Positions 1 through 32,000 of a stretch of DNA of 32,000 bases are shown here, in pieces (position 1 is the first letter of the stretch; every line of letters starts with the position of its first letter). Both the position numbers and the translations under genes were made by a program. Origin of the DNA: Pyrodictium abyssi. GTDB taxonomy: Archaea > Thermoproteota > Thermoprotei_A > Sulfolobales > Pyrodictiaceae. Location of the stretch: NCBI RefSeq assembly GCF_036323395.1, contig NZ_AP028907.1, positions 90,001-122,000 on the forward strand, read 5' to 3'. The notes beneath the pieces are model-generated. The model was not told the DNA's origin. It did not search any database and worked only from the letters and a program-made list of their open reading frames with translations.

Positions 1-507
1 CTGCTCCATGCACTCCCGGCTGGGGCTCCAGTAGACCTCTATGTAGCGGCGCTTCTGGGCGAGTTCTGCCCGGAAGCCCTCGAGCCCCGTCATAGCCTCG
101 GCGATGCCCGGCGGCGCCCGGGTGAGCCGGTAGAGCTTCTCGCTGCAGGGAGTAGAAGCCACCTCCTCTAGGAGAGGCTCCAGCTTCTCGAGCGGCTCAC
201 CCACCTCGATGTAGTCCAGGCCCAGTTTCTCGTCGAAGCCGGTGGCCCGCGTTAAGACGCCGGGCGTAGCGTATACAGCGCCGCCTGCCTCGACAATGGC
301 TATGAACGGTTCCTGGTCTAGGCCTAGGCTCCTTCTTAGCGCAAGCACCTCCTCTATGGTCTTAGCAGTCACCGGGACAACGAGGAAGCCGAGCATCCGG
401 AGCAGGCGGGCATAGTACGCGTTGTCCCCGATTCTGCCGTCGTAGCTCATCATGCTCCCGTCGAGGTCTGTGAGCACCAGCCGCCTAGGCTGCCAGAGGG
501 TCGGCAT
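1..507 (-). CDS. mpgP: mannosyl-3-phosphoglycerate phosphatase (HAD superfamily), partial; C-terminus lies beyond the left edge
   Basis: Hand translation of the reverse strand from ATG (comp. 507-505) gives MPTLWQPRRLVLTDLDGSMMSYDGRIGDNAYYARLLRMLGFLVVPVTAKTIEEV... It carries HAD motif I (DLDGS) and motif II (TAKT). The frame stays open to position 1. It lies 29 nt downstream of mpgS on the same strand, the usual two-step mannosylglycerate gene pair. Confidence 0.7.
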   Translation of the reverse strand, partial: MPTLWQPRRLVLTDLDGSMMSYDGRIGDNAYYARLLRMLGFLVVPVTAKTIEEVLALRRSLGLDQEPFIAIVEAGGAVYATPGVLTRATGFDEKLGLDYIEVGEPLEKLEPLLEEVASTPCSEKLYRLTRAPPGIAEAMTGLEGFRAELAQKRRYIEVYWSPSRECMEQ

Positions 508-535
508 ACCGCTGCCCCGCGTGTAGAGTCACAGA

Positions 536-1702
536 CTACTTGAAGTAGTGTGCCATCTGGCTCTCGGCTAGTAGTGTCGAGAGCGTCTTATCCGGGTCTA
601 TGCCCTCGAGGCTGTACACTCTCGGCTTGGGCGGCTCGCCCTCGTAGCTGTAGTCCTTGAGAAGGCCCAGTATCCTTTCACGGACCTCCTCGTCAGAGCC
701 GAGCCTGGAGTGGTACACCGTGCCCAGGCTCTCAGCCAGCATCCCTGCTATGTGCTCGTCCCCGCGCTCAGCGTGTATGTGGGGGTTACGCGCCTCTATC
801 TGGAGTATGTTGACGCCCTCGGGTAGGAGGCGGCAAGAGCCTCCCTCTAGGCCTAGGAAGCAGTCCTCAAGGAGCTGGACTATCTGGTATGGCTCTACGG
901 CGAAGCCGCCCGCCCAGCGCATGCGGAGCGCGAGGTCAATGCTCATTGCGTGCTCGCCACTGTTAGCTGTTCGTACTATGTCCGTCTCGACCCGGCGTAT
1001 CCTCGAAAGAGCGTAGTTAATCACGCTGTTGGTGTGCATTGAGACTCTGCCGCGCTTCCTCAGGTACATGTCCGAGGAGGCTAGCTTGCCCTTGTAGTGC
1101 CACACTATCCTTACCATCGTGTAGGGAGACTCCGAGAGCGAGAAGCCCGCGTAGTATATCTTACTGTACTCGTTAGCGGCGCCCGGCACGTAGTTGTCGC
1201 TGTCTATGAAGCCCACATAGCGGGCGCCTATCCCGGCTGCCGCGAGGACCCCGAGTATCATGCCCTCGCCCTTACCGCTCCTCACAGCACCGCCGCTCAG
1301 CATGTCTTCGAGAGGTGTGCCAGCCAGCACCTCGGCCCACGCTGGGTCGCGCTGGTGTATGACGAGTATCTCTCGGCCAGTGACACTATGCAGAGTACGG
1401 GCCAGCTCCACTTCACGGCTATACACGTCTACCGGGGAGACCTGAGAGGCGGAGACGAGGACTATGGGCGATGCGTGCGGTATAGCACGGAGGACCCCCT
1501 CGAGCGTTATGAGCTCCTCGTCTTTCACCGGCACGACTATGGCCGTGGACGCTGCGTACTCTTCCATCGTCTCGTAGTCAAGCGTGTGGGTCCCAGACGG
1601 CTTCGACGACATGCCCAGAGAGTCTAGCTCTAGGACCCTCGACAGCTCGAATATCTTGACCGCGCCGTAAGCCTCGAACCTTGTAGGCAGACTGATCATC
1701 AA
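536..1702 (-). CDS. mpgS: mannosyl-3-phosphoglycerate synthase (GT55)
   Basis: The 388-aa ORF is collinear with Pyrococcus MPGS as I remember it: FGAVKIFEL, VVPVKDE, GVLRAIPH, RSGKGEGM, YVGFIDSDNYVPGAANEY, YTMVRI.W, GRVS..TN, NSGEHAM, EPYQIV, LQIEARNPHIHAE.GDEH, EPPKP. The track start is TTG at 1702. The adjacent ATG at 1699 is the more likely start. Confidence 0.9.
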   Translation of the reverse strand: MMISLPTRFEAYGAVKIFELSRVLELDSLGMSSKPSGTHTLDYETMEEYAASTAIVVPVKDEELITLEGVLRAIPHASPIVLVSASQVSPVDVYSREVELARTLHSVTGREILVIHQRDPAWAEVLAGTPLEDMLSGGAVRSGKGEGMILGVLAAAGIGARYVGFIDSDNYVPGAANEYSKIYYAGFSLSESPYTMVRIVWHYKGKLASSDMYLRKRGRVSMHTNSVINYALSRIRRVETDIVRTANSGEHAMSIDLALRMRWAGGFAVEPYQIVQLLEDCFLGLEGGSCRLLPEGVNILQIEARNPHIHAERGDEHIAGMLAESLGTVYHSRLGSDEEVRERILGLLKDYSYEGEPPKPRVYSLEGIDPDKTLSTLLAESQMAHYFK

Positions 1703-1979
1703 AGCTGCTCTGCACCTCCTAGCCTACTTGCTGTAAAGGGGTGATAGCAGCTAGGCTCAAGCCCTCTGCTACTCCCAAGTGGTCATCATCCGGGCGTGGG
1801 CGTCTAAGAGAGCCTGCATAAGAGGGGCTTGGTACTGCCCGCCCGTAGATCTCCCCAATCCTAAATTATATTGATTCCTCTCGTCTCAGTGCCGAGGCTG
1901 CATAAGGACAGCCCATAGGGGCTAAGGGCTCGTGGCTACGAGGAGAAACCCGTGTATAGGCGGCACCCGGGTTGACGGG

Positions 1980-2822
1980 CTAGCGCTTGAGTTCCTCGAG
2001 CAGTGCCTCGGCTAGCCTCTTTGCTGGGTTTATCCCGGTGGCCCGGTAGAATCCCTTGAACTCTGGTACGCCGTTGACCTCGTTTACTAGGTAGCCTTTC
2101 TCCCTGGTCTCGAACACGTCTATGGAGACGAAGAACCCCTTAACGGCGGCCGCCGCCCTTAGCACCATATCCTCTAGCGCGGGGTTTGCGGGGTAGGCCT
2201 CTGTCTTTGCACCTAGGGCTACGTTGCTCCTCCACTCGCCGTTCTGTGCTATCCTCCGGATACAGCCCAGCATGGTGCCAGCCACTACTATGCAGCGTAT
2301 ATCGCTGTTCCCTGTCTCGAGGTACTCCTGGACTATCATTGAGCGTGTCTGGCTGCATGGGAGCCGCTGCCTCATGTTGGCTAGCTGTTCGAGTTCCTCC
2401 GGGCTATCTGCGCGCGAGACCAGGCGGCCCCAGCTGCCGACAGGCGCCTTGACTACTACCGGGTAGCCCAGCTTGCTGGCCGCCTCTAGCGCCGCTTCCA
2501 CGTCCGCAGCGTAGAAGCTCCTGGGTATCGGTATTCGTGCTGCCGCGAGACGCGCGTATGCTAATAGCTTGTCGCCAGCTATCATTATCGTCTCTGACTG
2601 GTTTACAGTGAATACTCCTGCGGCCTCGAAGCTAGCCGCAGTGTAGGCCGCGCGGTACATGCTTATGGGCCTTATAACCGCCGCGTCGAGCCCGTCGCTC
2701 CCAAGCTCTAGGGCCCTTGAGCGCACGTTGAACAGCCTTGCGTCCATGTATTCTCCGAGCGTCTTTAGCAGCATCTGTTCCTCCTGGCGTACTACGTCCA
2801 CTACTACTGCTACGCGTAGCAC
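1980..2822 (-). CDS. RimK/LysX/ArgX-family ATP-grasp ligase (amino-acid--LysW carrier ligase); context favours ArgX
   Basis: ATP-grasp motifs are present: GYPVVVKAPVGSWGRLV, IVQEY, DIRCIVVAG, EWRSNVALGAKTE, SIDVFET..GYLVNEVNGVPEFKG. The GTG start lies 6 nt after the carB stop, so it is the last gene of the arg/car block. ArgX and LysX cannot be told apart by eye. Confidence 0.8.
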   Translation of the reverse strand: MLRVAVVVDVVRQEEQMLLKTLGEYMDARLFNVRSRALELGSDGLDAAVIRPISMYRAAYTAASFEAAGVFTVNQSETIMIAGDKLLAYARLAAARIPIPRSFYAADVEAALEAASKLGYPVVVKAPVGSWGRLVSRADSPEELEQLANMRQRLPCSQTRSMIVQEYLETGNSDIRCIVVAGTMLGCIRRIAQNGEWRSNVALGAKTEAYPANPALEDMVLRAAAAVKGFFVSIDVFETREKGYLVNEVNGVPEFKGFYRATGINPAKRLAEALLEELKR

Positions 2823-2827
2823 CGTGG

Positions 2828-5800
2828 CTAGAACACCTCCACGCCAGGGCCCCAGTAGTCGCGCAGCTCGAGGGCCTCGAGGTCCTCTACGCTGAGCCTG
2901 CTGATGGCTTCGGCTAGCATTCTTGCAAGCCTAGCGTCGAGGACCACGGGCACACCTAGGTCTACTGCTAGGCGGCGTAGGCTGTAGTCGCGCTCCGGGG
3001 CATAGTCAGTCGTCATCACTATGCCTATGCCGCCCTCCCTTATGAGGCGCAGCGCCTGCTCCACCGGCAAGGGCTCCACGCCGTCAGCCTCCATGCCTTC
3101 TACGGTGTACACTCTGTAGCCTTTCTCCGCCATCAGCTGCGCTGCTCTTGCTAGCTCGCTGCGGCCCCGGCCGGTAGGCGTGTAGACAAGGACAATGCTG
3201 TCGAGTGGCGGTATCCTGTTGCCCTGAACGCTTAGCCAACTCTTGAGCAGGGCCTCGTGCATTGTGCGGCCTAGTGCTGCTACCTCGCCGGTGCTCCTCA
3301 TCTCGGGGCCTAGGCCCGGGTAGGCGCCCTTCAGCCTCTGCCAGCTCGGCTGGGGGCTCTTTACGCCCCACCAGCTGCCGGGCTTTAGCAGCCTGAAGCC
3401 CTTGTCGCCGTTAAAGCCGTAGCTTATTCTGCCCTTTAGGGCTGCTTCGGCTGCTGCGCGCATGAGGTTGTAGCCGGTGACCTTGCTCGTGAATGGCATT
3501 GAGCGGCTGGCACGCAGGTTGAGCTCAACCACGTAGACGCCGCCGTTCTTCACGAGGAACTGTATGTTGAATGGCCCCTTTATCTCCAGGGCCTCGTTTA
3601 GCGTCTCAGCTATCCTCGTCATCTCGCGCACCGCGGTCTCGGGTATGCTGAACCAGGGGAGGACCATAGTGGAGTCGCCGCTGTGCACGCCGCCGGGCTC
3701 GATGTGCTCGATCACCGCGCCTACTGCGCGGCGGCTGTCACCTACAGCGTCTATTTCTGCCTCTACAGCGTCCTCGAGGAACTTGGACACGACGACAGGG
3801 TAGCGTGGCGACACCTTAGCAGCCTGCTCTATGTAGCTCTTTAGCTCCTCTGGGCTCCACGCTATCTTCATAGCTGAGCCGCTTAGCACGTAGCTGGGCC
3901 TCACTAGGACGGGATAGCCCACCTCCTCGGCGAAGCGTAGCGCCTCCTTGATGCTAGTGGCCGCTGTCCAGCTTGGTTGCTTTATGCCGAGCTCCTCGAG
4001 GAGCTGGGAGAACCAGGCGCGGTTCTCAGCACGGTCCACGCTGCGGCCGGGTGTGCCGAGAAGCCTTACACCGCGCTCTTCTAGGGGCTTTGCTAGGTTG
4101 TTTGCTATCTGGCCGCCCAGGAACGCTACTACGCCGACGGGCTTCTCGAACCTGTATATGTCGAGAACGCGCTCGAGGGTTAGCTCCTCGAAGTAGAGCT
4201 TGTCGTTCACGTCCCAGTCTGTGGACACGGTTTCGGGGTTGTAGTTTACGACTGCGACCTCGTAGCCGAGGCTGCGTGCTTCTTCGGCGAAGCTCACCAC
4301 CCCCCAGTCGAACTCGACCGAGACGCCGATGCGGAATACGCCTGCGCCTAGCACCATGAGCCTTGGCCGCCCGCTGGTTATAGGTTTATCGTCCTCATAC
4401 GCGTTGTAGCTCATGTAGAGGTAGTTTGTTGCTGCGGGCCACTCGGCGGCTAGGGTGTCTATCTGCCTTACATAGGGCCTCTCGAGGCCTATGCTGCGGC
4501 GTGCCCTCTCGACCTCCTCGACACTGGTGCCTGAGAGTAGTGCTACCTGCTCGTCGCTGAAGCCTAGCCGCTTAGCCTCGGCCAGGAGGTCGAGGAACTC
4601 CAGGCTCCCGGGCCGCGTGTGGCGCAGCTTCTCGGCCAGCTCTACTATCTCCCGTATCTGGTGTAGGAAGTACGGGTCTACACCGGTAGCTTCATACACC
4701 TTTTCGACTGTAGCGCCTAGTTTGAATGCCTTGGCGGCCCATATCGGCCAGTAGGGCTCGCGGCGGCGGAGCTTCTCCATCACCTTCTCTAGGCTCTCGG
4801 GCTCCTCGTAGCGCGGGCCTGCCACTACACCGGGCTCGCCTATATCTAGCATCCTTATAGCCTTCTGGAGCGCCTCGGCGAAGTTCCTGCCTATCGCCAT
4901 TACCTCTCCTATGCTCTTCATCTCGCTGCTTATACTCCTCTCGACATTCTCGAACTTCTCCAGGTCCCAGCGCGGCACTTTGACCACTACGTAGTCGAGG
5001 CTCGGCTCGAAGCAGGCACACGTCCTACCGGTGACACGGTTCAGTAGCTCGTCGAGCCGGTAGCCGAGTGCCAGCTTCGCAGCAATGTATGCCAAGGGGT
5101 ATCCCGTAGCCTTGCTGGCTAGGGCGCTGCTACGGCTCATACGCGGGTTGGTCTCTATGACGTAGTACTCCCAGCTGTCGCGGGGGTTGAAGGCGAGCTG
5201 TACGTTACCCTCGCCGATCAGGCTTATGGACTCTGCTACGCGTAGGCTCGCCTCGCGGAGGAGCTGGTACTCCTGGTCTGTGAGTGTCTGGCAGGGGGCT
5301 ATCACCACGGACTCTCCGGTGTGCACACCCATCGGGTCGGCGTTCTCGAGGCAGGCCACGGCTACCATGTTGCCGTACTGGTCGCGCACCACCTCGTACT
5401 CTATCTCCTTCCAGTGGTGGAGATACTTCTCCACGAGCACCTCGCCGGAGCCCGAGAGCGCGAAGGCGCGGACGAGCCAGCGCTCTAGCTCCTCACGGCT
5501 CCATGCCACTAGGCTTCCGCCGCCGCCGAGGTTGAAGCTTACACGGACTATGACGGGGTAGCCTATCTCGTCGGCAGCCCGTAGCGCTTCCTCGACACTC
5601 GTAGCCGGGACACTCGGCGGTATAGGCAGCCCCGCCTTCATCATGGTCTCGCGGAACCTTCCACGGGAAAGCGCCCTCTCTATACCGTCTATCGGAGTCC
5701 CGAGGACACGGATACCGTAGCGCGCTAGGACGCCACGGTAGTGGAGATCGACGCCTAGGCTTAGGGCTGTCTGGCCGCCGAAGCCCAGCATTATCGCGTC

Positions 5801-6049
5801 CGGGCGCTCGCGCTCGATGACCTTCTCCACGAACCATGGCTGGAGTGGGCCCAGGTACACGTGGTCAGCGAGCTTGTAGCTCGTCTGAATGGTGGCCACG
5901 TTGGGATTAATCAGTACCGTTTCTATGCCCTCTTCCCTCAGCGCCTTTAGGGCCTGGCTACCGCTATAGTCGAACTCTGCCGCCTCTGCTATCTTTATAG
6001 CCCCGCTGCCTAGGACGAGGACCTTCCTAACGTCTATCCTCTTCGGCAT
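2828..6049 (-). CDS. carB: carbamoyl-phosphate synthase large subunit
   Basis: 1073 aa with a duplicated ATP-grasp architecture. N-terminus is MPKRIDVRKVLVLGSGAIKIAEAAEFDYSGSQA; the second half has RLMVLGAGVFRIGVSVEFDWG. ETNPRMSRSS and ELNLRASRS motifs are present, plus a C-terminal MGS-like domain. ATG start at 6049. Confidence 0.97.
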   Translation of the reverse strand: MPKRIDVRKVLVLGSGAIKIAEAAEFDYSGSQALKALREEGIETVLINPNVATIQTSYKLADHVYLGPLQPWFVEKVIERERPDAIMLGFGGQTALSLGVDLHYRGVLARYGIRVLGTPIDGIERALSRGRFRETMMKAGLPIPPSVPATSVEEALRAADEIGYPVIVRVSFNLGGGGSLVAWSREELERWLVRAFALSGSGEVLVEKYLHHWKEIEYEVVRDQYGNMVAVACLENADPMGVHTGESVVIAPCQTLTDQEYQLLREASLRVAESISLIGEGNVQLAFNPRDSWEYYVIETNPRMSRSSALASKATGYPLAYIAAKLALGYRLDELLNRVTGRTCACFEPSLDYVVVKVPRWDLEKFENVERSISSEMKSIGEVMAIGRNFAEALQKAIRMLDIGEPGVVAGPRYEEPESLEKVMEKLRRREPYWPIWAAKAFKLGATVEKVYEATGVDPYFLHQIREIVELAEKLRHTRPGSLEFLDLLAEAKRLGFSDEQVALLSGTSVEEVERARRSIGLERPYVRQIDTLAAEWPAATNYLYMSYNAYEDDKPITSGRPRLMVLGAGVFRIGVSVEFDWGVVSFAEEARSLGYEVAVVNYNPETVSTDWDVNDKLYFEELTLERVLDIYRFEKPVGVVAFLGGQIANNLAKPLEERGVRLLGTPGRSVDRAENRAWFSQLLEELGIKQPSWTAATSIKEALRFAEEVGYPVLVRPSYVLSGSAMKIAWSPEELKSYIEQAAKVSPRYPVVVSKFLEDAVEAEIDAVGDSRRAVGAVIEHIEPGGVHSGDSTMVLPWFSIPETAVREMTRIAETLNEALEIKGPFNIQFLVKNGGVYVVELNLRASRSMPFTSKVTGYNLMRAAAEAALKGRISYGFNGDKGFRLLKPGSWWGVKSPQPSWQRLKGAYPGLGPEMRSTGEVAALGRTMHEALLKSWLSVQGNRIPPLDSIVLVYTPTGRGRSELARAAQLMAEKGYRVYTVEGMEADGVEPLPVEQALRLIREGGIGIVMTTDYAPERDYSLRRLAVDLGVPVVLDARLARMLAEAISRLSVEDLEALELRDYWGPGVEVF

Positions 6050-6088
6050 ATTCTTCTAACCCCCGCTGCCGCTTCGTCTATCAATCCT

Positions 6089-7276
6089 CTACCTTGTCTT
6101 GGTCTTCTCAATGAGCTTCAGGAACATGTCAAATACCCATGTGGAGTCCCAGGGGCCTGGGCCAGCTTCTGGGTGGAACTGGGTAGCCAGTACTAGCCCG
6201 TCGCGCGACCGTACACCCTCGAGCGTGCCGTCGTCCGGCTGGCGGAACCACGGCACGAGCCCCGTCCCGTCCAGGCTATCCCAGTCGACCGCGTAGCCGT
6301 GGTTGTGCGTCGTCACCATGCAGCGGTTCGCGCCGAGCTCGACCACGGGCTTGTTGACCCCACGGTGGCCGTAGGGGAGCTTGTAGGTACGGGCGCCAAG
6401 GCCTAGGGTTAGGAGCTGCATCCCAAGGCATATGGCTAGCACGGGCTTCCCCGACGTGGCGACCTCCGCTGCTACGCGGGCCTGGTCGCGTAGGAGGACG
6501 GGGTTGCCGGGGCCGTTGCTCAGCACCACTGCGTCGTAGCCGTCTAGCAGCTGCCAGGCTGGGGTCGTGCAGGGGTAGCGGGTCACCTCGACGCCACGCT
6601 CGAGGAGGCGGCGGAGGATGCCGTACTTTATGCCGCAGTCTAGTATCGCTACGCGCGCCCTAACCCTGCCCTCAGGCCGGTGTGTTATCGGCTCGCGGGG
6701 GCTGACCTCTAGCGCGAACACCCTCTCGTCGTAAGTCTTCGACGAGGCTAGCTTCCTGGCTAGCTCGTCCCAGCTCGGCGGCTCCTCGTCCTCCCCGTAG
6801 ACCGACAGTATGCCCATGACTACGCCGTGCTCGCGTATCCTCTTTACGAGCATCCTAGTGTCTACACGGTATATGCCCGGCACACCCTCGCTCCTCAGCC
6901 ACTCGTGTAGCGACATTGAGGAGGCGTAGTGGCTTGGCCGCGGCAGCTCCGCCACTACGAAGCCCTCCACCTGTATACGGTCGGACTCGTAGTCCTGGAG
7001 GATGCCGTGGAACAGCCTGCTCTTGCTCGGGACGCCGTAGTTCCCCATCATGGGATGCGTCTCTACGAGTATCTGGCCGCGGTAGCTCGGATCGGTGAGG
7101 CTCTCCGGGTACCCAGTCATAGCAGTGGTGAAGACGACCTCGCCTACACGGGTCGTCTCTGCACCGAACCCGCAGCCCTCGACACCGACACCGTCGGCTA
7201 GCAGGAGCCTCGCACGTAGCCCTGTCCGGCACCTCAGCAGGGGCATCCGGTAGACCTTTATCTCGACTATTTGCAT
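6089..7276 (-). CDS. carA: carbamoyl-phosphate synthase small (glutamine amidotransferase) subunit
   Basis: FTTAMTGYPESLTDPSYRGQILV and the class-I GATase catalytic block ICLGMQLL ... FHPE are present. The track start at 7276 overlaps the argH 3' end by 10 nt. An internal Met (MPLLRCRTG, about 7246) is an alternative start. Confidence 0.95.
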   Translation of the reverse strand: MQIVEIKVYRMPLLRCRTGLRARLLLADGVGVEGCGFGAETTRVGEVVFTTAMTGYPESLTDPSYRGQILVETHPMMGNYGVPSKSRLFHGILQDYESDRIQVEGFVVAELPRPSHYASSMSLHEWLRSEGVPGIYRVDTRMLVKRIREHGVVMGILSVYGEDEEPPSWDELARKLASSKTYDERVFALEVSPREPITHRPEGRVRARVAILDCGIKYGILRRLLERGVEVTRYPCTTPAWQLLDGYDAVVLSNGPGNPVLLRDQARVAAEVATSGKPVLAICLGMQLLTLGLGARTYKLPYGHRGVNKPVVELGANRCMVTTHNHGYAVDWDSLDGTGLVPWFRQPDDGTLEGVRSRDGLVLATQFHPEAGPGPWDSTWVFDMFLKLIEKTKTR

Positions 7277-8664
7277 AGGTTGGCCACCTCCTCGGCCTTC
7301 TTTACGAGGCTCTCGCGTGTACCGTTGAGGCGCGCCACGAGCTTCTCGAGGAGCTCCCTGTCGCGGGCTAGGCGCTCCCGCGCCGGGCCGGTGCCAGGCC
7401 CGGCGCGGCAGCCAGTATGCCTCATCGAGACAAGCTCCAGGGGGCTGTCTACCCCCAGCCTCCTGAGCAGCTCCCCGGCCTCGCCGCCGCGGAGCGCGGA
7501 GGCGGCCTCGCGGTAGGTCTCGCGGAGGGGCTTCCCGCTGCGGAGCGCGAGGAGCTCCGCTAGCTCAGCCCCCCACGCGGTGTAGCTCTCTGCTAGCCTG
7601 CGGAGCCTCTCTACGTCGAACTCTAGCCCCGAGAAGAGGTCCGCGAGGACACGGCTGGCCTCGACGACGTCGCGTAGGAGCGTGTAGAGTAGCGGGTTAG
7701 CCTCCTGCAGGTCGAGGTTGTAGCCGTAGGGGAGGCCTTTCTGGACCGCTAGGAGGCCGGCGGCGAGGCCCGCTGCGCGGGCGGCTCGGGCGCGGAGCAC
7801 CTCCAGGGTGACCGGGTTCCTCTTATGGGGCATTATGCTGCTCGTAGCCACGTGGCTGTCGGGTATACGGGCGGCCGCCACGTAGGGGCTAGAGAGCATT
7901 ATGAGGTCGCCGGCTATGCGCGAGGCCTCGGTCAGCACTGCGGCCGCAGCTAGAGCCGCAGCTGTGACGTCTAGCCTGCTTCCCGCCGCGTAGAGGCTGC
8001 TCTCGATCACCCCGCTGAAGCCGGCTAGCTTGGCGAGTTCCGCCGGGTCTATGTCAGCTAGGGTGCCAGCTCCTGCGCTTGCCCCGAGGGGGCTCCGGTC
8101 GACGAGGTCTACCGTGCTGTGGAGCAGCTGGTAGGCTGATGCCAGCGCCTTCTCCCATGCTAGGAGGAGGCACTCGAGCGTCGCGAGCTGGCTGGGCTGC
8201 TGGTGTGTGTGGAAGAGAACGGGGACTCCATGGTACTTCTCGGCTAGCTCGAGGAGGCGGAGGCGGGCGCGGAGGAGCCAGTCGAGCGCCTCGGCTAGGC
8301 GCTCTAGGGTGTATAGGCGGAGGGCGGCTGAGACATGATCGTTGCGGCTCCTCCCTATCCAGATGTAGGCCGAGGCGCCCCCGGTCTTTGAGGCCAGCCA
8401 GTCCTCGAGTGCCTCGAATACGTCCTCGTAGCCCGGCTTCAGCAGCTCGCTGGGCTTCTTGCCGAGGGCTTCTAGGAGGGAGCGTAACGTGGAGCATGCA
8501 GCGTCGCGGGGGATAAGCCCGCGTTCTGCTAGGTGGAGGGTATGGGCGATGAGAACACGGACGACGTACGGGTATATCTCGTCATCGTGGCCGAGGCTAG
8601 TGGTGTACTCGTAGACGAGCTGCGGGTCCCCGCCGATGCCGACGGCCTCCCGGTACCTCGGCAA
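7267..8664 (-). CDS. argH: argininosuccinate lyase
   Basis: 465 aa of the fumarase/lyase class II fold, with GRSRNDHV and the signature loop SSIMPHKRNPV. It sits between argG and carA. Confidence 0.95.
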   Translation of the reverse strand: MPRYREAVGIGGDPQLVYEYTTSLGHDDEIYPYVVRVLIAHTLHLAERGLIPRDAACSTLRSLLEALGKKPSELLKPGYEDVFEALEDWLASKTGGASAYIWIGRSRNDHVSAALRLYTLERLAEALDWLLRARLRLLELAEKYHGVPVLFHTHQQPSQLATLECLLLAWEKALASAYQLLHSTVDLVDRSPLGASAGAGTLADIDPAELAKLAGFSGVIESSLYAAGSRLDVTAAALAAAAVLTEASRIAGDLIMLSSPYVAAARIPDSHVATSSIMPHKRNPVTLEVLRARAARAAGLAAGLLAVQKGLPYGYNLDLQEANPLLYTLLRDVVEASRVLADLFSGLEFDVERLRRLAESYTAWGAELAELLALRSGKPLRETYREAASALRGGEAGELLRRLGVDSPLELVSMRHTGCRAGPGTGPARERLARDRELLEKLVARLNGTRESLVKKAEEVANLCK

Positions 8665-8741
8665 TAACCCACCATCCTCCCGCCGCTGTTACCCCCTTAT
8701 CAACCCGCTGGCTCCCTGGGGCCGCCCGGGCCCTCTGCCTC

Positions 8742-9959
8742 TTAGCCGCGTAGGCCACGGGCCTTGGCTGCTGCGAGGCTGTGGAGGCTCCATATCGTTA
8801 TGAAGCCGCGGGCTTCCTCGTCGCTCGGATACCAGCCGTGGTTGTAGTCTATCGTCTCGCGGCTGTAGCTGCTGTAGGGGCTCCAGCGGCCGACTACGCG
8901 GAGGCTACCCTTGTAGACCTTGACCTTGACTACCCCGGTCACCCAGCGGTTAAGCTCGTCAATGGCTTTCTCTATGGTGGCGCGTAGGGGCTCTATCCAG
9001 AGGCCCTGGTAGACTAGGTCGCTCCACTCCTGGTCTAGGATCCTCTTGAACCTTAGCTCCTTCGGGGTGTATACGGTCTTTTCGAGGTCCTTGTGTGCCT
9101 CTATTAGTGTGAGCGCGGCAGGCGCCTCGTATACTTCCCTGCTCTTGAGCCCTACGACACGGTTCTCTATGTGGTCTACCCTGCCGTAGCCGTGAGCGCC
9201 TACGAGCCTATTCAGCATTGACACTATCTTCACGAGGTCCATTTTCTCCCCGTTGACGGACACCGGTATGCCCTTCTCGAAGCCTATCTCGAGGTAGAGT
9301 GGCTGGTCGGGAGCCTTCTCCGGGGCCACTGTCCAGGCGAACGCGTCCTCTGGGGGCTCTGTGAGAGGGTCGTCTAGGGGTCCTCCCTCGATGCTACGGC
9401 TCCACAGGTTCTCGTCTATGCTGTAGGTCTTGTGGCGCCCTGGCGGCTGGAACCCGTTCCTCCGCAGTATCTCAGCGGCCTGAGCACGGGTGAGCCCTAG
9501 CTCGCGAACCGGGGCGATAATCTTAATGTCGTCGCCTAGGTAGTACTTGAGCACCGTGTCGAACCTTACCTGGTCGTTGCCCTTCGAGGTGCACCCGTGG
9601 GCTACAGCGTCGGCGCCCTCCTTCTTGGCTATCTCCGCCACCTTCTCTGCTATTAGTGGCCGTGCCAGGGCCGTGCCCAGGGGGTACTTGTCCTCGTAGA
9701 GCCCATTAGCCTTGATAGCCATTGATACGTACTTCTCGGCAAACTCCTCGACAGCGTTTATAGTATAGTGCTTCGCGGCGCCCAGCTTGTAGGCCTTCTC
9801 CTCTATGCCCTCGAGCTCCTCCTCCTGGCCCACGGATACCGTGACTGTTATGACCTCGTGGCCCTGCTCGCGGAGAAGCGCAAGTATAGCCGATGTGTCA
9901 AGACCCCCCGAGTAAGCGAGCACAACCTTCAACGTTGCCGCCCCAGCCTGGTGGGACAC
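8742..9959 (-). CDS. argG: argininosuccinate synthase
   Basis: [11 protein letters not shown] (the N-type ATP-PPase P-loop), [13 protein letters not shown] and [14 protein letters not shown] are present. The track start is GTG at 9959. TTG at 9932 would give the classical [15 protein letters not shown]-terminus and fits better with a TTTTAA box (comp. 9977-9972) about 42 nt upstream. Confidence 0.95.
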
Positions 9960-10000
9960 TGGTACCAGCTGTTAAAACACGTGTATCGTTCATTACACAT

Positions 10001-10014
10001 AGGAATATATTCCT
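10001..10014. promoter_or_regulatory. perfect 14-bp AT-cored palindrome AGGAATATATTCCT in the argG / ACT-protein divergent promoter
   Basis: Read directly from the sequence. It is flanked by a roughly concentric inverted repeat, CCAGCTGT (9965-9972) and ACAGCTGG (10048-10055), and by a second palindrome, ACACGTGT (9977-9984). It could be a TATA element, an operator, or both. Confidence 0.35.
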
Positions 10015-10059
10015 CTTGCATCTGTTTCACAGAACACCAGATGTTACACAGCTGGCTAG

Positions 10060-10782
10060 GTGGCACAGACAATGGCTGCCCAGAGCTTCTCGGAGATAGT
10101 ACGTAGGCTTGTTGACGCTGACCCGTGTGTACAGGAGTGCCTAGCCCGGGGGATAGCTAACTACTCCGAGCTAGCCCGCAGGATAAAGCCAGTAGCCGAG
10201 AAGGAGGCCGGGCGCAGCGCCAGCCTTGAGGCCATAAAGGCCGCCCTGGTACGCTACGCGTCGAGGCTACGCGAGCGGGGTACGCAGACGCCCCAGAGGA
10301 AGCTACTAGAGGTGCTCGCAAAGAGCGCCCTAGAGCTGCGTACGGGGGTCACAGTAGCCACGGTCAAGCTCCACGCACTGCCCCAGCTCGCCGAGGCCGC
10401 CGCAGAGCTGGCTGGGCGAACCCGGCTACTATTCCTCATGCAGAGTATCTCCAGCGTAACCATAACCGTCAGCAGCGAGTACTTCGGCTACATAGAGCGC
10501 CGTGTAGGCCGCGAGAACTTCATAGAAATATACCCAGACCAGGCGGTACTCGTGATAGTCAGCCCACCCTCCGTGGTAGAGACCCAGGGCTTCGTAGCAC
10601 ACATAACCAGCATACTGGCCAGGAACGGTATCAACATAAACCAGATAGAGTCAGTGTACACTGATACCATACTCGTGCTCGGCCTAGACGACGCCCTCAA
10701 GGCCTTCCAGCTGCTACGAGAAGCGATAGAGGTCGCTAAGAGGAGCCTAGAGGAGGCACAGAGAAGGGAGGAGAAAGACTAG
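10060..10782 (+). CDS. ACT-domain protein, predicted amino-acid-sensing regulator (recalled as COG2150-like)
   Basis: The C-terminal half has the ACT pattern: VTITVSSEYF..., AVLVIVSP....QGFVAHITSILARNGININQIESVYTDTILVLGLDDALKAFQLL. The N-terminal ~70 aa are helical (SFSEIVRRLV...IANYSELARRI). The track start is GTG at 10060; ATG at 10072 is the more likely start. Confidence 0.6.
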   Translation: MAQTMAAQSFSEIVRRLVDADPCVQECLARGIANYSELARRIKPVAEKEAGRSASLEAIKAALVRYASRLRERGTQTPQRKLLEVLAKSALELRTGVTVATVKLHALPQLAEAAAELAGRTRLLFLMQSISSVTITVSSEYFGYIERRVGRENFIEIYPDQAVLVIVSPPSVVETQGFVAHITSILARNGININQIESVYTDTILVLGLDDALKAFQLLREAIEVAKRSLEEAQRREEKD

Positions 10783-10790
10783 ACCCGCGC

Positions 10791-11861
10791 CTAGAATACC
10801 TGTTCTACCAGCTTGTAGTAGAGCTCTGCTATCAGCACACCGGTGCCCGCCGCGCCTCGTAGCGTGTTATGGCCTAGCACCATGTACCTCAGCAGGGGCT
10901 CGCCCTCGAATGGCAGTGCAGCCCTGCCCACGACGACGCTCATGCCGCGGCCCGTCTTGCGGTCGAGGCGCGGCTGTGGCCGGTTGGGTTCGCGGCGCAC
11001 TACTACCGGCTTCTCCGGGGCTGTGGGGAGCTGTAGCTCCTGGGGCGTGCTCCTCCACGTGTCCCAGGTTTCGAGTACCTCCTCTATGCTACCGGGCGTC
11101 TTGGAGAGCCTGGCTACGACGCTCTCTAGGTGGCCGTCTAGGACGGGTACCCTAGTGGTGGTGGCTACTACGCGGAAGTCTGCGTACTTCACCTCGCCGT
11201 CCTCGAGCCTGCCGAGTATTTTGCGGCTCTCGCGTACAACCTTCTCCTCCTCGCCCTTTATGAAGGGCAGAATGTTGTCCGTAATAGCGTAGCCTGGTAC
11301 GCCGCTGAACCCTGCGCCGCTTATCGCCTGCATGCTGGTCATGTAGACCTCCTCTAGCCCGTACCGGTCCATTATCGGCTTGAGGCTTAGTGTCAGCACT
11401 GCTGTGGTGCAGTTGGGCACCTTCATTATTGCGCCTCTCCAGCCCCGGCGCTTGCGCTGCAGCTCTATGAGCCGTATGTGCTCCCAGTTAGCCTCGGGGT
11501 TCAATAGGGGCACGTCGGGCTCCATGCGGAACACGTTAGCGTTCGATACCACTATCTTGCCCATTCTCGCTAGCTCTAGCTCTATCTCGCCCGCTACTTC
11601 CTTGGGGAGCGCCACGAAGACTAGGTCTACGTCACGGAGAGCCTCCGCCTTAGTAGGCCTTATTTCGAGCCCGGCTGCCTCCTCGGGGAATGGCTCGTCT
11701 ATGTACCACTCGACCGTTTCCCCGTAGCGCTTGCCGACGCGTCTCTCGCTGGCAGTGACCGCTTCTAGCCGGAACCAGGGGTGCCTGGTGAGCAGGTGGA
11801 CGAACCTCTGCCCGACGAGGCCTGTGGCTCCGAGTACTGCTGCCTTCAGCTTGTCTGCCAC
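10791..11861 (-). CDS. asd: aspartate-semialdehyde dehydrogenase
   Basis: AAVLGATGLVGQRF Rossmann motif, active-site VPNCTTAVL, and MQAISGAGF. The GTG start overlaps the aspartate kinase 3' end by 16 nt. The neighbouring ask and hom argue against the malonyl-CoA reductase paralogue. Confidence 0.9.
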   Translation of the reverse strand: MADKLKAAVLGATGLVGQRFVHLLTRHPWFRLEAVTASERRVGKRYGETVEWYIDEPFPEEAAGLEIRPTKAEALRDVDLVFVALPKEVAGEIELELARMGKIVVSNANVFRMEPDVPLLNPEANWEHIRLIELQRKRRGWRGAIMKVPNCTTAVLTLSLKPIMDRYGLEEVYMTSMQAISGAGFSGVPGYAITDNILPFIKGEEEKVVRESRKILGRLEDGEVKYADFRVVATTTRVPVLDGHLESVVARLSKTPGSIEEVLETWDTWRSTPQELQLPTAPEKPVVVRREPNRPQPRLDRKTGRGMSVVVGRAALPFEGEPLLRYMVLGHNTLRGAAGTGVLIAELYYKLVEQVF

Positions 11862-13228
11862 TGCGAGACCACCTCCTCGTGGAGCTGCTCGGCTATAGTC
11901 CAGGCCTCGCTGGGCTCAACAAATGTTACGAGTATAGGGCTGCCCGGGGCCCAGAGTATACTCTTTACACCCCCGAGGCCGGCAGCCCGCTCTACTATCC
12001 TGCTCGAGATCCTGGGCTCGCGGAGCCCGTCGCCGACCACGCTGACCGCTGAGGCCTCCTCGACGTCTACGCGGGAGACTATGTGCTCTAGCTCCTCGGA
12101 GAGCGCTGCTGCGAGCTTCTCGGCGTAGCGGCGGCGGACTACCAGGCTTATCCGGGTCTCGGTGATAGGCTGCATTATAGCGAGTATGTTTATGCCTAGC
12201 TTCGCCGCCACGCCAGTAACCTTCGCCGCCGTGCCTATCCTGCCGACGAGGCCTCCACCGGTGACCGTGACTAGGGATACGTCGTCGTTCACTACTACGG
12301 CCTTTAGCGGGGGTCCGCCACCCCTGCTGTCTACGAGTGTAGCCTGGTTTGCGCCCGGCATGGTTATCCTTATCCTTGTCTCGGTGCCCATGACTGGCTC
12401 AAAGGTCTTCGGGTGCATCCTCTTCGCGCCCAGGAGTGCGAGCTCCATCGCCTCGGCGAAGCTGAGCCGCTCTATCACCTTGGCGTTCTTTATCTTGCGG
12501 GGGTCAGCAGTCATCACACCCGGCACGTCGGTGAAGAGTATGACCTCCTCTGCCTGTAGGAAGCGGCCGAGCAGTGTCGCAGTGTAGTCGCTGCCGCCAC
12601 GGCCTAGGAGAACCGTGCGGCCCTCCCGTGTCCCGGCGACAAAGCCGGTGACCACGGGCACAACATTACGCTCTATTAGTGGTGTCAGCTTCTTGCGGAC
12701 CATCTCCTCGGAGGCCGGGTAGTCTACAGTGGCCTCCCAGGGGTCGCCCTCGGCTATGATGCCTGCCTCGCGTCCCCCGAGCCACACGGCCTCTATGCCG
12801 TTACTCCGGAGCACTGCGGCCATGAGTGCTGCTGAGAGGCGCTCGCCGAACGAGACTATTGCCGCCCGCGCGTTGGGCGTGGCTTCGCCTATTACCTTGA
12901 CCGCCCAGACGAGCTTGAATAGCTCGTCGAAGAGCCTGCTGAGCTCGCCTAGCACGTTTGTTAGCTCCCGCTCGCTGTTCACGGCGCCGCGGGCAGCCGA
13001 GTAGTAGCGCTCCATTATCCTCCGGAGCCGGGGCTCCCAGCCACTAGGTCTCTCGACGATGTCTATCAGCTCGTCGGTCACACCCTTCATAGCGGAGACT
13101 ACTACTGCTACCCGGCGTCCTCTCTGACGGAGCTCCGCGACCTCCTGCGCCGCTGTTATGTAGCCGGAGGCGTCGCGGAGCAGCGAGCCACCGAACTTTG
13201 CTACAACCAGGCCCTCTATCGCCGCCAT
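11846..13228 (-). CDS. lysC: aspartate kinase with C-terminal ACT domains
   Basis: VAKFGGSLL, GRGGSDYTAT and FTDVPGVMTADPR are present, followed by two ACT-like repeats (VSLVTVTG..., SAVSVVGDG...). ATG at 13228 lies directly after the hom stop. Confidence 0.9.
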   Translation of the reverse strand: MAAIEGLVVAKFGGSLLRDASGYITAAQEVAELRQRGRRVAVVVSAMKGVTDELIDIVERPSGWEPRLRRIMERYYSAARGAVNSERELTNVLGELSRLFDELFKLVWAVKVIGEATPNARAAIVSFGERLSAALMAAVLRSNGIEAVWLGGREAGIIAEGDPWEATVDYPASEEMVRKKLTPLIERNVVPVVTGFVAGTREGRTVLLGRGGSDYTATLLGRFLQAEEVILFTDVPGVMTADPRKIKNAKVIERLSFAEAMELALLGAKRMHPKTFEPVMGTETRIRITMPGANQATLVDSRGGGPPLKAVVVNDDVSLVTVTGGGLVGRIGTAAKVTGVAAKLGINILAIMQPITETRISLVVRRRYAEKLAAALSEELEHIVSRVDVEEASAVSVVGDGLREPRISSRIVERAAGLGGVKSILWAPGSPILVTFVEPSEAWTIAEQLHEEVVSQWQTS

Positions 13229-13229
13229 A

Positions 13230-14258
13230 CTATACCACCCCTAGCGAGTATGCCGACGAGACGAGGTCGCTGAGCAGGGCAGAAGCTGTAGCGGAGAGGC
13301 CCGCCCCAGGGCCTACTAGGGTGATTGGCTCGGCCTCAGCCGTCTCTATGAACACGGCGTTGTTTATCCCGTCGACCCGGTATAGAGGGTTCTCGGGGCC
13401 GACCTCGACGAGCTTCACTACCGCTCTCCCCGCACCGGGCTCGACTAGCGCGACGTACTTGAGTCTCCTCCCCCGGGCGGCAGCCTCCGCAGCGCGGCGG
13501 AAAGCATCTTCGTCGACCCGGTCCAGGCGCTCAACCTCGAAGACTGTCTTCGGCACACCTAGCGTACACGAGACTATGGCTGCTTTGGCTGCTAGGTCGA
13601 AGCCCTCTAGGTCGGCGCTCGGGTCGGGCTCAGCGTAGCCCTTGTTCTGCGCGTCGCGGACAGCCTCCTCGAAGCTCATACCCTGCTCGGCTAGCCCAAG
13701 GACGTAGTTAGTGGTGCCGTTCAGTATACCCTGTACCCGGGCCACCACGCGGCCAGCAAGACCCCAGCGTAGCACGTCTATGAGCGGGGTCCCCGCCATC
13801 ACCGTGGCCTTGTAGAATATGCGCCGGCCCCACGAGCCCCAGAGGAGCCGGCCACAGCTGGTCGCCAGCGGGGCCTTATCGGCCGCTACCACCGCGCCAC
13901 CAGAGGAGAGCACACGCTCGTACCAGGACAGAGCCTCGCCAGGGGAGTCATAGCGGCTAGGAGTCACATCCACGAGGACATCAATGCTAAACCTCTCTAT
14001 GGCCTCGCTGACGTTGCCCTGCACTCCGCCCTCGAGCCGCGAGACCCCGCCACGGGGTGCCGCGAGAGCCTTCTCGACAGTGTTCCAGGGCAGCCCCGTG
14101 GCCGAGCCCAGGAACCCCCTACTATCGGCTATGAATACGAGCTGGGGCTCGAAGCCATAGAGCTCCTGGAGCCGCCTACTCCGCTCCATGAGCATTCTGG
14201 TGAATGCTCTCCCGACGTTACCGAAGCCCGCAAGCCCTACGCGGAGTACACGCGTCAC
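13230..14258 (-). CDS. hom: homoserine dehydrogenase
   Basis: GLAGFGNVGRAF NAD-binding motif, ILNGTTNYVL, GYAEPDPSADLEG.D.A.K and GPGAG are present. Confidence 0.9.
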   Translation of the reverse strand: MTRVLRVGLAGFGNVGRAFTRMLMERSRRLQELYGFEPQLVFIADSRGFLGSATGLPWNTVEKALAAPRGGVSRLEGGVQGNVSEAIERFSIDVLVDVTPSRYDSPGEALSWYERVLSSGGAVVAADKAPLATSCGRLLWGSWGRRIFYKATVMAGTPLIDVLRWGLAGRVVARVQGILNGTTNYVLGLAEQGMSFEEAVRDAQNKGYAEPDPSADLEGFDLAAKAAIVSCTLGVPKTVFEVERLDRVDEDAFRRAAEAAARGRRLKYVALVEPGAGRAVVKLVEVGPENPLYRVDGINNAVFIETAEAEPITLVGPGAGLSATASALLSDLVSSAYSLGVV

Positions 14259-14315
14259 TAGAAGCCCACCAAGGTGGGGCCAGGAGGGAGTGCTCCGGCT
14301 TAAGAACCGCCCGCC

Positions 14316-15059
14316 TCAGCCCTCTCGGCCGCGCGCTGCCTCGGCTACCAGCTGCTCCTCCTTGGCCGCTTCGCCCCGTCTAGCCTGTACACGCTGCAGG
14401 AGGCCACGGAGTATCCCCACAAACCTCATAGGGTCTATGGAGACTATGCCGAGCATCTCGGCGAACCTGCGGACACCCTCATCGTTCGTCACTAGTACTC
14501 CCTGGGTCTCCAGGGCCAGAAGCACAGCGTCGAGGTCTTCCACGCTGTCTAGGATACCGTGCCGTGTCGCCTCCCGGTACCGCTCGCGGAGCCCCCTTAT
14601 CAGGGCGCCCAGCTTCTCCCGCCGAGCCTCGCGGCTAGCCACCTCGCCGGGGTACATGCCGCCCGCCTCGAAGGCGCGGCGAACATGCTCCTCGGCTACG
14701 CGTAGCCCCCTCATCATCCTGTTACGCATCTCCTCGACGTAGACCCTCACGATGGAGGCTGGGAGGCTTAGCTCGTGGCGCGCCGGTGGCTTAATGGTTA
14801 TCCACGTAGCTAGCATCTCGAAGCCCTGCAGCGTGACGCCATTGGCTAGTAGGAAGCGGCGTGCCTCCTCGTAGACGCTTGGCGGCATGTATATCTCTAG
14901 CCCGTAGCGGAGCCGGGCCTCGGCGAGCATATCGGCTAGGACCCGTATAGCCTCGTCTAGGCTGCCCGCGCCTAGCACACCCCGTAGCCGCGGGTCTGTT
15001 ACAGCACTGGTGTCCAGTACGTATATCCTTAGGCGCCTTTGCAGCTTCTCCTCGGCCAT
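14316..15059 (-). CDS. RNA-free (protein-only) RNase P homologue, HARP / PIN_5 (formerly UPF0278)
   Basis: Collinear with Aquifex aeolicus Aq_880 as I remember it: YVLDTSAVTDP, IYMPPSVYEE, IKPP....L.LPA, EEMRNR...GLRVAEEH, LRERYREATRHGILDSVEDLDAVLLALETQGVLVTNDEGVRRFAEMLGIVSIDP.RF..IL. It has an internal insertion and a ~25-aa C-terminal extension relative to the ~190-aa bacterial protein. Confidence 0.8.
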   Translation of the reverse strand: MAEEKLQRRLRIYVLDTSAVTDPRLRGVLGAGSLDEAIRVLADMLAEARLRYGLEIYMPPSVYEEARRFLLANGVTLQGFEMLATWITIKPPARHELSLPASIVRVYVEEMRNRMMRGLRVAEEHVRRAFEAGGMYPGEVASREARREKLGALIRGLRERYREATRHGILDSVEDLDAVLLALETQGVLVTNDEGVRRFAEMLGIVSIDPMRFVGILRGLLQRVQARRGEAAKEEQLVAEAARGREG

Positions 15060-15250
15060 GGCTCACCACCGCTGCTGGCACCACCGGCCCCGGGCCGATA
15101 GGCCTTGGAGAGGCGTTGGCAGCAGCATCTAGCCCCTATACATGGTTGGAGCCAGCACCGATAACACTTGCTCCGCCTAGCCGCCGGGGCACCGGGGTAT
15201 TATAGCCGCCTAGCCCCGGGTCTACGACTCCGCGGAGGCACCGGGGAGCC

Positions 15251-15901
15251 TTGCTGGTCTCGAGGCTTGCCGCACTGCAGGGAGCCCTGGCGTTCACCTC
15301 TCTACTAGCCCTACTGGCGGTTGCTACAGCCCCCACCGGCCCCCTGCTGGCACGGGTGGCAGAGTTCCTCGTAGCGGCGTCGGTCGTGTCAGCGTTATCC
15401 ACGTGGATGATGGCGCGCAGCTTCTCGGAGGCTCTTTCCAGGGCGCTCTCAAAGGTCTCTAGCGTGCCGGTGAAGCAGCTAGGTCCCCGCGGCGCCACCG
15501 ACGCCGCCATAGTGGCCCAGAGCGTCGCGGGGCTCGAACAAGTGGCTAGCTTGTGGCCGGTGGCAGCAGCCGGGCTAGGCGCCGCGGGGATAGTTACCTC
15601 GATCCTCTCCTACTACATGGCTCGGCGGGGATGCCGGGCCCTCATAAGGCTTGCCGAGAGACTCGGGGCCGAGCCGCCCTGTAGGAGCCCGCCCGGGCTA
15701 AGCGTAGCCGCTGCCTCGTCGATAACGCTCATGGGGCTGGGGGCATCGGCGCTCCTCGTCGCGCCTAGCTACCACAGGGTGGCAGAGTGCATAGAGGCTA
15801 CAGGAGCGGCCATAGAGGAGCAGCTCCGTACAGCCCAGGCCGAGAGCAGGGAGCAGGAAGGCAATGGTGGACGCGATGACGCGGCAGAGGTGCAGCCTTA
15901 G
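15251..15901 (+). CDS. hypothetical membrane protein (Ala/Leu-rich, several predicted TM helices)
   Basis: A 216-aa ORF with hydrophobic segments and codon use (ATA, AGG, CTC) like neighbouring genes. TTG start. It competes with a 124-aa antisense ORF (15136-15510). No recognisable motifs. Confidence 0.4.
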   Translation: MLVSRLAALQGALAFTSLLALLAVATAPTGPLLARVAEFLVAASVVSALSTWMMARSFSEALSRALSKVSSVPVKQLGPRGATDAAIVAQSVAGLEQVASLWPVAAAGLGAAGIVTSILSYYMARRGCRALIRLAERLGAEPPCRSPPGLSVAAASSITLMGLGASALLVAPSYHRVAECIEATGAAIEEQLRTAQAESREQEGNGGRDDAAEVQP

Positions 15902-16100
15902 GATAGCGGCACTCATCGTAGGCTACCTTGTCTACCTCCTGCTCCTGTTTAGCCCCCGGACGAGCGAGTACGTGGTAAAAGCCTCGCTTGCGTTCCTCTT
16001 CGGCGCACTAGCCTACATGGCTGCGATGTACCTGCGAGCCTCGTGTAGCAGGCCCAGCGTAGGCTCCACGGAGAGGCTTACATGCACACCCGTGGGCTAG
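15864..16100 (+). CDS. hypothetical small two-TM membrane protein
   Basis: A 78-aa ORF with two hydrophobic helices (IAALIVGYLVYLLLLF, ASLAFLFGALAYMAAMYL). It overlaps the upstream ORF by 38 nt. No family recognised. Confidence 0.3.
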   Translation: MVDAMTRQRCSLRIAALIVGYLVYLLLLFSPRTSEYVVKASLAFLFGALAYMAAMYLRASCSRPSVGSTERLTCTPVG

Positions 16101-16154
16101 CCCCAGGGGCCCCTCTCTACCCGTAGGTCCCTGGCACCTGTGGCGAGCCCCGGG

Positions 16155-17327
16155 CTAGTCTATGGGTGTTAACCCGGTCTCGAGCATCTTGCGTACCTGT
16201 ATCCACGTCTCCTTCATCTTGCGCATCCTAGCCCGGAGGAAGCCGTTCTCCTCACGCGCCTCGACGAGCACTATGTCGACGCCGAGACCCTGCATGTAGT
16301 CTATGAACTCCTCTAGCTCGTCGCGGCCCGCGAACTCTAGCTCAAACTCCTCGTACACCATGTCTCCGGCTGCTACCTTCTTTACAGTCTCCACAGCAGG
16401 CTGTAGCGCTGCCCGGCCAAGCTCCAGCGCCACTGCGTCCAGCTTCGGGCCGCTTAGGCCCTCCTCGTACGCCCGGAATATCTCTCGGAGTAGCCTCGAG
16501 AAGAGGAAGCCACGGCCCTCCTCCATGAAGAACCTCATCCCGTACCTTATGTCGCCGATGTTAGTTGCCGGTGTAGTGTACTTGAGTGGCGGCACCCTGT
16601 ACTCCGGGTCCTTCACCACTACGCCCTCGCGGCCCTCCATGTTGAGCCTCTCTATTATCTTCTTGAAGCCCTCGATGTCGTTCTTGTCTAGCACGCCTAG
16701 CACCGGCACGTGCGGGACGGAATGCTTCTCGGTAATCTCGTCGCGGCGGCTGGGCGGTAGGGGCTTGTCCCCGCGGAACACGTCGAAGACGAAGTAGCCG
16801 AAGCGGGGCGCTTCTGGGTAGAAGTAGCGTGTGTAGGGGTTCTCGAGGCCTATTACCTCTCCCGCTACTACGTGGTCCTCTGGGCCGAGCTCGCGGAGCA
16901 TAGCCTTCAGCTTGTCGCCGAGCACGCGCTCTAGCCTAGACGTCGTGTAGGGGCATATGAAGCCTCCGCGTGTGACAGCCACTATTCTATCGTCTATGAG
17001 GGCTACGCGCACGTTGTAGCCGTTAAGCTTCTCCTCGACCACTATCTTGTCCACGAAGTGGCGTGGGAGCGCCACGCTCGGGAGGACCATCCTCTGTATG
17101 GACGGGTAGCCGGGGATTAGCCTCCACCATCCCCGGCCGAAGACTATCGTGGTGCCCTCCGGGTAGCCAGCTACCTCGCGGCGTAGTGAGGCGTAGAGGA
17201 GCCCGCGGAACACCCGGTACCTTATCGTGCGGTGCCGCGCGAGGTGCTCCACGCGCTCCCTCGCTATGCCGAGAGCGTCGGCGACTACGTCTATCATCCA
17301 GGACTCTGGGCGGTGAATCCAGCTCAA
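16155..17327 (-). CDS. ATP-dependent RNA ligase, archaeal Rnl3 (Pab1020/MthRnl) family
   Basis: Nucleotidyltransferase motif I is EEKLNGYNVR (lysine adenylylation site). Also present are GEVIG, FVFDV and EGVVVKDP.....LKY. The ~390-aa size and C-terminal dimerisation-like domain match the archaeal homodimeric RNA ligases. Confidence 0.85.
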   Translation of the reverse strand: MSWIHRPESWMIDVVADALGIARERVEHLARHRTIRYRVFRGLLYASLRREVAGYPEGTTIVFGRGWWRLIPGYPSIQRMVLPSVALPRHFVDKIVVEEKLNGYNVRVALIDDRIVAVTRGGFICPYTTSRLERVLGDKLKAMLRELGPEDHVVAGEVIGLENPYTRYFYPEAPRFGYFVFDVFRGDKPLPPSRRDEITEKHSVPHVPVLGVLDKNDIEGFKKIIERLNMEGREGVVVKDPEYRVPPLKYTTPATNIGDIRYGMRFFMEEGRGFLFSRLLREIFRAYEEGLSGPKLDAVALELGRAALQPAVETVKKVAAGDMVYEEFELEFAGRDELEEFIDYMQGLGVDIVLVEAREENGFLRARMRKMKETWIQVRKMLETGLTPID

Positions 17328-17438
17328 TACATGGCCACCCTACACCGTAGAGGAGCGGAGCTGAGAGAGCCGGGGACAAAACGACGCATAGACATCCGGT
17401 GATGTCCTGCGCACTCACCGGTATGGCGTGTAGGCCTC

Positions 17439-17443
17439 AAAAA
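17439..17443 (-). terminator. oligo-T (T5) tract downstream of the YbjQ-like gene
   Basis: The plus strand reads AAAAA, so the minus strand reads TTTTT, about 23 nt after the stop at 17466-17468. Oligo-T is the known archaeal intrinsic termination signal. Confidence 0.4.
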
Positions 17444-17465
17444 CCATGCCTTGCAGCGCCGGCGT

Positions 17466-17762
17466 TCACTCTTCCTTCTCTATCACGGCTGCTGTGCCGT
17501 AGGCTAGTAGGAGCACCCATTCGCCGCCTACGCCTACTACCCTCCTCGTCTCTATACGGAGGCCGAGCACCGCGTTGGCGCCCCTCTTCTTTGCCTCGTG
17601 CTTCACGCGCTCCATTATCGCGTCTAGCTCGGCCTCGAGGCCCGCTACTGTTAGGCTTATGGGCCTGGAGGCGTATACTATTCCCTTCAGCTCGCGTACC
17701 CTATAGCCTCCAGGCCTGTCGATGCTAAGTAGTACTACATCCTCTGGCATGCAGCAACACAC
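17466..17762 (-). CDS. YbjQ/UPF0145-family (DUF74) protein
   Basis: Its size (~95 aa) and pattern G..V.....S............E........A.KRGANAVLGLRIE........E...YGTAV are typical of the family. The likely start is the internal ATG at 17750 (MPEDVV...). Confidence 0.75.
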   Translation of the reverse strand: MCCCMPEDVVLLSIDRPGGYRVRELKGIVYASRPISLTVAGLEAELDAIMERVKHEAKKRGANAVLGLRIETRRVVGVGGEWVLLLAYGTAAVIEKEE

Positions 17763-17936
17763 CCCTACTAGGATACTATAGCCTATGGGTGGGCTAAATC
17801 CTCATGGTTAACTACTAGGGATAACAGTTATGCGGAGATATGACAACTGTCCTCGGTACCGTGTCCTGGAGAGCCCCCGCACAGAGCCCAGCACTGAGGG
17901 CTGCACCCCGTGGAGTAAAAGGCAGAGGCTCTGACG

Positions 17937-19139
17937 CTACTCTCCGAGCCTCTGGAGGAGCCTAGTAGTCAGCATTGCGACCCTAACCTTGCCGGTGCCG
18001 CGTGCCAGTAGTAGGCCGTGCTGGAGCACCGTGTAGCACTTTATACACGGCGTGACCACCTCGCTTACGCCTTGCCTCATTATCCTCTCAGCTCTCCAGC
18101 GGTAGACACGGCTACGCGTCTCGACGAAGGGCTTCTCGCGGAGATAGTTGACGCCTCCTCCGCCGCCACAACAGAACGTGAGAGGCGGCCTATCCTTCAT
18201 CAGCCTAGAGCCGGACAGCCTCGTGACCACTGGGCAGGCATAGCGGTAGCCGAAGCGGCAGAACCCGCAGCTCGTGAAGAGCACAGAACCCGTATCCCCG
18301 CTAATGCTCTCCAGTAGGCGGCGTGGTGCACGCCGATCCACAATGGTGAACACGTTTACGAACTCCACGCCGCCTAGCCTAGTGAGCCCGTACTTCTCGG
18401 CCATGTGGACAAGCTTCACGTCGGCGCCGCACGCCGAGGTTATCACGGTTTTTGCACCAAGCCTCTTAGCCTCCTCGACTACCCTCTCGAGCATAGCGGC
18501 GCCTATATCCGGTCTCGCCGCGTCAACCGCAACATTGCCGCCCAGGTCCAGGGCTGCGGGCGAGACGGTGACCTCGACGCCTATACTACGGAGTAGCTGG
18601 AGTGTCTCACTGAGCCTATCCGGGTACAGTGTCGTCTCAAACGGAGATGGCACGTATAGTGCTTCGCCCGGCGCGCCTGGCTCCACGCCAGCCTTGCGAG
18701 CTGTCTCCTCGAGGACCCAGCGCGGCTCTCTCGGGTCCAATGTGAAGCTGTGGCCAGAGCGTGCGCCGTTCACCGCCACCTGCTCTAGGCTCTTGGGCGC
18801 CTTGCCCTCTAGGCTCAACTTCATTTTGGCTGCGTGTACTAGCCTCCACACCTCTATACCGTAGGGGCACAGAGCTGTACACGCGCCACACATACTGCAC
18901 GTATAGAGGGTGTACATGTCGTCCTCCGTGACCCTGTCGTTGAGCAGCACCTTTGCTGCCGCTTTTAGGCGGCGTGGCGGTGATAGCTGGGGATCCCGCG
19001 TAGCGCGGTACGAGACACAGCCTGCGAGGCATATTAGGCACTGGCTACAGGCTGCTAGCGCTTCACGTGCTATCTCCTCGGCCTCCGCTATCATGTCTTT
19101 TACGCCGCTGCGCTCGACCCTCATCATCTTTAACTCCAT
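17937..19139 (-). CDS. HdrD/GlpC-like iron-sulfur oxidoreductase with two ferredoxin-type 4Fe-4S motifs and CCG domains
   Basis: CSQCLICLAGC and CSMCGACTALCP cluster motifs are present, along with the CCG-domain signatures FCCGGGGG and TPCIKC (plus SCGFC). The track ORF runs to 19208 but crosses the AT-rich divergent promoter, so the start is probably the Met at 19139 (MELKMM...), 19127 or 19124. Confidence 0.8.
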   Translation of the reverse strand: MELKMMRVERSGVKDMIAEAEEIAREALAACSQCLICLAGCVSYRATRDPQLSPPRRLKAAAKVLLNDRVTEDDMYTLYTCSMCGACTALCPYGIEVWRLVHAAKMKLSLEGKAPKSLEQVAVNGARSGHSFTLDPREPRWVLEETARKAGVEPGAPGEALYVPSPFETTLYPDRLSETLQLLRSIGVEVTVSPAALDLGGNVAVDAARPDIGAAMLERVVEEAKRLGAKTVITSACGADVKLVHMAEKYGLTRLGGVEFVNVFTIVDRRAPRRLLESISGDTGSVLFTSCGFCRFGYRYACPVVTRLSGSRLMKDRPPLTFCCGGGGGVNYLREKPFVETRSRVYRWRAERIMRQGVSEVVTPCIKCYTVLQHGLLLARGTGKVRVAMLTTRLLQRLGE

Positions 19140-19217
19140 GTTAATAGCCCCTATGCAGAATTCAGAGCTAAAAAGCCAATCTATAGGGTGTATATCGCAA
19201 GTTTCCAAACTAACACC

Positions 19218-19223
19218 TATAAA
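19218..19223 (+). promoter_or_regulatory. TATAAA box upstream of the PDO-like gene
   Basis: TATAAA lies about 40-45 nt upstream of ATG 19263, inside a ~120-nt AT-rich divergent intergenic region. Confidence 0.35.
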
Positions 19224-19262
19224 GCTGTTAATAGTTTCGCTGGGCGCGGGGGACCAAAACCG

Positions 19263-19904
19263 ATGGTTATAGATGAGGCTGCACTACGTGCTGCTATAAC
19301 CGATGCCCTCCTCCGGTCAGCAGGGCTACCAACGCTAGCCGACGTTGAGAAAATGCTGTCCAAGGCCGAGAAGAGCACAACCGTAACCATAGTAGTCGAC
19401 GGCTCCAAGTACGGCAAGGCCGGGGCCGATCTAGTGGAGAAGCTCGTAGGTAAGTACGAGTCTGTAGAGGTAAAGGTGTCGGAGAAGACTAGCTGGCCCT
19501 CCGACCTACCTCCGCCCCTCATAGTGGTCGGAGGGGGTCTCGGCGGCCGTCTACTGTTCTACGGTGCTCCTGCAGACGTACTGTCGCCGATGTTCATGCT
19601 GGCTGTCGCGGCGTCGTGTGGAGCGTGGAGGCCTAGCAGCTGTAGCGGGCTGGAGGGGGCCCGTGGGAGGGCTAGGCTATACGTGGTGCCGGGTCTACCA
19701 TGCGCCCGCGCGATATACAATTCGCTGCATGTACTCTATTGCAGTAGGGCTGCGGAGCTGGAGATAGTTAACGTGGAGGGCTACTACGCGATGGGTAAGG
19801 AGCTCCCGGTGAAGCAGGTGCCAACGTTCGTATCGCCTAGCGGTAAGAGGCATACTGCTACGCCTAGGAGCCCTGCAGAAGTCCTCAGCTGGTGGAGCAG
19901 CTAG
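19263..19904 (+). CDS. degenerate two-unit thioredoxin-fold protein (PDO-like), monothiol
   Basis: LLFYGAPADVLSPMF resembles the PDO F.G.P.G.E motif. In the second unit, YVVPGLPCARAIY sits where CPYC is expected and VKQVPTFV where the cis-Pro loop is expected. The first unit has no Cys at the CXXC position. Start moved to ATG 19263, downstream of the TATA box; the track start is 19188. Confidence 0.5.
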   Translation: MVIDEAALRAAITDALLRSAGLPTLADVEKMLSKAEKSTTVTIVVDGSKYGKAGADLVEKLVGKYESVEVKVSEKTSWPSDLPPPLIVVGGGLGGRLLFYGAPADVLSPMFMLAVAASCGAWRPSSCSGLEGARGRARLYVVPGLPCARAIYNSLHVLYCSRAAELEIVNVEGYYAMGKELPVKQVPTFVSPSGKRHTATPRSPAEVLSWWSS

Positions 19905-20022
19905 CCCAATCACAGTGATTGTTTCCTGGACCTAGTTTCGTACTATACGCGACAATACAGATAAACGTTGGCAACGAGGACCCATCGTGAATGGATGAGT
20001 ATTCCCGCGGGGGTGCCGTGCT

Positions 20023-20268
20023 ATGGCGAGGGCAGAAGAGCTGGACCTCACGAAGCTGACCGCGCTCTGCGGCGACTTCAGTGTGCACATACTTGCTAAG
20101 CTGGAGGGCCTAGAGAAGGGCGATAGGCTTACCGTCAAGATAAAGAAGGAGGACCGTGAACTCCTAGAAGCAGCTATATCTGCTATAAGGGATGCTGGCG
20201 TAGCAGAGCCCATCGAGGAGGGTGAGGAGGGCGAAGCCTTCTACATAGTTCTCGAGAAGCGGAGGTGA
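20023..20268 (+). CDS. TusA/SirA-like small protein (candidate sulfur-carrier fold)
   Basis: 81 aa, the same length as E. coli TusA. It shows the pattern LD...L...C(G)D......KL..L..GD.L.V.......  ...YIVLEKR. The conserved Cys is retained, but CP is replaced by CG. Confidence 0.5.
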   Translation: MARAEELDLTKLTALCGDFSVHILAKLEGLEKGDRLTVKIKKEDRELLEAAISAIRDAGVAEPIEEGEEGEAFYIVLEKRR

Positions 20269-20278
20269 ATACGACTAG

Positions 20279-20899
20279 ATGTTTTCAGGCACCGAGCTAG
20301 TCTCTTTCACAGTAAGTTACGGTTTCGCCATATTCCTTGTCGCCGCGCTAGCACCGCTAGTCTACGTTGGGCTAGGAGGCACCCCTGGGTACCGGAACTC
20401 CCTTAGGACGACAATGAGGCTACTACGCAGCACACTCGCAGCCCCCATGCTGGAGCACCCTATGCCCCTAGTAGCCGCTATCGCATCACTATTCCATGCC
20501 AGCATAGTCATAGCGTTAGCCGCGCATCTAGTCCTGGCAGGTGCCCAGTGGAATGGAGGACTTTATCAGCTCTCGTCCACAGCCGTAGCGGCTATACTCT
20601 ACGCGAAGAGGACTGCCGCAGTGATTATCCTGTTCACCGCCCCAGTACTGCTTAGTGTCAGGCTCTACACCGGCGCTAGGTTTAGGCTTTTCAACTGGAA
20701 GCACGTCCTTCTCACTATAGGCGATCTGCTGCTACTAGTACTAGCGGCGACAGGGCTCATGATGCGAGGCAATACGGGCCTTCTCATAGCCCATGTGGCC
20801 ACCGGGCTTATCGCTGTAGCCTACTTCATCGTACTGCTCGCTGTGGGGCACCGTCTATACTCGCGGGCTCTAGCCGAGAACCGTGTACTCGAGGTGTAG
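20279..20899 (+). CDS. NarI/HdrE/DsrM-like integral membrane protein (candidate dihaem cytochrome b)
   Basis: About five TM helices and no Cys. His73/His83 are 10 residues apart in one helix and His172/His191 are 19 apart in the last helix. This approximates the NarI haem-ligand spacing (10 and 18) as I remember it. Confidence 0.5.
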   Translation: MFSGTELVSFTVSYGFAIFLVAALAPLVYVGLGGTPGYRNSLRTTMRLLRSTLAAPMLEHPMPLVAAIASLFHASIVIALAAHLVLAGAQWNGGLYQLSSTAVAAILYAKRTAAVIILFTAPVLLSVRLYTGARFRLFNWKHVLLTIGDLLLLVLAATGLMMRGNTGLLIAHVATGLIAVAYFIVLLAVGHRLYSRALAENRVLEV

Positions 20900-20906
20900 C
20901 GTTACA

Positions 20907-21476
20907 ATGCCCTCAAGGGCTCTGACGGCTGGTATACTCGTAGCCCTGCTGTCTGTAGCGATTCTACTAGCTCTAGACCGTATATACGCGAGCAAAGCCG
21001 CTACCACTGTGCCAGCAGCCTCAACCACCGCTACCAGCAGCCAGCAAGAGATCCATGGGAGAATAGTAGTTATACTAGGCACTGAGAGCTGCCCCCACTG
21101 CCGCGCTATGGAGGCATTCTTCCGGGAGGAGTTGCCGGGCCGGGCGTACTTCTGCGAGATAACGGAGAAGGGCTCTAGCTGTGAGGCTGCGTTCGGCCTC
21201 CTAGTCAGCAAGAGGGTTACAATGGCTGTACCCACTATGGTCGTCTGTGACACGGATAGGCGCGTCGTAGAGGGAATAATCATAGGAGAGTTCCGGGACG
21301 CTAAGTGGTGGAGAAACGTCCTCGAAAACGGTCTACCAGGAGGCAATGAGACCAGTATACCCGTGTACATGGTTGACCGGGTAACCGGTGCTATGGAGGT
21401 CGAGCCCAGGGCCATGGAGAAGCTCTATAGCGTGCTATGCAACGCTACTCTAGCTGATGCCAAGCCTCTAGGGTGA
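20907..21476 (+). CDS. membrane-anchored extracytoplasmic thioredoxin/glutaredoxin-like protein, CPHC active site
   Basis: An N-terminal TM anchor (ALTAGILVALLSVAILLAL) is followed by a Thr/Ser/Ala-rich linker, then VVILGTESCPHCRAMEAFF and a cis-Pro-like AVPTMVV. Start taken as ATG 20907; the track's GTG at 20883 overlaps the upstream gene. Confidence 0.75.
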   Translation: MPSRALTAGILVALLSVAILLALDRIYASKAATTVPAASTTATSSQQEIHGRIVVILGTESCPHCRAMEAFFREELPGRAYFCEITEKGSSCEAAFGLLVSKRVTMAVPTMVVCDTDRRVVEGIIIGEFRDAKWWRNVLENGLPGGNETSIPVYMVDRVTGAMEVEPRAMEKLYSVLCNATLADAKPLG

Positions 21477-22150
21477 CGGTGGGCCGTATGGGCCTACTCG
21501 CAGAGCTTTTCACACTAGCAGCGCTCGATAGCATAAACCCATGCACATTCTACATCTATACAGTCCTCCTGCTCTCGGTCTCCATAAGAGAGCAGAGCAG
21601 CCGTGCAGTACTGGCTACCGGGTTAGCTTTTGTCGCTGGCGTCTACCTGGGCTACACGCTGCTTGGACTCGGAATCGCCGGGGCTGCCGCTGCGCTTCCA
21701 GTATGGCTTCTATCATTGGCAGCTGGGGGCTACGGCGCCTACACTATAGTTGCCGGGCTCTACGAGCTACGGGGGAGAAAGCGGCCCGGACCCCAGAGGC
21801 CTGGGGGCAAGCTGGCCCCAAGAGCTCTACGGGTCACGAGTAGGCTAGGCGCCTTCGGGCTAGGCCTGCTACTCTCGTTCACACTATTGCCGTGCAGTGG
21901 CGGCCCGCTAGTAGCCTTCGTGATGCTAGCTAGCGCCGAGGGCTACGGTGGGCTGCTCGTAGCTCCTCTTCTGCTGCTCTACAATCTAGTCTTCGTCTCA
22001 CCGCTGATAGCTATAGGCCTCGCAGCTGCTGCTGCCTACCGTGTAGAGCGGGTACAACAGGCGATAGCCCGTGCAGGCCCCTATGCCTCCATATTCGCAG
22101 GCCTTGCACTGATAGCCATTGCTGTCTATATCTATGTGCGGCCTGGCTAG
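21473..22150 (+). CDS. ccdA: CcdA/DsbD-family thiol:disulfide transmembrane electron transporter
   Basis: Six hydrophobic helices carry the two family-defining Cys motifs: LDSINPCTFY in TM1 and LLPCSGGPL in TM4. The GTG start overlaps the upstream stop (GTGA); ATG at 21488 is an alternative. Confidence 0.8.
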   Translation: MTVGRMGLLAELFTLAALDSINPCTFYIYTVLLLSVSIREQSSRAVLATGLAFVAGVYLGYTLLGLGIAGAAAALPVWLLSLAAGGYGAYTIVAGLYELRGRKRPGPQRPGGKLAPRALRVTSRLGAFGLGLLLSFTLLPCSGGPLVAFVMLASAEGYGGLLVAPLLLLYNLVFVSPLIAIGLAAAAAYRVERVQQAIARAGPYASIFAGLALIAIAVYIYVRPG

Positions 22151-22226
22151 GCCCCGCATCCCGGGGTCGTTTCTACATGCCCAACTATACATGACGCGGG
22201 CTGGCACAGAGGGGCCCTAAGACCTG

Positions 22227-22505
22227 CTAGTATACTACCTTGTAGCGGCGGCCCTGGAGCCTGCCTACGAGGGCCTCGTATTCTCTCCTCCTCATGACCG
22301 TTACTATCTCTACGACCCTGCCCCGGGCCGCGTACACCACAGCTACGTCGTTTGAGCCTAGTGCTAGGTAGACGTCTTCCTCGCTATCGTAGACTATCTG
22401 TACTGGGTCCTCGAGCGCCTCGAGTACGTCGTCGAGGCTTACCCGCCTCTCCTCCATTCTTTCCCGTGCATGCTGGGAGACACGTAGGCTATACCACCAC
22501 GCCAT
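22227..22505 (-). CDS. DUF4258-like toxin-domain protein
   Basis: LRVSQHARERMEERRVSLDDVLEALEDP...VVEIVTVMRR matches the DUF4258 pattern (H A..RM..R.IS..EV). The upstream 42 codons of the track ORF (to 22631) look non-coding, so the start is taken at the internal ATG (MAWWYS...). Confidence 0.55.
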   Translation of the reverse strand: MAWWYSLRVSQHARERMEERRVSLDDVLEALEDPVQIVYDSEEDVYLALGSNDVAVVYAARGRVVEIVTVMRRREYEALVGRLQGRRYKVVY

Positions 22506-22723
22506 GACCGGGGCCCAGGTGGAGCCAGCTGGCACCGGTGCCCTAAATAACGCGCCTCTTAACAGCGCCGCCGGACCCGCCGCGTGTGCGTCTATGCGCA
22601 TACACAGCATCGTGACTAGGCCTGGGAGCACCTATCCAGCCTAGATTCGGCCCCAGCGTAGGAGGCCAACGGGAGGTTCAAAGAAAATAGTATCCCCTGG
22701 AACATTGATGGACACGGCACACC

Positions 22724-23563
22724 CTATGCGGTGAAGCGGCCAGCGTTTACGCTGAGCACGTGGCCGGTTATCGCGCGCGACGCTGGCGTCGCTAGGAAGT
22801 ACACCGCCTCGGCTACGTCTTCGGGCTGTATTATCATGCGCAGAGGGTGTAGCTCTTCTATCTTCTTCCTCTTCTCCGGCGTATCGAGGAACGAGCGCAC
22901 CATGTCCGTCTCCACGAAGCTTGGTGCTACTGCGTTCACACGGATACCGTAGCTCGCCAGTTCTACTGCTAGGCGGCGGGTGAGCCCTATTACGCCCGCC
23001 TTCGACGCCGCGTAGGCCGCCGAAGCCGCTATGTTGCCCGTCTGCCCGGCTATACTCGCGATATTGACTATGCTGGCCCAGGGAGCCTTCTTCAGCATTG
23101 GTAGGAACGTCTTCGTGGCCAGGAAGACACCGGTGAGGTTCACCCGTATCACTTTTTCCCAGTCCTCTAGCCGGGTTTCCTCTATGCTCCCTACGTGGAA
23201 TACTCCCGCGTTGTTGACTAGCACGTTGAGGTGAGGCCACCTGGATTCGAGCTCGCGGTAGGCTTCCTCGAGGCTCCGCGGGTCGGAGACGTCCAGCTGC
23301 AGCACTATAGCCTCTGGCGCGCCTAGCCGGCGAGCCCTCTCCGCGACCTCGAGCGCCTGGTCGCGCCTACTATGGTAGGTCACCGCTACGGCATAGCCCT
23401 CTGAGGCGAAGCGTAGCACCACTGCCCTGCCTATGCCGCGGCTCGACCCCGTCACGAGGACGTATCCTGCCGGTTTTTCTTCCCGCTCAGCTTCTACCCC
23501 TGTAGCAAGCCTGGTGTAGCCTATCACGGGCGCATGTACGGCCATACTCCCTACCATCTTCAC
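22724..23563 (-). CDS. short-chain dehydrogenase/reductase (FabG-like)
   Basis: TGSSRGIGRA cofactor motif, NNAG, and the catalytic S...YAASKAG are present. The start is ambiguous: GTG at 23563, or ATG at 23557 or 23545. Confidence 0.9.
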   Translation of the reverse strand: MKMVGSMAVHAPVIGYTRLATGVEAEREEKPAGYVLVTGSSRGIGRAVVLRFASEGYAVAVTYHSRRDQALEVAERARRLGAPEAIVLQLDVSDPRSLEEAYRELESRWPHLNVLVNNAGVFHVGSIEETRLEDWEKVIRVNLTGVFLATKTFLPMLKKAPWASIVNIASIAGQTGNIAASAAYAASKAGVIGLTRRLAVELASYGIRVNAVAPSFVETDMVRSFLDTPEKRKKIEELHPLRMIIQPEDVAEAVYFLATPASRAITGHVLSVNAGRFTA

Positions 23564-23703
23564 GTAGTAGGGCCCCGGCCGCCCCCGGGGGTCTCCAGGC
23601 CCACAAGCTCTAGAGTAGAGATAGATATGGGTACTAGGCTACCCACTTATGGCCTGGAGGCTCTTGTGCCCCCAGGACGACCCGGAGAGCGCAAAGGCCT
23701 CCG

Positions 23704-24192
23704 ATGGTGCATAACGCTATGGACAGGTCCACCCACGTTGTGTTCGCTACAGGGTTTTCGACTGCTATGCTGTGGGGCCTCAATGCACCCCCGGGCGCAT
23801 TGTTCATAGTAATCCCGGTGGCCATCACGGCCTCCCTTATACCGGATATAGACCTCCACAAGGCACACCGGTCTCTACTACACAACATACCGGTTGCTGT
23901 TTCCCTAACACTACTAGTGTATGCAGCTGCTCTCACTAGTCTTCCCCAGGTACTCGCCGAGCTTGTGGCCCTAGGCTTCCTACTAGGCTATACTAGCCAC
24001 ATCCTCCTAGACATGTTCACGGTACGAGGAGTTGCCCTCCTCTACCCCCTCAGCCGTAGATTCTACAGACTAGCCAGGCTACGTAGCAACGACCCCCTAG
24101 CAAACAAGCTTCTACAGGCACTATCAGCCGCACTAGCAGCATATAGCGCAGCAGCAATGATGGGGCTCGTACCGGCTAAGCCAACACCGTAA
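23704..24192 (+). CDS. YdjM/DUF457-family membrane-bound metal-dependent hydrolase
   Basis: STHVVF....., LIPDIDLHKAHRSLLHN and TSHILLDMFT..G..LLYP are the characteristic His/Asp motifs embedded in TM helices. Confidence 0.7.
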   Translation: MVHNAMDRSTHVVFATGFSTAMLWGLNAPPGALFIVIPVAITASLIPDIDLHKAHRSLLHNIPVAVSLTLLVYAAALTSLPQVLAELVALGFLLGYTSHILLDMFTVRGVALLYPLSRRFYRLARLRSNDPLANKLLQALSAALAAYSAAAMMGLVPAKPTP

Positions 24193-24338
24193 CGCCGACA
24201 CACTCAGCACAGACCTAGGCTATAGCCACGAAGCCCCAGGACAGGATAACTGAGCCCGGGAACGAGGACCACCTGCTAGGAGATAGAGGCGAGAGCATCC
24301 TAGCCAGGCAAGTCGAAAAGCGTGGCTCTTGTTTGGCT

Positions 24339-24343
24339 AAAAA
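24339..24343 (-). terminator. oligo-T (T5) tract about 20 nt after the isp2 stop
   Basis: The plus strand reads GGCTAAAAACATG, so the minus strand reads CATGTTTTTAGCC. A second run, CTTTTC (comp. 24315-24320), follows. The region is convergent with the YdjM-like gene. Confidence 0.45.
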
Positions 24344-24363
24344 CATGTTGAGGTATAGCGGGG

Positions 24364-25788
24364 TTACTGTAGACGCTCGCCTATGTAGGCTGCTATGTGC
24401 CTTACCTGTGTCTTTAGCCCGTATAGCTGCGCGCCGCCAGCTATGGAGTGCATGCAGACCGGACACGCCGTGACTACTATATCGGCGCCGCTCTTCTTGA
24501 TGTCGTCTATCTTCCTCTTCACGGCTATTGTCCAGTGCTCTGCTGTCTTCTGTATGAATTCTAGCTCCTTCTCTCCCGCTACGAGGTCCTTGCTGGAGAC
24601 GCCTAGTAGCTTGCCCATCTGCTCTAGCATCTCCATGTTCATACAGCCTATGCCTCCGCCGCCACCGCAGCAGTAGCTCTCAGCGCCGTGGTGCGGTAGC
24701 TTGCGGAAGCCCTTGCTAGCCGCGCTGAGTACGAAGTTGGGCTCCTCAGTTACGCCGCCGCGGCGTGCGAGCTGGCAGGGGTCGTGCCAGGTTACCTTGT
24801 CGTCGGTCTGGTTTAGCTTGAGCTTGCCCTCCTTTATCAGCTTCTCGAAGAGCTCCACTATGTGTAGTACACGGTAGCTCGGCCGGCGGCCTAGCACCTT
24901 GGGCATCTGGAACCTTAGCCACGGGTAGACGAACCCGCCGTCAAGGAGCACTACGTTCTTGGGCTCATACTTTGATATGTCTGCGTTAAGCATCTTTAGC
25001 ATCTCTCTGGCCTGCTTGAATAGGCCTATGACCGCTGCTATTGGCGGGCGGAATGCGAACGGCTTGCTCGGCAGCGTCCAGTCTACCCCGGCGCGGTCTA
25101 GCACCCTCATTGCGCCTATGACCGCGTCTGGGTAGAACATCGCGTCAGCCATGTTCACTAGGAGGAAGTACTCGGCGCCCTTCTTGTCGAATGGCAGCGG
25201 CTTGCCCAGCGCCTGCTCAGCCTTCTTCATTACCTCGTTCCATATGTACATGAAGCTGGGTATCTTGAGGAAGAGCTTCTCGCGCTCTATTACGTCGAAT
25301 ACAGCTATCAGCGTAGGCGCACGGCCAGACTTGGTGGCTATGCTGGCTAGTATACTCTTTATTATCGCGCCGCTATCGATACCGAAGGGGCATGATACGT
25401 AGCATGCACCGCAGTTGGTACAGCGGTAGACCGCCTCGACGATTGTATCTAGGTCTTTCTCGCTCTTGGGCTTCTTCGCGTTGAGCAGCGGGCCGAGCAG
25501 CTTACCTAATATAGTCGCCTCCTTTCTGTAGATGTTGCGTGCTAGCTCAGCCTTCTCTACCGGGCCGTACTTCTCGGATACATAGTAGTAGGGGCACGAT
25601 GGGGCGCACGCTGCGCATCCTACACAATTCTCGAGGAAGTGTAGCTTGACTGAGTCTAGTGTCGCTAAAGCCTCCTGTATAGTCTTCTCAACCCTGTCAG
25701 CCTGAAAGCCCTCCCACGATATGTTCCTCTTTATCTCCTCTAGCAGCTTCCTAACGTCGGGGCCTGGAGCCGCTTCCGCCACCAACAC
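24364..25788 (-). CDS. isp2: Isp2: HdrD/DsrK-like FeS protein with CCG domains (hydrogenase-associated)
   Basis: CVGCAACAPSCP and CTNCGACYVSCP 4Fe-4S motifs are present, with CCG signatures HDPCQLARRGG, YCCGGGGGIGC and TACPVCMHS. It lies immediately downstream of the cytochrome b gene, as in hynS-isp1-isp2-hynL operons. GTG start. Confidence 0.9.
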   Translation of the reverse strand: MLVAEAAPGPDVRKLLEEIKRNISWEGFQADRVEKTIQEALATLDSVKLHFLENCVGCAACAPSCPYYYVSEKYGPVEKAELARNIYRKEATILGKLLGPLLNAKKPKSEKDLDTIVEAVYRCTNCGACYVSCPFGIDSGAIIKSILASIATKSGRAPTLIAVFDVIEREKLFLKIPSFMYIWNEVMKKAEQALGKPLPFDKKGAEYFLLVNMADAMFYPDAVIGAMRVLDRAGVDWTLPSKPFAFRPPIAAVIGLFKQAREMLKMLNADISKYEPKNVVLLDGGFVYPWLRFQMPKVLGRRPSYRVLHIVELFEKLIKEGKLKLNQTDDKVTWHDPCQLARRGGVTEEPNFVLSAASKGFRKLPHHGAESYCCGGGGGIGCMNMEMLEQMGKLLGVSSKDLVAGEKELEFIQKTAEHWTIAVKRKIDDIKKSGADIVVTACPVCMHSIAGGAQLYGLKTQVRHIAAYIGERLQ

Positions 25789-25825
25789 TATTCACCCCAT
25801 GAACATGTGTCACGAGCATGAGGGG

Positions 25826-26638
25826 TTAGACGAGGCCCTTCTGTACACGGAGGTCGTACCATTCGTGTAGCTTTCCGTACCAGTAGCCGAACACGAAGTG
25901 CCAGTACTTGCTGAAGGGTATCAGCATTAGCAGTATCTCGGCACCGAGTATGTGGAAGCCCAGCACTGTTCTGTAGGTGCCTACGTCCATTGTGACTGTT
26001 CCTGTAGAGTGCCTGGCTGCTGCGTAGCCTGTTAGCAGTATGAACATTAGCAGGCCTAGCGAGAAGTAGTCGCTCCACCTTACGTGGCGGAGCCCGTGGG
26101 CCTGCTCCATCACCTTAGTGCCTATCTTGAACGCTACACCGAGTATAGCTAGTATGGCTAGCACGTCACCGTTGAGTATCACTGTTAGCGGGCCCCAGAT
26201 GCTGTTGACGAACTTAACCTCTATTGGCGAGGTTATGGTTAGGGTTGAGGTTGTCACGCTCAGCGGTATCCATAGCCCAGTCTCTGCTACTAGCTTGTAT
26301 GGTGCGAACCAGTAGGCGAAGAACGCTACATGGTGTGCTAGCAGGAATATTAGGGGTAGCACGCCTACGATGTGTAGTGCTACTAGGCCTGCTAGGAAGT
26401 CGTGTGGCTTCGCCTTCATGCTGAATATTATGGGGTCTACGAATGTTCTTACAAGCCCTATTATCCATGCTCCTACTCCGCGGTTGCGCGGCTCAGCCTT
26501 CACTACGCGGCGCCAGAGAAGCACCATCTTGGCTAGCCTGTAGGCGGTGCCGAAGGCGAATACTGTTATCGCTACCCAGAAGAAGTAGTATACTGCGAAG
26601 CTGTAAACATCCGCAGTACTACCGCCCAAGTACCCCAT
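25826..26638 (-). CDS. isp1: Isp1: NarI/HdrE/DsrM-like dihaem cytochrome b membrane anchor
   Basis: A multi-TM protein containing LHIVGVLPLIFLLAHH and GFHILGAEILLMLIPFSKYWH. The two His in the second motif are 18 residues apart, and the PFSK..H motif is typical of the nitrate-reductase-gamma fold. Confidence 0.85.
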   Translation of the reverse strand: MGYLGGSTADVYSFAVYYFFWVAITVFAFGTAYRLAKMVLLWRRVVKAEPRNRGVGAWIIGLVRTFVDPIIFSMKAKPHDFLAGLVALHIVGVLPLIFLLAHHVAFFAYWFAPYKLVAETGLWIPLSVTTSTLTITSPIEVKFVNSIWGPLTVILNGDVLAILAILGVAFKIGTKVMEQAHGLRHVRWSDYFSLGLLMFILLTGYAAARHSTGTVTMDVGTYRTVLGFHILGAEILLMLIPFSKYWHFVFGYWYGKLHEWYDLRVQKGLV

Positions 26639-26767
26639 TAACCTGCCACCTCACCCTTCCATCCCATACAGTAGTACACGGTACGCTCCACAACTGTTAT
26701 GGACACAGCCCTAGGGCGCTAGGCTGGGGCAAAAAGCCCGGATACTACGCGGCTCTTGCAAGCCTCT

Positions 26768-28198
26768 TTAGCCGCGTCCCTGCTCCTTCTTGGCCCTCTC
26801 AGCCTTCTTCTCGACCATCTTAGATACTCCATAGGCTACGGCTGCACCCGCTACAGCGGCTACAGCGGCACTAGCCGCAGTAGAGGCTGTACTCGGCGTT
26901 GTGGGCGCCTGTAGCGGCTTGTAGAACGGCTCGAACGCGTCAGTGAAGCCCGGCATGGTACAGCCTATACACACGCCGCCGGTCCTCGTGGGGCCGCCTA
27001 CGCCCTCGACCCAGCCGACCTTGTTCCAGGGACAGTTGCTGATCGGGCCCTTACAGCCGACTGCGAAGAGGCACTTGTAGTCAGAGTCACCAGGCTCCTT
27101 ACGGAGGTCGCCGGCAGCGTAGCTCCCTGCCCTCGGGCACTGCTCGTGCACTGTTGGACCGAAGATGTACTTTGGCCTCCAGTACTGGTCGAGCTCTGGC
27201 AGCGGTAGGATGCCCTTAGCCCACAGTATCAGGTTGGCTATGACGCGGAGCTGGCCGTTACCGTTCGCAGGACAGCCGGGCACGGCGATGGCCGGCCGGC
27301 AGTCTGGCCTAATCTCGCCAGGCTTTAGGGAGCACTTACCGTAGACGAAGTTGCGGAACGGCTTCGCCTCCTCGAGCAGGTCTACTAGGCCCTTGTTGCC
27401 CCTAACCGGGTCGGGGAAGAAGCCTACCGCGCCCGTTGGGCTAGCGCTCCATCCCTTACCAGCCCATGTCTCGAATAGGTCGTAACCCATCTTCTTCACG
27501 AACTCTACCTCTACTACCTTGTTGGCGGGGATGCCGCCGTAGCACGCACAGTTGCCGACAGCAATCACTGCTACCGCGCGCGGTAGAAGGCGCCTCATCC
27601 ACTCCGTACACGATATAGGCTTACCGTTCTCGTCGCCTATGTAGCAGAAGTAGTCGCTATAGAGTGGGCCCCCAGCCTTCTCGTCTATGGGGAAACTGCC
27701 CTCAAGCACGAGTATGAATGGGTCGAGCTTGCCCTGCTCTGCGAGCTTTAGCACGTCTATAGGGCTTGTGAGGAGTAGGCCGGGGTTGTAGCCTAGGTCA
27801 AGGAAGGTCTTTAGGGTCTTCTTGAGCGGGTCATCGTCGGGGAGCTTCTCCACGAGGGCGGCTACTTCCTCGGGGCTCATCTCGGCGAGCTTCTTAGCGT
27901 ACTCGGGTGTCTCCTCGCCCCAGCTGAGCATCACCGTCTCATGGAAGAGTAGCTTTACTGTACCCGGGCCTGCCACGTGGCTGTAGCCGCCTAGAACCTC
28001 GACGAGGTCGGGCTTGGTAGCCTGGATTATCGCTGTCGTGTTGCCAGCGCAGTCCTGCGCCTCGAACCATATTATGTTTATACCGCCCGACTTGACCTCG
28101 GCTATGGCCTTCTTTATCAGCTCGTCCCAGTTGAGGCTGGCGAAGAATGCTGCAGTCCCCGTGAGCTTTAGAAAGTCCCTACGGGAGAGCTTGGCCAT
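26768..28198 (-). CDS. hynS: [NiFe]-hydrogenase small subunit, Tat-exported, with C-terminal TM anchor
   Basis: A twin-arginine signal (SRRDFLKL) is present. Collinear small-subunit motifs are IIWFEAQDCAGNT, LEGSFP, AVIAVGNCACYGGIPA, VPGCPANG, VHEQCPR, CLFAVGCKGPISNCP and VCIGCTMPGF.D. The C-terminus is a Thr/Ser/Ala linker plus a hydrophobic helix. Confidence 0.9.
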   Translation of the reverse strand: MAKLSRRDFLKLTGTAAFFASLNWDELIKKAIAEVKSGGINIIWFEAQDCAGNTTAIIQATKPDLVEVLGGYSHVAGPGTVKLLFHETVMLSWGEETPEYAKKLAEMSPEEVAALVEKLPDDDPLKKTLKTFLDLGYNPGLLLTSPIDVLKLAEQGKLDPFILVLEGSFPIDEKAGGPLYSDYFCYIGDENGKPISCTEWMRRLLPRAVAVIAVGNCACYGGIPANKVVEVEFVKKMGYDLFETWAGKGWSASPTGAVGFFPDPVRGNKGLVDLLEEAKPFRNFVYGKCSLKPGEIRPDCRPAIAVPGCPANGNGQLRVIANLILWAKGILPLPELDQYWRPKYIFGPTVHEQCPRAGSYAAGDLRKEPGDSDYKCLFAVGCKGPISNCPWNKVGWVEGVGGPTRTGGVCIGCTMPGFTDAFEPFYKPLQAPTTPSTASTAASAAVAAVAGAAVAYGVSKMVEKKAERAKKEQGRG

Positions 28199-28258
28199 GA
28201 AGCGGTTCCCCCATTTTCTTTTTCCCCGCTACCGAAGATACTCCGTACGATGAATCTT

Positions 28259-28271
28259 AATAAATATATTT
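28259..28271 (-). promoter_or_regulatory. AT-rich TATA-like box upstream of hynS
   Basis: The minus strand reads AAATATATTTATT, centred about 67 nt upstream of ATG 28198. It is one of the few AT-rich islands in an otherwise GC-rich window. Confidence 0.35.
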
Positions 28272-28592
28272 CGAGGGCAGGAAACCCGGTAGTCTTTAAC
28301 GCCCAAAAATGCGAGATAATTATAGAGTCATACAGATTCGCGGACTACCAGCCCAGCATAAAGGACGCACCGGCATCGCATAGCAGTGCGCTCTGCATCT
28401 GTCTAAAGCCGTCCTCCTTGCCAGGGTTCTTCGGTAAACCCCGCCAGCCTCACAGCCCCAGGGAGCCCCGGGGGCTCAGACCCCGTAGGCGCTAAACTCC
28501 ACATCCAGGCTACAAATGCTCGGAGCCCCCTGCCCATAAACTATTACCCGTGTGCAGGAGTAACGGCTCTAGCACGCTACGAGGAGAGCTTA

Positions 28593-28623
28593 ATGTAGCA
28601 GCCCCGGGCCGAGCATGTAGCAG
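28593..28623 (+). repeat. direct repeat ATGTAGCAG x2 (28593-28601 and 28615-28623), start-to-start spacing 22 nt
   Basis: Read directly from the sequence. It lies immediately upstream of the TTG start at 28640 and overlaps a GGGAGGA purine tract. Confidence 0.4.
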
Positions 28624-28639
28624 GGAGGAATGACCGTCC

Positions 28640-29032
28640 TTGACCACCCCTGAGGAGAGGAGACGTGCACTGATAGAGGGGCTCCGGGGCCTCATCCGGC
28701 TAGGCAGCCAGGCGGCAGAAGCCGTGGACGAGGTGCGCCAGGAGATACTGGGAGCCCTTGAGGAGGCTCTAGGTATCGAGCTTACTCCGGAGAAGCGGGT
28801 GCTCCGCAGCCTCTACAGCTTTAACCCGCCACGGCAACCTAGCCTTGAGGAGCTACGCGCGCTTATAGCGCGGAGTATGGGGCTGGAGGATGGCTCACAG
28901 CTCGAGGAGTACCTCCGGGGGCTCGGAGGAGCCCAGGAAGCTGGTAGCAGTGGTACCGAACCCGCTCGTGAAGGGGGGCAGCGGCCTCCTAGAGCTAGTC
29001 CTGGAGCTGATAGGGAGGGAGCCGGAGGCTAG
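28640..29032 (+). CDS. hypothetical helical protein (first gene of the hydrogenase-maturation-side operon)
   Basis: TTG start preceded by GGGAGGA. The first ~95 aa are plausibly helical (EERRRALIEGLRGLIRLGSQAAEAVDEVRQEILGALEEALG...). The last ~35 aa are Gly/Ala/Pro/Arg-rich low-complexity sequence that overlaps the next ORF, so the true 3' end is uncertain. Confidence 0.4.
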   Translation: MTTPEERRRALIEGLRGLIRLGSQAAEAVDEVRQEILGALEEALGIELTPEKRVLRSLYSFNPPRQPSLEELRALIARSMGLEDGSQLEEYLRGLGGAQEAGSSGTEPAREGGQRPPRASPGADREGAGG

Positions 29033-29399
29033 GATAGGTAGATGCATAGTGATAGACGGGTCCATGGACGCTCTATCACTGGTCGATGAGGCCTCGAGCA
29101 GGGGCGTCGAGGACATTGTCATCCTCGGCGCGATACACACAGACGGCCGCGGCAGGGGCATGTACACCCGGGTAGTAGAGCCCCGCGACGCCAGGGCTAT
29201 GAGCCCACAGCAGCTCACCAAGGAGCTTTGGATGAACCTGACAGGCAGCCTCGGGCTAGACGACTACGCGGCTGCGCTGAGCCTCCTCTGGAGCCGCGCC
29301 TTTATCCTAGCCGAGTGCGACCCCGGTGACTCGGAGGACCCGGAGGAGGCGTGCAAGAGGCTTGCAAGAGAGTGGATCCAGCGCGAGTGCGGGGCGTAG
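28890..29399 (+). CDS. degenerate hydrogenase maturation endopeptidase paralogue (HyaD/HybD/HycI-like fold, N-terminal acidic metal ligand missing)
   Basis: KLVAVVPNPLVKGGSGLL aligns with the GIGNPL.GDDG.G motif but has GG in place of DD. The later positions are retained (CIVIDGS, AIHTDG). Its size matches the domain and it lies directly upstream of a canonical paralogue. Confidence 0.5.
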   Translation: MAHSSRSTSGGSEEPRKLVAVVPNPLVKGGSGLLELVLELIGREPEARIGRCIVIDGSMDALSLVDEASSRGVEDIVILGAIHTDGRGRGMYTRVVEPRDARAMSPQQLTKELWMNLTGSLGLDDYAAALSLLWSRAFILAECDPGDSEDPEEACKRLAREWIQRECGA

Positions 29400-29400
29400 G

Positions 29401-29946
29401 GTGCTCGTACTGGGTATAGGCAATACACTCCACGGCGACGACGGTATTGGCTACTGCCTGGCGCGCGGCATAGAAGCCTGCGGCGGCGTGGAGGGCGCCG
29501 ACGTAGCTGCTATCCAGGAGCTAAACCCTGGCCACATAACCGTCCTGGACGGCTACGACGTAGTAGTGTTCATAGACGCCTTCATATCCGACGACATGCC
29601 AGAGCACGCGCGGGTCGCGGTCCTCGAGCTCGACCCTTCCCGTCTCAGCAAGGAAGAGATAGCCGCGCTCGTGCAGGAGATGGATCCCCATAGCCTTAAC
29701 CCTATTAGGCTGATGGTGCTATCCTACGCTGCACAGCTCTTCCGGGGCAATGCATACCTCGTCGGCGTAAGGCCCTACAGGATAGAGTTCCTGGAGGGGC
29801 TCAGCACCGAGATAAAAGAGGCCATACCGAAGGCGCTAGAGGAGCTAAGACGTGTATTCGCCGGGCTCGGCGCCGCCATGAAGGCCAGCAGCGACTGTGT
29901 CATGAGCTGGATTGAGAATCACTGCAGTAAACCACTCCTCGACTAG
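29401..29946 (+). CDS. [NiFe]-hydrogenase maturation endopeptidase (HyaD/HybD/HoxM family)
   Basis: VLVLGIGNTLHGDDGIGYCLA, VVFIDAF and MDPHSLNP carry the three metal-ligand positions. The start is placed at the in-frame GTG at 29401, directly after the upstream stop. The track ORF begins at 29326 with an Arg-rich stretch that overlaps the previous gene. Confidence 0.85.
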   Translation: MLVLGIGNTLHGDDGIGYCLARGIEACGGVEGADVAAIQELNPGHITVLDGYDVVVFIDAFISDDMPEHARVAVLELDPSRLSKEEIAALVQEMDPHSLNPIRLMVLSYAAQLFRGNAYLVGVRPYRIEFLEGLSTEIKEAIPKALEELRRVFAGLGAAMKASSDCVMSWIENHCSKPLLD

Positions 29947-30025
29947 CTGGTCAATATACACGTGGCTGTGAGTAGCGCATATACTCCGCTGCTTTAACGG
30001 CCGCATGGTGTCGTGGTCTAGCTGT

Positions 30026-30988
30026 TTATTGTAGGCCGAGCCTCTGGCGCGCTCTGCGGCACGCTTCAACCATTTCCTCATCTATTATCGGTATGCCTTT
30101 CTCGTAGAACCACTCGCCGAAGTCGTGGTCGCTGGTGAGTATATGGTTCTTCACCCACTCGGACAGGAAGTGCAGGATACTCAGTGTTAGCTGCTTCTCG
30201 CCAGCCTCGTACTGCTCCATGAACTCTGCTACCTTCTTTACGAAGCCCTCGTGCTGGCGGCGGTGGCTCTCTGCGCGTGGGTACCCGTACTTGTCGAAGA
30301 GCTTCTCCTCGCTGCGGAAGTGGAACTTGGTGTAGTCTACCAGGCTGTTGAGCGTCTCATCCACTACTTTCTTTTCTTCGCCGGCTAGTATGCTTATGTA
30401 GAGGTTGTTTAGCACCGTGACCAGGTAGCGGTGCTGGTTGTCGACGCCCCGGATGTAGACGCTGAACTCGGGCCCCCAGCGGTACATGTAGCGCCTCAGC
30501 TTGGCCACGACGACGCGTACCTTGCCAGTCCACTCGTCAAGAGCATGCAGTGCGTCGAGCCCATAGCTTACGCCTAGGCCCGGCTCCTCGAGGCGTACAG
30601 CAGTGATTATTACACCATACGTTAGTATCCATGCGTTAAGCCTCTCCCCCTCTATTATGAGGAGCCGGGGCCCCATTTCGGGCTCGAGCCTGGATGCTAC
30701 AAGGTGTTTCACTTGGCCCTGGAGCCCGTGTAGCCGCGTCTCGAACTCCTCCTTGGACTCGGCTGCTTCGAGTATGTAGAGAACGAGGCTTGGATCGTCA
30801 AGCAGTCTACTATTCCACTCTATGCTCTCGGCGACGTAGGAGAAGGGCGGCACCATTGTCTTCGGTATGGGTTTTCTCTCCTCAGGTATCTCGTCCACGC
30901 CTACCTCTACTATGTACCGTACGTCTGGGTCGCGTGTATGCCACCAGTATCGGAGCTTGCGTAGAAACCCGGGTGTCAAGGAGACCAC
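30026..30988 (-). CDS. two-domain protein: unknown N-terminal domain (~170 aa) fused to a C-terminal hemerythrin-like metal-binding domain
   Basis: The C-terminal part (about 30101-30475) has the bacteriohemerythrin ligand pattern: VDNQHRYL, YTKFHFRSEEKLF, YPRAESHRRQHEGF, WVKNHILTSDHDF. The N-terminal half has no motif I recognise. GTG start. Confidence 0.8.
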   Translation of the reverse strand: MVSLTPGFLRKLRYWWHTRDPDVRYIVEVGVDEIPEERKPIPKTMVPPFSYVAESIEWNSRLLDDPSLVLYILEAAESKEEFETRLHGLQGQVKHLVASRLEPEMGPRLLIIEGERLNAWILTYGVIITAVRLEEPGLGVSYGLDALHALDEWTGKVRVVVAKLRRYMYRWGPEFSVYIRGVDNQHRYLVTVLNNLYISILAGEEKKVVDETLNSLVDYTKFHFRSEEKLFDKYGYPRAESHRRQHEGFVKKVAEFMEQYEAGEKQLTLSILHFLSEWVKNHILTSDHDFGEWFYEKGIPIIDEEMVEACRRARQRLGLQ

Positions 30989-31184
30989 AAACCCCAGTGG
31001 GTTACCTGGCTTATGCTCATATATTTGTCTTGTCTCTTAATTATTCATCAGTTTACATATAGTACAATAACCTGCTCATCTTGAGTCATGCATGCAGAGG
31101 CAGACCATACGCTACTGATGATTAGCCCCGCAAGGAGCGTATTATTAGGAGCCCGGCTGCTAGGCTAGCAGCAGGGGTCTAAGC

Positions 31185-31592
31185 ATGGAAAATAGCTACT
31201 GTAGCAGGAAGTCTGACGAGATAATACACTTCGTGACATGGCGTATGGACAATATGCCGGACTACAAGGACTGGGTTATGTCGATGCTACGAGCCTGGGG
31301 CGCGATGCTCAACGAGGCAAACAACCAGCGCTCTCTCCTCCCCTTCGCCTCGCTGGCGTTAACCCACCTCGGCGTCGGCCTCACCGCCACCTATGTTATC
31401 GAGGGGGCTAGCCCGGAGGAGGCCCTCAAGAAGGCTAAGGAGGAGCTATGTGCCGTGTATAAGGCTAGCCTCGAGCTGCTCGATAAAGCGTTCCAGCAGG
31501 GCAAGATAATGGAGATAATAGAGGAGTCCATGAGGGAGGCAGAGGAAGCTGTTCAGAGCGAGGGCGTGGAACAGGCCAGAGAAGGCTCCTAG
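31185..31592 (+). CDS. hypothetical protein
   Basis: A 135-aa ORF with reasonable codon use and a helical, acidic C-terminus. No recognisable motifs. Alternative starts are at MDNMPDY or MPDY. Confidence 0.45.
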   Translation: MENSYCSRKSDEIIHFVTWRMDNMPDYKDWVMSMLRAWGAMLNEANNQRSLLPFASLALTHLGVGLTATYVIEGASPEEALKKAKEELCAVYKASLELLDKAFQQGKIMEIIEESMREAEEAVQSEGVEQAREGS

Positions 31593-31633
31593 ACGGATCA
31601 GCCAATGCTTCCACGCCGCCGTCCTAGCCAGGG

Positions 31634-32000
31634 CTATTCTTCGAGCCTAGCCGCTGCTACCAGGAGCTGGCCCGCAGCTATCCCGCCGTCGCCTGGCGGC
31701 AGGCGGCGGGGTACTTGTGCCTCTAGGCCATGGCCTCTCAGTGCCTCCCGGATCCCCTGGACTATGGGGGTGTTGACTGCCGCGCCTCCGGCGATGTATA
31801 CTGGGCCGTCTAGCCCTCTTGCTGCGCGGGCTGCTGCTTCTCCTAGGGCTCTGCCTAGGCCGCGCTGGACCGTGGCTGCTATGTCCCTTGTGGGGAGCCT
31901 GTCGAGGTTCTCGATGACCCAGTGTAGGAGCCCCGGGGTGTCAACCACGAGGCGGCCGTCTAGGCTGAGAAGCCTCGGAGTGTAGCCATGGTCGCGGCCT
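31634..32000 (-). CDS. hypF: [NiFe]-hydrogenase maturation carbamoyltransferase HypF, C-terminal fragment (continues past the right edge)
   Basis: The C-terminus ...VYIAGGAAVNTPIVQGIREAL...VPRRLPPGDGGIAAGQ matches the Kae1-like end of HypF (SGGV.QN ... P.NDGGI.LGQ). By hand translation the frame stays open upstream of the track's GTG through to position 32000 (...ARDHGYTPRLLSLDGRLVVDTPG). Confidence 0.8.
   Translation of the reverse strand, partial: GRDHGYTPRLLSLDGRLVVDTPGLLHWVIENLDRLPTRDIAATVQRGLGRALGEAAARAARGLDGPVYIAGGAAVNTPIVQGIREALRGHGLEAQVPRRLPPGDGGIAAGQLLVAAARLEE

Follow-up and report, generated by a model that had tools for sequence, protein, structure and literature searches.

Electron exchange with the quinone pool through an HdrD-like iron-sulfur protein and its membrane partner is known from HdrDE, DsrMK and Isp1/Isp2. 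In sulfur metabolism the HdrD family is linked with the chemistry of DsrC and TusA, and the CCG proteins vary, GlpC, GlcF and LutA being members that do not act on disulfides. Another set of systems handles thiols outside the cytoplasm. CcdA-ResA and DsbD-CcmG reduce the CXXCH of apocytochrome c, the CcdA-thioredoxin pair SoxV/SoxW serves sulfur oxidation specifically, and CcdA-fed periplasmic thioredoxins of Pelobacter have been proposed to play a role in polysulfide reduction. Among archaea that have cytochromes c, a 2015 survey of System I identified ccmB/C/E/F, with CcmH in Ferroglobus placidus only; CcmG, CcdA and DsbD go unmentioned in it.

The locus described here lies in a 32,000-nt stretch of the Pyrodictium abyssi genome (hereafter the window) and has parts resembling both sets of systems. 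We give a probability of roughly 0.4 to the reading in which a quinone-linked HdrD/cytochrome-b module exchanges electrons with a CcdA-thioredoxin relay through two cytoplasmic cysteine carriers, which suggests a connection between thiol chemistry on the outer side of the membrane and the respiratory quinone pool. If true, extracytoplasmic thiol redox would be coupled to this pool and not to NADPH/thioredoxin reductase. The first-pass annotation knew of no described system with this combination of genes, and a targeted full-text literature search likewise gave no description of it.

Layout of the cluster and its surroundings

All six ORFs predicted in the first-pass annotation are present at their positions. 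Start sites were refined from the P. delaneyi and P. occultum orthologues; the HdrD-like ORF reaches 19208, and its start is probably the ATG at 19139. The features are as follows.

17937-19139, (-): HdrD/DsrK/Isp2-like cytoplasmic iron-sulfur protein, 400 aa from MELKMM
19140-19262, no strand: divergent intergenic region, 123 bp, AT-rich
19263-19904, (+): PDO/AhpF-N-terminal-domain-like cytoplasmic protein, 213 aa
19905-20022, no strand: PDO-like/TusA-like intergenic spacer, 118 bp
20023-20268, (+): TusA-like cytoplasmic protein, 81 aa
20279-20899, (+): Cys-free membrane protein, 206 aa
20907-21476, (+): CPHC thioredoxin-fold protein, membrane-anchored, outward-facing, 189 aa
21488-22150, (+): CcdA/DsbD-beta-like membrane transporter, 220 aa
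24364-25788, (-): Isp2-like, context outside the cluster; NCBIfam DsrK 170 bits, below cut-off
25826-26638, (-): Isp1-like, context outside the cluster, paired with the Isp2-like gene
26768-28198, (-): [NiFe]-hydrogenase small subunit, context; Pfam matches

The HdrD-like gene is divergent from the remaining five. The spacer between them contains TATA-like AT-rich boxes, CCTATAAAGC facing the PDO-like gene and TCTATAGGGTGTATATCG facing the HdrD-like gene, which are putative promoters; its AT-rich blocks are kept within Pyrodictium, as seen in an alignment with five orthologous spacers. From the TusA-like gene through the membrane protein and thioredoxin genes to CcdA, intergenic gaps do not exceed 11 bp, the membrane gene being separated by 10 bp from the TusA-like gene and by 7 bp from the thioredoxin gene. 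The spacer between the PDO-like and TusA-like genes, which measures about 80-135 bp in every orthologous locus (alignment and gene coordinates), harbors the palindrome CAATCACAGTGATTG at 19907-19921 and is a possible internal promoter. This AT-rich spacer of about 100 bp sets the PDO-like gene apart from the downstream genes, and the two parts may be transcribed separately. The nearby isp1/isp2 pair noticed in the first pass was recovered at 24364-26638 (-), adjoining the hydrogenase small subunit; it is a paralogous pair belonging to a group-1g [NiFe] hydrogenase module, and in P. delaneyi Pyrde_0393-0395 have been assigned to the membrane hydrogenase.

Family assignment of the six proteins

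In the thioredoxin family, CPHC is invariant among separate and CcdA-fused forms (alignment A8), a second Cys pair is conserved (FC-x6-9-C..F) and a cis-Pro VPT loop is present, with sub-threshold matches to Thioredoxin_2 (7/11) and Glutaredoxin (5/11). The sequence has an N-terminal TM segment, a Ser/Thr/Ala/Pro-rich linker and NxS/T sequons. The CcdA-like protein has six hydrophobic segments and the invariant motifs DSINPC19 in TM1 and FTLLPC136SGGP in TM4 (alignment A4). Pairwise hhalign against E. coli DsbD (E 0.0025) covers 147 beta-domain columns and pairs both catalytic Cys; Pfam DsbD gave no match, NCBIfam ArsG gave a weak full-length one, and some homologues are called CcdA in the JGI naming. 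Thioredoxin and CcdA work together: about 13 loci of Desulfurococcales, Sulfolobales and other Thermoprotei encode them as a single ORF in which CPHC and both PC motifs are retained. The motifs, the DsbD alignment and this fusion in many other archaea bear out the earlier assignment of a CcdA with an outward CPHC thioredoxin.

The AF2 model of the PDO-like protein (pLDDT 94, pTM 0.91) has a PDO/AhpF-N-terminal double thioredoxin fold. Foldseek matched it to the AhpF NTD 6il7 (E 2e-9, TM 0.73), to the P. furiosus PDO 1a8l, and to 2ywm, 1j08, 2hls and 4mnn, with TM 0.65-0.73 for the AhpF-NTD and PDO matches; a Pfam search gave none. CxxC is absent; one Cys alone is invariant, C147, which lies within YVVPGLPC where helix 1 of the second fold begins, and there is a cis-Pro loop VP(T/A)F, in agreement with the degenerate active sites claimed before. 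The TusA-like protein has a single invariant Cys, C16, within LCGD[FY], which stands in place of the CPxP of TusA. Pfam TusA was matched below threshold by 5/7 family members (best E 0.017) and DUF2249 by 2/7 (E 4e-4), and hhalign against E. coli TusA (pairwise E 0.0037) places C16 on TusA C19 and GDRL on GETL, which is weak but consistent evidence for the assignment.

The HdrD-like protein harbors two ferredoxin motifs of the form CxxCxxCxxxC and a single complete CCG site (C291-x31-CC323/324-x40-C365xxC368), and its first CCG half is degenerate; 14 Cys are invariant among 7 orthologues. Its identity as a CCG/FeS protein is upheld by Pfam matches above cut-off to Fer4_8 (40 bits) and CCG (32.9 bits) and by full-length homology to the Isp2 family (hhalign prob 99.1, E 1e-18). 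Matches to NCBIfam HmcF/TmcB/DsrK fall far under their cut-offs, and the N-terminal part matched HdrC in the PDB.

The 206-aa membrane protein has 5 predicted TM helices with the N-terminus out and the C-terminus in, an orientation that its charge distribution fits, and no Cys. Four of the 20 invariant columns of its family (alignment A12) are His, an enrichment (hypergeometric P = 9e-4), and these are retained down to 26% identity: H73/H83 in predicted TM2 and H172/H191 in predicted TM5. Their spacings are 10 and 19, compared to 10 and 18 for the invariant H56/H66/H187/H205 of NarI. A C-terminal tail R-x-L-x-V is also conserved. Among 1.84 billion representative proteins, a profile search found only 3 clusters; a word-based search gave 3 homologues, and two more distant orthologues come from loci L057 and L059. 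The first-pass annotation had proposed a NarI-like cytochrome b, and had taken the lack of a match to any haem-b or NarI-like family as a result that would refute its redox relay. Formally, this is the result obtained, because no Pfam family matched, that of NarI included, hhalign against NarI was not significant (E 0.035-0.5) and the weak AF2 model (pLDDT 64) gave no NarI fold match. No significant similarity to NarI, DsrM, Isp1 or haem-b families was found. The lack of Cys and the NarI-like His layout hold, the similarity searches give the family membership no statistical backing, and we treat the protein as a putative di-haem cytochrome b with NarI-type ligand layout.

Distribution and synteny

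The combination of thioredoxin and CcdA is common throughout Thermoprotei, many other members of which encode it as one fused protein; as a pair the two are old and autonomous. The PDO-like and TusA-like genes turned up only in Pyrodictiaceae-labelled genomes and related contigs, and the synteny looked for across Desulfurococcales and Thermoproteales was not seen beyond them. All six genes occur in identical order in 8 distinct locus types (the window, L001, L002, L004, L006, L012, L057/58 and L059/60), with membrane protein identity down to 26%, so the arrangement is not due to chance. It partly reflects common descent and not selection, as the six-gene loci all come from a single family and have an identical upstream flank, from homoserine dehydrogenase to RNA ligase and YbjQ. 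Of the HdrD-like and membrane genes, these 8 locus types have both and 3 (L005/L010, L009 and L061) have neither, which is the pattern expected if the two encode subunits of a single enzyme. No HdrD-like orthologue was found outside these clusters, nor was any membrane family member whose context was examined. Everywhere, metagenome locus L045 included, the HdrD-like gene points away from the PDO-like gene, and in every six-gene locus the membrane gene sits within the packed TusA-like/thioredoxin/CcdA operon.

The PDO-like/thioredoxin/CcdA core is also found without the HdrD-like and membrane genes, in one genome (L061) with the TusA-like gene missing too, which weakens the unity of the six genes; as the core does without them in these related genomes, HdrD and cytochrome b are not essential to the relay. 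No hydrogenase genes lie within 7 kb downstream of the cluster in L057 and L059; the six-gene unit moves independently of them. These two loci, and the retention of the full cluster by the iron- and nitrate-reducing P. delaneyi, make the earlier proposed link to sulfur respiration or hydrogenase doubtful.

A candidate quinone-linked relay and its alternatives

The cluster would constitute a composite transmembrane thiol/disulfide relay in three layers. In the first, which is shown by homology and motifs, CcdA carries a pair of reducing equivalents through the membrane, its two TM cysteines undergoing thiol-disulfide exchange, and gives them to, or receives them from, the outward membrane-anchored CPHC thioredoxin. 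In the second, the cytoplasmic side of the Pyrodictiaceae CcdA may be served by two dedicated carriers that replace or supplement ordinary thioredoxin, one with a PDO/AhpF-NTD fold and one Cys in the active-site turn (GLPC), the other with a TusA fold and one Cys, which could form a protein-protein heterodisulfide on delivering two electrons. In the third, which concerns the Pyrodictium/Hyperthermus-like branch, the HdrD-like protein would use its CCG-type [4Fe-4S] site to reduce or oxidise this heterodisulfide, or the PDO-like protein alone. It would bind from the cytoplasmic side to the 206-aa protein, whose two predicted b haems, H73/H191 (inner) and H83/H172 (outer), would exchange electrons with the (methyl)menaquinone pool. 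The relay may run as quinol-driven reduction or as quinone-driven, DsbB-like oxidation, and candidate external targets are apocytochrome-c CXXCH, surface-protein disulfides or persulfides, and polysulfide.

Counted for this quinone-linked relay are five of the six family assignments, the thioredoxin-CcdA fusion, the operon position, HdrD-like/membrane co-occurrence, the constant divergent PDO-like partner, independence from hydrogenase genes, the haem-ligand pattern and the detection of both HdrD-like and PDO-like proteins by proteomics in P. delaneyi. Counted against it are haem binding based on pattern only, the core lacking HdrD/cytochrome b, possible separate transcription, shared ancestry of the loci, the variable CCG proteins and thermodynamics, menaquinol reduction of a thioredoxin-type disulfide being uphill. 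A further such point is that co-regulation is not clear: when P. delaneyi on ferrihydrite is compared with nitrate, the PDO-like protein increases significantly (log2FC 3.98 as reported, some 6-fold from the listed values), whereas the HdrD-like protein stays level or falls (padj 1, log2FC -1.1).

It is quite improbable that the cluster serves sulfane-sulfur (persulfide) trafficking in place of an electron relay, the TusA-like protein carrying persulfide, the HdrD-like protein processing it by sHdr/DsrC-type chemistry, and the CcdA-like protein and outside thioredoxin handling polysulfide or persulfidated proteins at the surface of sulfur-respiring Pyrodictium. The TusA-like Cys at the Cys19 position, the ties of the HdrD family to DsrC/TusA chemistry, and the SoxV/SoxW pair and Pelobacter thioredoxins would fit. 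However, P. delaneyi retains the full cluster, CPxP is lacking, L061 has no TusA-like gene, and the window has no rhodanese, DsrE, DsrC or sulfur-reductase genes. Somewhat doubtful, but better placed, is an accessory role in cytochrome-c maturation, in which CcdA and the outward thioredoxin would reduce apocytochrome c CXXCH as in CcdA-ResA and DsbD-CcmG, filling the thioreduction branch not reported in the 2015 survey, with the PDO-like and TusA-like proteins as cytoplasmic donors and the 4-His membrane protein and HdrD-like protein supplying electrons or handling haem. Biochemical work identified cytochrome c as part of the sulfur-reducing complexes from P. abyssi and P. brockii, 13 of 17 predicted c-type cytochromes were detected in P. 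delaneyi, and Pyrde_0385 (PDO-like) appears in the 'up on ferrihydrite' table beside haem-biosynthesis enzymes and a multihaem cytochrome c; the PDO-like/TusA-like additions were found only in Pyrodictiaceae-labelled genomes and related contigs, and these Pyrodictium species make c-type cytochromes. Yet the CPHC-thioredoxin/CcdA pair, usually fused, also occurs in other Desulfurococcales, Thermoprotei MAGs and Sulfolobales, the last not among the few orders with some c-type cytochrome-bearing species in a survey of >300 archaeal proteomes. Moreover, ccm genes are absent from the window and the flanks of related loci, and the membrane protein alignment has no WWD or Trp-rich haem-handling motif. 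CPHC is a DsbA-type motif, different from that of ResA and CcmG.

The cluster could also comprise two independent neighbouring systems, which we regard as unlikely: a PDO-like/TusA-like/thioredoxin/CcdA reductive export fed by a general cytoplasmic thioredoxin or PDO reductase, and a DsrMK/Isp-like quinone-linked enzyme acting on another cytoplasmic disulfide or serving as alternative electron module for the nearby hydrogenase. The core occurring alone, the uncoupled HdrD-like and PDO-like abundances, the origin of all six-gene loci in one family with a common upstream flank, and the neighbouring paralogous Isp1/Isp2 pair, which has no known disulfide substrate, are compatible with this. Against it, the HdrD-like/membrane pair persists where hydrogenase genes are not adjacent, and neither gene was found elsewhere, the membrane family amounting to the three clusters and two distant members. 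In every locus the membrane gene lies apart from the HdrD-like gene, at most 10 bp from the TusA-like gene on one side and the thioredoxin gene on the other, a placement not easily explained if the enzyme were unrelated.

Organisation and distribution of the gene cluster

All six open reading frames that the first-pass annotation had proposed as a membrane thiol/persulfide redox relay are present at the positions claimed. Their probable starts were fixed by orthologues in P. delaneyi Su06 (locus L001), in a P. occultum-type contig (L004) and in other related genomes.

Genes of the cluster
17937-19139, minus strand: HdrD-like protein, 400 aa
19263-19904, plus strand: PDO-like protein, 213 aa
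20023-20268, plus strand: TusA-like protein, 81 aa
20279-20899, plus strand: membrane protein, 206 aa
20907-21476, plus strand: thioredoxin, 189 aa
21488-22150, plus strand: CcdA-like protein, 220 aa

The HdrD-like gene is separated by a 123-bp AT-rich spacer with TATA-like boxes from the five divergent genes, the last four of which (TusA-like to CcdA-like) follow each other with intergenic gaps of at most 11 bp. The spacer between the PDO-like and TusA-like genes is 118 bp long, and measures about 80-135 bp in every orthologous locus. A perfect 15-bp palindrome, CAATCACAGTGATTG (19907-19921; 7-bp arms and a 1-nt centre), starts 3 bp past the PDO-like stop codon; it occurs only in the window and in a near-identical contig (L002), is absent from P. 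delaneyi and P. occultum and, since its loop would not be long enough to form a hairpin, may be bound by a regulator. The closest matches of the window proteins are Pyrodictium MAG proteins (84-94% identity), while identities are 53-80% with P. delaneyi Su06 and 45-75% with P. occultum. The remaining window genes have housekeeping functions (mannosyl-3-phosphoglycerate synthase, LysX-like, carbamoyl-phosphate synthase, arginine and aspartate-family genes). Antisense ORFs of 100-200 aa lie opposite real genes (for example 18274-18864 and 18018-18317 on the plus strand, and 20870-21415 on the minus strand); such long antisense ORFs are typical of high-GC (~60%) coding sequence and are not genes.

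GTDB species genomes were scanned with a profile of the CcdA-like family, and all loci were searched with HMMs of the six families, which revealed several variants of the locus.

Variants of the locus and where they are found
Two genes, or one fused ORF of ~380-540 aa (thioredoxin, CcdA): many Desulfurococcales, Sulfolobales and other Thermoprotei MAGs
Three genes (PDO-like, thioredoxin, CcdA): L061
Four genes (PDO-like, TusA-like, thioredoxin, CcdA): L005/L010 and L009
Six genes: the window, L001, L002, L004, L006, L012, L057/58 and L059/60; partial in L003, L008 and L045

In the six-gene loci the HdrD-like gene is always divergent from the PDO-like, TusA-like, membrane protein, thioredoxin and CcdA genes, in this order, and the membrane protein gene keeps a constant position between those of the TusA-like protein and the thioredoxin. 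Across the locus variants, the HdrD-like and membrane protein genes thus occur together or are lacking together (8 and 3 locus types, respectively). Scanning metagenomes with the HdrD-like profile yielded just two further orthologues; one of these genes diverges from a PDO-like gene, and the second lies at a contig end. Rather than extending across Desulfurococcales and Thermoproteales, conserved synteny is limited to genomes labelled Pyrodictiaceae and to related contigs. The six-gene loci belong to one family and share the same upstream flank, from homoserine dehydrogenase to RNA ligase and YbjQ, so that part of the conservation is inherited collinearity. The functional link proposed among the genes of the cluster is drawn from gene order and co-occurrence within this single archaeal family.

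The genomic surroundings of the three- and four-gene loci differ from those of the six-gene loci, an aldo-keto reductase lying upstream; L005/L010 and L009 carry the label Pyrodictiaceae, and L061 is a metagenome contig. These variants harbor a classical thioredoxin, an MFS transporter and the aldo-keto reductase 1-5 kb upstream. The classical thioredoxin, a cytoplasmic protein of ~130 aa matching Pfam Thioredoxin (872-1273 in L005 and 2125-2517 in L061, both on the minus strand), may be another source of electrons, or may be there by coincidence.

The HdrD-like protein and its candidate membrane partner

The HdrD-like protein matches Pfam Fer4_8, Fer4_17 and CCG, all above threshold (CCG at 32.9 bits for a cut-off of 20.6), and its N-terminal part matches HdrC in the PDB. 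Fourteen cysteines are invariant in the seven orthologues, namely those of two N-terminal ferredoxin-type CxxCxxCxxxC [4Fe-4S] motifs (C31/34/37/41 and C81/84/87/91), C237, and those of one complete CCG site (C291-x31-C323C324G-x40-C365xxC368). This site aligns with C338/CC373-374/C442xxC445 of Isp2, which forms with Isp1 the second membrane-protein/HdrD-like pair of the window, and the HdrD-like and Isp2 families of the same genomes align over their full length by hhalign (prob 99.1, E 1e-18, 23% identity). Pfam shows one CCG stretch, and no second complete domain of this type, such as HdrB and HdrD have, was found: the first CCG half is degenerate, its region ~160-240 keeping only C237. Scores against NCBIfam equivalogs fall far below the cut-offs (HmcF 61.7 for 750 bits, TmcB 52 for 735, DsrK 47 for 400). 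Judged by these sequence features, the HdrD-like proteins make up a subfamily of their own within the HdrD/DsrK/Isp2 family.

Homologues of the 206-aa membrane protein are few: an exact-sequence look-up returned no match, a family profile recovered only three clusters among 1.84 billion representative proteins, a word-based search of 5.8 billion sequences gave three homologues, and two more distant orthologues come from L057 and L059. None of six members matches Pfam, even at E <= 10. This is not decisive, because Isp1 (25826-26638, minus strand), an accepted cytochrome b presumed to serve the hydrogenase, also lacks a Pfam family match in 4/4 orthologues. Alignments of the family by hhalign were not significant with Isp1, nor with E. 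coli NarI or a 6-sequence NarI profile built from plasmid records (E 0.035-0.53); the best local alignment with NarI always pairs H73/H83 with NarI H56/H66. A PDB profile search did not find NarI either, and its matches to TAL-effector repeats (E ~1e-9) were discarded as spurious, since they sum many weak repeat segments. The AF2 model, built from only four sequences, is of low confidence (pLDDT 64, pTM 0.56); it predicts helices at 4-31, 62-91, 100-134, 140-161 and 166-200, and Foldseek gave no PDB match at E <= 0.001, with no NarI among the 50 matches listed, an outcome that we count neither for nor against a NarI-like fold.

The orthologues, at 26-54% identity, share 20 invariant columns, four of which are histidines (hypergeometric P = 9e-4 for the enrichment): the pair H73/H83 in predicted TM2 and the pair H172/H191 in predicted TM5, with spacings of 10 and 19. 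The remaining two histidines of the window protein vary among orthologues. In NarI, the invariant histidines are H56/H66 in TM2 and H187/H205 in TM5, spaced by 10 and 18. Lysine and arginine counts of 4, 4 and 3 in loops 1 and 3 and the C-terminus, versus 0, 0 and 1 in the N-terminus and loops 2 and 4, place the former inside and the latter outside, hence a topology with five TM segments, N-out/C-in. By its histidine pattern, this would probably be a protein carrying two b haems whose ligands are laid out as in NarI. The earlier "NarI-like" call is retained for the four-histidine pattern, the five TM segments and the N-out/C-in orientation, but not for membership of the NarI family, given the lack of a Pfam or profile match. 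Other roles were considered for this protein: a VKOR- or DsbB-like one is ruled out by the absence of cysteine, and WWD-type haem handling by the absence of a Trp-rich motif. Thiosulfate uptake of the YeeE/YeeD type was also rejected, YeeE being presumably a different family with conserved cysteines.

Together the two proteins resemble DsrMK, HdrDE and Isp1-Isp2 (also HmeCD and TmcBC), in which a membrane di-haem cytochrome b is paired with a cytoplasmic CCG-domain FeS protein. They share with these systems the two ferredoxin-type clusters and CCG site of the FeS protein, which is homologous over its full length to the Isp2 encoded 5 kb away, a small partner with five predicted TM segments and four invariant histidines in TM2/TM5, and the strict co-occurrence of the two genes. 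However, the genes are not adjacent, the FeS protein gene being divergent and the membrane protein gene lying third in the operon that faces it; no similarity in sequence could be detected between the membrane protein and NarI, DsrM or Isp1; and the FeS protein has a single intact CCG site and remains far from the DsrK, HmcF and TmcB equivalogs. The candidate substrates also differ, being PDO-fold and TusA-fold proteins here and DsrC or CoM-S-S-CoB in the DsrMK/HdrDE-type systems.

Thioredoxin, CcdA-like protein and candidate cytoplasmic carriers

The thioredoxin starts with an N-terminal TM segment followed by a Ser/Thr/Ala/Pro-rich linker. Its CPHC motif, which is the active-site motif of DsbA, and a (V/I)P cis-Pro loop are invariant in an alignment of 11 sequences, and it carries a second conserved cysteine pair; against Pfam it has only sub-threshold thioredoxin and glutaredoxin matches. 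In the CcdA-like protein, the motifs DSINPC19 (TM1) and FTLLPC136SGGP (TM4) are invariant in 12 sequences and align with FTPC and SPC of E. coli DsbD, hhalign covering 147 columns of the DsbD beta domain with both catalytic cysteines matched (pairwise E 0.0025). None of the 12 members matches Pfam DsbD or DsbD_2, and a PDB search with the family profile gave nothing significant and no CcdA. A full-length NCBIfam match to ArsG scores 25 bits, and some homologues are named CcdA in JGI annotation. A sub-threshold Pfam match to Phage_holin_3_6 was rejected as a hydrophobic-segment artefact.

By homology and motifs, the CcdA-like protein and the outward CPHC thioredoxin are a predicted transmembrane thiol-disulfide relay. 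The two genes are adjacent in all Pyrodictiaceae loci and form one ORF in about 13 other loci. Fused forms (L015-L018, L021-L026, L033 and L039) combine an N-terminal TM segment with CPHC thioredoxin and CcdA domains; with CPHC and both PC motifs retained, the fusion is in effect a minimal archaeal DsbD-like protein. The Pfam DsbD and thioredoxin models miss the close Pyrodictiaceae relatives of its two parts. The neighbours of the fused genes show lineage-specific synteny only (ThiD-like, MFS and radical-SAM-like genes) and give no functional clue.

The pair resembles CcdA-ResA, DsbD-CcmG, SoxV-SoxW and CcdA-Etrx in having two PC-motif catalytic cysteines in TM1 and TM4, aligned with DsbD-beta, and an outward membrane-anchored CxxC thioredoxin fold encoded next to CcdA or fused to it. 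SoxV/SoxW offers an earlier example of CcdA and thioredoxin jointly serving a single pathway. Differences from these known pairs are a CcdA-like family too divergent for Pfam DsbD and a thioredoxin motif of the DsbA type. Whereas all CcdA/DsbD pathways known to us draw electrons from cytoplasmic thioredoxin and NADPH, the latter through NADPH-thioredoxin reductase, the cytoplasmic donor here appears to be a dedicated pair of carriers devoid of CxxC, to which one branch would add a quinone-linked HdrD-like enzyme.

The first of these carriers, the PDO-like protein, has no Pfam match and its profile no significant PDB sequence match. An AF2 model from eight sequences is of high confidence (pLDDT 94, pTM 0.91), and Foldseek matches it to the AhpF N-terminal domain (6il7; E 2e-9, TM 0.73), to the PDOs of P. 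furiosus, A. pernix and A. aeolicus and to Sso1120, all with prob 1.00, and to the P. horikoshii PDO; TM values are 0.65-0.73. The protein is thus modelled as two tandem thioredoxin folds. It has no CxxC motif, and C147 is its sole cysteine that never varies among the variants. This residue lies in YVVPGLPC, where helix 1 of the second fold begins, and a cis-Pro loop, VP(T/A)F, comes after it; two more cysteines (near 127-129 and 160-161) keep their position only approximately. The tandem folds within ~215 aa are as in PDO of P. furiosus, A. pernix and S. solfataricus and in the AhpF N-terminal domain, which are cytoplasmic redox carriers reduced by a dedicated reductase. In contrast to these, neither fold has a CxxC, GLPC stands where CPYC would sit, and the gene lies beside that of an FeS/CCG protein instead of a flavoprotein reductase.

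The TusA-like protein of the window matches nothing in Pfam at E <= 1. Among seven orthologues, five match Pfam TusA (PF01206) below threshold (best E 0.017) and two match DUF2249, which we take to be a TusA-related family. The single invariant cysteine, C16, falls by hhalign on the catalytic Cys19 at the N-terminus of helix 1 of E. coli TusA (pairwise E 0.0037). A PDB sequence search with the family profile gave nothing significant; the ~80-aa sequence reads by eye as beta-alpha-beta-alpha-beta-beta. Small size, a cysteine at the Cys19 position and a gene near that of an Hdr-family protein recall TusA and the DsrE3-TusA-Hdr-like relay. Unlike in TusA, the CPxP motif is absent, replaced by CGD[FY] in 7/7 sequences, and Pfam TusA is matched only below threshold.

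Possible electron flow and alternative readings

The calls of five families (HdrD-like, PDO-like, TusA-like, thioredoxin and CcdA) hold, and the first-pass interpretation is partly supported. The parts are of known kinds; targeted full-text literature searches found no paper describing their combination here, in which a putative HdrD/cytochrome-b module and a CcdA-thioredoxin operon interleave and are joined by two carriers devoid of CxxC. We give a probability of about 40% to an integrated relay, in which the HdrD-like/di-haem module would exchange electrons with CcdA and thioredoxin through the carriers. The 206-aa protein would anchor the HdrD-like protein and, by way of two b haems, link it with the quinone pool, the PDO-fold and TusA-fold proteins, with one invariant cysteine each, would be dedicated cytoplasmic partners, and the CCG cluster would act on their (hetero)disulfide. 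We advance more tentatively a respiratory-chain-coupled extracytoplasmic thiol redox pathway independent of thioredoxin reductase, in which a di-haem cytochrome b and an HdrD-type [4Fe-4S]/CCG enzyme would connect the (methyl)menaquinone pool with CcdA and the outside CPHC thioredoxin through a PDO-fold/TusA-fold heterodisulfide.

Either direction of flow may be envisaged. Reduction of thioredoxin by menaquinol is uphill, and this thermodynamics, together with the DsbA-type CPHC, is compatible with thiol-to-quinone flow and a DsbB-like role, while every CcdA pathway known to us is reductive. With outward-to-inward flow, the cluster would resemble DsbA-DsbB/VKOR by an outside CPHC thioredoxin fold ultimately coupled to the quinone pool, but there is no DsbB or VKOR homologue, and coupling would pass through CcdA, cytoplasmic carriers and an FeS enzyme, for which we know of no precedent. 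It would then do the work of DsbA/DsbB or VKOR with parts taken from Hdr and CcdA systems, and could explain how strictly anaerobic hyperthermophilic archaea dispose of the electrons from disulfide formation. Quinol-to-thiol flow would instead be a new power source for DsbD-type reduction. In either case, the interleaved cluster would be the first genomic case of extracytoplasmic thiol-disulfide chemistry wired to the quinone pool via an Hdr-type enzyme, and bears on electron supply and removal for disulfide chemistry in hyperthermophilic anaerobes. All HdrD/DsrK-type enzymes known to us act on small heterodisulfides or DsrC, and the relatives Isp2, HmcF and TmcB are, to our knowledge, still without defined substrates; the cluster would supply an orphan HdrD-family branch with protein substrates, of PDO and TusA fold.

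A module for cytochrome-c maturation is a rather doubtful alternative. Iron and nitrate reduction by P. delaneyi depends on H2, and the organism has 17 predicted c-type cytochromes and probably methylmenaquinone. In its proteome (PMC8105010, supplementary file 2; tags assigned by gene order from Pyrde_0387, the membrane protein), the PDO-like Pyrde_0385 is listed as significantly up on ferrihydrite (padj 8e-9, log2FC 3.98), in the same table as haem-biosynthesis enzymes and a multihaem cytochrome c. The HdrD-like Pyrde_0384, annotated as 'Fe-S oxidoreductase', is detected and unchanged (padj 1, log2FC -1.1), Pyrde_0388 is listed without quantification, and Pyrde_0386, 0387 and 0389 were not found in this dataset. 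In a 2015 survey, Ferroglobus placidus is the one archaeon reported to have CcmH homologues, and CcmG, CcdA and DsbD go unmentioned; the cluster bears on what may stand in for the thioreduction proteins (CcmH, CcmG/DsbD-type) that this survey left unreported for most archaeal cytochrome-c maturation systems. Two independent neighbouring systems are unlikely. In their favour, the carriers accompany thioredoxin and CcdA without the HdrD-like/membrane pair in the four-gene loci, and inherited collinearity accounts for part of the synteny; against them, the membrane protein gene is embedded in the operon of the other system. Least probable is persulfide trafficking, for which the TusA-like protein speaks by its cysteine; unlike in the DsrE3-TusA-Hdr-like relay, no DsrE, rhodanese or LbpA genes are near, and the TusA-like gene is missing from one related locus.

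The link to sulfur respiration or hydrogenase envisaged in the first-pass annotation is weak. The isp1/isp2 pair that it had noticed is indeed present beside the [NiFe]-hydrogenase small subunit gene, but no hydrogenase genes occur within 7 kb downstream of the cluster in L057 and L059, which argues that the six-gene unit is independent of the Isp/hydrogenase neighbourhood. The hydrogenase module (24364-28198, minus strand) comprises hynS (476 aa), isp1 (270 aa) and isp2 (474 aa), with no large-subunit gene adjoining it in the window; in P. delaneyi, Pyrde_0647 encodes the large subunit, at a distance of ~250 genes from Pyrde_0393-0395. The invariant histidines of Isp1 (H88, H102, H184, H209, H228, H246 and H257) follow a pattern different from that of NarI. 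The description of the small subunit Pyrde_0395 as 'Hyaluronate lyase' in the supplement of PMC8105010 looks like a mis-annotation. Finally, the window codes for a protein of 320 aa (30026-30988, minus strand) that ends in a hemerythrin HHE domain, and genes with hemerythrin domains are likewise found close to the cluster in P. delaneyi (4978-5763 of L001) and in the P. occultum-type contig L004 (from 16003 to the locus end).

Follow-up and report, generated by a model that had tools for sequence, protein, structure and literature searches.

How can a hydrogenase operon of Pyrodictium abyssi end without a gene for the catalytic large subunit? To our knowledge, this gene (hynL) is always present in the operons of bacterial group 1e hydrogenases. 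These operons, such as those for Thiocapsa roseopersicina Hyn, the Allochromatium vinosum enzyme and Aquifex aeolicus hydrogenase II, have the same hynS-isp1-isp2(-hynL) order and module logic (see also PMC11018855), although they belong to a different phylogenetic subgroup from the P. abyssi enzyme. An earlier note on a 32,000-nucleotide stretch of P. abyssi DNA (hereafter the window) offered two answers, namely that the catalytic subunit is encoded elsewhere, or that the genes specify an electron-transfer module that functions without a large subunit. We find that the window very probably carries hynS-isp1-isp2 and the accessory half of one respiratory, membrane-bound group 1g (‘Crenarchaeota Isp-type’) [NiFe] uptake hydrogenase whose intact hynL is located at a distance. 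The locus is a rearranged group 1g operon for an otherwise ordinary archaeal H2-oxidising enzyme, and all organism-named entries among the 120 best HynS and HynL relatives are archaeal.

The three genes lie on the minus strand in the order that had been described. The first, hynS (26768–28198), encodes a [NiFe]-hydrogenase small subunit of 476 amino acids, with Pfam matches to Oxidored_q6 (3e-12) and NiFe_hyd_SSU_C (6e-24). This protein combines a Tat signal (motif SRRDFLK) with three FeS-cluster regions and is anchored in the membrane by its C terminus, and alignments to small subunits in the PDB cover all of its cluster motifs. The isp1 gene (25826–26638) encodes a membrane subunit of 270 amino acids (PABY_01210), a putative di-haem b-type cytochrome with about five hydrophobic segments. 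Isp1 has no match in Pfam, and its weak NCBIfam matches to the membrane anchors TmcC (2.5e-9) and HmcE are both below cutoff; residues H89, H103, H210, H229 and H247 are kept in 98–100% of homologues (n = 41). Finally, isp2 (24364–25788) encodes a cytoplasmic HdrD/DsrK-like iron-sulfur protein of 474 amino acids with Pfam Fer4_8 and CCG domains, for which NCBIfam returns DsrK (6.6e-50) as the best match and also HmcF (6e-38), neither of which reaches its equivalog cutoff. Its two CxxCxxCxxxC motifs do not vary among 38 homologues, in which the CCG cysteines are 95–100% conserved.

A T5 tract (24339–24343, minus strand) starts exactly 20 nucleotides past the TAA stop codon of isp2 and is likely, judging from its sequence, to terminate the hynS-isp1-isp2 transcript as an archaeal oligo-T signal. 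The next gene (23704–24192, plus strand), which encodes a YdjM protein (Pfam, 1.5e-18), is convergent to isp2. Both features agree with the earlier description, as does the lack of a large-subunit reading frame. Specifically, tblastn searches of the 32 kb with three crenarchaeal HynL proteins (E ≤ 10) returned noise and no large-subunit gene or remnant, with the best match (E of 3.7e-4, at the noise level) falling on the reading frame called pepA below.

The large subunit is encoded elsewhere in the genome. The HynS, Isp1 and CarB proteins of the window exactly match BES80555.1, BES80554.1 and BES80531.1, respectively, and the same 2,224,219-bp P. abyssi record holds an intact HynL (BES80839.1) with both Ni-Fe cysteine motifs (RICGVCGASH and DPCLACAAH) and a cleavable C-terminal extension. 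The HynL and HynS entries are separated by 284 protein accessions. From the accession order and the arrangement in two sister species, we infer that the P. abyssi hynL resides about 284 genes (roughly 250 kb) from hynS. By comparison with the same species, the gene would be transcribed on its own, ahead of a 188-amino-acid open reading frame (ORF) and a convergent nikR-like gene.

Indeed, the split is common to every sequenced Pyrodictium species (P. abyssi, P. delaneyi and P. occultum). In P. delaneyi Su06, hynS (397.8–399.3 kb, minus strand) and hynL (645.3–647.2 kb, plus strand) are 246 kb apart, and strain Hulk has the same arrangement. In P. occultum, hynS (372.6–374.0 kb, minus strand) and hynL (595.2–597.1 kb, plus strand) are 221 kb apart. 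Both loci in these species show synteny, either to the window or to one another, and hynL occupies a fixed locus on the strand opposite hynS, followed by the 188-amino-acid ORF and nikR. The earlier note had allowed for relatives in which a dedicated hynL is invariably found at a constant site nearby; P. delaneyi and P. occultum do have such a dedicated gene at a constant site, but at a distance. The probability that the split is an artefact of assembly or of the window, with hynL really 3′ of isp2, is next to nil. Beyond misassembly as a general possibility, nothing favours such an artefact, whereas the same isp2-YdjM junction is present in four independent assemblies (P. abyssi, the complete P. 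delaneyi Su06, P. delaneyi Hulk and P. occultum), and both loci reside on one contig in Hulk and in P. occultum. Furthermore, the related metagenome-assembled genome (MAG) L087, whose HynS is 81% identical, is likewise split, although its flanking genes are rearranged.

Contiguous versions of the operon exist in other relatives. Locus L088 (HynS 73% identical) carries hypDCEF and hynS-isp1-isp2-hynL as a single block, and Pyrolobus fumarii, also of the Pyrodictiaceae, encodes the same four proteins in the same order (HynS 51%, Isp1 58% and Isp2 59% identical to those of the window; HynL 59% identical to the reference HynL P0137). As in the window, P. fumarii has an endopeptidase gene upstream of and divergent from hynS and a T5 tract 3′ of isp2, but its hynL directly follows isp2 after a 104-nucleotide spacer and lacks nikR and orf188 downstream. 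These two loci indicate that the ancestral arrangement is contiguous. A break in the spacer between isp2 and hynL, in the ancestor shared by Pyrodictium and L087, would have divided the original hynS-isp1-isp2-hynL-orf188 cluster. A single inversion is a candidate cause, which would fit the opposite strands and the separation of 221–246 kb. The isp2 genes of P. delaneyi and L087 have a T5–T6 tract on their 3′ side, and even the contiguous operons of L088, P. fumarii, L014 and L018 have one there, which raises the possibility that hynL was transcribed separately before the split.

Several observations bear on whether the distant HynL is the partner of HynS. In neighbour-joining trees, the Pyrodictium clades of HynS and HynL are each sister to the same cytochrome-b-type clade, with bootstrap values for this node of 76 (moderate) for HynS and 89 for HynL. 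This agreement marks the distant HynL as the cognate partner of HynS. The orphan hynL loci also retain the order hynL-orf188-nikR(-hypA-hypB), which is identical to that in hynS-cytb-hynL loci. No other small-subunit gene is present near the orphan hynL within 10 kb in P. delaneyi, within 0.4–10 kb per side in four MAGs or in the gene table of P. occultum, and the 120 best matches include no further close HynS paralogue of either species. In the P. delaneyi proteome, the four subunits (Pyrde_0647 and Pyrde_0393–0395) were all detected, with HynL sevenfold and HynS fourfold more abundant together on ferrihydrite, and high membrane hydrogenase activity was measured (PMC8105010).

These data weigh against the second proposal of the earlier note, in which the three-cluster FeS protein exported by the Tat pathway joins a cytochrome b in the membrane and an HdrD-like partner in a stand-alone electron-transfer module, with the distant HynL paired otherwise or irrelevant. 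That the transcription unit lacks hynL and probably ends at the T5 tract is in keeping with such a module, and Isp1 and Isp2 resemble the DsrMK, HmcEF and TmcCB modules, which function without hydrogenases. However, the proposal is very unlikely given the congruent trees, the lack of an alternative small subunit at the sites searched and the joint rise of HynS and HynL in P. delaneyi. It also does not sit well with the large-subunit endopeptidase gene and hypF that still adjoin hynS in the window (hypDCEF in syntenic relatives), or with the four genes that are still contiguous in L088.

Likewise, it is extremely unlikely that the locus is a decaying remnant that has lost hynL, with the other genes becoming pseudogenes and another hydrogenase in use. 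No large subunit is present at the ancestral position, and the contiguous hynL of L088 appears frameshifted, although this sequence derives from a single short read-assembly contig and the frameshift may be an assembly error. Decay is at odds with the three full-length reading frames, in which all cluster ligands and haem histidines are conserved, with the 90–92% identity of HynS, Isp1 and Isp2 between P. abyssi and P. delaneyi, and with the protein detection and hydrogenase activity in the latter species.

The intact, split hydrogenase favoured here has an orthologue in ‘Hca’, the group 1g membrane uptake hydrogenase of P. delaneyi (Kashyap & Holden 2021, PMC8105010). HynS is 92% identical to Pyrde_0395, Isp1 and Isp2 are each 90% identical to their counterparts, HynL falls in the same 90% cluster, and the flanking genes and the hynL split are as in P. 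abyssi. The corresponding locus tags in strain Hulk are Pdsh_08510 and Pdsh_09845 (PMC5556600). Both reports give locus tags with no remark on the unlinked large subunit. The split is already visible in published tags; the earlier note was fair in calling it unusual for a Tat-exported pair, but the observation was implicit in the literature. According to work on Acidianus ambivalens and A. brierleyi (Laska et al. 2003 via PMC3189178; Leung et al. 2024, PMC11018855), their group 1g Isp-type hydrogenase has the same subunits and the same predicted architecture, with extracellular HynSL on membrane Isp1 and cytoplasmic Isp2, and couples H2 oxidation to sulfur respiration. Sequence identity to the P. 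abyssi enzyme is only about 45%, and Sulfolobales keep the isp genes between hynS and hynL in one cluster, whereas the P. abyssi hynL is unlinked.

The closest relatives outside the Pyrodictium clade are cytochrome-b-type hynS-cytb-hynL loci (Thermoproteus tenax TTX_0031–0033 and the Pyrodictiaceae MAG loci L005, L006 and L052), with HynS about 70–73% and HynL about 71% identical. Their upstream accessory genes and downstream hynL-orf180-nikR-hypA-hypB block match Pyrodictium, but hynL is contiguous and a Ni_hydr_CYTB-like cytochrome b replaces Isp1 and Isp2. The C-terminal region of HynS differs in these loci, in keeping with the different membrane partner.

Upstream of hynS, an A/T-rich TATA-like box (AAATATATTTATTAA; 28257–28271, minus strand) about 60–70 nucleotides 5′ of the ATG is a putative promoter element shared with P. 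delaneyi, P. occultum and L087, with an invariant ATTTAT core. Farther 5′ is GGGCGTTAAAG (28294–28304, minus strand), which occurs once in the window as an exact match. Exact matches recur 5′ of hynS in P. delaneyi and L018 and 5′ of the orphan hynL in L007 and L010, and near matches exist in other hynL promoters. We regard GGGCGTTAAAG as a tentative operator common to hynS and the unlinked hynL because an unbiased k-mer test for a shared element was not significant (26 of 200 shuffles). Such an operator would allow co-regulation of hynS and hynL in P. abyssi.

Divergent from hynS is an accessory gene cluster on the plus strand, opened by a conserved 130-amino-acid ORF (28640–29032) of no convincing family, homologues of which occupy the same position in P. 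delaneyi, Pyrolobus, L005, L006 and L052. The earlier note had counted two endopeptidase genes, and one of these holds. This gene, pepB (29326–29946, start codon uncertain), encodes a HybD/HycI-family hydrogenase maturation endopeptidase (NCBIfam TIGR00072, 73.1 bits against a cutoff of 47.45), and its homologues adjoin hynS in most crenarchaeal loci surveyed. From its family, the enzyme is predicted to cleave off the large-subunit C-terminal tail. The other, pepA (28890–29399), matches no Pfam or NCBIfam family but has homologues beside hynS in 15 loci. A profile-profile comparison (hhalign) relates it to the endopeptidase family with a probability of 46% (E of 2e-4, 123 columns), and it lacks the GDDG, Asp and His ligands; at best, pepA may be a degenerate, ligand-less paralogue. 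Comparison with P. delaneyi suggests that its true start is probably downstream, near 29030. The nearby hypF that had been reported is confirmed by its 3′ end (31634–32000, minus strand), which is truncated by the window edge and whose translation matches the HypF C terminus of L052; the syntenic P. delaneyi locus has hypD-hypC-hypE-hypF at this position.

By analogy with the enzyme family, Hyp proteins would mature HynL in the cytoplasm, and the endopeptidase encoded beside hynS would remove its 24-residue C-terminal tail. HynL bound to HynS would then cross the membrane on the HynS Tat signal and oxidise H2 outside the cell. The electrons would travel by way of the three FeS clusters of HynS to the Isp1 haems, and from these to quinone, to the HdrD-like Isp2 in the cytoplasm or to both.

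A conserved 135-amino-acid ORF (31185–31592, plus strand) separates the accessory cluster from hypF. It has no family in Pfam or NCBIfam, is 86% identical to its P. delaneyi counterpart and has homologues in L005, L006, L052 and L064. The accessory cluster of P. abyssi and P. occultum, unlike that of P. delaneyi, also contains an extra hemerythrin-domain gene.

Three back-to-back ORFs on the minus strand (24364–28198) follow the order hynS-isp1-isp2, as the earlier note had claimed from sequence inspection. A T5 tract (24339–24343) lies 20 nt past the isp2 TAA codon, and the next gene is a convergent member of the YdjM family (23704–24192). The small-subunit gene hynS (26768–28198, minus strand) encodes a 476-aa protein whose N terminus, MAKLSRRDFLK, includes the Tat motif SRRDFLK, and which matches the Pfam families Oxidored_q6 and NiFe_hyd_SSU_C. 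When HynS is aligned with small subunits of solved structure, its proximal, medial and distal FeS-cluster motifs are all included; these motifs are kept in 20 crenarchaeal relatives. The C terminus forms a hydrophobic anchor. The C-terminal region of HynS sorts by membrane partner among relatives, and that of the window protein is of the Isp type.

The membrane gene isp1 (25826–26638, minus strand) encodes 270 aa with several hydrophobic segments. A Pfam search with this protein gave no match, and its NCBIfam resemblance to the TmcC/HmcE membrane anchors stays below threshold (37 bits for TmcC against a cutoff of 240). Five histidines located in or near the hydrophobic segments are invariant or nearly so across 41 homologues. 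The protein is a putative di-haem cytochrome b, possibly of the NarI, HdrE or DsrM type. The HdrD/DsrK-like gene isp2 (24364–25788, minus strand; 474 aa) carries Pfam Fer4_8 and CCG domains. Both ferredoxin motifs of the form CxxCxxCxxxC (C55/58/61/65 and C123/126/129/133) are invariant among 38 sequences, and the CCG-domain cysteines C338, C373/374 and C442/445 are kept in 95–100% of the same set.

The proximal FeS cluster of HynS has an unusual feature, in that Asn53 (28040–28042, motif QDCAGN) stands where the second cysteine ligand would be expected. Standard enzymes have a CxxC motif here, and the group 1h enzyme 5aa5, which is O2-insensitive, has Asp. Crenarchaeal relatives carry Asn or Asp by turns at position 53, such that the substitution is family-wide and not peculiar to the window locus. 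Residues ~95–143 (~27770–27916) constitute an insertion of ~49 residues, EETPEYAKKLAEMSPEE...GYNPGLLL, that is common to the Pyrodictium and cytochrome-b-type Pyrodictiaceae clades and missing from the small subunits of Thermofilaceae, Ignicoccus, Pyrolobus and Sulfolobales. The HynS proteins of Pyrobaculum and Thermoproteus have a shorter, unrelated insertion at the same site.

Searching the whole 32 kb window by tblastn with three crenarchaeal large subunits revealed neither a hynL gene nor a remnant of one, which agrees with the absence reported before. Scanning the window for Rfam families and tRNAs also gave no matches. The earlier note had offered two explanations for this absence: that the large subunit is encoded elsewhere, or that the three proteins form a module independent of it. 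The first is borne out by the genome. Exact sequence matches identify the window proteins HynS (BES80555.1), Isp1 (BES80554.1, PABY_01210) and CarB (BES80531.1), all on a P. abyssi record of 2,224,219 bp. The same record holds BES80839.1 (P0245), a 628-aa ‘nickel-dependent hydrogenase large subunit’. This intact protein has both Ni-Fe ligand motifs, RICGVCGASH near the N terminus and DPCLACAAH near the C terminus, followed by a 24-residue tail past the last histidine, and Pfam NiFeSe_Hases was found in its orthologue. Because P. abyssi accession numbers climb with window coordinate (24 numbers per ~22 kb), the accession order would place hynL ~284 genes, or roughly 250 kb, from hynS.

The same separation is evident in relatives whose coordinates are known for both loci. 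In P. delaneyi Su06, hynS lies at 397.8–399.3 kb on the minus strand and hynL at 645.3–647.2 kb on the plus strand, 246 kb apart. The distance is also 246 kb in P. delaneyi Hulk, on a single contig (hynS 60.1–61.5 kb, minus; hynL 307.5–309.4 kb, plus), and is 221 kb in P. occultum (hynS 372.6–374.0 kb, minus; hynL 595.2–597.1 kb, plus). The hynS side in both P. delaneyi strains and P. occultum matches the window, with hypDCEF, small ORFs, the protease, hynS-isp1-isp2, the convergent YdjM gene and an SDR gene. The hynL side has one order in P. delaneyi and P. occultum, comprising a saccharopine-dehydrogenase-like gene, hynL, an ORF of 188–196 aa, a convergent NikR-like gene and an ABC transporter.

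A profile search of genome contigs with the HynL alignment yielded 80 loci; the three Pyrodictium isolate genomes lay outside this set and were reached via cluster members. A metagenome-assembled genome (MAG) with 81% HynS identity (L087) has hynL likewise split from hynS, and in four further genomes (L007–L010) a hynL belonging to this clade stands alone. No hynS or isp genes occur around these four lone genes within the 0.4–10 kb available per side, and tblastn found no hynS, isp or cytochrome b remnants around the orphan hynL genes. The split is conserved and old. An assembly artefact, in which a contiguous operon had been misjoined, is excluded by the occurrence of the split in four independent assemblies, in two of which both loci reside on one contig. 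The possibility that the locus is a decaying remnant is contradicted by full-length ORFs that keep every ligand, and by detection of the proteins in the P. delaneyi proteome.

An ORF of 180–196 aa, for which there is no Pfam or NCBIfam family, is always located 3′ of hynL in orphan and hynS-cytb-hynL loci alike, with a convergent NikR-like gene next (for example, L085 12060–12626, L089 12107–12697 and L052 12121–12663). In Pyrolobus, its homologue adjoins the endopeptidase gene instead of hynL. The product is likely to be an accessory protein specific to the large subunit.

Contiguous relatives indicate how the split could have arisen. In the relative L088, whose HynS is 73% identical, the hypDCEF-accessory-hynS-isp1-isp2 layout recurs with hynL directly after isp2. 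The order hynS-isp1-isp2-hynL is also present in Pyrolobus fumarii and two related MAGs. By sequence, the closest outgroup comprises three Pyrodictiaceae MAGs (L005, L006 and L052) with the arrangement hynS-cytochrome b-hynL. Their upstream accessory genes, as well as the hynL-orf180-nikR-hypA-hypB block downstream, are shared with the two Pyrodictium half-loci. In the simplest history, an ancestral hynS-isp1-isp2-hynL-orf188 cluster would have been cut within the isp2-hynL spacer, and a single inversion would fit both the opposite orientation of hynS and hynL and the 221–246 kb between them. A T5–T6 tract directly follows isp2 in split and contiguous loci alike, suggesting that a separate promoter may have served hynL even before the break; the breakpoint would then have been harmless. 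The isp2-hynL spacer represents a tolerated operon breakpoint. In L088, the one close relative in which the four genes are contiguous, gene calling divides hynL (10910–11769) into two ORFs, with the reading frame changing near 11212. Since the contig is a short read-assembly, either an error of assembly or a true pseudogene may lie behind this.

Neighbour-joining trees were built from 39 HynS and 60 HynL sequences. The Pyrodictium clade is sister to the cytochrome-b group of L005, L006 and L052 in each tree, with bootstrap values of 76 for HynS and 89 for HynL. These matching trees indicate that the subunits co-diverged and that the distant hynL encodes the cognate partner of HynS. This congruence contradicts the second explanation, according to which HynS, Isp1 and Isp2 operate as an electron-transfer module with no need of a large subunit. 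Also inconsistent with such a module are the retention of protease and hyp genes and the fact that no alternative small subunit is found near hynL, within 10 kb in P. delaneyi or within 0.4–10 kb per side in four MAGs. Furthermore, HynS and HynL rise jointly in the proteome of P. delaneyi, wherein all four subunits of the orthologous enzyme are made and ferrihydrite raises HynL 7-fold and HynS 4-fold (PMC8105010). Membrane-type hydrogenase activity is also high, with 7,960 nmol/min/mg reported for the orthologue (PMC8105010).

With HynL as the partner, a mechanism can be proposed by homology with the Acidianus group 1g models (PMC11018855) and the P. delaneyi model (PMC8105010), each step of which draws on knowledge of the family. 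Hyp proteins would supply HynL with its NiFe(CN)2CO centre, after which the protease encoded beside hynS would trim the 24-residue C-terminal tail. HynL would then dock on HynS and be exported via the HynS Tat signal, and H2 would be oxidized outside the cell. Electrons would pass from the HynS clusters to the Isp1 haems and on to quinone and/or the cytoplasmic Isp2.

The accessory genes begin with a small ORF (28640–29032) that lies upstream of hynS and is divergent from it. Of the two endopeptidase genes and the hypF gene previously placed in this neighbourhood, hypF is present as a 3′ end running from 31634 to the window edge, and one endopeptidase gene stands: pepB (29326–29946, plus strand, divergent from hynS) encodes a hydrogenase maturation endopeptidase of the HybD/HyaD/HycI family, scoring 73.1 bits with TIGR00072 (cutoff 47.45). 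The other, the conserved adjoining ORF pepA (28890–29399, plus strand), is not recognizable as an endopeptidase. It has no Pfam or NCBIfam family, and BLASTP gave no match of pepA to pepB or to the ORF downstream of hynL (orf188). Its comparison with the endopeptidase family by hhalign reaches a probability of 46%, with other residues at the metal-ligand positions GDDG, Asp and His, so that pepA would at best be a degenerate endopeptidase paralogue lacking metal ligands. Nor did orf188 and the two small ORFs match one another when their profiles were compared.

Weak reciprocal tblastn similarity is seen between pepA and HynL residues ~400–500 (E 3.7e-4). Similarity at this level was judged to be chance, or at least uninterpretable.

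Between the endopeptidase gene and a small ORF of 135 aa (31185–31592) that precedes hypF, the window carries a minus-strand gene (30026–30988) for a 320-aa protein with a C-terminal hemerythrin HHE domain (Pfam 6e-15). This gene has the same position in P. occultum (L091 5390–6400; also L090) and is absent from the P. delaneyi locus (L001). Its product may sense O2, NO or iron and be linked in this way to how the hydrogenase is matured or regulated.

Upstream of the hynS TATA-like box, GGGCGTTAAAG at 28294–28304 (minus strand) has the form GGGYGTTAAWG, which occurs once in the window. The same form is found upstream of hynS in P. delaneyi (L001 9900–9910) and in a Pyrolobus MAG with a contiguous operon (L018 5988–5998), and upstream of orphan hynL in two MAGs (L007 271–281 and L010 9921–9931). 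Related CACGGG(YG)TTAAWG sequences are present in other hynL promoters. An unbiased 9-mer enrichment test for a shared motif, with shuffled hynL promoters as the control, did not reach significance (26 of 200 shuffles). Judged from these promoter sequences, GGGYGTTAAWG is a possible candidate for an operator common to the separated hynS and hynL units. We think it improbable that the split is other than neutral, with the NikR-adjacent hynL regulated apart from hynS-isp1-isp2 and the maturation genes, perhaps through this shared operator, and with an exported module that in the extreme form would sometimes work without HynL.

The gap between hynS and the accessory genes also contains a GC-rich block (~28431–28500) kept in P. 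abyssi, P. delaneyi, P. occultum and L087. Within it, GGCGGGGTTTRCCGA is invariant, and a hairpin is predicted in which a few changes are compensatory. This block has no Rfam match and may encode a small RNA or serve as a regulatory site.

The enzyme most likely belongs to the known group 1g (Crenarchaeota Isp-type) [NiFe]-hydrogenases. Its orthologue in P. delaneyi has been classed as 1g by the Greening et al. scheme (PMC8105010). It has the features of this group, namely a Tat/FeS small subunit, a large subunit with RxCGxCxxxH and DPCxxCxxH motifs, and associated isp1 and isp2 genes. Both subunits group with Isp-type enzymes of crenarchaea, among them those of Acidianus and Sulfolobales loci, and their named close relatives are all archaeal among the best 120 listed. 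In contrast to the canonical layout, in which a single cluster has the isp genes flanked by hynS and hynL, hynL is unlinked in P. abyssi, 284 accessions off. The Thermoproteota layouts surveyed comprise S-L-I1-I2, S-I1-I2-L, S-cytb-L and the split form, and this variability makes layout a weak criterion for group 1g. The sole departure from the textbook description is thus the gene layout, and a new kind of system is not revealed.

Unlinked locus tags for P. delaneyi are already in print (Pyrde_0647 versus Pyrde_0393–0395 in PMC8105010; Pdsh_09845 versus Pdsh_08510 in PMC5556600), and both papers pass over the split without comment. The description in the strain Hulk genome paper of a small subunit without FeS domains (PMC5556600) is contradicted by the Pfam match and the cysteine conservation. 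Several HynS records in NCBI and UniRef are named ‘hyaluronate lyase’ and several HynL records ‘cytochrome B’. Such misleading names hide the enzyme, and a hynS-isp1-isp2 cluster lacking hynL could pass for an orphan or non-hydrogenase module. The main value of the finding lies in annotation. Joining the two loci settles the subunit make-up of the only respiratory uptake hydrogenase of Pyrodictium; P. abyssi is the source of the purified classic H2:sulfur oxidoreductase complex (Dirmeier et al. 1998, as cited in PMC3189178). The arrangement also provides a clean natural case in which a Tat ‘hitchhiker’ large subunit needs no co-transcription with its carrier and is encoded far away.

A second HdrD-like gene resides elsewhere in the window (17937–19208; Fer4_8 and CCG), divergent from five small or membrane ORFs (19188–22150). 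These five ORFs have no convincing Pfam family, and one carries a CPHC thioredoxin-like motif. The entire block (17937–22150) is syntenic in P. delaneyi, P. occultum and L087, and may constitute a membrane thiol/disulfide redox module.
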